This document shows positions 1 through 64,000 of a DNA stretch of 64,000 nt, one piece after another. The stretch comes from Coleofasciculus sp. B1-GNL1-01 (lineage in GTDB: Bacteria > Cyanobacteriota > Cyanobacteriia > Cyanobacteriales > Coleofasciculaceae). The stretch is from NCBI GenBank assembly GCA_040220235.1, contig JAVJTO010000071.1. One strand, 5' to 3'. Position 1 is the first letter of the stretch. Every line of letters starts with the position of its first letter. A model generated the notes under the pieces. It searched no databases. It saw nothing but the letters and a program-made list of their open reading frames with translations, and was not told where the DNA came from. The translations under genes were made by a program, and so were the position numbers.

Positions 1-64
1 TGGGATTAGGGCGGGTTTTGTGGTTGAATTTGAGGTAGGTTTCCTCATGTAATCCCTAAACCCG

Positions 65-400
65 CCCCTACATCTTTGGGATGCGATCGCGGTTGAGAAT
101 CCGATAGATTTTGTTATCCCCTTTCAGGTTGGGATTAAGGCAGGTTTCATTTGTAGGGGCGGGTTTAGGGACAAACTTAACCCACAAACCAATAACCTTT
201 GTGCAAAACCCGCCCTGCCCCACCTCTCACTACCCCTACATGTTTGGTGTGCGATCGCGGTTGAAAATCAGGTGGGTTTTGTTATCCCCTTTCAGATTGG
301 GATTAAGGCAGGTTTCATTTGTAGGGGCGGGTTTAGGGACAAACTTAACCCACAAACCAATAACCTTTGTGCAAAACCCGCCCTGCCCCACCCTCTCACT
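65..400. repeat. Tandem duplication of a 168-bp unit (65-232, 233-~400), each containing a HIP1 site and a GTAGGGGCGGGTTT...AAACCCGCCC hairpin
   Basis: Two near-identical copies read directly; 'cccctaca' at 65 and 233. Confidence 0.9.
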
Positions 401-412
401 TATAATCACCTT

Positions 413-979
413 TTACTCAATAGAGTAAAGATAAGATGAACCCGCTGGGCATCGAAGTCTTTCTTCTGAACGACTAGGCACTACCACTATTTCAGGCGGT
501 TGAGTAGAGGGTTGGTCTGTTCCACAAATAGCATTTATTGTGATATTTTCACCATTTTCTTTAATTTCAAATACCACCCCGGTGTAACTTCTAAGTCCAG
601 ATTCTTTAGCCTCCGCTGTAGCCATTACACCAGGTATTTGTTGGGGGGTGACAATCTGGTAGCGATAACTTTCTGTTTCTGGCGATATTCCCAGATTTAA
701 TTCCTCAATTGAGCGAGCAAAAGTACCTGTTTCTAGATAGATCATTTGCTGCATTCGATTGATTGAACGAATATCTTTTTTGGCTTCAGCTTGTTTTGCT
801 TTCGTTGCCTGATTCAGAAAAGAGGGTAATACAATTGCCGAAACTATACCTAAAATGATTAAACCCAAAAACAAGCAACCACAACCTGCAAATATCCATA
901 GTATAAGAGGAAGCTTATTTTTCTTGGCAGTTGCCGTTGATTCTGCTGTCCAATCGCCTTCTGGTGGTGTTTGTGCCAT
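413..979 (-). CDS. Type IV pilin-like G/H family protein
   Basis: Hydrophobic N-terminal helix, then 'LPSFLNQATKAKQAEAK..I.SINRMQQ..YLE' and 'LRSYTGVVF...AIC' with a C-terminal Cys pair. Confidence 0.85.
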   Translation of the reverse strand: MAQTPPEGDWTAESTATAKKNKLPLILWIFAGCGCLFLGLIILGIVSAIVLPSFLNQATKAKQAEAKKDIRSINRMQQMIYLETGTFARSIEELNLGISPETESYRYQIVTPQQIPGVMATAEAKESGLRSYTGVVFEIKENGENITINAICGTDQPSTQPPEIVVVPSRSEERLRCPAGSSYLYSIE

Positions 980-1084
980 CGTGATAGTTCCCCCTGATTG
1001 AACCCGTGGGCAAGCTTAATCATGTCAGAGTATTCCCATCGACTCTATTTGTCAATACAACCCTACCTGAATTTTCACAGTTTG

Positions 1085-2395
1085 TTAGAGTAGACTCCGC
1101 GCCTTCAGTTGTAAATAGCGGTTAACCAACTGCTCACTAATTTGATTCGCAGGTGCATCTAATACCAACACCCCTTTTTGTTTCAATTGGGCAAAAGCTA
1201 CCTGACGCTGGGCAATTAAATCTAACGCAACCGCACGAGAGTAAGTTGCTTCTATATCAGAAGTCCGAGTGTGAGCAATAGTATCAACCAGTGGATCACG
1301 TAATGTCACACAAAAGGGTAAATAACGCGGCGTGAGGCGTCCCATGGCTGATAAGAGTTCAGCCGAAGCGGTTACATCAACAATATCGGTAATCAAAACC
1401 ACTAAAGCACGACGAGTTTGTTGATTCACTAATCGCGTCACCGCGCCAAAATAATCCGGTTCTAATAATACAGGTTGAATTGGCGTCAAACGTTCTATTA
1501 ATTTCGATAACTGATGCTGACCCCGTTCCGGTGGAATCCAACTCGTCACTTCTCGGTCAAACACACCAATTCCCACTCTATCGCCTCGATTTAATCCCGC
1601 CAAAGCCAGGGATAATGTCGCATTTAACCCCCAATCAAACCGCTTTAATCCCTGCACCTGCGCCGTCATTAACCGCCCTCGATCAAGTAAAATAATTAAC
1701 GTTTGCTCCCTCTCTGGTTCTAATACCCGGATTAACGGACGTGAACGGCGGGCTGTGGCTTTCCAATCGATAAGCCGAGTATCATCGCCAACGCCATACT
1801 CCCGGAGTTCTGCAAACTCGGTTCCCGCACCCAGGCGTCGCGCTCGGCGCATGGTTCCGGTATTTTCTAAAGTGAGGCGAATCGAGAGTTCTCGCAATCC
1901 CAACAAATCCGGATACACCGCCATCGTCTGACTCGCGGGGATTGTCCAATCCAGCCATGCTAATCCCCAGCGCCCCCGTTGGCGCACTTGAATATCTCCC
2001 CAGTGATACTCACCGCGACGTTTGGGATTAACGGTGTAGGTGAATTCCTGAGTGTGATTGGGTTCCAGTTGGGCGGAAAGAGTGGGTGTAGAGATGTCAA
2101 ACTCTAGTGGGTAATGATCACGCAGGCGAATTCGGGCAGATGACGATCGCGATCGCACCGATAGTACCACAGGATTATCCCGCCCGATGGATAATCGATG
2201 TAACGGATAGCGCGTCACCGTGACACGATGCGGTTTAACCCGTTGTCCATCCCAAACCGCTAAACTCAGGACAATCGCATCAAATCCCAGAGTTCCCCAA
2301 ATGCTGCTTGGCTGATTAAACACAACAGCCAGTAAAAGGGCGATTACCATACCCAGTAGCAGCAGCCAATAAAGACGTTGTGACGGAATAATCAT
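1085..2395 (-). CDS. DUF58 domain protein (MoxR-associated, vWA-like)
   Basis: 'GTEFAELREYGVGDDTRLIDWKATAR' motif; directly downstream of MoxR. Confidence 0.92.
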   Translation of the reverse strand: MIIPSQRLYWLLLLGMVIALLLAVVFNQPSSIWGTLGFDAIVLSLAVWDGQRVKPHRVTVTRYPLHRLSIGRDNPVVLSVRSRSSSARIRLRDHYPLEFDISTPTLSAQLEPNHTQEFTYTVNPKRRGEYHWGDIQVRQRGRWGLAWLDWTIPASQTMAVYPDLLGLRELSIRLTLENTGTMRRARRLGAGTEFAELREYGVGDDTRLIDWKATARRSRPLIRVLEPEREQTLIILLDRGRLMTAQVQGLKRFDWGLNATLSLALAGLNRGDRVGIGVFDREVTSWIPPERGQHQLSKLIERLTPIQPVLLEPDYFGAVTRLVNQQTRRALVVLITDIVDVTASAELLSAMGRLTPRYLPFCVTLRDPLVDTIAHTRTSDIEATYSRAVALDLIAQRQVAFAQLKQKGVLVLDAPANQISEQLVNRYLQLKARSLL

Positions 2396-2504
2396 ATTAG
2401 TGTGTAGGGGCGGGTTTCACTATTATCGTTTCTTGCCTCACCCAGATGCAACTAAACCCGCCCTGACTAGGGTTTGAATTTTGAATTATTCATCGCCATA
2501 TCCA

Positions 2505-3455
2505 TCAACGCGGAACCGGAACCTGCTTCAATAACGACGCAATCACCCCATCAACCATCAACCCATCCAACTGCGCCTCTGGTTTCAAAATCAAACGATG
2601 ACGCAACAACGGCGGCGCCACCGCTTTCACATCATCCGGTGTCACATAATTCCGCCCCTCCAACCAAGCATACGCCTTACTCGTTTGTAACCACGTCGCC
2701 GTCGCCCTGGGAGACGCCCCTAATGCTAAATCTGCATGGTTACGTGAACCTGCCACCAATGCTAATAAATAATCCAATATTTTCTCATCCACCTCAACCC
2801 CTTGCACCGCTTTCCGCCCATTGATAATATGTCCTACGGTTGCCACAGGTTTGAGACGTTCCAAATCAAAACGTTTAGCCCGAAATCCCTTCTGCACATT
2901 CAGCAACATTTGCTTTTCGGCGGCGGTATCTGGGTAATCCACCACCAGTTTAAATAAAAAGCGGTCTAACTGGGCTTCGGGTAACGGATACGTTCCCTCA
3001 AATTCGAGGGGATTTTGAGTCGCAATCACCCAAAATAAGTCCGGTAACGGCAAACTTTCCCCATCTAATGTCACCTGCTGTTCTTCCATCGCTTCTAATA
3101 GCGCGGCTTGGGTTTTAGGCGGTGTGCGGTTAATTTCATCCGCCAGCAAAATCTCGGTAAAAACGGGTCCTTGTTTGAGGGTAAAACTGCGGCTATTCAG
3201 GTCAAAAATATTGGTTCCCAGAATATCCGAGGGCAAAATATCAGGGGTAAGCTGAATTCGCCGAAAATCGGCTTGCATTAATTTTGCTAGCACTTTCACC
3301 AGTAAAGTTTTTCCAGTTCCCGGTACACCTTCGATAATCACATGACCCCCACTCAGTAGGGCGACAAGTAATTGTTGTACGACAGTCGATTGACCCAAAA
3401 CAACTTTGCCCAGGGTTTGACTAATGCGATTAAAGATGGTATTGTCATTCGTCAT
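2505..3455 (-). CDS. moxR: MoxR family AAA+ ATPase
   Basis: Walker A GVPGTGKT, RIQLTPDILPSD, LLADEINR, ATQNPLE.EGTYPLPEAQLDRF, GASPR. Confidence 0.95.
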   Translation of the reverse strand: MTNDNTIFNRISQTLGKVVLGQSTVVQQLLVALLSGGHVIIEGVPGTGKTLLVKVLAKLMQADFRRIQLTPDILPSDILGTNIFDLNSRSFTLKQGPVFTEILLADEINRTPPKTQAALLEAMEEQQVTLDGESLPLPDLFWVIATQNPLEFEGTYPLPEAQLDRFLFKLVVDYPDTAAEKQMLLNVQKGFRAKRFDLERLKPVATVGHIINGRKAVQGVEVDEKILDYLLALVAGSRNHADLALGASPRATATWLQTSKAYAWLEGRNYVTPDDVKAVAPPLLRHRLILKPEAQLDGLMVDGVIASLLKQVPVPR

Positions 3456-3459
3456 GTTT

Positions 3460-3516
3460 CAGGGAATAGGGAACAGGGAATAGGGAACAGGGAACAGGGA
3501 ACAGGGAATACGGGAA
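3460..3516. repeat. Heptamer tandem repeat (AGGGAAC/AGGGAAT)n, STRR type
   Basis: About 8 copies read directly. Confidence 0.85.
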
Positions 3517-3517
3517 T

Positions 3518-3609
3518 GTAGAGACGTAGCATGCTACGTCTCTACGTCGGGGCGGGTTTAGTCGTATCTGGGTGAGGGAAGAAAGGATAGTTGTCAAACC
3601 CGCCCCTAC
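3518..3609. repeat. Perfect 28-bp palindrome GTAGAGACGTAGCATGCTACGTCTCTAC followed by a GGGGCGGGTTT...AAACCCGCCCCTAC hairpin element
   Basis: Palindrome at 3518-3545; the second element recurs at 8-70, 153, 321, 2404 and 10727. Confidence 0.85.
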
Positions 3610-3656
3610 ACATTTATGCGCCATGCCCTCGAAGGTTGTGAAGGGTCAGAACTTTT

Positions 3657-4778
3657 TTATAGTTCCGACCATTTTCTCAACCAGTTTAGCAAGTCAGATT
3701 CACTCAAACGGCGTTTGTTAGAGGAGACTTGCAGCAGTTGTTCTAAGTCTTTGGCGGGACGCCCTGTCTGTCGCGCCCAAGCCGCTACTAGGGATTGATG
3801 GTTGAGGGGAGTCTCTCCTAATCCTAAGTCTTTCTGGAGTTGTCGCTGTTCTGCTTTGCCCACCCTATCCACGATAAAGTCATGACTCCCAGCTTTGAGT
3901 AAGACAGCCGCTAGCGCCCGAATGTACGCTTCACTATTATCCACCACTGGGGCGGATAGAGTGACAGGTTGTCCAAAACGACGATTAGCCGCCAAAATCG
4001 CCACAAGTAGGATAACAATGCCTTGGATTAGCAGGGGAAATAGGGGGGTTTTGATTAAATAACTGATGACATTTTCGCCAACTTCGCGTTCGATTGCTTC
4101 TTTATCTTTGTAACCATGGATGTATTCATCAACCCATAGTTGATCGGCGTTGGCAGATGAGTTAATCGTTTCATTTCTAATTTTATCGCCTAGGTTTTCC
4201 TGGGTTACCAGTTTAGCCAATAGTTCATAATTGGCTGAAAAATCCTGATACGCATTGGCAGCGAAATGGGGAGTGGTGACGAAAATCACCTGTCCTTTTC
4301 CGCGTTTCTGTTGCCATATAATCGCGCCAAAGTTATCACGAAGAATGGCATCGTTGCTGGACTTATGTCGCCGCCTGGTGTCAATCTTAACGTTGCCAAC
4401 TGGACTATCTTGTCGGGTACTAAATGCCGCTTCAGTTACAGGTTGTTGGACACCAACGAGAACTAAAGTATTCCCTTGTTTAACCCAGTTGTCCTCGGTA
4501 CTCCCTAATTGATGCGGAACTAAACGGCTGTGAACGCGCAACAAGGTGACATCTTGGCGATCGCCCAATTCACTCAAAGGTTTTTGCCAGCGCTGGAGGG
4601 GAGTTCCCCGTTCTACCATAAATGTATACCAAGCGCCGTAGCCATCAGGGGCGCGGCTATAGGTTGAACCACTATTGAGTTTATTGTTTGCTGGTGCGGC
4701 GACTAGAGTAATCAGAACCAGAACCGCGATCGCGATCGCACTCAATACCCCTAACCGTCGTTTAGATACTCTCATCAC
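3657..4778 (-). CDS. DUF4350 domain membrane protein
   Basis: N-terminal TM, 'STYSRAPDGYGAWY', 'WVDEYIHG', 'RRFG.P'; in the MoxR operon. Confidence 0.8.
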   Translation of the reverse strand: MMRVSKRRLGVLSAIAIAVLVLITLVAAPANNKLNSGSTYSRAPDGYGAWYTFMVERGTPLQRWQKPLSELGDRQDVTLLRVHSRLVPHQLGSTEDNWVKQGNTLVLVGVQQPVTEAAFSTRQDSPVGNVKIDTRRRHKSSNDAILRDNFGAIIWQQKRGKGQVIFVTTPHFAANAYQDFSANYELLAKLVTQENLGDKIRNETINSSANADQLWVDEYIHGYKDKEAIEREVGENVISYLIKTPLFPLLIQGIVILLVAILAANRRFGQPVTLSAPVVDNSEAYIRALAAVLLKAGSHDFIVDRVGKAEQRQLQKDLGLGETPLNHQSLVAAWARQTGRPAKDLEQLLQVSSNKRRLSESDLLNWLRKWSEL

Positions 4779-5392
4779 CCTTGATTAATTTGTTGATAGG
4801 CTTGCTGACACTCCTCAAACAGCGATCGCGAGGCTGGAGTCTGACTGAAACAAAGCTGTTGATGGGTGATCAGCAAGCGTTGATAGGCGCTAGACTGAGG
4901 GAACTGTTGGACTAAATGCAGATATTCGCCATCCGTGCGACTGGGTTGTTGGGGAACATGTCCACTATCATGTAACTGTTGCAACATAGCTCGATACAGG
5001 CACAGGCAAGCCTCACGGTAGTCACCTTGAGTTTGGCAGTTTTGCGATCGCGCCAACCAATCAGCAACGGATAAGGTTTTATCTGGGGTGGTTGTGAGTT
5101 TCTCAGATTGCTGATGCAATTGGTTTCTCCACGAATAAATATAAGGAGAAAACCGTCGCATGAGTTGTAGAGCAATCCAGCATACCAGCAAAGCAATCAG
5201 TACCCAAAAGATTACCCTAGCAATAAAGAACAGAACTGGCGAACTTAACCAAGCGGGTAAAGACCAACCGGAACCCCCTGGAAAATCCGGAGAAAATCGG
5301 GATAATTGGAGTTCCCACCATTCTCCCACTTGTTTTTGCCACTGCTGAAACTGCCAAGCCCAATTACTTTTCTCGTAAGATCCGGTAGACAT
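4775..5392 (-). CDS. DUF4129 domain protein
   Basis: 'GDYREACLCLYRAMLQQL...SRTDGEYL'; its stop overlaps the DUF4350 start. Confidence 0.8.
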   Translation of the reverse strand: MSTGSYEKSNWAWQFQQWQKQVGEWWELQLSRFSPDFPGGSGWSLPAWLSSPVLFFIARVIFWVLIALLVCWIALQLMRRFSPYIYSWRNQLHQQSEKLTTTPDKTLSVADWLARSQNCQTQGDYREACLCLYRAMLQQLHDSGHVPQQPSRTDGEYLHLVQQFPQSSAYQRLLITHQQLCFSQTPASRSLFEECQQAYQQINQG

Positions 5393-5606
5393 GGTTTCTT
5401 TACCCGCTTCCCCATTGTGCTTATGCTTACTGTCCAGTCTTTCTCGAAAAACTGAAATGTTCTGGCATCACAGTCAAAACTTGCTGGCTTAACTGTAGCA
5501 TTTATCACGTTATATCATGTCCGACTCAACAGTCATAATTCCCTTTTGCCTTTCTAAGCAAACAAGCCACCAAATCGGCAATTGTGCAGAAAATGCCCAC
5601 AGCCCG

Positions 5607-5765
5607 AATGATTCAACGGCGTTCTTAATGACTGAATTTTATAAAAATCTGCAACAAAATATTGACAAAGCACAAGCTTTAAGGTTAGCGACGTTGACAA
5701 CTCAGCAAAGATATCCCGATCCGCTTCATTGGGCTGCTTTTACGTTAATTGGGGAGTCGGAATAA
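5607..5765 (+). pseudogene. Isolated C-terminal remnant of a CHAT-domain gene
   Basis: 'DSTAFLMTEFYKNL...KAQALRLA...PLHWAAFTLIG' matches the CHAT C-terminus (compare 38401-38570); no catalytic His/Cys region upstream. Confidence 0.8.
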
Positions 5766-5808
5766 TCAAGGGTTTGGGTTTGGTTATGTCCAATCGTCAG
5801 CCAAGCTC

Positions 5809-5960
5809 ATACTAAGTTGCAGTCTAAGGTAGAATCTGTCATGGTTCGTGGAGTCCGGAGCGAAGCGGAGGAACGAAACGAAGCATCTGCGAAATCCTTC
5901 ACTTCGGAAAGAGGACAGGCTATATCAGGTACGGCAAAACCTTAAAGCACTGTTTGGTAT
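5809..5960. mobile_element. MITE-like element, ATAC(C/T)AAGTTGCAGTCTAA...TTGGTAT family
   Basis: Left end nearly identical to that of 31619-31746; right end degenerate. Confidence 0.55.
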
Positions 5961-5995
5961 AATAAATCAGCAAAAATAATTTTATTCCAGCGTTA

Positions 5996-7117
5996 GTGAA
6001 AACTGATAGTATCTTTTATAACCTATTTCGGACATTCCCCAGTATCTTATTTGAGCTGATTAACCGTCCTCCAGAAGAAGCCGCTAGCTATGAATTTACC
6101 TCCCGCGAAGTCAAACAGTTAGCCTTTCGCCTAGACGGTTTATTTTTACCCAAAACCAGCGAACCTGACAAACCTTTCTACCTCGTTGAAGTTCAGTTTC
6201 AGCCAGATAATTCTTTATACTACCGCATATTTGCCGAACTCTTCATCTTTTTAAGGCAATACCAGCCTTCCCATCCCTGGCAAGTTGTCGTCATCTATCC
6301 CAACCGAAGCATTGAACGAGAGTCAGCTTCGCAGTTTAATGAACTCTTAGCCCTGAACTGGGTGAGACGGATTTACCTGGATGAGTTAGAGGAAGCCACA
6401 GAACGCTCATTAGGGGTAGAAGTTGTTAAGCTTGTAATTGAGCCGGAAGAGACAGCCGGACAATTGGCAAGACAGTTAATCGAACAAGCACAGCAACAGC
6501 TAACCGATGAAACGCTTCAACGTGAACTCATTAATCTGATTGAAACCATTATTGTCTACAAACTACCGAAAAAAAGCCGCGAGGAGATAGCTGCCATGTT
6601 GGGATTAAGCGAGATTAAACAAACCCGATTTTATCAGGAGACTCAACTAGAAGTGAAGTTAGACACCATCCCCAGAATGATGTCAATGGGCTTGGGTTTA
6701 GAGCAAATTGCTTACGCGCTAGATTTACCTCTAGAGACCGTCAAAAAAACAGCCAATAAAGTTCGGCGAGAATATTTGTCGTCCCCTGAGCAAAATATCG
6801 ATGCTTTTATCGAATTATTAACCGAACAAGCTTCTCTATTTTCCGGAGACTACTTGGCTAATTTAGAGCAGTTATTGGCTCCTGTACCCGATGATATTGA
6901 AGCGCTATCAGCCGCGATTTCAGAATGGTGCGAACAACACCCTGAACTTGAAGAGGCGCAATTGAAACTTCTACCCGATAATTTAGAGAAAAAAGCACCG
7001 GGGAGCAAAGAAGGCAACGTCAAAACTGCTAACTATGAACTGAACAAACAAGCTCTCCTCAATGCCATTCAGCAAAGTGCTTCCTCAAAAGATTCTCAAT
7101 CATCCAACTCGGGTTGA
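5996..7117 (+). CDS. Rpn family recombination-promoting nuclease (DUF2887-type) with an extra C-terminal domain
   Basis: 'MKTDSIFY.LF...P..LFELI', 'SREVKQLAFRLDGLF', 'VEVQFQPD..LY.RIFAE', 'IETIIVYKLP'; GTG start. Confidence 0.9.
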   Translation: MKTDSIFYNLFRTFPSILFELINRPPEEAASYEFTSREVKQLAFRLDGLFLPKTSEPDKPFYLVEVQFQPDNSLYYRIFAELFIFLRQYQPSHPWQVVVIYPNRSIERESASQFNELLALNWVRRIYLDELEEATERSLGVEVVKLVIEPEETAGQLARQLIEQAQQQLTDETLQRELINLIETIIVYKLPKKSREEIAAMLGLSEIKQTRFYQETQLEVKLDTIPRMMSMGLGLEQIAYALDLPLETVKKTANKVRREYLSSPEQNIDAFIELLTEQASLFSGDYLANLEQLLAPVPDDIEALSAAISEWCEQHPELEEAQLKLLPDNLEKKAPGSKEGNVKTANYELNKQALLNAIQQSASSKDSQSSNSG

Positions 7118-7258
7118 TGAAAGTTGCTATAGCAACCGCCATAGTGGTTAGGACACATCATTTATGTAGGGACGTTGCATGCAACATCTCTACTGACATA
7201 GCTAAAATTGTGGGATAAATTTGACGGTTAACCCTGAGCGAAGTCGAAGGGTTAAACC

Positions 7259-7396
7259 GGGCGCACGTCGGTGCGCCCCTACAATTCCAATCAACCCATT
7301 AAGGTGTGCCACGCCAGTAGGTTGGGTTGAGGAACGAAACCCAACTCTCATCTCAGGTTTGTTTGTTGGGTTTCGCTATCGCTCTACCCAACCTAC
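7259..7396. repeat. Cluster of REP-like palindromes (GGGCGCACGTCGGTGCGCCCCTAC; GTAGGTTGGGTTGAGG...ACCCAACCTAC)
   Basis: Same elements recur at 41100, 41474, 48288 and 26464-26541. Confidence 0.8.
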
Positions 7397-7731
7397 ATGA
7401 GTGCTGTGTTGCCTGTTGCCTCATCTCAACCGTTAACCCTACATTCCGCAGATCCTGACGGACAGCATTAGGAAGGAATAAAAATTTTACTCCGACAAAG
7501 TCGGTTGATGGGGGAAATTGACATCGCGCATCAAGACAAAATTGGTTATTTTAGGGGATTGAGGGGATAGCGTGGAGGAGTGCGATCGCTCTCCCAAGGT
7601 TAGCCGCTAAAATATTTAGGGTAAATGGCGCTGACTGGTATGCTGGTGGGTTTCGACTTCGCTCAACCCACCCTACTAATTTTCAATCCCAAAGTCTGAC
7701 GTATAGCTAAAAAAAGGGGGGGTATGGACTA

Positions 7732-8652
7732 TTAAATTACTGCCTGAGGGTGTTGAGACCAAGACTGAATCACCTTGAGTGAGGTTGAATGGCGCGGTTG
7801 GGTTGCATGTCCCTGAGACTGAGCCGCTTTTTGAGCCGCCTGTAGTTCGGCTTGCATGACAATCATCTGAGACATGATGGTTTGCAGTTGCACCTGAAGT
7901 TGCTCAACGTCAGAGGTGCTAGGTGGGGTAACAGTTGATGCAGAAGAAGGAACTGATGTTTTGGGTTGATAACCCAGGAAGTTTTGAGCCGAGGCAAATT
8001 TCGCTGACGCTGTTTGGCTGCTAACTGGATGAGCAGTAGCGAGTTGGGTATGAAAGGGTTGTGTGGTGATGGTGAACGGAACACTCATCGGCTGTTCCTC
8101 AGATTTCACCACAGTAGGTGTTAGTGCAGGTTGCGGTTTAACAGTTTCTTCGACTAGAGGTTGAGCTTCATTTTCAGAAGGTGGAACGATTTCCGGTTCT
8201 GGTTTAACGGTTTCTTCAACCAGGGGTTGATCTTCGTTCTCAGAAAGCAGACCTGATTCTTGTTCGCCTTCTTTCTCTAAAAAATTATTGAGTCCAGCCG
8301 CTGCGAGTCGAGATTTAGAAAGTTTCAGTTCTTCTAAAAGTTGTTCCTTTTCTTGAAGATTTCGCTCTAAATCCGAAAGCTGTTCTTCGGCTTGGGCAGA
8401 TTTCTTAGACGATTGTCGCCACCCAGTTACAGCAATTGTCGCGATTCCCGTCCCTACACCTAAAACACTTGCCAATCCTAAGTAAGGCATCGCAACATCT
8501 CGGAGTTTTCCATGATGTACAGGCTCTTCTTGCAGTTGGATTGTGACCTCTTGATCTCCGAAGAACGCTAGAGGTAAAGTCAAAGCTGAGAAGACGGCGG
8601 TTGAAAGAATTATCGGCGTAAAGAGAAATTTCTTTAAAGGAGAGCCAGTCAT
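7732..8652 (-). CDS. Hypothetical membrane protein with coiled-coil segments
   Basis: 306-aa ORF, two N-terminal hydrophobic segments, internal duplication 'SENE.QPLVEETVKP.P'. Confidence 0.7.
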   Translation of the reverse strand: MTGSPLKKFLFTPIILSTAVFSALTLPLAFFGDQEVTIQLQEEPVHHGKLRDVAMPYLGLASVLGVGTGIATIAVTGWRQSSKKSAQAEEQLSDLERNLQEKEQLLEELKLSKSRLAAAGLNNFLEKEGEQESGLLSENEDQPLVEETVKPEPEIVPPSENEAQPLVEETVKPQPALTPTVVKSEEQPMSVPFTITTQPFHTQLATAHPVSSQTASAKFASAQNFLGYQPKTSVPSSASTVTPPSTSDVEQLQVQLQTIMSQMIVMQAELQAAQKAAQSQGHATQPRHSTSLKVIQSWSQHPQAVI

Positions 8653-8918
8653 GATTGATAAGTCCTAGTGACAATTTCCAGTATCAGTTGTGCGAAACAA
8701 GGCGTCTTTCTCAAATTTCACCAAATTGCAAATTGCCGATGCTGATTAAGCCAGTTGGCAGGAGAGATTGCTTGGGTGTGAATCGACTTGCCTTAGCTTG
8801 TTTACTAGATTAGCCAATTGTCTATCAAGTCCAGATAAAGTCCAAAAAAAACTCAGTGAAGTTCTGATGAACTTTTATTAACTTGTCATGGGTCATTGGT
8901 CATGGGTCATTTGTCAGA

Positions 8919-8958
8919 GAACAGTGAACAGTGAACAGTGAACAGTGAACAGTGAACA
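8919..8958. repeat. Heptamer tandem repeat (GAACAGT)5+
   Basis: Read directly. Confidence 0.9.
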
Positions 8959-9050
8959 CCTCGACTTAACTCGACTTACTTCGGCTTCGCTCAGTAACAC
9001 GCTCGGTAACACGCTCGGTGTGAACAGGTAAGGTAGAACTTTGAGTTAAC

Positions 9051-9100
9051 TTCCCCTGCTCCCCCTGCTTCCCCTGCTCCCCCTGCTCCCCCTGCTCCCC
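9051..9100. repeat. Decamer tandem repeat (TCCCCTGCT/CCCCCTGCT type), 5 copies
   Basis: Read directly; same repeat at ~28163-28217. Confidence 0.85.
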
Positions 9101-9532
9101 TTAAACGCCAATATCTTCATTCCAGAGTTTGGGATGCTGTTGAATAAAGTCGCTCATCATCTGCTGGCACTCCTCTAGATTCAAATCCACAACCTCGACG
9201 CCATGGGATTCCATAAATTCCCTAGCACCAGCAAAGGTTTGAGACTCGCCAGCAATCACCTTTTTAATCCCAAATTGCACCACAGCCCCAGCGCAGAGGT
9301 AACAGGGCATTAATGTAGAGTAAAGGATTGTGTCATTGTAGTTGCCGATTCTGCCCGCATGACGCAGGCAATCAATCTCGGCGTGGGTGACAGGATCATT
9401 ATCTTGAACGCGCTTATTATACCCCTGACCAATAATCTGACCCTCTTTGACCAACACCGAACCAATGGGAATTCCCCCTTCCCGGAGTCCCTGCTTGGCT
9501 TGAGCGATCGCGGCTACCATAAACTCATCCAT
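9101..9532 (-). CDS. Zn-dependent nucleoside/cytosine deaminase
   Basis: HAE and PCxxC motifs; 'EGGIPIGSVL', 'W.EDIG' as in yeast-type cytosine deaminase. Confidence 0.9.
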   Translation of the reverse strand: MDEFMVAAIAQAKQGLREGGIPIGSVLVKEGQIIGQGYNKRVQDNDPVTHAEIDCLRHAGRIGNYNDTILYSTLMPCYLCAGAVVQFGIKKVIAGESQTFAGAREFMESHGVEVVDLNLEECQQMMSDFIQQHPKLWNEDIGV

Positions 9533-9768
9533 AGTCTTGCTATTCTAGAATTCCCTAAATTTCTATAGATTAGTACGTTTTCAGGATTTTCTCCGGATCG
9601 GATTATTGGAATTGGGGAGATGCAAACAGATGTTCTGAACCGCTATGACCGATTTCATAAACGGAACAAAAGGGTGGTAGGGATGTCAACCCCTAGTCCA
9701 TCGGTTCAGTCATCGGTCATCATCATAGTTTAGTGAATTAACATCTCATCACCAATTGGGAGTCAACA

Positions 9769-10692
9769 ATGAAATACGGAATTGATATCGGACATAACTG
9801 CCCTCCAGATACTGGTGCTAGCAATATCAGAAAAGAAGATGATATGACTAAGGCGGTGGGGACGAGAGTGATCTCGAAACTCAAATCCCTGGGTCATCAA
9901 GTCGTAGATTGTACCCCGAGTCGCGCTTGGAGTGTCAGCAATTCCCTACAGCAACGGTGCAATACAGCGAATAACAATCGTGTCGATCAATTTATATCCA
10001 TCCATTTTAATGCCTTTAACGGCAAAGCTAAAGGTACAGAAGTCTTTGCCATCAGCAATGCGGGGAAGGATATGGCTAAACCTGTATTAAATAATATTGT
10101 AGAGCTAGGGTACTTTGATCGCGGGATTAAAGATGGTTCCCATTTGTACGTCCTCCGAAATACAGCGATGCCCGCGATTTTAGTGGAGTGCTGTTTCTGC
10201 GATAATCAAGAGGACATGGATCGCTACGATGCCGAAGCCGTGGCAAATGCAATTGTCAAAGGATTAACTGGACAAACCGCATCACCGACGATTCCCCTTT
10301 CCCAAAATCCAATTGTTGACCTTCAAAAAGCCTTAAATCGACTCAAAATCAGAAGTCCCAAAGGTATACCATTAAAAGAAGATGGTTCCAACGAAGCGGA
10401 TACTACAGCAGCACTCAAAACCTTTCAGGCGATCGTTGGTGTTACACCCACAGGTACTGCTGATGCTAAAACCTGGCAGATCATTACTCAAATTTTAGCC
10501 ATGCCAGTGTTGCGAGAAAACCATGCCACAGGATCTGTGGTCAAATATGTACAACGTCGTGTCGGGGCGACACCAGATGGAATATATGGTTCAGCCACAG
10601 CCGCCGCCGTTAAACGATTCCAACAACAACAAGGGATCACGGCTGATGGTATTATTGGTCCCCAAAGTTGGAGCAAAATACTGGCTGATTGA
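9769..10692 (+). CDS. N-acetylmuramoyl-L-alanine amidase (Amidase_3) with two peptidoglycan-binding domains
   Basis: 'IDIGH', 'FISIHFNA', 'MPAILVECCFCD'; C-terminal 'DGIYGSATAAAVKRFQ...DGIIGPQSW'. Confidence 0.92.
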   Translation: MKYGIDIGHNCPPDTGASNIRKEDDMTKAVGTRVISKLKSLGHQVVDCTPSRAWSVSNSLQQRCNTANNNRVDQFISIHFNAFNGKAKGTEVFAISNAGKDMAKPVLNNIVELGYFDRGIKDGSHLYVLRNTAMPAILVECCFCDNQEDMDRYDAEAVANAIVKGLTGQTASPTIPLSQNPIVDLQKALNRLKIRSPKGIPLKEDGSNEADTTAALKTFQAIVGVTPTGTADAKTWQIITQILAMPVLRENHATGSVVKYVQRRVGATPDGIYGSATAAAVKRFQQQQGITADGIIGPQSWSKILAD

Positions 10693-10831
10693 GTGTTGAA
10701 TTTTGAATTTTGAATTGTTAAGGGAAGTAGGGGCGGGTTTCACTATTATCATTTTTTTCCCGCCCTGATGTGACTAAACCCGCCCATTACTAATATTGAA
10801 CGAATGACAAATGACAAATGACAAATGACAC

Positions 10832-12643
10832 TTAATGCAAATCAGCTTCCCACACGCCAATATAAATGCGATCGCGTTCATTGCGTTCAATCACCCCTTT
10901 TAAGGGAGAACCATTATTACTGGTGAAACGATAACGATTGGATTGACGCTGATAAACCTGAGTTAATCCCTGGCGAATCTCTGGTGAGAGATTGCGACTC
11001 AGCATTTTATCTAAAGTATCTGCCATCGCTTCTAATCCTACTGATTGGGCAAATGCCACCTCAGTTTGGCGCAAACGCTTAGTATCGCGATCAAACAGAT
11101 AACCGAGACTGACGCGATCGCGAATAAAGTCTTCATAGAGTAACGCCTGGGTATTATGCCACAATCCTTTGGATAGCTGGGTTGGCGTGCCTAAGGCAGC
11201 CTCGACAACTTTTCGAGAGGTTCCTGGTGTAAATCCAGGGATTTTATTGGATAGAGGCGGTTTGGGAGTCTGGTTTTCGGGTGCAGGTGAGGGTGAAGGC
11301 GGGGGAGTTGGGGAAGCGAGAGGAGACGGGGGAGGAGAGGGGGAAGATAACACTGACGGTTCAGAGGCAAACGGTGTGGGGGGATCAGGAGACGGCAGGA
11401 GTTCTGGGGATTCTTGGATACGGAATGTGGGATCAGTTGGGTATAGCGATGTTGGAGATTCCGGGTTCACCAGTTTAGGCGGAGGAGTTGGCGGAGGTGA
11501 AGGAGTTGGGGGCGGTGTAGGTGAGGGCAGAGGGGTGTTTTCAGAGGAGGCGGATACTGACTCTGAGGGTGACGGTATGCGATTGGAGGGTTCTAATACC
11601 CGGTTTAAACCCCAGCCAATCGCCACAGCACTCAGGAGTAAGCCGCCAGCAATTAAGCCGCCGAAGCGCCGAGAGGGTTGTTCCTCCTCTGCTTGTAGGG
11701 ATTTTCTGCGGATAGGAACGGTTGGCGGAACGGCTGGCTTACGGGTAGAAGGGACAGGTTCGCTAGAACTAGAAAGGGATAATGTGGGTGTCGCGATCGT
11801 TGTTGGATGGGCGTTTAAGGCGTCCAGCATCTCCTTAGCATCCGCAAAGCGATCGCGCGGATGAAAGCGAATTGCCTGATCAATCACCGTAGCTAAATGG
11901 GAGTGACAATCCGGCGCATCCCGACGCCATAAAATTTCGCCCGTGCGGGTATCGGTTTCGAGAGTTTGCGGTAATTTACCCGTGAGCAAAAATACCGCAA
12001 TTAAGCCCAAACTATACAGATCACTAGCATAGCGAGGACGCCCTGCGGCTTGTTCGGCTGCCATAAACCCTGGTGTGCCAATGACTATCGATGGGGTGGT
12101 GTTGGCTTGGGAATGGACAACGGTTTTAATCGCTTCTTTAACAGCACCAAAGTCAATCAGCACAGGTAATCCGTCTCGCCGCCTGACAATCACATTATCC
12201 GGTTTAAGATCCCGGTGAACAATGTGACAACTGTGGACGTAATCCAGTACAGGCAACAGACTCAACAAAATTGCCTTAACTTGACCATCATTCAGCCGAC
12301 CTTCCCGGTCTACAATTTGAGTCAGGGTATCCCCTTCAATCCATTCCTGAACCAAGTAAAATTGTCCAGATTCGGAAAAATAAGCAAATAATCGGGGAAT
12401 TTGAGAGTTATTCTCACCTAACTCTTCTAAAACCGCCGCTTCCCGCTGAAATCGCTCTTTTACTTGCTGATAGGTTTGGGGATCATGAGTCATGGGTTTA
12501 AGCTGCTTAATCACACACTTACGTCCCGAAGGCATATAAGTATCTTCAGCGAGAAAGGTATTCCCAAACCCACCTGCCCCCAGCGTCTGGAGGATACGAT
12601 AGCGATTATTAAGCAGCGTTGGCGTCATGAGCGATTTAGGCAA
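10832..12643 (-). CDS. Ser/Thr protein kinase with TM helix, Pro-rich linker and C-terminal domain
   Basis: GAGGFG, VIK, HRDLKPDN, DFG, GTPGFMAAE, SDLYSLG. Confidence 0.95.
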   Translation of the reverse strand: MPKSLMTPTLLNNRYRILQTLGAGGFGNTFLAEDTYMPSGRKCVIKQLKPMTHDPQTYQQVKERFQREAAVLEELGENNSQIPRLFAYFSESGQFYLVQEWIEGDTLTQIVDREGRLNDGQVKAILLSLLPVLDYVHSCHIVHRDLKPDNVIVRRRDGLPVLIDFGAVKEAIKTVVHSQANTTPSIVIGTPGFMAAEQAAGRPRYASDLYSLGLIAVFLLTGKLPQTLETDTRTGEILWRRDAPDCHSHLATVIDQAIRFHPRDRFADAKEMLDALNAHPTTIATPTLSLSSSSEPVPSTRKPAVPPTVPIRRKSLQAEEEQPSRRFGGLIAGGLLLSAVAIGWGLNRVLEPSNRIPSPSESVSASSENTPLPSPTPPPTPSPPPTPPPKLVNPESPTSLYPTDPTFRIQESPELLPSPDPPTPFASEPSVLSSPSPPPSPLASPTPPPSPSPAPENQTPKPPLSNKIPGFTPGTSRKVVEAALGTPTQLSKGLWHNTQALLYEDFIRDRVSLGYLFDRDTKRLRQTEVAFAQSVGLEAMADTLDKMLSRNLSPEIRQGLTQVYQRQSNRYRFTSNNGSPLKGVIERNERDRIYIGVWEADLH

Positions 12644-12690
12644 GCTGTTTATGAATGATGAATATGAATTATGATATCTTAAGCAACTCC

Positions 12691-13441
12691 GAAAAACCGG
12701 GTTTTTGAAGTATTCCTAGAAACCGGGTTTCTCGTGAGGATGCAACGTCATATCAACCTTTCACTCAAAGAAACCCGGTTTCTTGACCGATGTCTTGTTT
12801 CTATTCAAAAATTAAATGCTGTATCATCGCCATCGTAGGTTCTTGGGCTTGATATTCGTCATTGGAGTCAAATAGCTGTTTGAGGGCATTTATTTTTGGC
12901 AATGTACCCTGTCGTAATTTCGCGTAGTCTTGATAACTGGAGAATTCCCAATCTCTTGGATGGTTAACGAAGCCAGCCTTGACCGGATTCTGATGCACAT
13001 AGTAAACCAGTTGCAAAAGATAGTTTTCTTGATCGACGACAACGGATTGGAAGCGCCCTTGAAAGAGAGATCCTGTTCTGTGATAGCGCTTATTGATAGC
13101 TTTTGTGTAGGAGAGTGAAAAGGCTTGCATGGCGTCAGAGAGGTTACTAGATTTTAGGTACACAACCAGGTGGTAATGGTTGGGCATCAGGCAATAAGCG
13201 ATGACATCTAGAGTCTGGGAAATTAGGAATCGACGGATTTGGCGCAAAAAATAGAGGTAATTTTCGCGTTCAAAGAAAATATTGTGGCGATTATTTCCCC
13301 GATTGTAAAGATGATAATAACATCCCGACTTGAATGGGGTTTTTCGATAAGGCATGGTCTATACAATAACTTGAGAAACCGGGTTTCTGAAGCCATACCC
13401 AAAATTGATAGGAAATGTCTAACAAAGAAACCCGGTTTCTG
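12691..13441. mobile_element. REPtron-like unit: Y1 transposase flanked on both sides by AGAAACCGGGTTTCT / AGAAACCCGGTTTCT palindrome pairs
   Basis: Palindromes at ~12691, 12718, 12769 and ~13374, 13426. Confidence 0.75.
12801..13355 (-). CDS. REP-associated tyrosine transposase (RAYT / IS200-like Y1 HUH enzyme)
   Basis: 'YHLYNRGNN', 'AYCLMPNHYHL' (HUH), 'GSLFQGRF', 'YVHQNPVKAG', 'WEFSSY'. Confidence 0.9.
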   Translation of the reverse strand: MPYRKTPFKSGCYYHLYNRGNNRHNIFFERENYLYFLRQIRRFLISQTLDVIAYCLMPNHYHLVVYLKSSNLSDAMQAFSLSYTKAINKRYHRTGSLFQGRFQSVVVDQENYLLQLVYYVHQNPVKAGFVNHPRDWEFSSYQDYAKLRQGTLPKINALKQLFDSNDEYQAQEPTMAMIQHLIFE

Positions 13442-13450
13442 GGCGAGTCA

Positions 13451-13996
13451 TTATTTTAAATCCAATAATCCCTGCTCTTTTAACTTAGGATTAAAACGAA
13501 TCTCAGCTTGCAAACCACGGGCATTTAACTGTTCGACTATTTCCGCTTCAACGCGCCGTGCTATTTTCTTTAACAGCTTAATTTTTCCTAATTCTTCACT
13601 CTTGTTATAGGTGGCTTTATCCTCATCGGTCATCGCCTTTTTCGCATCAATCGGCTGATTCCAAATCGCTTCATCTTGACCGTTCCCTGGCGGAATGTCT
13701 CCATTTTCTTCAATCCAAGCCTTACGGATTGTTTCCAAGCGAGTGCGATTGGGGCGCTCAATGGTTTCCGCTTTCAACCAATAGCAGGATTGAGGCTGAC
13801 GGACTAGGTGTTGTTTTAAACTGACATAAATATCACGAGAATAGTTGACCAGTTGCAGGGTTTTATCCTGGTCAAAAATGGCATAGACACCGATTTTACC
13901 GGATAAGGATTCTGGGAGATTACCCCCTTCATCCAAATAAGGGATATAGTCTAAGTCAGAGAGAGCGGGAGTTGGCGTTTCAGAACTCATCAGCAA
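13451..13996 (-). CDS. GIY-YIG nuclease-like protein (cyanobacterial/plant type)
   Basis: 'GVYAIFDQDK.LQLV.YSRDI..SLKQH', 'PPGNG...W'. Confidence 0.75.
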   Translation of the reverse strand: MLMSSETPTPALSDLDYIPYLDEGGNLPESLSGKIGVYAIFDQDKTLQLVNYSRDIYVSLKQHLVRQPQSCYWLKAETIERPNRTRLETIRKAWIEENGDIPPGNGQDEAIWNQPIDAKKAMTDEDKATYNKSEELGKIKLLKKIARRVEAEIVEQLNARGLQAEIRFNPKLKEQGLLDLK

Positions 13997-14000
13997 TAGG

Positions 14001-14327
14001 TTAGGCTATTTTTCGATAAATCGCGCAAAGACGGCTGGGGTTAAAGATTTTGGCTTTGAACATGAAGTTGGGCGGGACATTTATAATTGCATAATCGTCC
14101 GATTCGTGATACTGTTCAAACTCCCGTGGCATCCCTTTGGGAGTCCCTTCGCTGTAGGGGACAGGTTGAAACAATAACTCAGTGAATTCCAAATCTTGAC
14201 AGTGCAGTTGTCCCGCGACTTGCTGGCGGAAGGCTTCACCGTTCAACAAGCTAAATAAATGGGTCTGGGCATCTGGCTCCAGGGTAAAGCTGCCATCAAA
14301 ATTGTTAACAATTTTTAAATTAGCCAT
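14001..14327 (-). CDS. Hypothetical protein
   Basis: 108-aa ORF co-oriented with and 4 bp from the next gene. Confidence 0.65.
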   Translation of the reverse strand: MANLKIVNNFDGSFTLEPDAQTHLFSLLNGEAFRQQVAGQLHCQDLEFTELLFQPVPYSEGTPKGMPREFEQYHESDDYAIINVPPNFMFKAKIFNPSRLCAIYRKIA

Positions 14328-14519
14328 GGTGGGGCAGAATCGTGAGCAAGTTGACGACTGGGATGATTATACCCCACATCTTGCATCATTCTCAGTCAGC
14401 CAATTTTAGGAGGGCGACCCGACAATAGTTAGGGGTCTGTTCTCTTAATTGAGTTGAGTGGGTCGCCCCTACAAATCTATGACCGACAAATCAGCTTTTG
14501 GCGACGGTAGCAGAGGATG

Positions 14520-16232
14520 TTAATGATGCTCCCGTACCTGTAATGTCCGCAATCGATTTAAGGCGGCGGCTAACTCAAATCGCCGGAATAATACTAAGTC
14601 TCCTTCTGGCAAATTTCCCAGCAAATCTAATCCCTGAGATTCAAGATCTGCCATCATCCGATTTAGCACTTCGGCAACTGTAGTTCGCCCATTAATATAG
14701 TGCCGTTTGGCATAAACAATCGCTTCAGCAATTGCCCGTAATTGCCCTTTCTCTACAATTTGTTCAACGGCGGCTAAATCAATTTCCTCTTTGCCAAAGA
14801 CAACTTCATCCACATCGCGCACCTTCAGCTTAACGTCTCGTGAACCGCGACTGGGGTCAATGCTTTCGGGTAAGGGAATACGCGGTGCAATCTCGCCAAA
14901 CTCTTTTCCGCCTTCAGGAATCCGTTCTGTTTGATACTGTTTCGCGATCGCACGGGCTTTTTCGGTAACATCGTAGGGTTGGAAGTTATCCATGGCGATG
15001 ACGGTATCGGCGACATCAAAGTAATCACCGCTACCCCCCATGACTACAATCGTGGATACTCCATAATCGGTGTAGAGTTGGCGTATCTTATCGATAAACG
15101 GCGTAATCGGTTCCTTGTCTTTGGCAATCAACTGTTGCATCCGATGATCCCGAATCATAAAGTTTGTCGCCGCCGTATCCTCATCCACGAGTAATAACTG
15201 GGTATTAGCTTCTAACGCTTCAATAATATTCGCCGCCTGGGAGGTACTTCCACTCGCATTGGCGGTGGAAAATTGACGAGTAGACCGACCTTGGGGTAAT
15301 TGGTTAATAAACGGCGAAATATCCACACTGGCAATACTACGCCCATCTTCTGCCCGAATCTTCACGGCTGAGGCGTGAGTTACCACCAATTCCCGTCCAT
15401 CTTCCGGAATGTGATTATAGACCCCCACCTCGAGCGATCGCAAGACGGTAGACTTGCCATGATAGCCACCGCCGACAATCAAGGTAATTCCCGCTGGAAT
15501 CCCCATCCCTGTTACCTCTCCCCGATTGGGACAATTAAAGGTTTCCCGCAAGGTTTCTGGGGATTGGAAGGGTAAGGCATTGTCCTCTAACGGGCGATCA
15601 TCCACGCCACTGCGTCGGGGTAGAATGGCATCATCGGCAATAAAGGCAACTAAATCCCGTTCGGCTAACTGTTGACGCAACCAGTCTGCATCTTCGATGG
15701 TTTCAACGTGCTGTTTAATCTCTACCGCATCTAGAGAGTCGTACTTCAGCGCTTGATCAACAATCTCTGGAATATCCTCACACAACATTTCCGCCGCCTG
15801 ACGCCCAGAGATACGTCGTCCCCGTGCAGGTAAACCGACGACAAAGCGCACTTCGACGAGTTCATCATTGACAAAAGCCGCCGTGCGTTCGATTACTGAT
15901 TGTCCCACGGGCATAATCGCAATCCGCCCACTATTTCCGGTTCCTCGATGGGAACTAAACTCTCGCGCCACTAAATCAAACTGGCGTGTCAGGTAATCCC
16001 GTAAGGCGATTTCTCGACTACGACTTTGGTAAAGGGTTTTGGGAAAATCCGCCACCGCTTGGGACAGTTGCACCCGAACATGACTGGGACTGGCAAAGGG
16101 ATCACCTTGGACGCGATCGACAATTAAGGTAAAATCCGAAAAGTGATAACGTCCCTTGATATCCTTATAGGCTTTGTAGCTCTTGTCGTCAAGTTGGAGT
16201 AGGAGTTGGCGTAGTTTCTCGCGATTACTCAT
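14520..16232 (-). CDS. ABC-class ATPase-like protein (predicted ATPase of the ABC class family)
   Basis: 'VQGDPFASPS', Walker A GGGYHGKST, 'IRAEDGR', 'ASGSTSQAA', 'DEDTAATNFMIRD'. Confidence 0.88.
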   Translation of the reverse strand: MSNREKLRQLLLQLDDKSYKAYKDIKGRYHFSDFTLIVDRVQGDPFASPSHVRVQLSQAVADFPKTLYQSRSREIALRDYLTRQFDLVAREFSSHRGTGNSGRIAIMPVGQSVIERTAAFVNDELVEVRFVVGLPARGRRISGRQAAEMLCEDIPEIVDQALKYDSLDAVEIKQHVETIEDADWLRQQLAERDLVAFIADDAILPRRSGVDDRPLEDNALPFQSPETLRETFNCPNRGEVTGMGIPAGITLIVGGGYHGKSTVLRSLEVGVYNHIPEDGRELVVTHASAVKIRAEDGRSIASVDISPFINQLPQGRSTRQFSTANASGSTSQAANIIEALEANTQLLLVDEDTAATNFMIRDHRMQQLIAKDKEPITPFIDKIRQLYTDYGVSTIVVMGGSGDYFDVADTVIAMDNFQPYDVTEKARAIAKQYQTERIPEGGKEFGEIAPRIPLPESIDPSRGSRDVKLKVRDVDEVVFGKEEIDLAAVEQIVEKGQLRAIAEAIVYAKRHYINGRTTVAEVLNRMMADLESQGLDLLGNLPEGDLVLFRRFELAAALNRLRTLQVREHH

Positions 16233-16417
16233 AATGTGGTCAGAAATTGGGTAATAGCTGCTTTCACACTACTACCAGATCCCCGACTTCTTCACGATTA
16301 TCAAATTCCTGACTCCCAAATCTAGCTGTTGCTGATCATTTCAGGGGTGGAACACCGGAAATAGCTAACGTTACCAATGACAACTGACAAACGACAAGAT
16401 TTGTTGGGTACGACTCC

Positions 16418-16774
16418 TTATCTCAACAAACGACCAACCAAGGAGGTAACTGAGTTAACCAGCCATATCATCGAGCCAGCCAGGAAAATGTTCTCCCGCA
16501 ATTCTCGGCGATTAACCCCATAGCTGGAACGACGCCCACTACCCGCACCATCACGCTCTAAATCATAAATAATTTTCTCCGCGTACCACCGATCAGATTT
16601 GCCGGGATATTTCATTTGCGCCTGAGCCAGCAGTCGTTTGGCTAAACCCTTATTCCCTTTTACGGCTTTAAGTAAATAGGGGTCTATCCCTTCATTATTC
16701 TGGGAATCGCGCCAGATCAAAAAAACCATCACACCAATCAACGCCAGCAGTGCGATCGCGAAGGGCAGTTTCAT
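16418..16774 (-). CDS. Small hypothetical membrane protein
   Basis: N-terminal TM; 'KYPGKSDRWYAEKIIYDLERD'. Confidence 0.65.
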   Translation of the reverse strand: MKLPFAIALLALIGVMVFLIWRDSQNNEGIDPYLLKAVKGNKGLAKRLLAQAQMKYPGKSDRWYAEKIIYDLERDGAGSGRRSSYGVNRRELRENIFLAGSMIWLVNSVTSLVGRLLR

Positions 16775-16920
16775 TGATTTAACCTTGAAAGATGGATATT
16801 CCAGTTATTCTATCCGCTAATTTTCTACACTGCCAAGCTAAAAATATTTAGAAATATTAACGGCATAGTTCCTATCTTCAGGGCTTAAGTTGACGAAACC
16901 GAAAAACTGTAGTAGCAGCT

Positions 16921-17007
16921 ACCAAAAAATTCTTGAGACTTGGCGCGATCGCACAATTGTTCTTGAGTGCTGATAAACCTTGTGGCTTGGGCATTCCAGG
17001 CATACAG
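16921..17007 (-). pseudogene. Degenerate copy of an internal 3' segment of selD (matches 24236-24322)
   Basis: Ungapped alignment by eye, e.g. gcgcgatcgcacaattgttcttgagtgctgataaacc vs gcgcgatcgcaaatctcttcttgattcctgataaacc. Confidence 0.7.
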
Positions 17008-17072
17008 CACATTGCTCCACGATAGTTTAGGGATATGCTAAAGTGACAAAAAATGCTTCCTCCTGTGATAGT

Positions 17073-17831
17073 ATGTCCCTTTCTACTTCCGCGAAAATCA
17101 TCTACCCCGAAAGTGACGGTCAACCTTTGGCAGACAATACAATCCAATTCCGCTTGATTGTCACCATTCAAGGTGGAATTGATGCCCTATTTCTTGAGAA
17201 TCCTAATGTCTTTGTTGCTGGAGATTTATTTTGGTATCCAGTGGAAGGTGAACCGTGGATTAGACAAGCACCTGATGTCATGGTTGTCATCGGACGTCCC
17301 AAGGGTGATCGACGTTCCTATAAACAGTGGGAAGAAGACAATATTCCGCCGCAAGTCGTTTTCGAGATTGCTTCTCACAGTAATACGAAGACAGAATTAG
17401 AGGAAACCAAGCGTTATTTTTATGAACGTTATGGTGTCGAGGAATATTACCTGTTTGATCCTCAGCCTGGAATCCTCAAAGGATGGCAACGAGATGACGG
17501 AATATTACAGCCAATTCCGAGAATGTCGGGTTGGATTAGCCCCCGTTTGGGCATTCGATTTGAATTGGAACAAGGAAATTTACAGTTATACCATCCTGAT
17601 GGGGAGCGATTTGCTTCGTTTGTGGAAATTATTGAACAGCGGAAGTTAGAAAAACGAGCAAGAGAACAAGCTGAACAGGAAAAAATACAAGAACAACAGG
17701 CACGAGAACAAGCGGAGTTGGCGCAACGAAATGCGATTCCCAAGTTATTGGCAATGGGTTTAACTGTAGAACAAATTGCTGAAGCGTTATCGTTACCCGT
17801 GGAGACTGTACGGGCGATCGCTGAAAAGTAA
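17073..17831 (+). CDS. Uma2 (DUF820) family endonuclease
   Basis: 'YPESDGQPLADNT.QF', 'APDVMVVIGRPKGDRRSYKQWEE', 'VVFEIAS', 'YGVEEYYLFDP'; ATG 17073 preferred over GTG 17043. Confidence 0.92.
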   Translation: MSLSTSAKIIYPESDGQPLADNTIQFRLIVTIQGGIDALFLENPNVFVAGDLFWYPVEGEPWIRQAPDVMVVIGRPKGDRRSYKQWEEDNIPPQVVFEIASHSNTKTELEETKRYFYERYGVEEYYLFDPQPGILKGWQRDDGILQPIPRMSGWISPRLGIRFELEQGNLQLYHPDGERFASFVEIIEQRKLEKRAREQAEQEKIQEQQAREQAELAQRNAIPKLLAMGLTVEQIAEALSLPVETVRAIAEK

Positions 17832-17867
17832 GCTTAATGGTTAGTGCCACATATAATTTCCAGGACA

Positions 17868-17974
17868 AGCGCGATCGCACAGTTGTTCCAGATTACTGAT
17901 AAACCTTGCTGCTTGTACATTCTGGGGATACAGCGAACTAACTATTCCTTCACAAGTTCCGTTACCCTCTCCAG
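17868..17974 (-). pseudogene. Second copy of the selD 3' segment (matches 24257-24367)
   Basis: Encodes GIVSSLYPQNVQAARFISNLEQLCDRA vs SelD GIVSSLYPQNVQAARFIRNQEEICDRA. Confidence 0.88.
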
Positions 17975-18118
17975 TGTCATGTAGGGAGTCTTGCAAAGTG
18001 TGCGAGATATCACTTAACTCGCCAAACTTGATCACCAGACAGTAATCAAATCCTTGTGTTAGCTTGGGTAAATAGTCTGTATTTTCCTCATCAGCACCCA
18101 GCTACTCAGAACGCTCCC

Positions 18119-20842
18119 ATGTCCTTATACCGATACATTGTTGCCTTGCTATTGCTCCCTATCTTGGCAACACCTCAGATAGTTTTAGGTCAACCGTTCA
18201 ATGAAAATGAACGTTTAGAACGTGCAGCTAGCGTTTATCAGAACGGGGATTGTCAGTATGCAGAGCAACTGTATCAACAAGTTCTTGAAGTTAATCAGAA
18301 TTCTGCCCTTGCTTACCTCGGACTAGGCAATTCGTTGTATTGTCAGCAGCGTTTTGAGCAGGCAATTACTGCTTATACGAAAGCGATTCAGTTGAACCCA
18401 GAAAATGCGGCAGCTTACAGGGGACGAGGAGATGCACTGAGAAAGAAGGAAAAGCTTGATCAGGCATTAGCAGACTACCAACGAGCGATACAGGCTGACT
18501 CTAATAATGCTTCTGCCTATCTGAGTATTGGTCATATTCTATTTTACGACAAGGATCAAGAAAGTGAAGCGATCGCTGCTTATCAACGTGCTGTTGAGTT
18601 GAGTCCACAATGGGGATATGCTTGGCTGTCTCTTGCAGTGGCGCTGGATTCGGAAGATCGGGAAGCAAAGGCACTTGATGCTTATCGGAAAGCCACTGAA
18701 GTTAATCCTAACTATACTGAGGCATGGAATCGGTTAGGGCTATTTTTGGCTAAGAAAGGTCAGTTAGAGGAGGCAATAGAAGCTTACAGTAGTGGGATTA
18801 ACAGTAATTCTGATTGTGCTTCGGCGAGACCTAGTGCTGCTCCTATCTGTGCTGATGTCTACTATAACCGTGCTGAAGCGCGTAGGCGAAGTCGGAAGAT
18901 CGCTGAAGCTTATGAGGATTATAAAATAGCAGCAAGACTTAACCCCAAAAAAGAGAGAAATTTTTACACTGCATTTATCTACTTTTTACAACAGGAAACA
19001 TTCAGAGAATATTTAGAGCAAAATTCTAGCAATTATTTACAGAAAGCTAATTCTCAGCTTGTGTTAGGTCAAATTAATGAATCTATAGCAACTTATCAGG
19101 AAGCCATTCGTACTGATCCGAACGATTCAAATGCTTATGCTGGTTTAAGTTTAGCTTTTGCCTTCATTGGAAATATGGATGAGGCGTTAATAAATTATGA
19201 AAAATCGGTTAACACATTTAATTTAGAAGAAACTGAAGATAATCCTTTGGCATTAACACCAACAATTATATCTAACAATCCAGTGATTGATTGGACAGGA
19301 ATGGCTGGTGCTTTTTTATATGTACAAGGAAAAAAGGAAAAAGTATTATCTATTATAGATCAAGCAACGAGGCGTGATTCTGGGAAATCAATGATGTATT
19401 TGTCTTTAGCAACTGGTTTTGGACAGTTTGAAGATGAAGCAGGAATTGATATTAAAGCAGAATGGAAAACTATATTGTCAAGAGGTATTAATAGATATCC
19501 CCAGACTCAGGGCGCTCAAATAATGCAGTTTATATTACTAGCTAGTCAAGAAGATATTGACAAAGCACATCAATATGCAAACAATACTTTTACGTTCAAT
19601 AATAGTGCCATCCAAAATCATCCAGAATTAGCAGAATGTTTACAAAATTGGCAAACCAATATATATAATTCTGAGTCTGTAACCTTCAATGATCTTTTCA
19701 AAACATTTCAATGTATGCCAGAAGATTTTTTAGTAGGAGGTAACACTGTATTTAATATTGACAGTTTGATTGAACACTTTGGTGGTATTGACTACAAAGA
19801 ATCTAATTTAAATGAAAATTTCGTGGATGCTAGTATAGACTTTCAAGTTGAACTATTGAATGAATTTACGAGCAGTGATGGTCAATCAGTCAATATAGAA
19901 AATTCTTCTGAAATAGCAAAATTTTTTAGTAGCCAAGCACCCTGGTATGCAGTACAAGGTTTGACCAATCAAGCCCAGCGTGTCCTTAATCTGGCACTAA
20001 ATACAGACCCAGAGAATCCTACAGCACTAATAACACAAGGCGCAATTGCCGCTCAAACTGGGGATTTAAACGCTGCAATAAACACCCTTTTGCAAGGACA
20101 AGAATTATCTGAAGACGAACTTAAGATATTTGCTCAAAATTTCAATGACCTACTCAACACTCGCCTAGCACCTCAATCAGAAAATTGGGTACAACCACCT
20201 CTTGAAAACGCTGATAATTCTACCCTTCGCTCTGTTGTCAAAATCCCTAATAATGACGGCGTTGGTGCAGGGATAGTCATTAACCGCCAAGGCGGAACGC
20301 TCTACATTTTAACAGCTCGTCATGTCATTGGTGGTACTAACTGTATTAATGCCAACAGTCAAGGATGCCAAGTCAGTGATAGGATAGCAGTAGAATTTTA
20401 CAGCCCACCCGGACAACAACCCATCCAAAAAATAGCCGAGTTACTTCCCCAAAGTTGGGCAGGAAACTTAGACCTGGTTGTCTTAACTGTTAGTGGCGGT
20501 GTTCCCCCAGACATTCAACCTCTACCCATTGCCAACACTCAACCTCGTAGAAATGACACCCTAAAAGTTATTGGACATCCATCAGAAACACGACAAGCAT
20601 GGTCAATTCAGCCTCACCGCTTTATCAACAATATTTCAGGTCAATTTGCTTGCTCACAGTATTCTTGTCTACAGCTTTCCGAACCTCAACTGAGTCCCGG
20701 TAATTCTGGTGGGGCAGTTTTAAATCAAAACAATGAAATTGTTGGTATAGTTATAGAAGGGACTAACAATGAAAACGGTAACTTCGCCTACTCTGCTAAC
20801 ACCATAAGACAAGCCCTACAACAATGGGGTATCCACCCTTGA
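18119..20842 (+). CDS. Secreted TPR-repeat protein with C-terminal trypsin-like serine protease
   Basis: Signal peptide after ATG 18119; many TPRs; TARH, DL and PGNSGG triad motifs. Confidence 0.88.
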   Translation: MSLYRYIVALLLLPILATPQIVLGQPFNENERLERAASVYQNGDCQYAEQLYQQVLEVNQNSALAYLGLGNSLYCQQRFEQAITAYTKAIQLNPENAAAYRGRGDALRKKEKLDQALADYQRAIQADSNNASAYLSIGHILFYDKDQESEAIAAYQRAVELSPQWGYAWLSLAVALDSEDREAKALDAYRKATEVNPNYTEAWNRLGLFLAKKGQLEEAIEAYSSGINSNSDCASARPSAAPICADVYYNRAEARRRSRKIAEAYEDYKIAARLNPKKERNFYTAFIYFLQQETFREYLEQNSSNYLQKANSQLVLGQINESIATYQEAIRTDPNDSNAYAGLSLAFAFIGNMDEALINYEKSVNTFNLEETEDNPLALTPTIISNNPVIDWTGMAGAFLYVQGKKEKVLSIIDQATRRDSGKSMMYLSLATGFGQFEDEAGIDIKAEWKTILSRGINRYPQTQGAQIMQFILLASQEDIDKAHQYANNTFTFNNSAIQNHPELAECLQNWQTNIYNSESVTFNDLFKTFQCMPEDFLVGGNTVFNIDSLIEHFGGIDYKESNLNENFVDASIDFQVELLNEFTSSDGQSVNIENSSEIAKFFSSQAPWYAVQGLTNQAQRVLNLALNTDPENPTALITQGAIAAQTGDLNAAINTLLQGQELSEDELKIFAQNFNDLLNTRLAPQSENWVQPPLENADNSTLRSVVKIPNNDGVGAGIVINRQGGTLYILTARHVIGGTNCINANSQGCQVSDRIAVEFYSPPGQQPIQKIAELLPQSWAGNLDLVVLTVSGGVPPDIQPLPIANTQPRRNDTLKVIGHPSETRQAWSIQPHRFINNISGQFACSQYSCLQLSEPQLSPGNSGGAVLNQNNEIVGIVIEGTNNENGNFAYSANTIRQALQQWGIHP

Positions 20843-20847
20843 GGACA

Positions 20848-21633
20848 ATGAAGTTGACCACAAGATATAAATATTTTACCGCTTTACTGCTATTATCATT
20901 CGCTTTATTTGTTTCCACTACGTCATTAGCTCAACAGCGCTGTCCTCGTTCAGAATGCCAGTATCAACGTCGGCAAAATCCCACTCGCTGGGAAGGTGTA
21001 TTGCCAACTCCATTAGGAGACAATGTTAATCTGGTTTCTTTTGCCGTCAATGGTGTAACTTCAGGGAGAGTTAACCAGATTCCGATTCAGATTCCTAAAA
21101 TTTGCTCTCAGGCAAAAGTAAGTATTCAAGCGTTTCAAGAACGGGAGCGCTATCGTCTCGATAAAATTAGTTCAAATAGTTGGACGCAAAATTCTGCGAC
21201 TCCACAAACCCTCATTTTTAATTGGGCAACCAATATCTTTCTGAGAGCAGGATTTGATCCAAGTCGATTGTTTGCTCTTGCTATTGATCAGGAGGATATT
21301 GGAGACGTTTACCTCCCCGTAGGTTTAGGAAATTCAGACAGTAGTTATGAGTTTGTCCTAGCTACCAACAACTATAATGATCAATTTATTGTCACAGCAT
21401 TTCAAATCAAAAAAGAGGGCAGTCCGAATACTATTTATGTAGATGATGATCTTACCTATAGAACTTTCCATCATTTTCAATGGAATGGTCGGGATAAAGG
21501 CGGAAATCAGCTACCCGATGGTATTTATGAATTAGAATATACCACTCAAGTTAAACTACCTAGTGGTAATCTGTCCAACCGCAACCGCAAGTATCGGTAT
21601 TTCAGACACATTAAATCATTTTTGCGTAAGTAA
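20848..21633 (+). CDS. Secreted hypothetical protein with FlgD-Ig-like C-terminus
   Basis: Signal peptide; 'FQWNGRDKGGNQLPDGIY'. Confidence 0.65.
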   Translation: MKLTTRYKYFTALLLLSFALFVSTTSLAQQRCPRSECQYQRRQNPTRWEGVLPTPLGDNVNLVSFAVNGVTSGRVNQIPIQIPKICSQAKVSIQAFQERERYRLDKISSNSWTQNSATPQTLIFNWATNIFLRAGFDPSRLFALAIDQEDIGDVYLPVGLGNSDSSYEFVLATNNYNDQFIVTAFQIKKEGSPNTIYVDDDLTYRTFHHFQWNGRDKGGNQLPDGIYELEYTTQVKLPSGNLSNRNRKYRYFRHIKSFLRK

Positions 21634-21639
21634 AGATAA

Positions 21640-23157
21640 ATGAAAGTTTGGCATCAGATTAAACTGGCGTTGACAACCCTCATTCAAGTCAGTCATAAAA
21701 TTGTTTTTCAGGGGTGGAGTTTATTACTTGATTTAGCTGTTAAATTGCATCAATATATTCAAGCCAATTTAAATCAAATTAACGTTTTCTTGGTTAAGTT
21801 TACGACTAAATTCATTGTCAAAGCTAAGAATAGTTTATTGAGTACAGGTTTGTTTTTATTGAATTTGGTCAAGCACACAACGCTAAAGATCCTTAATTTA
21901 GGATTAAATATAGTTAAATTGAGTTTTCACAAATTATCAAAAAATACTATAAAAACATTAAACTTTATTGCCAATATAAACAAAATCGTTTTAATTTCTG
22001 CATTATGCTTTTTGATTAGTATAATACCAGTCCTTCTTTATTTATGGACTACGGAAAGTGAGTTGTCAGGATATTTAACTGTTCAACAAGTAGAATTTAC
22101 ATATCAATCCGACTCTTCTCTCCTTAAAGGAATCAATCGCGTTAAATCTATTGACATTAGAGGAGGTTCAGAAATCACCCTCAGTGGTGTTATTGAAGAA
22201 TCAGAGATTGCGTCAGAGATAAAAAATGGAATTAATACGAAAGAAGGGATAACCTTTAAGCTTGGCAGTCCAGAAACTAGCAGATTATTCTTACAAAGCC
22301 TTAATCCTACTGAGAGCGAGATAGTCATCGAGGATTTATGTGTAATACCGGGGACGCACATCTCTAATTTTTTCTATAATCAGGGCAATATTAATAAGTT
22401 AGATGACCAAGGTTTTGAAATCGGACTCAACCCAAGCAACAATAACATTGAGCAATCTTCAGGAGGATGTAAAAGCAATTTTCTTAAGCTGGGTTTAGGT
22501 AAACAACTCGTACAAGTTACGGTAGAAAATGCCACACTTGTCAACCCTAACTTGGAGCAACCGATTAAAAATTTGAAATTTAAGCTACAACCCCGAGCAT
22601 ATACGAGACAGTTGCCAATTATTAGCAGGTCAATTATATATATTGATCTGCCACCAGAATCACGAGCAGAATTGGATTATGCTGCAAAATTTCCAGACAA
22701 AAGCAACAGTTCTGATTGGTTGGGTCGAAGACTTGAGGTTAGTGATCTAAGCTTAGAAAGAATCGAAGAGGCTGATAATCCCAACGAGAGAACAAAACAG
22801 TCTAACCTGATCAAAGGTCAGTTATTTTTGAATAAAAGCGTCTTAGAGATTGATCAAGGACAATTTTTATGTACTGAAGGATCTGGAATTGAGAGTATTG
22901 AACAAATTCTGATTGTTCCTGATGGATTAAAGTTGAACATTAGCGGTAAAGCTTCTCACCTCAAAACATCCTTAAATGCCTCTTGTCAAGATTCGACAGT
23001 ATCAGAAATACGGTCAAATAAACTTTTTACCTTAGTTCCCAAAGATACAGTAGAGTTGCTTGTAATCCCTTTTGCTTCTGCTGCTTTTGGTTCATTCATT
23101 GTTTTTCTCGTGCAAATCATGGCAGATTTACAAAAGTCTCACCCGAAAACACCATGA
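21640..23157 (+). CDS. Hypothetical membrane-anchored protein
   Basis: 505-aa ORF 6 bp after the previous gene; TM segments near aa 115-135 and at the C-terminus. Confidence 0.65.
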   Translation: MKVWHQIKLALTTLIQVSHKIVFQGWSLLLDLAVKLHQYIQANLNQINVFLVKFTTKFIVKAKNSLLSTGLFLLNLVKHTTLKILNLGLNIVKLSFHKLSKNTIKTLNFIANINKIVLISALCFLISIIPVLLYLWTTESELSGYLTVQQVEFTYQSDSSLLKGINRVKSIDIRGGSEITLSGVIEESEIASEIKNGINTKEGITFKLGSPETSRLFLQSLNPTESEIVIEDLCVIPGTHISNFFYNQGNINKLDDQGFEIGLNPSNNNIEQSSGGCKSNFLKLGLGKQLVQVTVENATLVNPNLEQPIKNLKFKLQPRAYTRQLPIISRSIIYIDLPPESRAELDYAAKFPDKSNSSDWLGRRLEVSDLSLERIEEADNPNERTKQSNLIKGQLFLNKSVLEIDQGQFLCTEGSGIESIEQILIVPDGLKLNISGKASHLKTSLNASCQDSTVSEIRSNKLFTLVPKDTVELLVIPFASAAFGSFIVFLVQIMADLQKSHPKTP

Positions 23158-23257
23158 TTTTAACGATAAAGTACCTATTGCCTTAATTCAGGTTTAGCCA
23201 CCAGTATGGCAATCTTGTACTCGACTGGTGGTCTAGTCGAATACAAATATATATATA

Positions 23258-23806
23258 TTAATGATCCCAGGATTCATCAAACATCAAATTCCGAACATTC
23301 TTTAACACAAAATTCCCCGTCTCTTTGCTTAATTCACCCAGACAGATTATCGGATAACGTTCTTGATAGGCTTTAACTGCTAAAATATAGTCATAACCTG
23401 TTAACTCTGTCTTAATTTTTCGCAGTTTATCTCCCACAACACCCAGCAACATTATCTGACCACTTAAGGGGTCAGAATTCGGCGTGTTAATGTGCATCAC
23501 CACTCCCTGAAGTGTAATCGTTTGTCCACCAGAAAGCAGTTCACTCAAAATCTCAACTTGAGAACGACTCTCGACAACGGCTAACGTTTCAATCGCCTCA
23601 CTAATGCGAGTAACATAATCCCCTAGATTGGTTTTTAGAGGCAACAAAATCTCAAACTTCCCCCGTTGCTCATCCTGCTTGAGCCAAATCATAGCATTAT
23701 CCAAAAATGGACGGTCTTCATACCAGCCATGAGCTTTTAAATACGCCTGAAGCTGTTTCGGTTCTATGCTTTTTAAACATTCAATATCTCGCACCGTTAC
23801 ATTCAT
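23258..23806 (-). CDS. Hypothetical protein ('LQAYL.AHGW...EILLP...DY..RI.EAI..LA.VE.R' type)
   Basis: Open frame; ATG 23806 chosen because the upstream extension runs into a MITE end. Confidence 0.7.
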   Translation of the reverse strand: MNVTVRDIECLKSIEPKQLQAYLKAHGWYEDRPFLDNAMIWLKQDEQRGKFEILLPLKTNLGDYVTRISEAIETLAVVESRSQVEILSELLSGGQTITLQGVVMHINTPNSDPLSGQIMLLGVVGDKLRKIKTELTGYDYILAVKAYQERYPIICLGELSKETGNFVLKNVRNLMFDESWDH

Positions 23807-23844
23807 AAGTAGGTGTACACAATTAAAGTTAACGGTTGAGATTA

Positions 23845-23999
23845 AGCTGTTCGGCATTTAAACCTTCATGTCAATAATGGCGAAATCCTTGCCGTAGTGC
23901 GTTAAGCGAAGCCATGCCGCAGGCTTTGCATCTTGCTCGCTGCATTGAGCATCTTGCTAAGACGCTGTATCATTAATTGATATTAAATGCGGGTTAGCC
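23845..23999. mobile_element. MITE-like element, inverted copy of 55391-55514
   Basis: About 95 bp near-identical to the reverse complement of 55421-55514; AGCTGTTCGGCATTTAAA end. Confidence 0.8.
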
Positions 24000-24082
24000 A
24001 CCCCCTTGATAATTTAGTCCGCGTAGGCGGACTTTGTTTGTGTAGCAGCGACTTCTAGTCGCCATGGCAAAAAGGGCATTTC

Positions 24083-26365
24083 TTATAAGAATATTAATGG
24101 GGGAACGTCTGAACTAGCTGAAATTACCTGACCAATAATGCGACTCTGTTGATATCCTAATTCTTGCAGAACCTGCTCACACTTTACCGCCTGTTCACTA
24201 GGAATCGTCGCCAATAACCCGCCAGAGGTTTGTGGATCAAAAAGTACCGGATAATTAGCGCGATCGCAAATCTCTTCTTGATTCCTGATAAACCGTGCAG
24301 CTTGGACATTCTGGGGATACAGTGAACTGACAATTCCCTGCTGCACAAGTTCCGTCACCCCCTCCAGCAGGGGAATTTTATCCCACTCTAAATCCACCGC
24401 CACCCCCGATGCTTGCACCATTTCTACTAAATGTCCCACGAGTCCAAATCCTGTCACATCCGTACAAGCCGTGACACCATGATCTCGGAATACCTTAACC
24501 GCTTCCTGATTCGACAACAACATCGACTCAACCGCCTGATCAATCCAGTATCCTTTTACCTGCAAACGTTGATGTGCAGCAAATAAAATTCCCGTTCCTA
24601 AGGCTTTAGTCAAAATTAAGCGATCGCCTGGTTTCATCCCACTTTTTTTAATCAGTTGCTGAGGATACACTAATCCATTACAGGATAAACCAAAGGCTAA
24701 TTCTGTCCCTTCTGTGGTATGTCCTCCCACCAACGGCGCTTGTACCTGCGATAATACCTTCATCGCCCCTGATAACAATTGATAGAGGGTTTCCTCCTGT
24801 TTAGCGGCTGTCGCATAAGGTACTGTTACCATTGCCAAAACACTCTGAGGCGTCGCACCCATGGCAAATAAATCGCTGAGACAGTGATGGGTGCTAATTT
24901 GTCCAAAGATGAAGGGATCATTGATTAAAGTGCGAAAATAATCAACCGTTTGCACTAATAGTTTATCGGCGGGAACTTTTAGCACCGCTGCATCATCGGG
25001 CGTTCCCAATCCGAGAATAATCTCCTCTGGCGTGGGGAAAGGATACTCATCCTGCACCCGTTTTAATACTCGTTCTAGGGTAGGGCTACCCACTTTAGAA
25101 CCACAGCCAGCGCAATACATCGGTGGGGCGTTTTTCGGTGTCCCTAAACGGGGGTATTTCGTCAAGTTTGGCGTTTTCTCTGGAACAGGATTAACTGATT
25201 CCATTTCTGGCAACTCCCTAAATTGTCGCATAAACTTGCGATCAATATAATCCTTCCAACGCCATAGTAGTCGGGAATGCCAGCCAAAGGGACCCCAAGA
25301 GGCGATCGCGCTTCCATCACCTGTGCCAATTAAACTCAAATACCGCCGTTGAGGTTTGTAAGGATGTAGCGCTTTTCCTTGTACAAAGTGACGCAAATTG
25401 TCCACTAAAGGCTTCCCTTGACGCACCGCAAATACCCCGGCTTTCGGACGAGGATGATTCACCATGGTGGCGATATCACCAGCGGCAAAAATATGAGGAT
25501 GAGAGAGGGATTGTAAGGTATCACCGACTGAAATAAAACCCTTTGAAGTGGTATGCAATCCTGATTCAGCAATCCAACTCGGTGCAGAGGCTTGCGTTAC
25601 CCAGAAGCTATAATTACAATCGACAACTAAACCAGACTCACAGCAAATTTTATCCGGCAATATCTGAGAAACCGTTTCCCCTAAATGCACCTGAATTCCC
25701 CGTTTTGTAAGCAACTTCTCAACATATCGCTGCGCCCAGGAATTATGACCTGGTAATAGTTGATTTCCCCGATGAAATAAATGAATTTTTACAGACGTGC
25801 CATGGCGCGTCTCTACATTAATAATACGCCGTTGCATTGTCATTGCCAGTTCTACCCCACCTGCACCACCGCCAACAATTCCTAAACTCAGGGAGGGTTT
25901 AGGATGTTGTGCAAGAGTTTCAATAATTCGATTCCATTCCTTTAAAAATTGGGGGACAGGTTTAGCCGGAATCACGTATTTAGCTACGCCAGAAACCGAT
26001 TCTTGCGCCGGGGTACTACCAATATCAATTGACAAGACATCAAAGGCAACGGGAGGACGATTGGCACAGATAACCTTATTCGAGTTTAAATTTAAACCTA
26101 CGGCTTTATCGATATACAATTGAGCGCCAGCAAATTGAGCAAGACGTTGCAAATCGATATGACATTCATCAAAAGTATAGAACCCCGCCACATGACCCGG
26201 TAGCATTCCAGAATAGGGGGTATGAGACACATTGGTAATCAGCGTCAACCGCACTCCAGGCAAGGGATTCATCCCCAACATCCGCAGTGCGATCGCATGG
26301 CTATGACCGCCGCCGATCAGGACTAAATCTTTGTCCTTTGTCCTTTGTCCTTTGTCCTTTGTCAT
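24083..26365 (-). CDS. selD: Selenide, water dikinase (SelD) fused to an N-terminal FAD/NAD(P) pyridine nucleotide-disulfide oxidoreductase domain
   Basis: N-term 'LVLIGGGHSH', 'GGGAGGVE', 'IFAAGD', 'PKAGVFAVRQG'; C-term 'CAGCGSKV', 'DDAAV', 'QTVDYF', 'SDLFAMG', 'GGHT', 'TDVTGFGL.GH', 'DPQTSGGLL'. Confidence 0.92.
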   Translation of the reverse strand: MTKDKGQRTKDKDLVLIGGGHSHAIALRMLGMNPLPGVRLTLITNVSHTPYSGMLPGHVAGFYTFDECHIDLQRLAQFAGAQLYIDKAVGLNLNSNKVICANRPPVAFDVLSIDIGSTPAQESVSGVAKYVIPAKPVPQFLKEWNRIIETLAQHPKPSLSLGIVGGGAGGVELAMTMQRRIINVETRHGTSVKIHLFHRGNQLLPGHNSWAQRYVEKLLTKRGIQVHLGETVSQILPDKICCESGLVVDCNYSFWVTQASAPSWIAESGLHTTSKGFISVGDTLQSLSHPHIFAAGDIATMVNHPRPKAGVFAVRQGKPLVDNLRHFVQGKALHPYKPQRRYLSLIGTGDGSAIASWGPFGWHSRLLWRWKDYIDRKFMRQFRELPEMESVNPVPEKTPNLTKYPRLGTPKNAPPMYCAGCGSKVGSPTLERVLKRVQDEYPFPTPEEIILGLGTPDDAAVLKVPADKLLVQTVDYFRTLINDPFIFGQISTHHCLSDLFAMGATPQSVLAMVTVPYATAAKQEETLYQLLSGAMKVLSQVQAPLVGGHTTEGTELAFGLSCNGLVYPQQLIKKSGMKPGDRLILTKALGTGILFAAHQRLQVKGYWIDQAVESMLLSNQEAVKVFRDHGVTACTDVTGFGLVGHLVEMVQASGVAVDLEWDKIPLLEGVTELVQQGIVSSLYPQNVQAARFIRNQEEICDRANYPVLFDPQTSGGLLATIPSEQAVKCEQVLQELGYQQSRIIGQVISASSDVPPLIFL
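26329..26363. repeat. (CTTTGTC)5 heptamer array at the start of selD
   Basis: Read directly; encodes MTKDKGQRTKDKD on the minus strand. Confidence 0.9.
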
Positions 26366-26463
26366 TGGTCAGGGGTTGACACTTATATGCCTAATTTACC
26401 ATAGTTAAGTTTCTTGAGACTAACCCCTTTCTAATTCTTGGCTTTGATTTGATTATCCTAATA

Positions 26464-26541
26464 GTAGGTTGGGTTGAGGAACGAGACCCAACACTAGCTA
26501 GGTTTAGCTCGTTGGGTTTCACTCTGTTCAACCCAACCTAC
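26464..26541. repeat. GTAG-capped inverted-repeat element (GTAGGTTGGGTTGAGG...AACCCAACCTAC)
   Basis: Homologous to 7317-7396. Confidence 0.85.
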
Positions 26542-26571
26542 AACGTTTGCTCAAAGACAAAGTAACAAATA

Positions 26572-26601
26572 CTTTATCTCATATTTATATTCATCTAACC
26601 T
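26572..26601 (+). promoter_or_regulatory. Possible Pho box (SphR/PhoB site)
   Basis: CTTTATCT-cat-ATTTATAT-tca-TCTAACCT: three 8-mers with 3-bp spacers resembling CTTAACCT, upstream of a phytase-like gene. Confidence 0.35.
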
Positions 26602-26687
26602 TTATGAAGTTTCAATGAAGTCAGAGAATAATGATTCACTACACTTATATAATTTTAATTACCTAGAATATTATTTCATTCCCACAA

Positions 26688-28079
26688 ATGTGCAAGCCTT
26701 TTTATCTATTGTTCAGGAGTCTACCCTCCCTGATTATACCCTTAATTTTCACTTCTCCAGCCGCTGCCGTTCAACTGACCGGACGCGCTATTTTGGGGGC
26801 AGATACATTCGCCCCAGGTCCCACCTCAGGACAACAATTTCCCATCTCCTTTACCGATCAACAACCCGTGCAGGGCTTTTCGGCTGTTTTACCGGGACCT
26901 AAACCCGGAACCTTTCGGGTTATGACAGATAACGGTTTTGGTCGTAAAAGCAATTCGGCTGATTTTCTGCTCCGGGTTTATGCTGTCGAACCCGATTTTA
27001 CCACAGGTCAAGTTTTTCCCGTTAATTTCCAAACGGGGGAACGCCTGACTCGCTTTAGCCAGGAAAGTTTTTTACAGTTACATGATCGGGATAATCAGAT
27101 AGACTTTCCGATTATTGCTGAACAATCATTTTATCCAGACACCACCATTCCTGTAGACCCAATGATTCAATCCAATCGCTGGTTAACGGGTGCTGATTTT
27201 GACATTGAATCCTTCCGTCAAGCGAGTGATGGAACCTACTGGTTTGGTGATGAATTTGGTCCCTTTCTCTTCCATGTTTCGGCAGAAGGTCAAGTTCTGG
27301 ATGCGCCAATTTCGCTGCCCAATTTTCTTGGTCTAGGTGATAACCCCCTGGTTCAATCTCCTGATAATCTTCAATTAGACGGTACAGCCAATTTAGAGGA
27401 TTCTAAAGGATTTGAAGGGCTGGCACTCAATAGCAGTGGTACTAAACTCTACGCCATGCTGGAAGGGGCATTGATACCTGATGACCAAGGCGATCGCCTG
27501 CTGATTAATGAGTTTGATTTAGACCAGCAACAGTATACAGGTAAAACGTTTTTCTATCAACAAGATCCCCAAAGTCAAGCCATTAGTGATTTGACCGCAA
27601 TTAATGACCATGAGTTTCTGGTCATTGAGCGCGATAACAAACAAGGTGATCCTAATAATCCAAAATTTACTAGACCTGCTGAATTTAAGCGGATTTACAA
27701 AATCGACATCAATCAGATAGATAGTAACGGTTTTGTCCAAAAAGAATTAGTAGTGGATTTGCTGAATATTCCTGATCCCGATAATTTGGGCGGTAATGGT
27801 ACAACAGATGGAGTATTTACGTTCCCCTTTGTTACGATTGAAAGCGTATTGCCTATGGATGAGAAAACCCTACTGGTAATGAATGATAATAATTACCCAT
27901 TTTCTAAGGGGCGTAGTCCTGGCCAATCGGATAATAACGAATTTATCCTAGTCCAACTCGATCAACCCTTAAATCTTGATCCGTCTCAGGCTACCCCTGT
28001 CCCTGAACCGATGACTATTGTGGGTTCGGCTGTGGCGTTAGGGTTTGGTGTCTTATTTAAATCTAAAAAAAGGCAGTAA
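26688..28079 (+). CDS. Esterase-like activity of phytase family protein with PEP-CTERM sorting signal
   Basis: 'QGFSA', 'DNGFG.K.NSADF', 'DFDIES', 'GDEFGP', 'GFEGLA', 'NDNNYPF'; C-terminal VPEP-TM-basic tail. Confidence 0.9.
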   Translation: MCKPFYLLFRSLPSLIIPLIFTSPAAAVQLTGRAILGADTFAPGPTSGQQFPISFTDQQPVQGFSAVLPGPKPGTFRVMTDNGFGRKSNSADFLLRVYAVEPDFTTGQVFPVNFQTGERLTRFSQESFLQLHDRDNQIDFPIIAEQSFYPDTTIPVDPMIQSNRWLTGADFDIESFRQASDGTYWFGDEFGPFLFHVSAEGQVLDAPISLPNFLGLGDNPLVQSPDNLQLDGTANLEDSKGFEGLALNSSGTKLYAMLEGALIPDDQGDRLLINEFDLDQQQYTGKTFFYQQDPQSQAISDLTAINDHEFLVIERDNKQGDPNNPKFTRPAEFKRIYKIDINQIDSNGFVQKELVVDLLNIPDPDNLGGNGTTDGVFTFPFVTIESVLPMDEKTLLVMNDNNYPFSKGRSPGQSDNNEFILVQLDQPLNLDPSQATPVPEPMTIVGSAVALGFGVLFKSKKRQ

Positions 28080-28114
28080 ATTTTGAATAAAGGGGGGTTT
28101 TGTTGATCAAGTCA

Positions 28115-28252
28115 ATACTTACGCAGTTAACCGATTCATAAGTCCGCTCCCTTGTCTAACCCTCCCCCTGCTTCCCCTGCTCCCCCTGCTTCCCCTGCTC
28201 CCCCTGCTCCCCCTGCTTTTCCTATCTACTATGTTTGAGCGCAACTCGGTAT
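28115..28252. mobile_element. MITE-like shell (ATAC...GCAACTCGGTAT) enclosing a decamer microsatellite
   Basis: Right end matches that of 31619-31746. Confidence 0.5.
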
Positions 28253-28324
28253 TAGTATCTCTCTCAAGCTAGATTGATTCCCAGAAGGGCATCGGCATAA
28301 TGAAGGGAAACAAAAGGAGAACCT

Positions 28325-28990
28325 GTGATGCCAAAGGCTGTTATTTTTGATGTAGACGGCACCTTAGTTGATTCCGTTGATCTGCACGCCCAGGCGTGGG
28401 TTGAAGCGTTTAAACAGTTTGGCTATGATGTGCCTTACGATAAAATCCGTCATCAAATCGGTAAAGGGAGTGACTATATCATCCCTGTCTTTATTTCTCA
28501 AGCGGAATTTGAACGCCTGGGTGAGGATATTGCCAATTATCGCAAAGACTTTTATCAAAAAAATCTTCTATCCCAAGTGCGTCCTTTTGAGGGAGTGCGC
28601 CAACTCTTTAAACGCCTCAAATCAGATGGCAAGCAGGTTGCATTGGCGTCTTCAGCCCGAACGAAAACCCTCAACTATTACAAAGAACTCTTAGAGATTG
28701 AAGATTTAGTGGATGGTGCAACTTCTAGAGATGATGTTGAAAAGCCAAAACCCAATCCCGACATCTTTCAAGCCGCATTAGCTAAGCTGGATGGAGTGAC
28801 GCCCCAAGAGGCGATTGTGGTGGGAGATAGTCCTTATGATGCTCAAGCCGCCTGTAAAATTAACCTAGATGTCATTGGCGTGCTTTGCGGTGGTTTCTCA
28901 GCAGCCGAGTTAAAAGAAGCAGGCTGTATGAGAGTCTATCAAAATCCAGCGGATTTACTCGATAATTATCATCAGTCTCCTTTGATTTAA
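28325..28990 (+). CDS. HAD-superfamily hydrolase (subfamily IA)
   Basis: FDVDGTLVDS, ASS, KPNPD, VGDSPYD. Confidence 0.92.
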   Translation: MMPKAVIFDVDGTLVDSVDLHAQAWVEAFKQFGYDVPYDKIRHQIGKGSDYIIPVFISQAEFERLGEDIANYRKDFYQKNLLSQVRPFEGVRQLFKRLKSDGKQVALASSARTKTLNYYKELLEIEDLVDGATSRDDVEKPKPNPDIFQAALAKLDGVTPQEAIVVGDSPYDAQAACKINLDVIGVLCGGFSAAELKEAGCMRVYQNPADLLDNYHQSPLI

Positions 28991-29056
28991 AGTCTCAGTA
29001 ACAAGAGTTTAGACTAAACCATTGATCTATGTCGTTTGTCTTTTTAAGAAGAGTGG

Positions 29057-29614
29057 CTAATAATAGCTCTTGATTGTGGAAAAATCTGTTGTCCCCTCAC
29101 CACAAGCTAATTCACCATTTTGATAGGTGGGTAAAAGGGGTATGGTTGGACCCGATATATTAGCTTCACAGATAATCGCCAGCATGGTCATTTCATTCGA
29201 TGAAGCATCAGACTCAACTTCATTTAGGGAAACGGAAAAAACACCACCTACATAACTAGGAACATCTTTATCGTGAGATATTACATAGTTAAATGCAGCC
29301 TTGTCAGTTATTCGAGTTGATAATAAATAGTGTTCGGTCTCAGGCTGAACACCCAAACCTAAGTCTTCAAAATCTTTGCTAAATTTTTTTTCTTCCAAAT
29401 AGTAACCTTGCTGAGCGCGGTTCATGGAACCTACCATTGTAGGTTCCTCAAAATTTCTACTGTAAGTAGCTTGGTCAGGGACGAAAACTTTGAACATAAC
29501 CCAAATAAAAACCAATCCGGACAGTGGTAGTAATATGGGAAAGCATCCTAAACCAGTTGATTGATTTGTAGATTTCCTGTCCATAGCATTACTGGTTGAA
29601 CTCAACATCTTCAT
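29057..29614 (-). CDS. Type IV pilin-like G/H family protein
   Basis: 'GSMNRAQQGYYLE', 'SYVGGVF', 'AIICEA...C'; start codon uncertain. Confidence 0.82.
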   Translation of the reverse strand: MKMLSSTSNAMDRKSTNQSTGLGCFPILLPLSGLVFIWVMFKVFVPDQATYSRNFEEPTMVGSMNRAQQGYYLEEKKFSKDFEDLGLGVQPETEHYLLSTRITDKAAFNYVISHDKDVPSYVGGVFSVSLNEVESDASSNEMTMLAIICEANISGPTIPLLPTYQNGELACGEGTTDFSTIKSYY

Positions 29615-29706
29615 TAAATCAGATGAGTTCCCGAGATGTGGACTGATAACTGTCTGTGTAATTAAGCCATCACTAATAGGTTTTAATATCTATCTTACTT
29701 TCACAA

Positions 29707-31539
29707 CTACTGAACTAATTTGCGAATTTTACCATAAGCAATATAGGAACCTCCCTGGGGATTTTCTTTCACCTCATCAACTACATATAACATGCCTTCC
29801 TCTCGAATAGTGCGCGGAAAACGGATATTGTAGTCAGGATTATAGCCATCAGAAACAACTCTGGCTCGCAGTTTTTTCCCGTCCTTGATACACTGAACTA
29901 GAACCCCATCTCCCACCGTATCTGTGGTTTCTAAATCAGCCGCCGTTCCTTGGGCTTTAGCGGTTTGTAATTGTTTAGCTTGGCGGGTTTTTTGAGTGGA
30001 TGCTTTTTCTTCACCCGGTTTAACCAGGCGGCGAATGGTTCCTGAGGCGCGATAAAATGTGCCATTAGCAGAAGGAGTAATTTCATCCACGACATAGGTG
30101 ACACCTTGTTCGCGGATACTGCGGGGAAACTGCACGTTGAAATCCGGATTATATCCCTCAGAAATAACCCGCACTCGTAGCTTACCTCCAACCCGTTCAC
30201 ATTTGACTAAAACACCACTGTCGGGATTCGTCGTTACCTCTAACCCACTAGCAGCACCTGCTGTGGTTCCCCGGAATTTTAAATCTTCGCGATCGCGGGT
30301 TTGGGTTTGATAGGATTGATCGCGCATTTCTTTGCGAATTGCCCGGTCAAATCGTCGATTTTCTAAACATTGGGCATAGTAGTCCAGTTGGGCTATTTCT
30401 TCGGCAATGTCAAAGAATTCGTCTAATGTCTTGCGTTTGAGTTCCTCAATCGTTTCCCGCAGCTTAACCACCGCTTGTTGAAAATCTCCTTTGTCCGCCA
30501 GGGAAACGGCTTCATCTTTTAATTTGGCAATTCTTAACTGAGAGGTTTGTTCCAAGACTTGCGGATCAGGCTGGACGTCTTTGGCTTGTGCTTCTGAACC
30601 GACGGTTAAGGTAATGGAAAACTGATTGCTAATGTCTTGGATACTGCCTTCGACAATGGTTTGATAGTCATACGTCACTGTAGCAATTGTCGTCGTTCCC
30701 GATTGCGATCGCGGGGACACGGTTAAGGGAATTGCTAAGGGCTTTTGTTCAACGCCATACACATCCCCCAAGACAACCTCTACCGTATTACCCACTTGGG
30801 AAAACCGATAATTATTGAGAATCTCGCCAACCTCAACAAATTCTTCTGGTTGTAGCCTCACCCTGAGATTTTGCGCCACAACTGACACCAGACTTTCCAT
30901 CTCAATGTCAAACACTTGGGAGGCATCATCGGGAGACTGAATGAAATAGAAATTCCCCCGGGCAGCCTTTGCCATGTTAATCAGTAAATCTTCGTTAAAA
31001 TTATTACCAAATCCTAAGGTTGTGGTAACAATATCCGCTTCTGCTTTTTCTAAGGCTGTTTTCGTCAGCACTTGCGGATCTTTAATCCCATAATTTGCCA
31101 ATCCATCAGTTAAGAGTAAGACACGATTAATCCGTTCCGGGCTTTGGTTGGCTTGAACTTGAGTACATCCCAACAACCAGCCGCCACTTAAGTTAGTGCA
31201 ACCCCCGGCGCGAATTTTGCCAATTTTAGTTTTCAGGGCGGCTTTATCGCTAACTAATGCTGGGGGAATAATCACCTCGGCGGTGTCATCGTAAATCACT
31301 ACCGAAACAAAATCATCGGGGGTGAGATGATCAATAAGATTTTGGGCGGCTTGAATGGCATATCGTAGCGGCGTTCCTCCCATTGATCCCGACCGATCTA
31401 AGACTAAGCTGAGATTCAGGGGACGACGAGAGGAGTTCTGCTGATTCAACTCCGAGCCTTGAAAGCTAATCAGTAAGTCTACGGTTGAGGGACTGTCTGC
31501 GGCAATTAACGATTGACTGAGGGTGTAACTGGCTTTCAT
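29707..31539 (-). CDS. vWA domain protein with two tandem C-terminal ~80-aa domains
   Basis: MIDAS DRSGS, 'GGCTNLSGG', 'LLTDGLAN', 'GFG..FNEDLL'; duplicated 'GKLR.RV.S.GYNPD.N..FPR.IRE.G..YVVDE'. Confidence 0.88.
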   Translation of the reverse strand: MKASYTLSQSLIAADSPSTVDLLISFQGSELNQQNSSRRPLNLSLVLDRSGSMGGTPLRYAIQAAQNLIDHLTPDDFVSVVIYDDTAEVIIPPALVSDKAALKTKIGKIRAGGCTNLSGGWLLGCTQVQANQSPERINRVLLLTDGLANYGIKDPQVLTKTALEKAEADIVTTTLGFGNNFNEDLLINMAKAARGNFYFIQSPDDASQVFDIEMESLVSVVAQNLRVRLQPEEFVEVGEILNNYRFSQVGNTVEVVLGDVYGVEQKPLAIPLTVSPRSQSGTTTIATVTYDYQTIVEGSIQDISNQFSITLTVGSEAQAKDVQPDPQVLEQTSQLRIAKLKDEAVSLADKGDFQQAVVKLRETIEELKRKTLDEFFDIAEEIAQLDYYAQCLENRRFDRAIRKEMRDQSYQTQTRDREDLKFRGTTAGAASGLEVTTNPDSGVLVKCERVGGKLRVRVISEGYNPDFNVQFPRSIREQGVTYVVDEITPSANGTFYRASGTIRRLVKPGEEKASTQKTRQAKQLQTAKAQGTAADLETTDTVGDGVLVQCIKDGKKLRARVVSDGYNPDYNIRFPRTIREEGMLYVVDEVKENPQGGSYIAYGKIRKLVQ

Positions 31540-31618
31540 ATCCACCGATTGGCATTAAAGGTTTAGATGACATTATTTCATTTTAGTTTAACTAATTAAA
31601 AACAAGGGCTGGGATGTC

Positions 31619-31746
31619 ATACCAAGTTGCAGTCTAATGTAGAACTTTCTTTTTCTCCCTATCTCCCTATCTCCCTATCTCCCCCTCACCCTCTCACCCT
31701 CTCACCCCATCTACTCTATCTGCTATCTTTGAACGCAACTTGGTAT
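31619..31746. mobile_element. MITE-like element with 12-bp terminal inverted repeats ATACCAAGTTGC enclosing pyrimidine-rich microsatellites
   Basis: ataccaagttgc...gcaacttggtat read directly. Confidence 0.75.
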
Positions 31747-31781
31747 CAGGGAGACGTTCCCAGGGAATGTCTCTACCGTTG

Positions 31782-34037
31782 TTAATCTTCGTCATCGTCA
31801 TAAATGAAATCGGGCGGCGGTGGAATATCGGGAACGAGTTCAATTGTCATTCCTTGTTCAAACATGCAGGAATCTATATCCTCTTCGTCTAAGATTACCT
31901 CCCGATGCGCCCAAGCTAAACCTTGATTGGGAAGTTTTATTTCTATCCAGCCGCCTTTGGTTTGTTTGCCTGTGATTGGGACTTGTTCTCTAGTTAAATA
32001 GGTAATCACATTATCGCGAAATGATGCTGGGTCAGAACGAACATTTCCGGTAACAATCACTGAACAAGTGGCAGGTTCGGGCGATGGTTTAGGTTCAGGA
32101 GAGGGAGAAGGCGATGGGGAGGGACTGGAAGTAGCACCGTTGGGGGATTTTGTCGCTGTGGGAGAAGTAGTTGGTGATGATACAACGGTATCCGTTGCAT
32201 CGGTTGACGGTTGTACGGCGGCACGATTAAATAAACTAATCAGTAGAGCTAATGTAGCTAAACCGCCACCAATTCCTGCCCAAAGGAGGAGTTTATTGGA
32301 GGATTTAGAAACGGCGGGTTCAGGATTTAAGAAATTGCTAAGATTTGATGATACTTGAACGCCAGAAGTCGGTTCGGTTTCCGGTTCGTCTGGCGTTTGC
32401 ATATACCATTCGGGGATAGAATTGGGTTTTAATGAGAGTCGATCAGGTTGATTGTTATTGGATGCCGTTGACTCTTGGGTTGGTTCAGGATTAATGGAGT
32501 CAAAGGTGGATGAGGGCGCGATCGCACTCTCCTGTTGTGGCGATGGAACCTCTGGCGGTGTGGAGGCGTAGACGGGTGGTGCTGTGGGATCAAGGGGTTG
32601 GTTGGCTGGGACAGTATCTTCTAGTTGGGGTGATACTTCCATCGGTGTGGATGACGGGATAGGGGGTGCTGAGGAATCAAGGGGTTGGTTGGCTGAGACA
32701 CTATCCTCGGCTTCAGGTGACACTTCCCCAGGTTTAGAGGCTGACACAGGGGGTGCTGTGGGTTCAACGGATTGAGTCGGTGGAACGTTATCCCCGGATT
32801 GGGGTAACATCTCTCTCGGTGTGGAGGCGTCGCTGGTTTCTTCTTGATCTCGTTGATCCCGAATGAGTGAAACAGAACGCCGACTGAGAGAGTCTCGAAT
32901 GTCTGTTCCGCCGCGTCTTTCCATATCGGAATCACTGTCGAGATTCGGTTGGGACGCCAAGCGAGATTGCTTTTGGGATAGGATTATTTCTTCGGTGTCT
33001 TTAATATCTTGATCTCTCAATCCTAAAGACTGTTGCAAATCTTTTAAGAGTTTACGAGACTTGGGATTAAGTGAATTATCGGCTCGGAAAACTTCCCGAA
33101 ACGCTTGTTTATATCGCTGTAATTTTTCCTGATACTCGCGATAGGGAGTTAACACTTGGGCTTCTATCGCCGCACAATCGGCTGGAGTGAGATGTAGACT
33201 TTGGGCTAATGTATCCAGAGCCGAACGACCCCCAACAGAAATTTCACCCCCTCTAATCCAGCGCTGTGCTTCTTTACGATACTTTAAGGTGAGACGATTT
33301 AGGGGGACTTGACTCAGGGCGATCGCTTGATAGGGTTCGCTAGCATATAATCTAGGTTTTAAAGCGGGAGCAACGATTTTAAGCTGCTGAGAAACATAGT
33401 CATGAAGTTCCTTGACACAAATCCAATCATCGTGATTGCGATCGGCGAGTCCTGTTGCGAGTCCTTCGATTAAGTAACGAGTGTAATCCGAGGGTTGAGA
33501 GGATTTGGATTGGTTAAAATAGGGAATGGAACTAAAACAGCTTAGAAACGCCCACTTTTCACCCGTCAGTTGTTGTTTTATCCCGCCTTCATTATAGTCG
33601 TTTGCGGTTATTTCCCAATCCAAAATATTGCTACAATAACCGTCGATAATCACAATATTCTGCGGACAGGGACTGTTGCTAAGTATATCCTGGATTAAAC
33701 AAGCTGGAACAACGGTTGCCTTAACTAATTCTTTTTGCGAATGCTCATCGCTCATGCGAGTGGCAGTGATGCTAGTTCCTAAATATACAGTATCGTGATA
33801 ATCTTGGATACATTGACCCGAAAAAAATAGCAACACTACATCTTCCTCGCCACGCTTACTCAACAGCGTTTCGAGAGTTTCCCGCATCACGGGAGGATTC
33901 GGATTGATCAGCGTTTCTATCTCGTCAAAAGAATACTGCAAAACACGTTGCATCGCTTCAACAGCGTTAACGGCTCCGGGTACGGGGTGAAAACCATAGC
34001 CGTACTCACTTACCCCAATCAGCAATGCTATTTTCAC
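31782..34037 (-). CDS. Caspase-like (peptidase C14) protein with substituted catalytic dyad, Pro-rich repeats, TM helix and SH3-like C-terminus
   Basis: 'KIALLIGVSEY', 'LLFFSGQC', 'IIDGYCS', 'YTRYLIEGLATG.AD...D.WI...ELHDYV'; 'NVRSDP...GW.EI....G.AW.HR'. Confidence 0.82.
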   Translation of the reverse strand: MKIALLIGVSEYGYGFHPVPGAVNAVEAMQRVLQYSFDEIETLINPNPPVMRETLETLLSKRGEEDVVLLFFSGQCIQDYHDTVYLGTSITATRMSDEHSQKELVKATVVPACLIQDILSNSPCPQNIVIIDGYCSNILDWEITANDYNEGGIKQQLTGEKWAFLSCFSSIPYFNQSKSSQPSDYTRYLIEGLATGLADRNHDDWICVKELHDYVSQQLKIVAPALKPRLYASEPYQAIALSQVPLNRLTLKYRKEAQRWIRGGEISVGGRSALDTLAQSLHLTPADCAAIEAQVLTPYREYQEKLQRYKQAFREVFRADNSLNPKSRKLLKDLQQSLGLRDQDIKDTEEIILSQKQSRLASQPNLDSDSDMERRGGTDIRDSLSRRSVSLIRDQRDQEETSDASTPREMLPQSGDNVPPTQSVEPTAPPVSASKPGEVSPEAEDSVSANQPLDSSAPPIPSSTPMEVSPQLEDTVPANQPLDPTAPPVYASTPPEVPSPQQESAIAPSSTFDSINPEPTQESTASNNNQPDRLSLKPNSIPEWYMQTPDEPETEPTSGVQVSSNLSNFLNPEPAVSKSSNKLLLWAGIGGGLATLALLISLFNRAAVQPSTDATDTVVSSPTTSPTATKSPNGATSSPSPSPSPSPEPKPSPEPATCSVIVTGNVRSDPASFRDNVITYLTREQVPITGKQTKGGWIEIKLPNQGLAWAHREVILDEEDIDSCMFEQGMTIELVPDIPPPPDFIYDDDED

Positions 34038-34820
34038 AACTGGTGATTCCCTAGACTGCTACAACGTTTTGTGCTGCCTAAATTACTACCTTCAAGATTT
34101 TTTCAGGCAATTAGTGACCCTAAGTTGGAAGTCACTTGCCTGACTAAGCGGTTGTACATTTTATCTGCTATTGTTATGGGTTTTGTCCGTTATTGCGGAA
34201 TCAACTGACCCTGTCCTTACCCTGCAAACAGCCAGGATGTCAAGGCAGACCTTGAAATGTGTGTTAGCTTAGACTCTTGATGGTTGTCGTTGAGTACACC
34301 CTCTTTAAACCTTTACTTCTGTTAAATCCGGATAGACAGGCAGATATCTACCGAAAGGCTAATTTTTTGGGTCTATTTACAAACCTATACATTGATCGTA
34401 AACTATATTTTTTTATGTGGCTACTCTGGCTTTTTTTCTTGTGGCTAGAGTTTGTGGCAATTTGATAGCCAAAATCAAATCCCCCAAGACCATTTATCCA
34501 GTTGTTAAATGGTTTCAGACATTTACCAGGTATCCAGGTAGGGGGCATATTAGGTTAGAGTCATAAAAATCACCCGATTGGTAGACTCCGGAGATAAAAA
34601 AATGTCCCTATTAATTTTTGATCAGAGTGTAATTAGGGGGTGCTGAATAAGTGTTGTGGTGAGGGGAAGCTGGGGGATCTGGGGGAGCAAGGGCACATTT
34701 TTCCTGAGCAAGGTGATGCCATACTTATGAAGAATACTACCCGATTTGCTTGAATCAAACTCTCTGTCAATAAAGCTCAAAGTATTGATGGCTAATGGTT
34801 TTGGCTTTGTGCAGCAAGCC

Positions 34821-36971
34821 CTAAGTATCTTGCTTAAGTACAACTAACGTAATATCGTCAAAAACCTTTTGTTTGCCAATAAATTGCCGCACATCATCAA
34901 TAATCGCATCTTTAATGGCTTCGGCGGATTTATCCCAGTTTTGACAAATCACATCACACAATCGATCTAACCCGTATTGTTCATTCTCCATATTTTCAGC
35001 TTCAGGAATACCATCGGTGTAAAGGACAATGCTGTCACCGGGATTTAATTCAATTAACGCCCGATCAATAAAATCAGCAATTTCATCATCTAAGGCGATC
35101 GGAAATCCCAAATCCATGGTATCAATTCGTTCAATAATTCCCCCAGCACGCACCACGATAGATTCTTCATGTTGACCACTGATACTAACTTTGCCATCGG
35201 TATAGTTGAGAATGGCTAAGGTCAAGTTGCGATCCGAATTCATCCGTTGCACATTTTTGTAAAGCGTGCGGTTGAGGGTATCCAGAAACTTAACGGGATC
35301 ACGTTCCCGAATTTCATCGAGGGTGCGAACAACGGTTTGGGTCATCATCATTAAAATACCACTTTCTAACCCATGTCCGGTTACATCGCCAATGCCAATG
35401 GTGACGACATTATCCGTGCAGAGGATGTCATAGTAATCGCCGCCAACTTCATCAGCCGGTTCCATAAACCCAGCCAGATCTAATCCTTCAATGGCTTCTA
35501 ATTCCTCAGACGTGGGCAGGATCATATATTGCAGTTGACGGGCGACATCAAGTTCGGCACTCATCCGCAGGTTTTCGGCTTTGAGTTTTTCGTTGAGTTG
35601 ACTAATTTCCTCATTCGCTTGGGCGAGTTCAGCGGTGCGTTCTTTAACTTTATCTTCTAAGTTATGGGCATAATCTTCTAATTTCTGATAGGAAATCATC
35701 AGATTTTGCCACAAAACCTGACCGACGCTCAAGGTAGCCGCAACAACTACGGCTAATAAAGGCGTAAACACAGGAACTAACCAACCGTAGAGAAAAGCAA
35801 AATAGGAACTGGCAACAATAATTCCTACCGCGATCAATAACCCACCAAGCGTTAGCCAGCGTCGGTGGATATAGAATGAGCCAAGGGTGGCACTGTATCC
35901 TGACCAAACAACAATCAGTAGCCAGTGTATGGGTTTCGTGGTTGCCCGTAACATCGGACGCCCTGATAGAGCGGCGCTGAGAATCTGACTGGTGATATTC
36001 GCATGGATGACCACACCGGGCATTAAATCCGTGGAGACAGCTAGATTGCTATTATAAGGGGTGAGATAGTTATCATTAAGACTAGGCGCTTTTGCCCCAA
36101 TCAAAACGATGCGATCGCGGAAGAAGTTTGCTGGGATGCGGTTCTCCAAGACATCGGTCATGGAAATATTCGGAAAGCGATCCAGTCCGCCGCGATAGTT
36201 CATCAGGATTTGATACCAACCCAAATCCGATTCTTTGTAGAATCCATCATTTTTACTCAGGGGAATAAAGGTGGCTTTTCCTAAACCGAAGATTTGTTTG
36301 TCAGGATTGATCGCTTCCAATTCAATCCCTTGGTCGGCTAAATAGTCTAAAGCCAGTTTTACACTAAAGCCTTGCATTAAACCACTTTCAGCTTCACCGA
36401 GGACAAGAGCGCGGCGATTTTTGCCATCGTTATCCAGGAACAGATCGTTAGCCCCCATTTGATCTTTATCGGCTAATGTGGGTGGCGGGTCGATGGTATC
36501 TCCGGCAATTTTGGTAATTCCAATGAGGTTTGGGGTGGTTTTAAACACCTCAACTAGGTCTTCATATCCCGGTTCTACGGGTAAATCTCGATAAATATCT
36601 AACCCGATCACGTTGGGGTTTTGGGCATTAATAGTCCGGAGCAGTTTTGCCATGACTTGATCGGACATGGGCCACTGCACCACATAATCAATATCTTCTT
36701 CATCAATCGTGACGATAGCAATTCGCTCATCAACGGGTTCTTGGGGACGCAGGAGAAAGAATTGATCTAAAATCAACCATTCTAAAACCCGAAAAATCCC
36801 CAAATAACTGCCAGCAATAATGAAACCTGCCACACAAGGCGTAATCAGCAAAACCCCTTGCCAGCGTTGCAATAATGCCTGTAGAGACGTGTCAGGGTTC
36901 ATCTTAATTGTTGACCCCTCACCTTGTTCAATGGCTTGATTTTCCGTCTTGGTTAATGAGTCATCACTCAT
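34821..36971 (-). CDS. CHASE2 sensor, three TM helices, coiled coil, SpoIIE/PP2C phosphatase
   Basis: 'IAIVTIDEEDI...WP', 'IGLDIYRD', 'RIVLIGA', 'MPGVVIHA'; 'VGGDYYD', 'GDVTGHG', 'LYTDG', 'DDITLVV'. Confidence 0.93.
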   Translation of the reverse strand: MSDDSLTKTENQAIEQGEGSTIKMNPDTSLQALLQRWQGVLLITPCVAGFIIAGSYLGIFRVLEWLILDQFFLLRPQEPVDERIAIVTIDEEDIDYVVQWPMSDQVMAKLLRTINAQNPNVIGLDIYRDLPVEPGYEDLVEVFKTTPNLIGITKIAGDTIDPPPTLADKDQMGANDLFLDNDGKNRRALVLGEAESGLMQGFSVKLALDYLADQGIELEAINPDKQIFGLGKATFIPLSKNDGFYKESDLGWYQILMNYRGGLDRFPNISMTDVLENRIPANFFRDRIVLIGAKAPSLNDNYLTPYNSNLAVSTDLMPGVVIHANITSQILSAALSGRPMLRATTKPIHWLLIVVWSGYSATLGSFYIHRRWLTLGGLLIAVGIIVASSYFAFLYGWLVPVFTPLLAVVVAATLSVGQVLWQNLMISYQKLEDYAHNLEDKVKERTAELAQANEEISQLNEKLKAENLRMSAELDVARQLQYMILPTSEELEAIEGLDLAGFMEPADEVGGDYYDILCTDNVVTIGIGDVTGHGLESGILMMMTQTVVRTLDEIRERDPVKFLDTLNRTLYKNVQRMNSDRNLTLAILNYTDGKVSISGQHEESIVVRAGGIIERIDTMDLGFPIALDDEIADFIDRALIELNPGDSIVLYTDGIPEAENMENEQYGLDRLCDVICQNWDKSAEAIKDAIIDDVRQFIGKQKVFDDITLVVLKQDT

Positions 36972-37028
36972 GATATGTTCCCCCTGCTCCCAGACGCGCC
37001 ATGGCGCGTCTCTACATTTCTCTGTCTT

Positions 37029-38372
37029 CTACTCAAAGGCAAAGGGTTGAGACGCGATCGCTTCCAGGTCAACTTGTTCTAATAAATCGTGCCATTCGGT
37101 ACTATAGGTTTCATTCATCGGTTCAGATTGTTGAGCCTCAACTAAAACCTGCAACGTATCATACCAGATCCCTGCCTCGGCATATTTAGTTGCCAGCTTC
37201 ACAGGAGAGTCCGCAAACTCTTGCTCATTGACTGTATTTTCAACCCGCTTCACCCATCCCGTCACCGCATAATTATCGGGTCGTAAAATTCCACCCGGTT
37301 CAATGGGGGCAAAATACCACAAATAATTCTTATCGATTTCCAATCCCGGTGTGTCTGGGGGTAGGGTAATCGCCATGACTCCACCTTGGGGAGGGACATT
37401 CAATATGGTGTGGTAATGAGAATTCCCCGCTTCATCTTGGATACTAAAAAAGACCTTCCGTGCGCCAATAGGAGGTAAATAAACATAGATTGTGGGACGA
37501 GGTGAAACCGTGCGTCCATGTTTCGTCGGCGGAACTAATGCGGTAAGTGCAGGAATGTCACTGACCGGATTTTCTTCTAATGTTTCTACATCCACTGGGG
37601 TTGGGGGAACTGAATCTTCACTGGGGAGAAATAGTTCAACATCACCTCGGATACCCCCACCAGTGCTGGTATAGGGGTTTTTCCCATCAGCCGGTAAGCT
37701 AAACTCCACATCTCCTCTAGTTCCACCCGCCACACCACTACGGGGTGCGGAACCACCAGGTAAGCTAAATTCCACATCTCCTCTAGTTCCCCCAGCCACA
37801 CCACTACGGGGTGCAGAACCACCCGGTAAAGCAAACTGCACATCTCCCCTGACGCCTCCAGCTACACCACTCTGAGGTGCAGCACCACCCGGTAAAGCAA
37901 ACTGCACATCTCCTCTAGTTCCTCCAGCTACGCCACTCCGAGGTGCAGCACCGCCAGGTAAAGCAAACTGTACATCCCCTCTGACGCCTCCAGCCACACC
38001 ACTACGGGGTGCGGAACCGCCAGGTAAAGCAAATTGCACATCTCCTCTGACGCCCCCACCAATACCACTACGGGGTGCAGAATCTTGGGGAAGTCCAAAC
38101 TGCACATCCCCTCTGACACCCCCACCAACACCCGAACGAGGCGCAGAATCTTGGGGAAGACCAAACTGTACCTGACCTCGTACCCCCCCACCAACAGGGC
38201 TTTTCGGAACATTATCGTCGGGAAGACTGAAGTCTATACTGATCAGGTTATCGTTGATGGGAGGTTCCGACTCTAAGGGGACAAAACGTGCTAAAGCAGC
38301 ATTAGCTGTTAATACGAAGACTGTCCCCGTTACTGTAGCGGATAAGAGAGTTTGGCAGATTGCTGGAGTCAT
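37029..38372 (-). CDS. DUF928 domain protein with an expanded N-terminal repeat array
   Basis: Signal peptide; 'LTALVP...G.T.S.RPT.YVYLP', 'Y.WYF', 'GWVKRV', 'YAEAGIWYDTL', 'W..LLEQV.L'; TTG 38378 is an alternative start. Confidence 0.9.
   Translation of the reverse strand: MTPAICQTLLSATVTGTVFVLTANAALARFVPLESEPPINDNLISIDFSLPDDNVPKSPVGGGVRGQVQFGLPQDSAPRSGVGGGVRGDVQFGLPQDSAPRSGIGGGVRGDVQFALPGGSAPRSGVAGGVRGDVQFALPGGAAPRSGVAGGTRGDVQFALPGGAAPQSGVAGGVRGDVQFALPGGSAPRSGVAGGTRGDVEFSLPGGSAPRSGVAGGTRGDVEFSLPADGKNPYTSTGGGIRGDVELFLPSEDSVPPTPVDVETLEENPVSDIPALTALVPPTKHGRTVSPRPTIYVYLPPIGARKVFFSIQDEAGNSHYHTILNVPPQGGVMAITLPPDTPGLEIDKNYLWYFAPIEPGGILRPDNYAVTGWVKRVENTVNEQEFADSPVKLATKYAEAGIWYDTLQVLVEAQQSEPMNETYSTEWHDLLEQVDLEAIASQPFAFE
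37644..38240 (-). repeat. Nine tandem 66-bp (22-aa) coding repeats, consensus DVQFALPGGSAPRSGVAGG[VT]RG
   Basis: Counted in the translation, aa 47-245 of the 449-aa ORF; last unit is 23 aa. Confidence 0.92.
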
Positions 38373-38400
38373 GGTCAACTTTCCTTGAATGCTTAATAGC

Positions 38401-41073
38401 CTATAGCCAATTACCGATCAGAACGAACGATGCCCAAAAATAGGGATGTTTGTATAAGGGTTCTTCGAGAAGACTAAGCTGTGCTTGTCGCAATGCTTCA
38501 GCTTTGCTCACCTTCAGATCCGTTAGTTGGTGATAGAATTCCTGCATCATTTTTGAAGTGGATTCATCACTCACTGACCAGAGACTGGCGATTGTACTTT
38601 TTGCACCCGATCGCAGGGCAAATCCTGCTAAACCTAATGTAGCTCGATTATCTCCGGCTGCGGTTTGACAGGCACTCATGACTAATAGTTCAATCGGTTG
38701 TAGTAGCCCCAGCCGCCGTTTTTGAAAGATTAGATCGAAGTCTTCTATGGAAATGCGATCGCTCCAGGTGAGCAGAAAGGTTTCCTCCGGATTAGAACTG
38801 AATTGACCGTGAGTCGCCAGGTGAACGATGGGGAAGGATTGGTTGTTAATCAGTTCTTTAAATGTGCCGAAGGTAAAGGTTTCATTAAATAGCACTTTAG
38901 AGTTGACTTGTTGCGACACTTGCGCTATCTCTTCATCAACGCCGGGTAAGGGACTAAACCCTTGACGCGCTTCGGTTAACCCAGCGGCTAATAAACGCAG
39001 TTCCTCTTGGGAGAGTCCTTGGGGAAACAGTTGTAATCCGGGGCTGAAGACAACCCGATACTTTTGCAGGATATACTGTTCTCCATCATAGAGTGCCGCC
39101 ATGGGTAAGTTGCGGAGAAAGCCATCGGGGACAAATACCAGCGTCTGGATATCTTGGCTAGTCATCGCCGCTTCAGCGGGTTGGATTAACCAGGTATACA
39201 CCTGTTGAGAGAGTTTTAACCGTTCGCTACTCGGATAGCCAGGAGACAGGGCGGAATACAGTTGTGTCAGCGTGGATTCAACCTCAGCTTGGGTGAGTTG
39301 AGTGGCGTAGTGGGTGAGGGGTTGATTGGGAATCGAGAGGATTACTTCCAAGCGATCGGGTAATATAATTGGATAAATTACCGCTGCTTGGGTATCAATT
39401 TCTTCTAAAGCAACCGGATTAGTATCTAAACAAGCATCTTGGAAAAAGTTATCCAGTTCGGCTAATTGCAACGCTTCCATCACATCACGGGCTTGTTGCA
39501 AATTGGCTTGATTATCCCCTGCTGTTAACAGTAAGCTAACAAGCTGGCGATAGAGGGGTTCAATCCCTTCTTTAAAGTCGAACTGAACATCGGCACTAAT
39601 CGCCACTAAATCACTGCGTAGGGATTGGATATTATCAAAGGCAATTTTATAAGCGGCGAGGGCTTCGTTGGTTTTGCCTTGTTTTTGCAGGATTTCACCC
39701 AATTGTCCCCCCGCCCGTGCCGCGATATCGTCGGCGTTAATTTCTTGAGCGAGTTTTAGTGACTGTTGGGATAGGGTTTGACTATCGTTTAGTTTCCCAT
39801 TCGCCTGATACAGTTTACCCAATTGATACAGGGCATAAGCTTCGGCTCTAGGATCGTTAATTTGTCGGGCTTGGTTAACGGCTTTCGCCAAGAGTTTTGA
39901 TGTATCCACTGCCAAGGAGTCTGACATCCCGGCTTCATCGTATTTCATCAAACTATCTGCCAGATTAATTTGGGCATAAATTGCCGGACGCGAGGCAGAC
40001 AGTTGGTTCACTTTGGGGGTGATAATGGGGATAAATTCTTGGGCGACATCCCAGCGTTGTAACTCGATTAACATTCGCAATTGATTCAGTTGCGCTTCTA
40101 GTTGAGTTAGGGGATCAGGGGTTAATTCGGCGGCTTGTTGATAGTACGTCCAAGCGACGGCATATTCTTGTAAATCTCGCGCTACATTGCCAATGCTAAA
40201 TAGTGCCTCACTGGTATCTTGGGGTGAGTTTAACTGTTGACTAATTTGCCAACTGGCTTCTAACACGGCTTTCGACTGGCGCAGTTGACCCAGGGTTTGT
40301 AATGCCACACCTAAACTTCTCAATCCCTTGGCTTTCAGCAGACTATTGGGTTCCGTTTGTAATTCACTCACCAATTGTTCCAAGAGAGACTTGGCTCGTC
40401 GATATTTTCCCAAGGTTTGTAAGGCTTGGGCTTGGTTAATTTGGCTGATTAATTGTCCGGTTTTGTCGTCTGCCTGTTCATAAATGGAGGCGGCTTTTTT
40501 CCAGGTATCTAACGCGGTTTGGCTTTGTCCTTGCAGCAGGTGAATCGTGCCTTGAGTATTCAAGGCTTGGGCAAGGAGTAAGCGGGTATTTTTGTCAGTA
40601 TCCGGTTGAGATTTTAACAGGTTTAAACTTTGTGCGATCGCGCTTTGGGCAGATTCCGTATTTCCTAATTCTTTATACGCCAACGCCAGGTAATTCAACG
40701 CCTGGGCTTGCTTGAGAATGAACCCCTCAGCGGCAAAAGTATCTGCTGCGTCTTGCCAGACTCTTGCAGCTTGGTCAAATTGTCCAGCTTGATAATAAAG
40801 TTTCCCCTGTTCAACTAAATCTGATGGTTCAACCGTTTGGCTGTAGAGAGGTTCTATTGGGGGTTCTACTATTTCCGCCCGGTTCTCGACGATTTCCTCC
40901 GTCTGATTCCCCATACCCAACGGAGGATAAGCTGCCGTTGCTGGCAACTTGGGTGATTGTAAAGATAGGGTTAGGAAAAAAGCACCCAGAATCAAAGCAA
41001 TAAAAGAACGGGGGCGTTTCAGCCAACCCTTAAGTGTTTTGTTTACTTGAGAATAGGTTTTACTCATAGTCAT
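38401..41073 (-). CDS. Exported TPR + CHAT (caspase HetF-associated) protease
   Basis: N-terminal hydrophobic segment, TPRs, HLATHG (His), MSACQT (Cys), ASLWSV, HPYFWASFVLIGNW. Confidence 0.93.
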   Translation of the reverse strand: MTMSKTYSQVNKTLKGWLKRPRSFIALILGAFFLTLSLQSPKLPATAAYPPLGMGNQTEEIVENRAEIVEPPIEPLYSQTVEPSDLVEQGKLYYQAGQFDQAARVWQDAADTFAAEGFILKQAQALNYLALAYKELGNTESAQSAIAQSLNLLKSQPDTDKNTRLLLAQALNTQGTIHLLQGQSQTALDTWKKAASIYEQADDKTGQLISQINQAQALQTLGKYRRAKSLLEQLVSELQTEPNSLLKAKGLRSLGVALQTLGQLRQSKAVLEASWQISQQLNSPQDTSEALFSIGNVARDLQEYAVAWTYYQQAAELTPDPLTQLEAQLNQLRMLIELQRWDVAQEFIPIITPKVNQLSASRPAIYAQINLADSLMKYDEAGMSDSLAVDTSKLLAKAVNQARQINDPRAEAYALYQLGKLYQANGKLNDSQTLSQQSLKLAQEINADDIAARAGGQLGEILQKQGKTNEALAAYKIAFDNIQSLRSDLVAISADVQFDFKEGIEPLYRQLVSLLLTAGDNQANLQQARDVMEALQLAELDNFFQDACLDTNPVALEEIDTQAAVIYPIILPDRLEVILSIPNQPLTHYATQLTQAEVESTLTQLYSALSPGYPSSERLKLSQQVYTWLIQPAEAAMTSQDIQTLVFVPDGFLRNLPMAALYDGEQYILQKYRVVFSPGLQLFPQGLSQEELRLLAAGLTEARQGFSPLPGVDEEIAQVSQQVNSKVLFNETFTFGTFKELINNQSFPIVHLATHGQFSSNPEETFLLTWSDRISIEDFDLIFQKRRLGLLQPIELLVMSACQTAAGDNRATLGLAGFALRSGAKSTIASLWSVSDESTSKMMQEFYHQLTDLKVSKAEALRQAQLSLLEEPLYKHPYFWASFVLIGNWL

Positions 41074-41482
41074 TCATTTATGCATCTCTTAAATAATTCG
41101 TAGGGGCGCACCGACGTGCGCCCTTTGCCCTTTCCCCACCGACGTGCGCCCTATTCACCGACATATACCCAGATATTGCTCAAAATTTAAACTTCTCTAA
41201 ATCCCCTTAAAAAGAAAGACTTTGAGAAAACTATTGTTTTTTTGCCTCCCTTTTCTGAAAATTATTGCTTCTTCCCCAGGAATTTTTGCTTCTTGTTCCC
41301 CCCTTTTAAAGGAGGGTTAGGGGGGATCTCTTACCCACCTAAAGCTTCTGATGCTAAATCCACCTTTGTCACCCCCTTGATACCTTAAGTCCTGTTGCCT
41401 GTTGCTTGTTGCCTTGTCCCCACTATAAAGGAGGTAGTTGACCCGGATTGAGTATGATGCAATACCTCGATAAGGGCGCACG

Positions 41483-44400
41483 TCAGTGCGCCCCTACACA
41501 ATTGGCGTATTGATTCGGTAATGTCTCTTGAGGCACAGCCGCCACTAATTCAATCTCTCCTTGTTCATTTTTTACCCAACCCGTCGCTTCCACAAGATAC
41601 CGCCGTTCAGAAGTTGATTCTACCGGATTCGGAACAGGCTGTTTAGCTTGAGGCTGATTTTCCGGTGCAGTTGCGGCAAAATCGCGCACATCCGATAACA
41701 AGGTTTGACCGCGAATCGGTGCCGTAGGATCACTGGGGACTCCTCCTCGCCCAGTAATTGTAAACACATTCCCCTCAGCCGCCGCACAGGTTTTCACCAC
41801 TTGGTTACTGGTATCAGCAAGTTGATCCGGTAGTTTGATTAATCCTGATTCAGGATCAATCTCTGGACTCGTTAGCGAGAATGTACCATCAATACCCAAC
41901 TCAGAACTAACAGTAATGTCATTAGTCATGACTTCTCGTGGGTTATCTAAGTCCCGAAACTCAATAAAAAAGAGATCATTTGTTGAAATACCAATATTAC
42001 CTCCATCACCCTCGAAGGCATTAGCGGTAATATCGCTATTTTGTCCAGGAACGGCAACAACAAATGGGGTAGCGATTTGAATATTTCCTCCATTCCCGAA
42101 CCCACTATCTATCCCGGCTGTCGCTGAAATTAAACTCCCTCCGCGCAAGATTATTATATTGTCTAAGGATAGGGCAATATTCCCCCCATCATCACTGGCG
42201 GCTTCTGCCGAAATCCGACCATTATCTAGAATCAATTGACCGCCTTGAAGCTGAATACTTCCCCCTGTTCCTGTACCTTCGCTATCTACGGAAATTGCTC
42301 CACCATCGCGAATTTGAACCAAGTTTGGATCAATGAAGATACTGCCACTATTTCCTGTAGACTCTGGGGTTGTACTGGAAAAGATACCTGTATTTTCACC
42401 CATAATGGTAATCACGTTGTCCACATTGACAACTGTGTTCCCGGCATTACCACTTCCGGCGGTATCGGTGCTGATTTGCGCTCCATCTTTCAAGATGAGA
42501 GCGTTTCCAGTAATCTCAACTAAACCGCCATTTCCTGATGAACCTTCGGCAGCATTAGAAAACACACCTGTATCTTCACCAAAAAGTTGAATTGAGTTAG
42601 CGTTGACGAATATTTTGCCCGCATCTTGGCTACTTTCAGTCAACGCTTCTAACTGTGCGCCGTTCCTAACAGATAGGGATGCGGCATTAATCGTTAATGT
42701 GCCGCCACCTCCAGTTGCACCCGCCAAGGTTCCGACATACACACCACTAGGGTCAAAGTCCCCACCTTTATCGCCATCAAATATAGCTGCCCCAGTTACA
42801 TCAATATTAATATTTCCGGCATTACTCCCTGCTTCTGATTGACCACTGGTACTGGCACTAATAAATCCACTATCCGTTACCGAAAGCTGATTTGTATTAA
42901 TGGTAATGTCGTTCCCTTGACCCTTTGATGTGGGTGCAACCTCACTTAGAATACCACTAGGGATTGGGAAGTTTGGACCCAGTACAGCACCCTTAATCTC
43001 AATTTCATCAGCATTAACATCAATTTGACCCGCATTTCCTGATGCGACAGTCGTCGTTCTAATTTGTCCCCCATCTTCCAGCAAAAGTTTACCCGTCTCG
43101 ACTGAAACCATCCCCGCATTGCCATTCCCTCGACGAATGCCCATTGGAAATAAGGCATCAGGCAAGGCAGGAAAATCGGATGCATCAGCAAAAAACGGAC
43201 CGTTAGGAATATTCAAAAAAGGCAGTACCGCACTCACAATCCCACTAGGGTTGTCGCCTGATGTTCCAATTAATTTAATTGATTCCGTGGCAATAACACT
43301 AACATTTCCAGCGTTTCCTACACCTGCTGTGGAAGAAAAAATCTGGCTGCCATCTGTAGCCATCAGTGTGTTTGTGGTTACTACCACCTCTCCAGCATTG
43401 CCTCCCCTGACAAAAGAGGTTTCACTGGAAATTGTACTACTATTTTCTAGGACTATGGAATCAGCCTCGACGCTGACAGCACCAGCGTTTCCTGTACCTG
43501 ATGTTGCTGTGTTGATTCTACTCCCTTGGCGCAGGCTCAAGGAACTGGTGGAAATATTGATAGCACCACCTTGTTCGCTACCGACGTAAAGAGTTTCAAC
43601 TTCATTGTTATTTGTTAATTGAATGGTAGGAGCTGTGAGACTGATATCACCGCCAAGCCCATTAGCTTGAGTAAAACTCACACTTTCAATCTTACTTGAG
43701 TCATTAAAAAGAATTGACGTACCACTATTCATCGTTACATCACCGCCAACTAATCCCACGGATGCAATTTCACTGTTAGCCGCAATAGAAAGATCTCCAC
43801 GAGCATCAATGGCAATGTCTCCCCCTAGCTCAAACATTGGTAATTGGGGTTCCAATTTATCTGCGGCTGTAATAAGACTTTCGACTTGAATACTGCCATT
43901 GGATAAAGCTAAGTTGGGTTGATATTGATTCGTCAGTAGGACTAAACCACCAGATTGGGCAATTTCAATCTTACCCACGCTAATATTAGAACCACTGAGA
44001 GAAGGCGTTTCAAATGTAACCGAACCTGTAGGAATATCCGTTGGTGTTGGAATACCTGGAACTCCCGTAAATGGCGCTTGAGTCCAGTCAATTCCGGCTC
44101 TCACATCTAAGGTTGCTTGACTATCTCCATTGACAGTAACCGAAGTGCCATCAGACAATGTAACATTACTCAGGGCGCTATAGGGTGTATTTGTTCCCGG
44201 AATCAGGGTGTCATTGTTACTGTTAATTGTGCTAGCCGTTGGTCCCGTATTATTAATGGTAACTGTGCCTAACTCAACACTTCCTCCTGCCAAGATATGT
44301 AGCGACGCACCCTCATAATTACCGAGTTTCACATCACCTGCAGCTAGGACAATGGGATCATCGGCGGCAAAACTATTCCCTGGAGTCCCGTCGAGTTGCT

Positions 44401-45286
44401 CAACCGAAAATTGACCATTAGTGGCATAATGACCATCAAGTTGAATGTCATTAGCTGAACGCAGAGTCATGTTGCCGTTGGAACTCAAGCCACTATTTGC
44501 ATGGTTTAAGATAGATAGGGTTAAGCCTTGATTTCCTTGGGCGACAAATTCACCCCCAGCCATGGCGATAAATGGATTAGTCGCCGTATCTTCTATGGTT
44601 AATAGTTCTGAGGCTTTGAGTTTCAGGTCGCTCCCAGCTGTTAATTGACCCCCTTCTAGGTCAATCGTTTGACCGATGAATGATAAATCTTGTCCGGCTG
44701 ATAAATTTCCTGTACTGGTAATGTCTCCAGTCGGGGGTAACCATTGAGAAATACCTAAAGGAGTCGTAACGGTGAGCAAGGGGGGCGAATCAGGATTCGT
44801 AGCGCTGAATGTATACCCATTGTCGAATACGACACCACCCGATGTGCTAGCCGCAAAAGAGCCAGCAACATCCAGACGAGCATTCGGACCAAAGATAATC
44901 CCATTGGGATTGAGTAAATACAGATTGGCGTCACCCAAAACGCCTAATGTCCCAAAAATATCTGAGTGATTGTTTCCGGTGACTCGACTGAAAATATTGG
45001 CAATATCACTAGGATTGGCAAAGTAAACCTGTTGACCTTCATTGACATTAAACTGATCAAAGCTATGAAATAAGGTTGATCCTCGGCTTGCACCACCATT
45101 GATTAGATCGATAATCTGGTTATTAAGCTCAACATTGGGCGTGACAATAGAACTCTCTGAACCCAATGTGTTATCTGGCACAATTGATTGTGAAAAACTA
45201 GGCAGAGGATCACCAAAAATATAACCAAATGCGCCGCTGATTAGGGCAACTTTACAAATACTGAACCAATCACGCTTGTGAAGCAT
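41483..45286 (-). CDS. Filamentous haemagglutinin family (TpsA) exoprotein
   Basis: 'IVPDNTLG', 'LFHSF.QFNV', 'NIFSRVTG', 'LLNPNGIIFG', GNAG repeats, C-terminal 'NSDITANA', 'FTITGRGG.P', 'EATGW'. Confidence 0.92.
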   Translation of the reverse strand: MLHKRDWFSICKVALISGAFGYIFGDPLPSFSQSIVPDNTLGSESSIVTPNVELNNQIIDLINGGASRGSTLFHSFDQFNVNEGQQVYFANPSDIANIFSRVTGNNHSDIFGTLGVLGDANLYLLNPNGIIFGPNARLDVAGSFAASTSGGVVFDNGYTFSATNPDSPPLLTVTTPLGISQWLPPTGDITSTGNLSAGQDLSFIGQTIDLEGGQLTAGSDLKLKASELLTIEDTATNPFIAMAGGEFVAQGNQGLTLSILNHANSGLSSNGNMTLRSANDIQLDGHYATNGQFSVEQLDGTPGNSFAADDPIVLAAGDVKLGNYEGASLHILAGGSVELGTVTINNTGPTASTINSNNDTLIPGTNTPYSALSNVTLSDGTSVTVNGDSQATLDVRAGIDWTQAPFTGVPGIPTPTDIPTGSVTFETPSLSGSNISVGKIEIAQSGGLVLLTNQYQPNLALSNGSIQVESLITAADKLEPQLPMFELGGDIAIDARGDLSIAANSEIASVGLVGGDVTMNSGTSILFNDSSKIESVSFTQANGLGGDISLTAPTIQLTNNNEVETLYVGSEQGGAINISTSSLSLRQGSRINTATSGTGNAGAVSVEADSIVLENSSTISSETSFVRGGNAGEVVVTTNTLMATDGSQIFSSTAGVGNAGNVSVIATESIKLIGTSGDNPSGIVSAVLPFLNIPNGPFFADASDFPALPDALFPMGIRRGNGNAGMVSVETGKLLLEDGGQIRTTTVASGNAGQIDVNADEIEIKGAVLGPNFPIPSGILSEVAPTSKGQGNDITINTNQLSVTDSGFISASTSGQSEAGSNAGNINIDVTGAAIFDGDKGGDFDPSGVYVGTLAGATGGGGTLTINAASLSVRNGAQLEALTESSQDAGKIFVNANSIQLFGEDTGVFSNAAEGSSGNGGLVEITGNALILKDGAQISTDTAGSGNAGNTVVNVDNVITIMGENTGIFSSTTPESTGNSGSIFIDPNLVQIRDGGAISVDSEGTGTGGSIQLQGGQLILDNGRISAEAASDDGGNIALSLDNIIILRGGSLISATAGIDSGFGNGGNIQIATPFVVAVPGQNSDITANAFEGDGGNIGISTNDLFFIEFRDLDNPREVMTNDITVSSELGIDGTFSLTSPEIDPESGLIKLPDQLADTSNQVVKTCAAAEGNVFTITGRGGVPSDPTAPIRGQTLLSDVRDFAATAPENQPQAKQPVPNPVESTSERRYLVEATGWVKNEQGEIELVAAVPQETLPNQYANCVGAH

Positions 45287-45846
45287 TGTCCTTCCTTCCT
45301 AGCAATCTCAATATGGCTATTTGTCAAAGCTCAGTAATGAGCTGATTTTAAGATATGACACAACTGTTTTGTTTGTTGATTGACTCACTCGAACTATCGG
45401 GGAAAACGTCACCGTTATAGTGCCGTGAGCCACCTAGTATGTAGTAAGCACTTTAGTGCTTTAATGCCCAGCTAGAGAGGGCTAAGGTCTCCTGACAACG
45501 AAGCAAGTCTGTTCCAGAATTTGAGCTGTGTCTATCCAGATAGTTGGGTTAAGCGATCGCGAAATCCAACCCAATTGAATCTTTTGTGCTGTCCCTGATA
45601 TTCTCCCAATAATCCAATTCTATATAAGTTAATCATTCTAGCATATAACTAGGGTAAATATAACATTTTTTTAGTTTATTTTATGAAGGTAGATTACGCT
45701 CAAAACCTGCACTGATAGTCTTGGCTTCAACGATATATTTTTCTAAATGAGTTGTGAAAATGTGTCTACAGCTATAATCAATTGGGTGAGTCTCAGGGGC
45801 ATAGGTTTTTACAGATAGAGGGTGCGTTACGCTTTGCTAACGCACC

Positions 45847-48252
45847 CTACAGTTTATATAGCGTTTCATTTGAGTTGTGAACCCCACCGTTGCCACCTTC
45901 AATGATCTCTGACAACGAACTTCCCTTGATTGTATCTACCCCATTGCCACCTTTTAGTGTGACAGTGGCTTTAGCAGGAGCAATGACATTAAGTTGGGAT
46001 AAGTCGATATCTCCCTGACCATTTTGGGTATCAAAGGTCATCGTTGTCCCCAAAATCTCTAAGTCTGTCGCCAGATAGCCTTTGTTTTTTAAAGCATTAA
46101 GGTCTAATGTCGTCAGTCGGGTGGTAGTGACAGATGAGTCAATCACAATCTTTAAACTGCTTAAGGAATTAGTTGCTGGAGCAAGAGTATTGAGTGCGTC
46201 TTGCAAATCATTGTAGTTGATAATCTCTGTTCCTGGCGTTAAATTTTCATTCGCCAAAGACACGTCATCTGATTGGGCTAAAATAATCACGTTATCAGCG
46301 AAATCTGGAGTGACTTGAGCCTCAGCAATTGCCATCCGTTCAGTTTTGTTGGTGTTAGGATTTATTAGCTCAAGATCGCCCGAATTGAAAATATCAGCAC
46401 CTCCACGACTATCTTCACTTAATGCACTCGAATAAACCATCTCCATTAATTGCTGATTAAAATCAGCAATTTGTTGTGCCGCCGTTGGATCAGTGAATGT
46501 ATCCAGTGCCAGAAAAGCATTCCACTCATTGGGAATTAGACTGATCAGCCCTTTATTATCAAAGTCAAAATGAAGACCTGCTGCACCCTTTTGTCCGCTA
46601 GGAAGAAAATCGGATGTGTTATAAGCCTGTCCACTGGCTATTAGTGAATCACAATTGTCATAAATGATCTGACCCGTTACAGTGCTGATACAGTAATCGA
46701 AATCTAGAATGGTTACGTATTCGGGATTGAGCGGATCATCTGTTTTGGGATCAAACAGGTCAGAATAAATACGTACTGGCTCTCCATTACTGAGCGTCCC
46801 GATGTACCGCATAAACGGAATTGTGCCATAGTCAGCACTGGTGTTATTCGATGTGCTTGATTCAAAAACATTAGCACCGTTGGCTGCGACACTAACTTGA
46901 CCCCCAACGATATTTTGCTTGACGTTTACTATCGATGAACCCGCTACTTTGTCAATTTTATCGACAGGAAGCCAAAATTTTCCTTTAACTTGCGTGTTGT
47001 TGTATTCCGATAATTTAGCATTTTCCCCTAATGAAGCGTAGATATTGTTGGTTTGAACATACTCATTACTGACAATTGTTTTTACTGTCAATTGTGCGGA
47101 TTCACCAGAGGAGAGGGAAGGAATTACCACTTCCACAGAGTCTGGATTGCCATCACCCGTTAAGCTTTGACCATTGGCAGCAATATAGGGGTCAATCGTA
47201 CCATCCTGATCCGGATCGTATGTATCCAAATTAATTGCGCCAGCAGGAATAAATAATTCGGAGACGTTTAACTGTAAGTCAGCACTATCGGTAATCAAAA
47301 CAGACTCAGCCAGCGCTGAACCCTTGTTAGTGACGGTCAATGTATAGGAAAATTCTTCATCGGGAATTGCAATGTTTTGACCTTCTGATGTTGGGATGAA
47401 TGTCTTGACAACTTCCAAGTCAATTTCTTGCCGATTGCCGAAGTCATTATCGATTCCAGGCATATCAGCAACAGTAAATTCCTCAAATCCAGCATCTGAA
47501 CCATTTATTTTATCCGCACTGCCTAACTTGGCAAAGAGATAAACATAAGTGCTATCATCGGCTCCCGCAAAAGCACGTTCAGGAATATAAAATAAGGCGT
47601 CACCGGAACCACTTCCCGATGTCAACGCTGCATCAAACAGCACCGAGTTGCCTAAATCAAAAACAGCTTGTCCGCCATTTAAGGCTCCCGTTAGCGTCTG
47701 ATTGCTGGGATTGTAACCACTCAGCGTAGGAGAATCGCCCAAAAAGAGTCTAAACTCTTCTAGCACGATCTCAGAAGCCCTATTCCTTTCATTCAAATCC
47801 AGGCGGATTTCGCGGAACGTTTCTCCCGCTTTCGTCACCTGTGGCAGTTCAGACAGTTGCAGCGATCGCGCTGATGTGACATCGGGTTGACTCACCGCTG
47901 CATCTGTGTTATAGCCTTCCTCTTCCGGAGTAGCTTTCAGTTTAAGAAATGAGTCATTAGTACCAGAACCCGACGCTAAATCAGCACGAACAATATAAGC
48001 ACCATTGACAAATCCTGACTGATTAGCGGTTAAATCCAGAACTGAGTCTGTGAAAATATGAGGTGTCGCCTCTGTCCCCGTTTGTAAATTCGTAGCCGTT
48101 AACAAAAATGTTGCACTCGCCGAATGATCAGGATGAGCAAGCCAAAAGGATAGAGTCAGAAAAAAAGCACCTAGAAGCGGCACAAGAGAAGAACGGGGGT
48201 GCTTTAGCCAACCTTTAAGAGTTTTGTTGATTTGAGAATATATTGTACTCAT
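45847..48252 (-). CDS. Chimeric, C-terminally truncated paralogue of the 48388-53184 surface protein (DUF11-like domain; no SdrD-B repeats)
   Basis: Colinear similarity to the neighbouring protein; first ~36 aa match the CHAT N-terminus; ends where the RTX repeats would begin. Confidence 0.8.
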   Translation of the reverse strand: MSTIYSQINKTLKGWLKHPRSSLVPLLGAFFLTLSFWLAHPDHSASATFLLTATNLQTGTEATPHIFTDSVLDLTANQSGFVNGAYIVRADLASGSGTNDSFLKLKATPEEEGYNTDAAVSQPDVTSARSLQLSELPQVTKAGETFREIRLDLNERNRASEIVLEEFRLFLGDSPTLSGYNPSNQTLTGALNGGQAVFDLGNSVLFDAALTSGSGSGDALFYIPERAFAGADDSTYVYLFAKLGSADKINGSDAGFEEFTVADMPGIDNDFGNRQEIDLEVVKTFIPTSEGQNIAIPDEEFSYTLTVTNKGSALAESVLITDSADLQLNVSELFIPAGAINLDTYDPDQDGTIDPYIAANGQSLTGDGNPDSVEVVIPSLSSGESAQLTVKTIVSNEYVQTNNIYASLGENAKLSEYNNTQVKGKFWLPVDKIDKVAGSSIVNVKQNIVGGQVSVAANGANVFESSTSNNTSADYGTIPFMRYIGTLSNGEPVRIYSDLFDPKTDDPLNPEYVTILDFDYCISTVTGQIIYDNCDSLIASGQAYNTSDFLPSGQKGAAGLHFDFDNKGLISLIPNEWNAFLALDTFTDPTAAQQIADFNQQLMEMVYSSALSEDSRGGADIFNSGDLELINPNTNKTERMAIAEAQVTPDFADNVIILAQSDDVSLANENLTPGTEIINYNDLQDALNTLAPATNSLSSLKIVIDSSVTTTRLTTLDLNALKNKGYLATDLEILGTTMTFDTQNGQGDIDLSQLNVIAPAKATVTLKGGNGVDTIKGSSLSEIIEGGNGGVHNSNETLYKL

Positions 48253-48324
48253 GTTAATCCGTTGACAAAACTATCGATAATCCATAAGGGCGCACGTCGG
48301 TGCGCCCTACACTGATATTAAGAT

Positions 48325-48378
48325 TCCTCCTCGACCCTCGAATGCATCAGCGGTAATATTGCTATTTTGCTCAGGAAC
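48325..48378 (-). pseudogene. Remnant of a filamentous haemagglutinin 3' region
   Basis: Translates VPEQNSNITADAFEGRGG vs VPGQNSDITANAFEGDGG in 41483-45286. Confidence 0.75.
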
Positions 48379-48387
48379 TTTTAGACA

Positions 48388-51300
48388 TTAAATATACGAG
48401 AAACTGGTCGTAAAAGCAAGGTCTGCGGTATTAACCCCTTCTACCTGCATGATGTCTTCTCCATTCAAACTGATGATACTATCAACACCTTGTTGAGTCA
48501 GAACCAGATCATTGAGCGCTATACCTAAGAGTCCAATTTGATCAGAACCCACATCATAGCCGCGCACAATATCTAACCCGGCGTTTTCTTCAAGTACATA
48601 AATGTCACTAGCGCCGAAATCGGGAAGGACAAGTTGTATAAGTGGATTGTAGTATGACCCGACAAGAAGATCAGCACCCAAGCCACCACGCAGGGTATCT
48701 GCACCCAAGCCACCCGATAGAATATCATCACCACCATCACCGCGTATTAAATCATTCCCCCAATTACCAAACAACTGATCATCCCCTAAACCACCGATTA
48801 ATAGATCATCACCGCCTTTACCTTTGATGATTTCTGAGAAAGAACTACCCTCTATCGTATCGGCTCCATTGCGACCTAGAAGTTCCACATTAGCATTCAC
48901 AGGAGCCGTTACCGTAATCGAAGATAAGTCTAGATTTACCTGACTATTTTGGGAAGCAAAGCTCATGGTAGAACCCAAAATTTCTAGGTCTGTCACAAGA
49001 TACCCTTTGTCCTGCAATGCATTGAGATCTAATGTCTCCAGCCTGGTTGTGGTGACGGGTGAGTCAATCACAATCTTTAAACTGCTTAAGGAATTTGCTG
49101 CTGGAGATAGAGTATCAAGTGCCGCTTGCAAATCATTTTGAGCAATGATCTGTGTTCCTGGAGTTAAGTTTTCATCCGCAAAATATACGCCGTCCGTTTT
49201 GACTAAAATAATCACGTTATCGGCAAAATCTGGCGTGACTTGGGCATCAGTCACGGCAATCTGTTCAGTTTCGTTAGTGTTAGGATTTGTCAGCTGAAGC
49301 GCCCCATCCGTAAAAATATCCGCACCAGTATGACCGGTTGCCAGTAATTGATTATTAAAATCAATAATTTGCTGGGCAGCCGTCGGGTCAGTAGACGTAT
49401 CTAGTGCTAAAAATGCATTCCACTCATCGGGAATTTGGGCGATTAAAGCTTTATTATCCCATTCAAAATAAAAAGCCGCGCTACCCTCTGTTCCGTCAGG
49501 AAGGAAAGCCGAGTTGTTATAAGCCTGTCCACTGGCTATTAATGAGGCACAGTTTTCTGTAATGATTTGACCCGTCGTTGTGCTGATACAGTAATCCAAA
49601 TTTAGAACAGTCGTGAAACCTGGATCGAGCGGATCATCAGTCTCTGGATCAAACAGCTCAGAATAAAGCCGGAATTGCTCCCCATTTCCTAGTGTTGCCG
49701 TATATTGAACATAGGGGATCGTGCCATAATCAACGCTGTTATTATTCGAGGTGTTAGTGTCAAACGCATTATAACTACTAAATGCGGCTACACTTACTTC
49801 ACTCCCAACGACATTCTTTTGTACGGCTACCAAGGGTGAGCCAGCCGTTTTTTCAAGCTTATTAACTGGGAGCCAAATTGTACCTTTAACTTGACCATTA
49901 TTGTATTCGGATAGTTCTGAATTTTCTCCTAATGAACCATAAAAATTGTTAATTTGAACATAGTCGCTACTCACGGTTGTATTGACTATCAATTGTACGG
50001 ATTCCCCCGACAAGAGTGTGGGAATGACCACTTCAACCGAGTCCGGATTGCCATCGCCACTCAAGCTTTGACCATTGGCGGCAATATAGGAGTCAATCAT
50101 GCCGTCCTGATTAGGATCGTATGTATCTAAATCAATCGCACTAACGGGAAGGATTAGTTCAGAGACGTTTAATTGCAAGTCTCCATTATCAGTGATCAAG
50201 ACAGATTCAGCCGTCGCTGAACCATTGTTGGTGACGGTCAATGTATAGGAAAATTCTTCATCGGGAATCGCAATATTTTCTCCTTCTAATGTAGAGATAA
50301 ATGCCTTTTCGATTTCTAAATCAATTTCTTGTCGATTGCCAAAATCAATGTCTGTTGCATTTGTCCCACTTTCAACGGTGATTGGTGCTGGATTTGTTGT
50401 TTTCTGCACCCAACCCGTTTTTTGCTCTTCCCGGATGGTATAGCTTCCTACAGTTAAATCCGTAAAGCTGTAATTACCACTTCCATCCGTAACGGTACTG
50501 GTTTCTCCCGCATCTAAACTGCCGTTATCATTGGCATCAATAAAGATAGTCCAGCCAGCTAATCCGGTTTCACCTGCATCTTTAACTCCATCGCCATCAA
50601 TGTCTTCAAATTTCTGTCCACTGATACTACCGAGTTGGAAGTTGCCAAAGTTAACTCCTGTAACTGTAGTACCACTACTGGTAATGTTAATCGCGCTGGG
50701 ATTAGATGTAGTTTGTTCCCAACCCGTTTTTTGCTCTTCCCGGATGGTATAGTCTCCAGCCGTTAAATCGGTAAAGCTGTAATTACCATTGGCATCTGTA
50801 TTCGTACTGGTTTCACCAGTATCTAAACTACCGTTATTATTGGCGTCAATAAAGATAGTCCAGCCATCTAATCCGGCTTCACCTGTATCTTTAACTCCAT
50901 CACCATCAGTGTCTTCAAACTTCTGTCCACTGATGCTACCGAGTTGGAAGTTGCCAAAGTTAACTCCTGTAACTGTAGTACCACTACTGGTAATGTTAAT
51001 CGCGCTGGGATTAGTTGTAGTTTGTTGCCAACCTGCTTGTTGAACTTCGCGAATGGTATAGGTTTCAACAGTTAAACCCGTAAAGCTGTAGTCACCATTG
51101 GAATCTGTGGTGGTACTGGTTTCACCTGCATCGAGAACACCGTCATTATCGCTATCAATAAAGATAGTCCAGCCAGCTAATCCGGCTTCACCTGCATCTT
51201 TAACTCCATCGCCATCAATGTCTTCAAATTTCTGTCCACTGATGCTACCAAGTTGGAAGTTACCGAAGTCAACCCCTGTGGTGTCTGTACCACTGGTAAT

Positions 51301-53184
51301 GTTAATGTCGCTGGGATTCGATGTAGTTTGTTGCCAACCTGCTTGTTGAACTTCGCGAATGGTGTAATTTCCTGCACTTAAATCAGTAAAGCTGTAGTTC
51401 CCATTGGCATCTGTGGTGGTATTGGTTTCTCCTGCATCTAAACTACCGTTATCATTAGCATCAATAAAGATAGTCCAGCCAGCTAATCCCGCTTCACCTG
51501 CATCTTTAATCCCATCGCCATCAATGTCTTCAAACTTCTGTCCACTGATGCTACCGAATTCTTCAACATTACCGAAATCAACGCCTGTAACTGTCGTATT
51601 ACTACCAATTGTGATTAGACTTGGATCAGTCGTTGTTTGAATAAGGTCTGTTGGGGTTACCTGGCGAACAAAATAGTCACCCGCTAAAACATCACCAAAG
51701 GAGTATGAGCCATTAGCAGAAGTTGTGGTTGTTACTAACGAGTCTTTGGTTGGGTCAAATGCGCCTTCATTCGCCTCAAACACGCCATCACCATCATCTA
51801 AAAATAATTTAATCGTGACGCCATCTAAATTCGGATCAGCACCCGCTTCATCATCTCCATCTCCATTGACATCCTCAAACACGCGACCCGAAATCGTCCC
51901 CTCCGGATCGATTCCCGCCACATCAGCAATGGCAAATTCCTCAAACCCGCCGTCTGAACTAACAAGCTTAGAAAAAAGATACACATAAGTACTGCCTGTT
52001 GCTCCAGAAAAAGCCGTTTCAGGAACGTAAATCGAGGCATCAAACGAACTCGTTCCTGGTGTTAAACTGGCATCAAGCAGTACGGAACCGCCTAAATCAA
52101 AAACAGCTTGTCCATTATTTAAGGCACCAATCAGTGTCTGATTGCTTGGATCATAAGCACTCAATGTAGCCGAATTGCCCAGAAAGAGTCGGAACTCTTG
52201 TAGCGTAATCTCAGAGGCGCTATTCTTTTCATTCAGATCCAGGCGGATTTCGCGGAAGGTTTCTCCAGCAATAGTAACCTGTTGCAGTTCAGATAGTTGG
52301 AGCGATCGCGCTGACTTCACATCGGGTTGATGAACCGCCGCATCGGTGTTGAAGCCTTCTTCATCCGGTTTTGCTCTCAGTTTGAGAAACGAGTCATTGG
52401 TTCCAGAACCCGAGGCTAAATCAGATCGAACAATATAAGAACCATTGACAAATCCGGCTGACTGAGTTCCCGTTAAATCTAGAACCGAATCCGTGAAAAT
52501 ATGGGGTTCAGCCGCTTCCGCCGTTTTCAAATCCGTAGCAGTTAACAGGAACGTTTCATTCGCCGAATCATCAGGATGAACATACCATTCGGTGACAATC
52601 GTCCCATTTTTTAGACCATCGCGATCGCGAGAACTTCCATCTTTAACCATCCAAGGTTCATGTCCTGATCCTGAATTGGACGACGCCAAAATCAAATCAT
52701 CGGCTGTACCAAACTCCCCATCAGCACCCGCTTCCAGATGTTGCACCTGTAATTTGACCACCGCACCTGGATCAAACCCTGTCGCGGTAATCGTCGCTGT
52801 TTCACCCGGTTGGTAATCTTGCTTATCAGTTTCGACTGTTGGTGTACTGGTTGTCTCTGCTTCAGCCGTGTCAATCTGGAATCGCTGAGACACATTCTTT
52901 ATCAATGAGTCAGAAACAGCTAACGGTTCTTGAATGTCTGGAACAATCCCAGATAGATCGTCTAAGGGTGAGTTTGATGGCGTAAGTGGAGCAAATTTAA
53001 CTGTGCCTAACTCACTATCAGTAACCGCTTCTAGTTCTAGATAGTGTCGCTCAAAAAACGGCTTGACCTGAGATAAGAGATAAAAAACTCGATTTAATCC
53101 AGGAGACAATAACCGAGGTTGAACTGTCTCGGTCAGCAATTCATATAGATAAGGGAAGTCTAAATACTTAGTAGCAGTCATCAT
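48388..53184 (-). CDS. Large surface/adhesin protein: five SdrD B-like domains, DUF11-like domain, C-terminal RTX Ca-binding repeats
   Basis: 'GSISGQKFEDIDGDG..D.GE.GL.GWTIFID.N.NG.LD.GE' x4 plus one divergent copy; GGxGxD nonapeptides. Confidence 0.9.
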   Translation of the reverse strand: MMTATKYLDFPYLYELLTETVQPRLLSPGLNRVFYLLSQVKPFFERHYLELEAVTDSELGTVKFAPLTPSNSPLDDLSGIVPDIQEPLAVSDSLIKNVSQRFQIDTAEAETTSTPTVETDKQDYQPGETATITATGFDPGAVVKLQVQHLEAGADGEFGTADDLILASSNSGSGHEPWMVKDGSSRDRDGLKNGTIVTEWYVHPDDSANETFLLTATDLKTAEAAEPHIFTDSVLDLTGTQSAGFVNGSYIVRSDLASGSGTNDSFLKLRAKPDEEGFNTDAAVHQPDVKSARSLQLSELQQVTIAGETFREIRLDLNEKNSASEITLQEFRLFLGNSATLSAYDPSNQTLIGALNNGQAVFDLGGSVLLDASLTPGTSSFDASIYVPETAFSGATGSTYVYLFSKLVSSDGGFEEFAIADVAGIDPEGTISGRVFEDVNGDGDDEAGADPNLDGVTIKLFLDDGDGVFEANEGAFDPTKDSLVTTTTSANGSYSFGDVLAGDYFVRQVTPTDLIQTTTDPSLITIGSNTTVTGVDFGNVEEFGSISGQKFEDIDGDGIKDAGEAGLAGWTIFIDANDNGSLDAGETNTTTDANGNYSFTDLSAGNYTIREVQQAGWQQTTSNPSDINITSGTDTTGVDFGNFQLGSISGQKFEDIDGDGVKDAGEAGLAGWTIFIDSDNDGVLDAGETSTTTDSNGDYSFTGLTVETYTIREVQQAGWQQTTTNPSAINITSSGTTVTGVNFGNFQLGSISGQKFEDTDGDGVKDTGEAGLDGWTIFIDANNNGSLDTGETSTNTDANGNYSFTDLTAGDYTIREEQKTGWEQTTSNPSAINITSSGTTVTGVNFGNFQLGSISGQKFEDIDGDGVKDAGETGLAGWTIFIDANDNGSLDAGETSTVTDGSGNYSFTDLTVGSYTIREEQKTGWVQKTTNPAPITVESGTNATDIDFGNRQEIDLEIEKAFISTLEGENIAIPDEEFSYTLTVTNNGSATAESVLITDNGDLQLNVSELILPVSAIDLDTYDPNQDGMIDSYIAANGQSLSGDGNPDSVEVVIPTLLSGESVQLIVNTTVSSDYVQINNFYGSLGENSELSEYNNGQVKGTIWLPVNKLEKTAGSPLVAVQKNVVGSEVSVAAFSSYNAFDTNTSNNNSVDYGTIPYVQYTATLGNGEQFRLYSELFDPETDDPLDPGFTTVLNLDYCISTTTGQIITENCASLIASGQAYNNSAFLPDGTEGSAAFYFEWDNKALIAQIPDEWNAFLALDTSTDPTAAQQIIDFNNQLLATGHTGADIFTDGALQLTNPNTNETEQIAVTDAQVTPDFADNVIILVKTDGVYFADENLTPGTQIIAQNDLQAALDTLSPAANSLSSLKIVIDSPVTTTRLETLDLNALQDKGYLVTDLEILGSTMSFASQNSQVNLDLSSITVTAPVNANVELLGRNGADTIEGSSFSEIIKGKGGDDLLIGGLGDDQLFGNWGNDLIRGDGGDDILSGGLGADTLRGGLGADLLVGSYYNPLIQLVLPDFGASDIYVLEENAGLDIVRGYDVGSDQIGLLGIALNDLVLTQQGVDSIISLNGEDIMQVEGVNTADLAFTTSFSYI

Positions 53185-53610
53185 GTGAGGAACAATTAGC
53201 CCTGATCAACAACAGTGAAAATAAGCTGTACCTGATGGAAAGTGTCTCAATCAGTTTTAACAAAGACACCACACCCATTGCTGGGCAATGGTTTAAACGT
53301 TCAATAATTCTTCAGGCTGACTATGATTTTTATCGCCACAATAGCTAGACAAAACTATCACCCGCATAGCTTTCAGAACTCATTTCAACTCACTAAATTT
53401 ATCTGTTCAACAGATATTGAACGTATAATAACTAAACCTGACACCCGTTTATGTGAAGAATCTGTAAAGTTACTTCTAATTAACGTAAGAGATTGATGAA
53501 GCTTGCTTAAAACCCAACATGTAACCATCTTAAATTTGTAGTACATAATTTTTATATACTTTTTATCACTTCTGGTAATGAGTCAAACCTATTCCTCTGA
53601 TAAAAACTAG

Positions 53611-53670
53611 AAAATGTTGGTGAATGTTGGCAAATATTAGTGAATGTTGGTAAATGTTGGTAAATGTTGG
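53611..53670. repeat. Six tandem decamers, consensus T(A/G)AATGTTGG
   Basis: aaaatgttgg tgaatgttgg caaatattag tgaatgttgg taaatgttgg taaatgttgg. Confidence 0.88.
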
Positions 53671-53766
53671 TAAAAATGACGACCAACCCAAGCCGGGACT
53701 CAATTGCCCCAGTCTCTATACAAAGATTGCAAAGATTGCGCTACTATCAATAAAAAATGAGAACGT

Positions 53767-55365
53767 ATGAATCAGTGTCAACCTCAGCAAGTCTGCATTG
53801 TCACAGGTGGTAACTCAGGTGTAGGTTTGATGACTGCTGTTGGTCTCGCCCAATTCGGTCATCATGTATTTATCGCCTGTCGCTGTGCAAACAAAGCTGA
53901 GAAATCTGTCAATTATATTCGCTCCTCCACCGGAAATCCCAAGGTTGAGTTTTTGCCACTCGATTTAGCCTCCCTTGATTCAGTTCGTACATTTGTGAAA
54001 CTGTTTCAGGACAGACAGCTTCCGCTGCATTTATTAGTGAATAATGCGGGAGTTTTCAATGCCAGAGGCACAACTCAAGAAGGATTTGAACTCATTTGGG
54101 GAATTAACTATCTGGGTCACTTTCTACTGACAAATTTGCTACTGGAAACGCTTCAACATTCAGCCCCCAGCCGAATCATCATGGTTGCCTCTGACTTAGC
54201 CTTGCGCCCCACTTCTATCAAATGGGAATGTTTTGTCAAGAAGACACCCTTAAATTTTATAGAACTGTATGCCGTATCAAAACTTTGCTTAGTGATCCTG
54301 ACTCAAGAACTGGCACAGCGCTTAAAGACTACCAACATAACTGTTAACGCAATTCATCCTGGATTTGTGCAATCTAATATAACCTTAGGGCATCGCTTAA
54401 GCAAGTATTTGGGCATTGGCATTTCGCCCCAAGAAAGTGCTTCTGGGTTGCTGACTTGTGCAACATCTGCTGATTTTGCAGCGGTAACGGGTAAGTTTTT
54501 TGATTATCAACAGAACGAAATAGAACTTCCTGATCTAGCAAAAGATACTGAACTCGGTCAACAGTTGTGGGAACAGAGTGGCTTGTGGACAGGCTGTAAT
54601 CAATACAATCCGAAAACACCCGCCAAACCTGAGACGACTGTTGGACTTTTAGAACCCTATTCGCTGGCATTAAGTCCCTCTGAACTCGGTTCCCTTACCC
54701 AAGCTATTGTTGAAACTGTCTTGCCTAACCCCCCGCTTAAAAACCAATTTTATCATTTTATCCACCTTTTATTTAATTTCAAGATTGGAGCAATTATTCT
54801 ACTTGTCAATCAACTCCGCAAGAAAGAGTTTTATATGGAAAGACATCTTGATTCAGAGGCTGTTTGGGCGATCTGTCAGGATAAAAAGTTACGACAGAAA
54901 TTGAACGAGTATTTGGGTGAAACATTAGTCTTGTGGCGTTCGGAAATTTGGGTAAATTATCCCTCGCAACAACTGATTCCATTTTGGCATCAAGACTCCT
55001 ATCCCAATCTGCTTCAAGGCGAAGGGAAAACGATCAATGTCTACATTGCACTAACCGAGGTTAATGAACGGAATGGGTTTGAGTACATCCCTAATTTTCA
55101 ACTCACTCCGGATGTCTCAGTTAAAATGAAAGACCCATTTAGTGGCAATCACTTGTTTAATTTGACAGAAGACTTAGAACAGCAAGCCATTCCTGTGGTT
55201 TTGCGTCCTGGAGAATTTGTTTTATTTACCGACCAACTCATGCATCGTTCGATTCGCAATACCAGTGGTCAAGTTCGGCTAGCCCTCACCCTGCGGCTGA
55301 CTCAACCCTCTGTTCATATCGTGTCAAGCTATAGTCCTATTTACAGTAAGCCTGTCTTGTTGTAA
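53767..55365 (+). CDS. SDR oxidoreductase (retinol dehydrogenase-like) fused to a PhyH-like Fe(II)/2-oxoglutarate dioxygenase
   Basis: TGGNSGVG, LDLASLDSV, NNAG, NYLGHFLLT, YAVSK; then 'WHQD', 'LRPGEFVLF...HRS..N.....R'. Confidence 0.85.
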   Translation: MNQCQPQQVCIVTGGNSGVGLMTAVGLAQFGHHVFIACRCANKAEKSVNYIRSSTGNPKVEFLPLDLASLDSVRTFVKLFQDRQLPLHLLVNNAGVFNARGTTQEGFELIWGINYLGHFLLTNLLLETLQHSAPSRIIMVASDLALRPTSIKWECFVKKTPLNFIELYAVSKLCLVILTQELAQRLKTTNITVNAIHPGFVQSNITLGHRLSKYLGIGISPQESASGLLTCATSADFAAVTGKFFDYQQNEIELPDLAKDTELGQQLWEQSGLWTGCNQYNPKTPAKPETTVGLLEPYSLALSPSELGSLTQAIVETVLPNPPLKNQFYHFIHLLFNFKIGAIILLVNQLRKKEFYMERHLDSEAVWAICQDKKLRQKLNEYLGETLVLWRSEIWVNYPSQQLIPFWHQDSYPNLLQGEGKTINVYIALTEVNERNGFEYIPNFQLTPDVSVKMKDPFSGNHLFNLTEDLEQQAIPVVLRPGEFVLFTDQLMHRSIRNTSGQVRLALTLRLTQPSVHIVSSYSPIYSKPVLL

Positions 55366-55390
55366 GTTCTGCTAACATGAAATATAAGTA

Positions 55391-55514
55391 AGCTGTCATG
55401 CATTTAAATTGGGTATTAGTAGCGAGCAAGATGCAAAGCCTGCGGCATGGCTTCGCTTAACGCACTACAAGGCTTTCGCCGTTATTGATATTAAGGTTTA
55501 AATGCCGAACAGCT
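55391..55514. mobile_element. MITE-like element with imperfect TIRs (AGCTGTCATGCATTTAAA / TTTAAATGCCGAACAGCT), flanked by TA
   Basis: Ends read directly; second copy at 23845; solo end at 61089. Confidence 0.8.
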
Positions 55515-55639
55515 TAGTTGGACAAAATTAAATCAGGGAACAGGGAACAGTAAGTAGTCGGACATTCTAGTATTTAGGGTGATAAATAAGGAAACGCGGA
55601 TTTATTGAAAACATTTATTCAAGTTAGGAGACATTTAAA

Positions 55640-57289
55640 ATGTCCTTTAAAAAGTTTCTGGTAATTGGCACAACTCTAGTCTTGGTAGGGGGTGGCGCGG
55701 CTTATCTCTACGCTAAAGGTTTTTGGGGAGTCGCCGACACCCCAGCCGCCAGTGCTAAAGTTATCCCCGATGAAGCGGTGATGGCGGGCTTTATTTCCAC
55801 TGACTCTCAATCCTGGATGAAGTTGCAGAAGTTTGGTACGCCCGAACTGCAAACGTTAGTGAATCAAAGTCTGGAAGATTTAAAAACAGAAACCTTTAAG
55901 GATTCCCAAATTAGTTACGAGGAAGATTTAAAACCGTGGTTGGGGAATGTAATGGTCGCGGTTTTACCAACTACCTCTGCTGAAGCGGTAGACGACTCCA
56001 ATCTGTTGACAGTTGTTACGATTAAAAATAAGTTCAGTCTGTTAAAGTTTGCCAACCAGTTGAAAACTGACGAAAAACTGGGAAAAACTGATGAGATTGA
56101 CTATAACGGGTTGACAATTTTAGAAACAATCGACGAGGGACAAACCTTCTATTCAGCGGTATTGAGACAGCATTTGGTCATATCCGAAGACTTGAAACCT
56201 GTGCAATTAGCGATTGATAGCTATAAGGGAGAACCGTCTCTGGCTAGCGAAGGGAATATTGCCACACTCTTCTCCCAGGATATGGATCTGCTCAACCCCG
56301 TTGCCAAGTTTTATATCCCTGACTATACTGCTTTTGTGCAAGAAATGGTTGCTAATAATCCAGGAGTTGCTCCCTTACCACCTGCTACATTAGAACAATT
56401 GCAAGCGTTTAAGTCAGTTAAAATGGGGGTAGGAATTGATGACGTAGGAATCCGGCTGAAAACCGTTGCTAATGTTGAACCATCGGATATTCAAGTCGAA
56501 TTTCAGCCCAATCCCGGTCAAATTATCAGTCAATTCCCCGCTTCAACGATGATGCTGTTAACCGGAAATGGAATTAGTCAGGGATGGGAAATAATGAGCC
56601 AATCCGCCCAATCCGATCCCCAATTGCAGCAAGGACTCAACAGCCTCAGAAGTGCCGCCAATAGCATCAATTTAGACGTAGATCAGGATATCTTTGGCTG
56701 GATGGATGGGGAATTTGCCATCGGCGTGATTCCTTCCACAGAAGGGATACTCGCCCCCATCGGCTTTGGCGGAGTGATCGTCTTTCAAACCAGCGATCGC
56801 GCCACCGCCCAAGCCACGTTAACTCAACTTGATACCCTCGCCCAACAGAATACTATTCAAGTTTCACCCACAACAGTTCAAGGACAATCGGTTACCAAAT
56901 GGGCAATTCCGGGACAAGGAACCTGGTTAGGACATGGTTGGCTAAACCAGAATTCCCTGTTTATCGCTATTGGCGAACCAATAGTAGAAAAAATGCTGGC
57001 GAATCCTGAACCGTCTCTGGATCAAAGTGAGTCGTTTATTACGGTAACTAAAGCTTTACCGGAATCTAACAGCGGTTACTTTTATTTAGATATGGATAAA
57101 ACCATGACAGTGGTGAATGATTTTATCGAAAATACCACCCCAGATACACCAGAACCTGACTCTGATACCCAAACCGCTTTAGCTATTTTAAATTCCGTGC
57201 AAGGGATCGGTGGAACCGTGACTCAAGACAACCCTTCTACTCATATTTTTGAAATGATTGTTACGCTTAAGCCTAAAACAGAAAACTAA
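55640..57289 (+). CDS. DUF3352 domain protein
   Basis: N-terminal anchor, 'YEEDLKPWLG', 'DIFGWMDGEFAIG', 'GYFYLDMD'; AGGAG RBS. Confidence 0.8.
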   Translation: MSFKKFLVIGTTLVLVGGGAAYLYAKGFWGVADTPAASAKVIPDEAVMAGFISTDSQSWMKLQKFGTPELQTLVNQSLEDLKTETFKDSQISYEEDLKPWLGNVMVAVLPTTSAEAVDDSNLLTVVTIKNKFSLLKFANQLKTDEKLGKTDEIDYNGLTILETIDEGQTFYSAVLRQHLVISEDLKPVQLAIDSYKGEPSLASEGNIATLFSQDMDLLNPVAKFYIPDYTAFVQEMVANNPGVAPLPPATLEQLQAFKSVKMGVGIDDVGIRLKTVANVEPSDIQVEFQPNPGQIISQFPASTMMLLTGNGISQGWEIMSQSAQSDPQLQQGLNSLRSAANSINLDVDQDIFGWMDGEFAIGVIPSTEGILAPIGFGGVIVFQTSDRATAQATLTQLDTLAQQNTIQVSPTTVQGQSVTKWAIPGQGTWLGHGWLNQNSLFIAIGEPIVEKMLANPEPSLDQSESFITVTKALPESNSGYFYLDMDKTMTVVNDFIENTTPDTPEPDSDTQTALAILNSVQGIGGTVTQDNPSTHIFEMIVTLKPKTEN

Positions 57290-57932
57290 GCAAAAAAAAG
57301 GTAGAGGGTAAAAGACCATTACTCACCTTTCGCTCAAGCCACTATCCAATTCAGATCCCCCAAACCTGTTTCATGGTTAAATAGCTATTAAGTGATAAAA
57401 GGCTTGTATCGACCGACGCTAGGACTTGCACTACGTCCGCGATCGCGTCGCTCACGAATCCTGACACGGACAGCCGTGGCTTTTATGAAGTTTTCGTGAA
57501 GTTGACCTCTGTGTCAGTTTCAGGACAATTCATAAATTTTGATTATAGTTAGAACGAATTTTCGTGACTTGAGGGGTCTGGCTTTTTTAAGTTTTGTAAC
57601 TAAACTGAGAATAGGACTGAAGAGGTTTGGTGAGCTGCCGCTGTTTTTTTATATTAGATGGGAATTTGCGTTTTTTGTCAAGATAATTTGACATTTTAAT
57701 AATTGATGTTTATTGATAATTAGTTTAACTATTTAATTTAATAAAGATTGTGTAAAGGAAAGGATTTTTTGCGATTTGTAACTTGACAGAGATTCCCAAG
57801 ACTGTAAACTGACGGGCAGTTGTCTTTTTATACGGATAGAAGAATTAAGGAGAGAATCGTGCGATCGCCTGAACGTTGCCCTGGGTTACTGGATGGCTGT
57901 AAAGATAGCGTTTCTGGGAGTTGGCAGAAGTT

Positions 57933-58238
57933 ATGAGTTCTGAAAATACGGTGTCAATGTCTTCGATTATCGTCGCCAGTCAGGAACAGCGCTCATCAGA
58001 TTTGACGGGAGAGACGGTGATCCTGAATCTCAAGTCGGGAATGTACTACGGCTTGAGTGCTGTGGGTGTGAGTATCTGGAATCTGATTCAGGAACCGAAA
58101 GCGGTAAGCGAGGTGCGGGATGGGATTCTAGCAAAATATGACGTTGAGCCTGAACAGTGCGATCGCGATGTCTTGGCGTTGCTGGAAGAGTTGGCAACAG
58201 AAGGATTGATTGAGGTGCGGGATGCAGCAGTTGCATAA
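57933..58238 (+). CDS. Lasso peptide B1 protein (PqqD-like RiPP recognition element)
   Basis: 'DLTGETVILNLKSGMYYGL..VG..IW.LI', 'YDVEPEQC.RDV..LL.EL..EGLI'; TTG 57921 is an alternative start. Confidence 0.92.
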   Translation: MSSENTVSMSSIIVASQEQRSSDLTGETVILNLKSGMYYGLSAVGVSIWNLIQEPKAVSEVRDGILAKYDVEPEQCDRDVLALLEELATEGLIEVRDAAVA

Positions 58239-58671
58239 GTTTCTCAGTTTAACAGCTTGCGATCGCGTTTTGTTATGCCGTGCCGTTTTCTTGCTGGGCG
58301 CTGTTCGCTTGGGGCTGGGGGTGCTACCGTTTCAGCGGTTTCGCCACCTGTTAGCGGGTGTGAAGGGGACAAGATGGTTGTATCCTAGACCTGATTGTCG
58401 GATAACCCTCGATCAGATTGTTTGGGCAGTTGAGGTGGCGAGTTATTATATGCCCGGTCAGGTTAAGTGTTTGGCACGGGCGCTGACAACACAAATTCTC
58501 ATGAGTTGGTACGGTTACACCTCGGAACTGAGAATTGGTGTGGCAAAGGGGGAAGCCGGACAGTTTGAGGCTCATGCTTGGGTGGAAATTCAGGGACGGG
58601 TGGTAATGGGTCATCTCCGGGACTTGTCCCGATATACGCCAATGCCCTCATTTGAAGGGGGTGGGTTATGA
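58222..58671 (+). CDS. Lasso peptide B2 leader peptidase (transglutaminase-like)
   Basis: 'KCLARAL', 'LRIGV', 'FEAHAWVE'; overlaps B1, ATGA overlap with the cyclase. Confidence 0.93.
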   Translation: MQQLHKFLSLTACDRVLLCRAVFLLGAVRLGLGVLPFQRFRHLLAGVKGTRWLYPRPDCRITLDQIVWAVEVASYYMPGQVKCLARALTTQILMSWYGYTSELRIGVAKGEAGQFEAHAWVEIQGRVVMGHLRDLSRYTPMPSFEGGGL

Positions 58672-60722
58672 GTGGGATAGTGGGGATTTACTATCTCGAT
58701 GGGCGTCCCGTGGAACGGGAAATCCTGGGGCGGATGGTAGATAGATTGGCACATAGAGGTGCTGATGGTGCGGGGATTTGGTGTGAAGCGTCGGTGGGTT
58801 TGGCACATCGGATGCTGTGGACGACACCGGAATCGTTTTTGGAAAAGTTGCCTTTGGTGAGTTCTCAAGGACATTGGGTACTCACGGCGGATGCGCGGAT
58901 TGATAATCGTGAGGAACTGATTGCGGCGTTGGGGTTAAATCAGTGTCCGGTTGAGAAGATTACCGATAGTCAGCTTATTTTGGCGGCTTATGAACGATGG
59001 GGGAATGGTTGTCCGCAACGGTTGTTAGGTGACTTTGCGTTTGCGATATGGGATCAGCGTCAGCAGGTGCTGTTTTGCGCCAGAGACCATAGTGGGGTGA
59101 AGCCGTTTTACTATTATTATTCACCGGGTAAGTTTTTTGCCTTTGCCTCGGAGATTAAGGGGGTATTGGGTTTACCGGAAGTCTCGCGTCGGGTGAATCA
59201 GGCGAAGGTGGGGATTTATTTGTGTCAGTTAACGGGGTTTGCTTCGTTAAAGTCGGATACGTTTTACCAGGATATTCGGCGTTTACCCCCGGCGCAGTGG
59301 CTGGAAGTGAGTGAGAGGGGGTTGAATTTTCAGTCCTATTGGGATTTGGATGCGGCGGCGCAAACGATACAGTTCCAGTCTGATGGGGAGTATGTGGAGG
59401 CGTTTCGAGAACGGTTTACCCAGGCTGTGGCTTGTCGCTTGCGGAGTGCTTATCCGGTGGTATCTACTCTGAGTGGTGGGTTGGATTCGTCGTCGGTTAG
59501 CTGTGTGGCGAGGAATCTGTTACGGGGGCAAAACCTCTCCCCCAACCCCTCTCCTGCAAGGAAAGCTGGGGGGGTTAGGTTTCCCTTATTGACGGTTTAT
59601 GGGGATTGTGGTGTACCGTCTACGGATGAGAAAGGGTATGTGAATGCGGTATTGGCGCAGGGGGGGTTTCAGCATTCGATCGCTACGGTGAGGAATCCCA
59701 TTGGTTCAGCGCAAACGGTGACGCCTTGCATAGATAGACCCGTGCAAATGCCTACACCTGCCATGTTACTGGCTTCTTTGCAGTCCGTGCAGCAGCAGGG
59801 GGCGCGGGTGGTGTTGACGGGACATGATGGGGATACGATTGTGTCTCATGGTCAAGATTATCCGGCTGAGTTAATTGAGTTGGGTAAGTGGGACTGTTTA
59901 AAGGATATTGTTATATCGCGTTTGGATAAAGGGAAAGAATCAGCGGACAAGAAAAGGGTAGAGTATGAACTTTATCAGTATGTTCTGCCTTATTTTAACC
60001 AGTTGGTCAAAGATTTTAAGATAAAGGGCTATTGGCAGGGACTCTCTAAGGTTTCTCGGAATTGGTCGTTCTCCCTTCGTGGTATCGTCAGTTTGCCCGT
60101 TCGGAGTATTTATTACAATTTACGTCAGGTTAAGTGGCAGGCTTATAATTCAAAGATTAATCGTGATTTTGCTCGTCAGGTTGGTTTAAATGGGCTACTT
60201 CAGGATGAGTTGGACTATCAATTGGCTTATTTGCCGTCGGAATATTTGAATCATCATCGCGGGATAACCTCGGATAATATGCAGGATATCAATGAGCAAG
60301 TTGATGGGATGAGTGCGGCGTTGGGGATAGAACCGCGTCATCCGTTTCTGGATAAGCGAGTTGTGGAGTTGTGTTTGGCGGTTCCGGCTCATTTGAAATT
60401 TTGCAATGGGTTTGGGCGGGGGGTAATGCGACGGGCGATGAAGGATATTTTGCCGGAGGAGGTGCGGCGGCGGGGGAGTAAGGTGGATTTTTATGGGTTT
60501 ATTATTCCAGAGATGGAGAGGGATGAGCGGGAGTTGATTGAGGAGGTGTTGGGGGGAGAGTCGGAGTTATCGCGTTATATAGATAGTCATGCTTTATATC
60601 AAGAGTACCGGGAGTTTTCAAAGTCTGCGACTCCTTGGAAGCAGAGGAGGCGTGGGGCAAGAATGATTGCTTGTGCAATGTTCTTGGCAATGTGGTTGAG
60701 GCAATCTAAGGATTGTGGTTGA
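58668..60722 (+). CDS. Lasso peptide cyclase (asparagine synthetase homologue)
   Basis: MSG start (Ntn Cys absent), 'DARIDNREEL', 'GDFAFAIWD', 'LSGGLDSS', 'HPFLD.RVVE'; operon with B1/B2. Confidence 0.93.
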   Translation: MSGIVGIYYLDGRPVEREILGRMVDRLAHRGADGAGIWCEASVGLAHRMLWTTPESFLEKLPLVSSQGHWVLTADARIDNREELIAALGLNQCPVEKITDSQLILAAYERWGNGCPQRLLGDFAFAIWDQRQQVLFCARDHSGVKPFYYYYSPGKFFAFASEIKGVLGLPEVSRRVNQAKVGIYLCQLTGFASLKSDTFYQDIRRLPPAQWLEVSERGLNFQSYWDLDAAAQTIQFQSDGEYVEAFRERFTQAVACRLRSAYPVVSTLSGGLDSSSVSCVARNLLRGQNLSPNPSPARKAGGVRFPLLTVYGDCGVPSTDEKGYVNAVLAQGGFQHSIATVRNPIGSAQTVTPCIDRPVQMPTPAMLLASLQSVQQQGARVVLTGHDGDTIVSHGQDYPAELIELGKWDCLKDIVISRLDKGKESADKKRVEYELYQYVLPYFNQLVKDFKIKGYWQGLSKVSRNWSFSLRGIVSLPVRSIYYNLRQVKWQAYNSKINRDFARQVGLNGLLQDELDYQLAYLPSEYLNHHRGITSDNMQDINEQVDGMSAALGIEPRHPFLDKRVVELCLAVPAHLKFCNGFGRGVMRRAMKDILPEEVRRRGSKVDFYGFIIPEMERDERELIEEVLGGESELSRYIDSHALYQEYREFSKSATPWKQRRRGARMIACAMFLAMWLRQSKDCG

Positions 60723-60754
60723 ATGGTTTTTGATTTGTTTAGTTAAGGAGATAG

Positions 60755-61057
60755 ATGATGAGTATTGAGAGAGAAATGATAGATAACCACGGAGTAAATC
60801 TTCCCTATGAACAACCGAGTATTAAGAAGTATGGAACGATGAAAGAATTTACACTAGGTTCAAGTGGAAGTGGAGGTGATGGGATGGGAAGCGACGCAAA
60901 GACAGAGCAAAACACTAGAATAAATGATGTTAATCAAAATGCAAGTGCAGGTAACGACGATCCTCGTTCATTTGATGATAATGTTTTCTTTGGAGATAAC
61001 AAAAACTCTGCCGCCGATTTTTTAATACAAGACGTAACTATCGGAAATGACGATTAG
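60755..61057 (+). CDS. Lasso peptide precursor A1 (34-aa leader, 66-aa core)
   Basis: AAGGAG RBS; Y(-17), P(-14), I(-12), G(-8), T(-2); core starts GSSGSGGD. Confidence 0.88.
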   Translation: MMSIEREMIDNHGVNLPYEQPSIKKYGTMKEFTLGSSGSGGDGMGSDAKTEQNTRINDVNQNASAGNDDPRSFDDNVFFGDNKNSAADFLIQDVTIGNDD

Positions 61058-61139
61058 TGTGATCGCTCACTATGACTAGCTTGGCATAAGCTGTCATGCA
61101 TTTAATTTATTAACGAGAGCGAATGCGAATAAGGGTTAA

Positions 61140-62081
61140 ATGTTTTTCTACCAAGCCTATGGTTTAAATATTCATTCTGACTTTCCTCTTCCTGAATTAC
61201 TACCAGGAGGAGATAAAGCAGATATTTACATCCAAAAAGGAAAACTCAAACCCCCACCCTTAGAACCCACCTCTATCAACCGTCAAGGAATAGAAGCCCT
61301 ATTTGGTGGCACCACTCAAGAAGCCTACCTGCACTGGCAAGGAATCGCCACCCTACTCGCAAAAGATGGCAAAACCCTAATTGTTGACACCTACTCCAAC
61401 AACATCAAACCCCAACTCTTAAACCTGTACATCTTGAGCGAAGCATTAGGCATAATCCTCTATCAAAGAGGCTTATTTTTACTCCATGCCAGTGCTATAA
61501 AAATAGGGGAACAAGTCGTTATCTTTGCAGGGACTCCAGGTGCAGGGAAATCTACCACGGCTGCTGCTTTTGCCAAATGCGGCTATACCGTACTCGCTGA
61601 TGATATGGTCGCTATATCCCTCGATAATCCAAGGAAACCAATGGTTTACCCCGCGTTTCCCCAGATAAAAATCTGGCAATCAGCCGTCAAGGGATTGGGT
61701 TATAATCCATCGTTATTACCCCCACTTTTTCCCGGTTCCCGCAAACGGGTTATCCGGCAAAAAGAAAACTTTCCCGTTGACCCATATCCCCTGACTCATA
61801 TCTTTATATTAGAGGAGGGAGCAGACCTTAAGATTACCAAAATGGATGGAACCAATGCTTTTTTTAGCCTAGCACGTTTCTTTCCCTTACCCAGTGATCT
61901 TCTGCAAGGAACTGCCCTTGAGCGTCATTTCCAGCAGTGCGTTCAATTGACAGGGGATGTAGATATTTGGAAGGTGGAGAATCCGAAGAATTTTGGGGCG
62001 CTGAAGCAGTTGGTGCGTTGGGTTGAAGGAGAGTTAGGAGAAGATAGACCCAAAAATCAAGTTTTTTGTTCGATTAGTTAA
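61140..62081 (+). CDS. HPr-kinase-like kinase (lasso-cluster type)
   Basis: 'YQAYGLNIHSD', 'LLHASAI', Walker A GTPGAGKST, 'LADD'. Confidence 0.85.
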   Translation: MFFYQAYGLNIHSDFPLPELLPGGDKADIYIQKGKLKPPPLEPTSINRQGIEALFGGTTQEAYLHWQGIATLLAKDGKTLIVDTYSNNIKPQLLNLYILSEALGIILYQRGLFLLHASAIKIGEQVVIFAGTPGAGKSTTAAAFAKCGYTVLADDMVAISLDNPRKPMVYPAFPQIKIWQSAVKGLGYNPSLLPPLFPGSRKRVIRQKENFPVDPYPLTHIFILEEGADLKITKMDGTNAFFSLARFFPLPSDLLQGTALERHFQQCVQLTGDVDIWKVENPKNFGALKQLVRWVEGELGEDRPKNQVFCSIS

Positions 62082-62097
62082 ATTAAGGAGAAAGAAG

Positions 62098-62298
62098 ATG
62101 AATAGCGATGTAGGAAATATGGAGAAACAGGAAATGAACCTGCCTTATAAGCAACCCAATCTAAAGAAATACGGCTCGATGAAAGAGTTTACACTTGGTT
62201 CAGGTGGAAGTGGCGGCGATGGCATGGGGAGTGATAATGACGCAATAGCAAATGATGCAAAAGCTATTGATGATGGTGATTTTCAGGTGGGGGATTGA
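62098..62298 (+). CDS. Lasso peptide precursor A2 (33-aa leader, 33-aa core)
   Basis: AAGGAG RBS; YKQPNLKKYGSMKEFTL|GSGGSGGD. Confidence 0.88.
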   Translation: MNSDVGNMEKQEMNLPYKQPNLKKYGSMKEFTLGSGGSGGDGMGSDNDAIANDAKAIDDGDFQVGD

Positions 62299-62449
62299 TT
62301 GTAGAAAATAACGCATATACTATATCTGGTTTTGGAGAGGCGAACAAAAAAATTAAAGCTATTTGTTAAAAAAATGTTCTAATATTATCTTCTTTGAACA
62401 AAAATTGTCTGAAGATTCTTGTTAAGTGGTTCAATAAAGGAGGACTAAG

Positions 62450-62704
62450 ATGAAGATTGATGAAACCAGAGGAAATAAAATGGAACCTCTTTTCTATGAG
62501 CAACCAAGTCTCAAGAAATACGGAACGATGAAAGAGTTTACTCTTGGTTCAGGTGGAAGCGGCGGTGATGGCATGGGAAGCGACACCAATAATTACGCAC
62601 ATACAGATGGAGATCCAGAAGTTCCAGTTGTTGATTTACCATCAGATCATGAAGGACAAGTAGATCCCAATAGGGTTGCAATTGACGAAACTAAAGTAGA
62701 TTGA
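62450..62704 (+). CDS. Lasso peptide precursor A3 (32-aa leader, 52-aa core)
   Basis: AGGAGG RBS; YEQPSLKKYGTMKEFTL|GSGGSGGD. Confidence 0.88.
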   Translation: MKIDETRGNKMEPLFYEQPSLKKYGTMKEFTLGSGGSGGDGMGSDTNNYAHTDGDPEVPVVDLPSDHEGQVDPNRVAIDETKVD

Positions 62705-62864
62705 TTTGGATCACCCCGTTTTGGATAATGCATTACCAAAAGTAACGAATTGGCAAGGATTTCAGCCCCTTTACAAGAGTCAACGTGCCAAATTGGGATG
62801 CTCCAGATTGATTAGGAGATAGTTGATAATTATTAACTAACTTAGTTGTCAAGTAAAAGTTACT

Positions 62865-62929
62865 GTAGGATGGGCAATGTAAAGCAACAATATCAAGTTT
62901 TTGAGAAGTTTAAATATTGCCCACCCTAC
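62865..62929. repeat. GTAG-capped inverted repeat (GTAGGATGGGCAAT...ATTGCCCACCCTAC)
   Basis: Read directly. Confidence 0.8.
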
Positions 62930-62970
62930 ATAAAAATAAGCTTGCTTAAAATTCATGATAGCTGCCGAGT

Positions 62971-64000
62971 ATGTATTCTAAATTCGCAAATCTCATCTCC
63001 CCTTTCAACATAGAAGACTTTTTCCACCATTACTACGAAAAAAACTACCTCCACCTCTCCCGCAATACCCCAACCTACTACGACGCCATCCTCAACACTG
63101 ACGACATCGACTTATTTTTCCAAAACAAAACCTTACCCAGTTCCCATCTGCGAGTCGTCAACAACGGCGAAGAATTACCCGCCTGGAAATGGTCGCACCG
63201 CAACTCATCAACCGCTGATAACGATAGACTCTTCGTCCTCTTCAACGAAGGAAATACCCTAATTATCAACTCCGGCAATAGCTCAATTCTCAAACTAATC
63301 AACTATTGTGCCGACCTCGAACGCGAACTGCAAATCCGCTTACAATTCAACATCTACATCACCCCCGTCAACGCCCAAGGATTTGCCCCCCACTACGATG
63401 ACCACGATGTCTTCATCTTACAAACTACAGGCACCAAACGCTGGCGTTTATACCATTCTCCCATAGAACTTCCCTCCCAAAAACAACCCCACTGTAAACA
63501 AAAGGGTAAATACGAACTCGGAGAACCCACATTTGAAGTCGAACTCCAACCCGGTGACTTACTCTATATTCCCAGAGGACTCATCCACGACGCCATCACC
63601 ACCGACACCGCCTCCGTTCACATTACCTTGGGATTACATCCCAACTACTGGTTTGAACTCCTCCGAGAAGTCGCCGACATCGCCGAAGACAAAGCCGAAT
63701 TCCGACGCGCCGTTCCCAATGCTTTAATGAATGAACAGCATCACCAAGACTTTAAAGCCGAATTTCGCCAACGCCTGCAAGCATTAATCGATACCCTAGA
63801 CGTAGACGAACTCCTCACCCGGAAATCTGAACAGTATATTAGTAACAAACGTTCCGAAGACCAAAACCGCTTCAAAGATTCCATTCAACTCAATAAGCTA
63901 AATCTCAACACCGTCCTATCCCGCCGGGAAAATATCCTATTTAAACTGGACAAAGACGACGAAAAAATCTATGTCAAATTCTACAAAAAGACCCTCGATT
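62971..64000 (+). CDS. JmjC/cupin Fe(II)-2OG oxygenase, YcfD/NO66 ribosomal-oxygenase-like; partial, runs off the window
   Basis: Absent from the ORF track because it has no stop in the window. Manual translation: MYSKFANLISPFNIEDFFHHYYEK...NIYITPVNAQGFAPHYDDHDVFILQTTGTKRWRLY...LQPGDLLYIPRGLIHDA. Confidence 0.9.
   Translation, partial: MYSKFANLISPFNIEDFFHHYYEKNYLHLSRNTPTYYDAILNTDDIDLFFQNKTLPSSHLRVVNNGEELPAWKWSHRNSSTADNDRLFVLFNEGNTLIINSGNSSILKLINYCADLERELQIRLQFNIYITPVNAQGFAPHYDDHDVFILQTTGTKRWRLYHSPIELPSQKQPHCKQKGKYELGEPTFEVELQPGDLLYIPRGLIHDAITTDTASVHITLGLHPNYWFELLREVADIAEDKAEFRRAVPNALMNEQHHQDFKAEFRQRLQALIDTLDVDELLTRKSEQYISNKRSEDQNRFKDSIQLNKLNLNTVLSRRENILFKLDKDDEKIYVKFYKKTLD

What the first reader, a model, noticed from the sequence alone, without database searches (positions are those of the whole stretch)
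57933..64000. Lasso-peptide cluster with three precursors: constant ring, very long variable acidic tails
Seen: B1-B2-C followed by three small ORFs with good RBSs and the lasso leader pattern (Y-17, P-14, L/I-12, G-8, T-2). All cores begin GS[SG]GSGGDGMGSD, predicting a Gly1-Asp8 macrolactam, then diverge into unrelated Asp/Asn-rich tails, giving cores of 66, 33 and 52 aa. Established: characterised lasso cores are mostly about 15-25 aa and hold the thread with bulky plug residues. Here the ring and loop are almost all Gly/Ser. Inference: the system may put a constant cyclic cap on interchangeable acidic mini-protein tails (e.g. metal-binding or sheath peptides), or the tails are followers trimmed after cyclisation.
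Basis: partly seen in the sequence, partly recalled or inferred. Interest (0 to 1): 0.9.

Follow-up and report, generated by a model that had tools for sequence, protein, structure and literature searches.

The report
Cyanobacterial lasso cluster with long swappable tails

Summary
B1, B2 and C pass NCBI's lasso cut-offs. Three small ORFs with strong ribosome-binding sites carry the lasso leader motif and cores of 66, 33 and 52 aa that start GS[SG]GSGGDGMGSD.

- an HprK/ScmC-type kinase between A1 and A2;
- a ROX/JmjC-type 2OG oxygenase after A3.

Relatives also carry an ABC exporter and an NTP_transf_5 gene. Both are broken in this genome.

The precursors belong to a rare family:
- It was found in 2 of 401 sampled cyanobacterial genomes and gave 102 library representatives.
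- Of 118 distinct cores, Ser5 is kept in 114 and Asp/Glu8 in 89.
- 48 cores end in Asp, and the median core is 47 aa.
- In a strain whose enzymes are about 94% identical, the A1 and A3 tails are replaced outright.

Best reading: one enzyme set puts a Gly1–Asp8 macrolactam on interchangeable, probably disordered, acidic tails. The oxygenase probably acts on the C-terminal Asp and the kinase probably on Ser5; both sites are inferred. Threading and biological role are unknown. I found no characterised counterpart. This is a new variant of a known kind.

The parts
57921..58238 (+). B1: PqqD-type RiPP recognition element, the leader-binding chaperone (first ATG at 57933)
   Evidence: PF05402 at 3.3e-19. 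NF033536 lasso_PqqD_Bac at 81.3 bits, cut-off 80.
58210..58671 (+). B2: transglutaminase-like leader peptidase
   Evidence: PF13471 at 3.9e-25. NF033537 lasso_biosyn_B2 at 122.4 bits, cut-off 33. dN/dS 0.14 against L014.
58668..60722 (+). C: asparagine-synthetase-like lasso cyclase (isopeptide-forming)
   Evidence: NF033535 lass_lactam_cya at 674.1 bits, cut-off 525. Asn_synthase plus GATase_7. dN/dS 0.15.
60755..61057 (+). A1 precursor, 100 aa (99 aa from the second ATG at 60758). Leader 60755-60856; core of 66 aa at 60857-61054, ending in Asp.
   Evidence: Matches the family profile at 3.0e-28.
60880..61136 (+). Variable cassette 1: the A1 tail plus spacer. No homology to the near relative L014. 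RNA-library contigs carry 281 other letters in its place.
   Evidence: blastn blocks end at 60879 and resume at 61137. Joint 60854->61137 seen in runs X1, X2 and X3.
61140..62081 (+). K: HprK/ScmC-type P-loop kinase, 313 aa.
   Evidence: Hpr_kinase_C at 7.7e-05, below the cut-off. Invariant H116, K137, D154, D155 in 31 sequences. AF2 pLDDT 92.7. PEPCK-like fold: Z 15.7, 258 residues aligned, rmsd 4.5. Conserved in relatives at 62-94% identity.
62098..62298 (+). A2 precursor, 66 aa. Leader 62098-62196; core of 33 aa at 62197-62295, ending in Asp.
   Evidence: Conserved whole in L014 (93% nt, dN/dS 0.13).
62450..62704 (+). A3 precursor, 84 aa. Leader 62450-62545; core of 52 aa at 62546-62701, ending in Asp.
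   Evidence: RNA-library contigs identical over 62387-62615 (X2) and 62389-62597 (X1).
62318..62969 (+). Variable cassette 2: the whole A3 region. Only the leader and head part (62488-62583) resembles any L014 precursor, at 83-89%.
62971..64000 (+). JmjC/ROX-type Fe(II)/2OG oxygenase, 395 aa, running on to window-equivalent 64158.
   Evidence: PF08007 JmjC_2 at 5.4e-31. NO66 at 8.5e-33. Invariant H141, D143, H206 in 32 sequences. Present in 8 of 9 family loci that reach that far.

Best explanation
This is a multi-precursor lasso-type RiPP cluster of a rare cyanobacterial subfamily.

Proposed pathway:
1. B1 binds the near-invariant leader (YEQPsLKKYGTMKxfT-x).
2. B2 cuts after the residue that follows Thr-2.
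3. C joins the new N-terminus (Gly1) to the side chain of Asp8. Every product therefore gets the same small Gly/Ser macrolactam head (x-S/T-x-G-S-G-G-D, followed by x-hydrophobic-G).
4. The rest of the core stays attached. It is a long (here 25, 44 and 58 aa beyond the ring), acidic, Asp/Asn/Gly-rich and probably disordered tail. Tails differ between precursors and are exchanged as cassettes between strains.

Two conserved tailoring enzymes act on the precursors:
- a ROX/JmjC-type 2OG oxygenase, most likely hydroxylating the C-terminal Asp, by analogy with CanE of canucin;
- an HprK/ScmC-type kinase, most likely phosphorylating the invariant Ser5 of the head. The alternative target is the hydroxyl newly made at the C-terminus.

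In intact relatives an NTP_transf_5 enzyme (PsmN-like) and an ABC exporter complete the pathway. In this genome both are broken.

Shown here: gene identities, the family, synteny, the conservation pattern, cassette replacement and purifying selection.

Inferred: ring position, retention of the tails, both modification sites, and everything about topology and biological role.
For: Core enzymes pass NCBI's lasso-specific cut-offs.

The leader motif and head are conserved.
- In 38 homologues the invariant positions are Y, P, KKYG, M, K, T(-2), G4 and S5.
- In 118 distinct cores, S5 is kept in 114, G4 in 111 and D/E8 in 89.

Synteny B1-B2-C-A-K-A-JmjC-ABC-NT recurs.
- It is seen in Nostoc sp. CHAB 5844, Dapis sp. 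BLCC M126, Cylindrospermum sp. NIES-4074 and metagenome contigs.
- 12 contig lengths are shared between the close kinase hits and the close JmjC hits.

Purifying selection acts on B2, C, K, A2 and JmjC, with dN/dS 0.11-0.18 against L014.

Tail cassettes are replaced between 92-95% identical clusters. The same replacement is seen in contigs of three RNA libraries.

The C-terminal Asp is enriched and tracks the oxygenase.
- 3 of 3 precursors here end in Asp, as do 28 of 49 and 48 of 118 family cores, against an Asp frequency of 0.15 in tails.
- 0 of 23 cores end in Asp in the 17 kinase-bearing cyanobacterial lasso loci, none of which has the JmjC gene.
- The JmjC protein keeps the HxD...H triad.
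- Precedent: CanE hydroxylates a C-terminal Asp on the linear precursor (passages of PMC9266682).

The kinase looks active and has precedents.
- It has invariant His, Lys, Asp and Asp, as reported for lasso kinases.
- It has a confident PEPCK/HprK-like fold.
- The motif GS-x(1,2)-D-[GA], which is what the head reads, recurs in tails of 8 of 23 other kinase-linked cyanobacterial cores. Shuffles gave a mean of 0.33, and 0 of 2000 reached 8.
Against: - No chemistry was measured.
- Characterised lasso kinases act on a C-terminal Ser. None of the three precursors here has one, and only 13 of 118 in the family do, so the kinase target is a guess.
- Ser5 may be invariant for substrate recognition rather than for modification.
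- 70 of 118 cores do not end in Asp.
- One family locus, L015, shows K-A-NT with no JmjC hit, yet its core ends in Asp.
- 29 of 118 cores lack an acidic residue at position 8, so not every family member can form this ring.
- The ring and the following residues are nearly all Gly/Ser, and tails carry few bulky residues (median 4). A stable thread is therefore doubtful.
- In this genome the exporter keeps only about residues 1-300 of 592, and NTP_transf_5 is an inverted fragment of about 100 aa. The local pathway may be incomplete.
- The counts come from related sequences, so the binomial and shuffle figures overstate independence.
Confidence: 0.6

Rival explanations
1. The long tails are not part of the product. 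They act as followers or recognition handles, for example for the oxygenase or kinase, and are trimmed after cyclisation. The mature product is then a short lariat or lasso made of the conserved head.
For: Conservation stops after core residue 11 (x-hydrophobic-G), which could mark a processing site. Tails evolve and recombine freely, as expected if their exact sequence does not matter. Passages of the 2026 review say carboxypeptidase-truncated lasso products are commonly seen.
Against: No protease gene is conserved in the cluster. An 11-residue Gly/Ser lariat cannot be threaded. The C-terminal Asp enrichment (48 of 118) and purifying selection on the whole of A2 (dN/dS 0.13) show the tail is constrained. 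Tail composition is strongly biased rather than random.
Confidence: 0.15
2. The cluster is decaying in this genome and makes no exported product. The intact-looking genes are remnants of a recently disabled pathway.
For: The ABC exporter is truncated at about residue 300 of 592 and joined to an inverted NTP_transf_5 fragment. A 4-copy HTH-gene element sits between the JmjC gene and the ABC remnant. Only one lasso cluster is present in the genome.
Against: B1, B2, C, K, JmjC and all three precursors are full-length with strong ribosome-binding sites. dN/dS is 0.11-0.18 against a relative. Contigs identical to A3 occur in two RNA libraries, although DNA carry-over cannot be excluded. Another full-length ABC homologue (40% identity) exists on contig C17.
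Confidence: 0.2
3. GSGGD(G) is primarily a kinase or tailoring recognition motif rather than the ring. The macrolactam forms elsewhere or not at all, giving linear, leader-less, phosphorylated acidic peptides.
For: Ser5 (114 of 118) is better conserved than Asp/Glu8 (89 of 118). The same hexapeptide GSGGDG sits near the C-terminus of an L049 precursor whose ring must lie elsewhere. The motif is enriched in tails of other kinase-linked cores. Family members without an acidic residue at positions 7-9 keep the leader and Ser5.
Against: B2 and C are intact, conserved and under purifying selection. Asp8 lies at the spacing (7-9) used by lasso cyclases, and no other acidic position is conserved.
Confidence: 0.07

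Closest known systems
Paeninodin / pseudomycoidin-type phosphorylated (and glycosylated) lasso peptides of Bacillota
   Same: Split B1/B2, C, an HprK-superfamily kinase with conserved His-Lys-Asp-Asp, an NTP_transf_5 (PsmN-like) gene and an ABC exporter in one cluster. Pseudomycoidin also has weak plugs and is isolated unthreaded (passages of PMC9266682 and PMC6993621).
   Different: Those kinases act on a conserved C-terminal Ser, and no precursor here has one. Those cores are about 20-30 aa and those clusters have no oxygenase. Here cores are 33-66 aa, a JmjC oxygenase is present, and the best-conserved Ser lies inside the ring.
Canucin A (Streptomyces canus), with CanE Fe/2OG hydroxylase
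   Same: A 2OG oxygenase in a lasso cluster, and a precursor ending in Asp that is beta-hydroxylated on the linear precursor with help from B1.
   Different: Canucin is a 14-mer with no kinase. I could not test whether CanE is homologous to this ROX/JmjC_2 enzyme, because no CanE sequence was on hand.
Other cyanobacterial lasso clusters of the NF033535 clade (B1-B2-C-A-K-ABC-NT)
   Same: Same gene order and enzyme families. C is 39-45% and K 27-35% identical. Their cores are also often long, up to 58 aa. Such clusters were noted bioinformatically by Tietz et al. 2017 (cited in PMC8600333 and PMC9967302; that paper was not readable here) and by Zyubko et al. 2019.
   Different: 0 of 17 of those loci have the JmjC gene and 0 of 23 of their cores end in Asp. 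Their leaders and ring sequences differ and they lack the GSGGD head at the N-terminus.
Pandonodin and achromonodin-1 (the longest characterised lasso peptides)
   Same: A lasso scaffold that tolerates long tails or loops. Pandonodin's tail tolerates fusions.
   Different: They are 33 and 30 aa in total. Here the family median core is 47 aa and the maximum is 74 aa.
Prochlorosin / cyanobactin logic: one enzyme set, many hypervariable cores behind a conserved leader (recalled, not from a call)
   Same: Conserved leader, several precursors per cluster, rapid core turnover.
   Different: A different RiPP class. Here a constant cyclised head is kept and only the tail varies.

Membership tests
Lasso peptide biosynthetic cluster | PqqD-type RRE (B1) and transglutaminase-like peptidase (B2) | tested here: met
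   NF033536 at 81.3 bits (cut-off 80); NF033537 at 122.4 bits (cut-off 33).
Lasso peptide biosynthetic cluster | Asn-synthetase-like lasso cyclase (C) | tested here: met
   NF033535 at 674.1 bits (cut-off 525).
Lasso peptide biosynthetic cluster | Precursor with leader motif YxxPxLx3Gx5Tx (the motif as recalled from the RODEO literature) | tested here: met
   All three precursors have it. The motif positions are invariant in 38 homologues.
Lasso peptide biosynthetic cluster | Small residue at core position 1 and Asp/Glu at positions 7-9 | tested here: met
   Gly1 and Asp8 in all three precursors here. In the family, D/E8 occurs in 89 of 118 cores and D/E at 7-9 in 94 of 118.
Lasso peptide biosynthetic cluster | Threaded tail held by bulky plug residues | not testable with these tools
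   The ring and following residues are Gly/Ser-rich, with a median of 4 bulky residues per tail. Testing needs MS, NMR or protease assays.
Lasso peptide biosynthetic cluster | Core length in the characterised range (15-30 aa per PMC6993621; record 33 aa per PMC13352647) | tested here: not met
   Cores of 66, 33 and 52 aa. 92 of 118 family cores exceed 33 aa.
Phosphorylated lasso peptides (paeninodin type) | HprK-superfamily kinase with conserved His-Lys-Asp-Asp | tested here: met
   Invariant H116, K137, D154 and D155. PEPCK/HprK-like fold, Z 15.7. Pfam Hpr_kinase_C reaches only 22.7 bits, below the 33.3 cut-off. That these four invariant residues are the published motif is my inference.
Phosphorylated lasso peptides (paeninodin type) | Conserved C-terminal Ser in the precursor | tested here: not met
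   0 of 3 here; 13 of 118 in the family.
Phosphorylated lasso peptides (paeninodin type) | NTP_transf_5 (PsmN-like) partner gene | tested here: inconclusive
   Matches to the local NTP_transf_5 fragment follow the ABC gene in L004, L005 and L011, and an NT-like ORF of 369 aa (L011) or 430 aa (L005) spans them. In this genome only an inverted fragment of about 100 aa remains.
Canucin-type hydroxylated lasso peptides | Fe(II)/2OG hydroxylase in the cluster with an intact metal triad | tested here: met
   JmjC_2 at 5.4e-31. H141, D143 and H206 invariant. Aligns to the NO66 triad region.
Canucin-type hydroxylated lasso peptides | Precursor ends in Asp | tested here: met
   3 of 3 here; 48 of 118 in the family.
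Canucin-type hydroxylated lasso peptides | Hydroxylase homologous to CanE | not tested

The most novel reading that the evidence does not exclude
These are lasso-capped disordered polyanions in which post-translational chemistry replaces side-chain plugs. The constant Gly/Ser ring is threaded by, or slides on, a very long acidic axle. The lock is enzyme-made: a beta-hydroxylated (and then phosphorylated, and in intact clusters glycosylated) C-terminal Asp, and/or a phospho-Ser5 inside the ring. The tails are a recombining cassette library. Their many Asp/Asn residues, possibly hydroxylated at several sites by the ROX-type oxygenase, would bind metal ions or mineral surfaces. That would make this a ribosomal, hypervariable metallophore-like product of mat-forming cyanobacteria.
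Probability: 0.15. Interest if true: 0.85.

Novelty: new variant of a known kind. Interest (0 to 1): 0.62.

Why it matters
If the full cores are matured, these would be by far the longest lasso-type peptides: up to 66 aa here and 74 aa in the family, against a record of 33 aa.

They would also be the first with a ring made almost wholly of Gly/Ser, and the first to combine a ROX/JmjC oxygenase with an HprK-type kinase.

This bears directly on an open question in the field: how small a plug, and how long a tail, a lasso cyclase can handle.

Cassette replacement behind a fixed leader and head is a natural precedent for tail-display engineering. It shows that one B1/B2/C set accepts very different tails.

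The kinase lacks its textbook C-terminal Ser substrate, so it offers a testable case of new site specificity.

Lasso peptides are described as 'underexplored in Cyanobacteria' (PMC9967302). My searches found no characterised cyanobacterial example.

Tried and rejected
- Complex prediction of the JmjC protein with precursor A3 gave no verdict (score 0.00, controls not run). It counts neither for nor against binding.
- The AlphaFold2 model of A3 has mean pLDDT 60 and pTM 0.14. No fold was predicted, so no fold search was made.
- A sequence search of the kinase against solved structures found nothing better than E 0.059. The fold had to be shown through a model.
- Pfam and NCBIfam have no model for the precursors.
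- I looked for a kinase-free set of cyanobacterial lasso clusters as a control for the GS-x-x-D motif. Nearly every genome with a cyclase hit (18 of 401) also has a kinase hit, so no usable control set exists in the sample.
- I tested whether kinase-linked cyanobacterial precursors without JmjC end in Ser. Only 4 of 23 do, so a simple 'Ser without oxygenase, Asp with oxygenase' rule is not supported for Ser.
- The promoter and terminator scans were no better than shuffles: 17 promoter-like sites against 10.9±2.9, and 4 terminator-like sites against 7.3±2.5.
- In the RNA libraries the contigs cover the cluster of a relative about 95% identical, plus a few pieces identical to this strain. The tool warns that DNA may be present, so transcription is not shown and depth cannot rank genes.
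- Literature searches: the phrase 'cyanobacterial lasso peptide' gave 0 papers. 'KKYGTMK' anywhere in the text gave 0. 'lasso peptide' with 'JmjC' gave 2 papers, judged irrelevant from the listing alone.
- Papers PMC5391289 (Tietz 2017) and PMC4919450 (Zhu 2016) are not held. Their supplements may list these precursors or cyanobacterial kinase clusters.
- Earlier findings of this scan returned nothing.

Full report
**Observation**

The window is G000:C71:64001-128000 of an 8.66-Mb cyanobacterial genome with 45.5% GC. The ORF list gives the following on the + strand:
- B1, 57921-58238 (first ATG at 57933);
- B2, 58210-58671;
- C, 58668-60722;
- a 100-aa ORF (A1, 60755-61057);
- a 313-aa ORF, 61140-62081;
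- a 66-aa ORF (A2, 62098-62298);
- an 84-aa ORF (A3, 62450-62704);
- an ORF that runs off the window from 62971.

The three core enzymes pass NCBI's lasso-specific models above their curated cut-offs: NF033536 at 81.3/80, NF033537 at 122.4/33 and NF033535 'lass_lactam_cya' at 674.1/525. Pfam agrees.

Each small ORF is preceded by AAGGAG or AGGAGG, 4-7 nt before its ATG. For A1 the second ATG at 60758 has the more usual 7-nt spacing, which gives 99 aa.

Leaders are 34, 33 and 32 aa and read ...Y-x-x-P-x-[IL]-K-K-Y-G-[TS]-M-K-E-F-T-L. Cores are 66, 33 and 52 aa and begin GSSGSGGDGMGSD or GSGGSGGDGMGSD.

- the 313-aa gene between A1 and A2;
- the gene after A3;
- that all three cores end in Asp.

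**The two extra genes**

The 313-aa protein hits Hpr_kinase_C and HprK-related TIGRFAMs only weakly: 22.7 bits against a cut-off of 33.3, and 39 bits against 200. Other evidence shows what it is.
- It has 1427 homologues with E<=0.001. Many carry PF27840, which the Atlas names ScmC, and some are annotated 'serine kinase'.
- In an alignment of 31 sequences down to 39% identity, the invariant positions are H116, the P-loop G131/G134/G136-K137-S138-T139, and D154-D155.
- A review reports a conserved, mutationally essential His-Lys-Asp-Asp motif in lasso kinases (passages of PMC9266682). That my four residues are that motif is an inference.
- The AlphaFold2 model is confident, with pLDDT 92.7 and pTM 0.90.
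- The model aligns over residues 1-303 with PEP carboxykinases: Z 15.7, rmsd 4.5 Å, 258 residues. From memory, this is the fold class that also holds HprK/P.

The last gene, read on in the genome, encodes a 395-aa JmjC_2 protein.
- Its nearest solved relatives are the ribosomal oxygenases NO66 (8.5e-33), MINA53 and YcfD.
- H141, D143 and H206 are invariant in 32 homologues. They align with the metal-binding region of NO66.

**Downstream of the window**

After the JmjC gene come, in order:
- a 162-aa HTH-like ORF;
- a 318-aa ABC transmembrane fragment;
- on the opposite strand, a 126-aa NTP_transf_5 fragment.

In relatives the ABC protein is 592 aa and the NTP_transf_5 protein 369-430 aa, both on the cluster strand. 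Here only ABC residues 1 to about 300 remain, joined to an inverted NTP_transf_5 piece of about 100 aa.

The HTH ORF has three further copies in the genome at 82-83% identity. It sits where the JmjC and ABC genes overlap in relatives. So the 3' end of the cluster has been hit by an insertion and by an inversion or deletion.

No second lasso cluster exists in the genome.

**Family and distribution**

- A word-index search with A3 found 38 proteins at E<=0.01 among 40 candidates. Where named, they come from Symploca, Moorena and Dapis.
- A profile search of 1.84 billion representatives found 102 at E<=0.001 and 62 at E<=1e-10.
- The precursor profile hit 2 of 401 sampled cyanobacterial genomes, this one included.
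- A lasso cyclase was found in 18 of 401 and a kinase homologue in 31 of 401.

Contig scans gave loci in Nostoc sp. CHAB 5844, Dapis sp. BLCC M126 and a 36-kb record of Cylindrospermum sp. NIES-4074, plus nine metagenome contigs.
- Wherever enough DNA is present, the order is B1-B2-C-A-K-A-JmjC-ABC-NT.
- K is 62-94% identical and JmjC 64-95% identical to the proteins here.
- JmjC is present in 8 of 9 loci that extend past the last precursor. The exception, L015, shows K-A-NT.
- Twelve contig lengths recur between the close kinase hits and the close JmjC hits, which indicates the same contigs.

**Conservation pattern**

In 38 aligned homologues the invariant columns are Y, P, K-K-Y-G, M, K and T(-2) in the leader, and G4 and S5 in the core.

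| Feature | 49 distinct cores: one search hits, A2 and loci | 118 distinct cores: and 58 hits and A2 |
|---|---|---|
| S5 | 49 | 114 |
| G4 | 47 | 111 |
| D/E at position 8 | 42 | 89 |
| Hydrophobic (M/L/I/F/V) at position 10 | 32 | 70 |
| Gly at position 11 | 36 | 72 |
| Core length | 17-72 aa, median 51 | median 47, maximum 74 |
| Cores longer than 33 aa | not counted | 92 |
| Cores ending in Asp | 28 | 48 |

Further points:
- In the 49-core set, 42 have an Asp within the last three residues.
- Tails are D 15%, G 14%, N 11%, S 8%, P 7% and T 7%, with almost no W, Y, H or C. The median net charge is -5.
- The Asp frequency in tails is 0.15. The binomial p for the C-terminal Asp excess is about 1e-11, which is inflated because the sequences are related.
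- Ser5 is thus better conserved than the presumed ring acceptor, and the far C-terminus is constrained.

**Tails move as cassettes**

Metagenome contig L014 carries a cluster whose B1/B2/C, K+A2 and JmjC segments are 93.9%, 92.3% and 95.2% identical in DNA to this one. The blastn blocks stop at 60879 (the Asp8 codon of A1) and resume at 61137, three bases before K.

Between A2 and the JmjC gene, only the leader and head part of A3 (62488-62583) matches any L014 precursor, at 83-89%. L014's first and third precursors have quite different cores.

Contigs of three RNA libraries from other studies show the same replacement: a joint 60854->61137 with 281 other letters in between. Two libraries also hold contigs identical to this strain's A3 over 62387-62615.

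The conserved genes are under purifying selection, with dN/dS of 0.14 (B2), 0.15 (C), 0.11 (K), 0.13 (A2) and 0.18 (JmjC).

In L004 a copy of the last 47 codons of C lies between two precursors. This points to tandem duplication of a 'C-end plus precursor' unit as one way cassettes arise.

**Comparison within cyanobacteria**

I fetched 17 other kinase-bearing loci.
- 15 have C next to K, typically as B1-B2-C-A-K-ABC-(NT).
- None has a JmjC hit at E<=1e-4.
- Their 23 distinct cores, one of them probably spurious, are 8-58 aa long. None ends in Asp and 4 end in Ser.

So long cores and the kinase are general features of cyanobacterial lasso clusters. The JmjC gene, the GSGGD head and the terminal Asp mark this subfamily.

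Eight of the 23 cores contain GS-x(1,2)-D-[GA] in their tails. Shuffles gave a mean of 0.33, and 0 of 2000 reached 8. One L049 core has the very hexapeptide GSGGDG near its C-terminus. The head of the present family reads G4-S5-G6-G7-D8-G9.

**Mechanism**

Well supported by homology and conservation:
- B1 binds the leader.
- B2 cleaves after Thr(-2)-Leu(-1).
- C forms a Gly1-Asp8 isopeptide ring.

Supported by precedent: tailoring on the linear precursor. CanE hydroxylates the C-terminal Asp of canucin's precursor with help from B1. PadeK, ThcoK and PsmK phosphorylate linear precursors. PsmN adds hexose to the phosphate.

I assign the oxygenase to the C-terminal Asp for two reasons. That residue is enriched only where the oxygenase is present, and ROX enzymes hydroxylate side-chain beta-carbons (the latter recalled).

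I assign the kinase to Ser5, with the hydroxy-Asp as the alternative, for three reasons. There is no C-terminal Ser, Ser5 is the most conserved core residue, and the GS-x-x-D-G context recurs in other kinase-linked precursors.

Both assignments are inferences, each perhaps 35-45% likely.

Whether the tail is threaded cannot be told from sequence. The ring is nearly all Gly/Ser and tails hold a median of 4 bulky residues. Pseudomycoidin, which has weak plugs, is isolated as a branched cycle, and its authors proposed that C-terminal phospho-glycosylation helps hold the thread.

The A3 model shows no fold: pLDDT 60 and pTM 0.14. Tails are therefore better described as disordered polyanions than as mini-proteins.

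**Novelty**

Passages of a June 2026 review give 33 aa (pandonodin) and 30 aa (achromonodin-1) as the largest characterised lasso peptides. The review does not contain the word stem 'cyanobacter'.

A 2025 paper lists only paeninodin and pseudomycoidin as phosphorylated lasso peptides.

Searches for 'cyanobacterial lasso peptide', for the leader heptapeptide, and for 'lasso peptide' with 'JmjC' found nothing relevant.

Cyanobacterial lasso clusters as such are known from genome mining. Tietz 2017 is cited but was not readable. Zyubko 2019 mentions a Stanieria cluster with a PsmK homologue. NCBI maintains a cyanobacterial cyclase model.

The class is therefore known. The new elements are the subfamily's head, its tail length, its tail turnover and its oxygenase-plus-kinase pairing. 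Unseen supplements of the RODEO paper may already list these precursors.

**Verdict**

This is a real feature and a new variant of a known kind. It is interesting to RiPP specialists because it stretches the size and plug rules of lasso peptides and offers two enzymes with untested site specificity. It is not categorically new, and the local copy has lost its exporter.

Noticed in passing
L002 7717-8205 (window-equivalent 64716-65204, just past the window end): A 162-aa HTH-like ORF sits between the JmjC gene and the ABC remnant, where these genes overlap in relatives. Three more copies at 82-83% identity lie on contigs C11, C40 and C83. It is probably a mobile or repeated element.
   Followed up: partly
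L002 8391-9637 (window-equivalent 65390-66636): The ABC exporter is cut at about residue 300 of 592 and abuts an inverted NTP_transf_5 fragment of about 100 aa. This is an inversion or deletion inside a 157-kb contig, not a contig edge.
   Followed up: yes
window 57921-60722 and 62971-64000: Strong, opposite strand-composition biases. B1/B2/C have GC 0.49-0.53 and GC skew +0.27 to +0.35. The JmjC gene has skew -0.39. The genome is at GC 0.455 with skew near 0. The same sign, but weaker, is seen in homologous loci L003, L004, L005 and L011. Unexplained.
   Followed up: partly
L011 9384-9605; L018 912-1118; also P0220 and P0227: A second precursor type sits in the same clusters. It has the same leader and Ser5, a head reading NG[AS]xSGS, a poly-Gly run, no acidic residue at positions 7-9, and a C-terminus like DDSxDALV. 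It cannot form a 7-9-membered ring at the usual place.
   Followed up: no
L049 (G035:C49) precursors; L053, L057, L061, L064, L065: Other kinase-linked cyanobacterial lasso precursors carry G-S-x(1,2)-D-[GA]-hydrophobic near the C-terminal part of the tail. One has the identical hexapeptide GSGGDG that forms the head in this window. This may be a shared kinase recognition motif.
   Followed up: partly
L004 8410-8550: A duplicated copy of the last 47 codons of the cyclase gene (81% identical at protein level) lies between two precursor genes. This suggests tandem duplication of a 'C-end plus precursor' unit.
   Followed up: no
P0193, P0198, P0204, P0208, P0219, P0223: Six family members have Val instead of Thr at leader position -2. 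This is reminiscent of the penultimate-Ile variant named in the title of PMC10368454 (listing only).
   Followed up: no
L005 (AP018273.1, 36,087 bp, Cylindrospermum sp. NIES-4074): A full cluster of this subfamily lies on a 36-kb record of a complete genome, possibly a plasmid. Together with the patchy distribution (2 of 401 genomes), this hints at horizontal spread.
   Followed up: no
window 53767-55365 and 55640-57289: Upstream neighbours are a 532-aa fusion of a short-chain dehydrogenase with a PhyH-type dioxygenase domain, and a DUF3352 protein. tblastn with both found no counterpart of either next to the related clusters L003-L005, L007 and L010-L018.
   Followed up: partly
L010 2144-2714: In this metagenome contig the JmjC gene matches in two pieces (residues 2-116 and 235-309), which suggests an internal deletion.
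   Followed up: no
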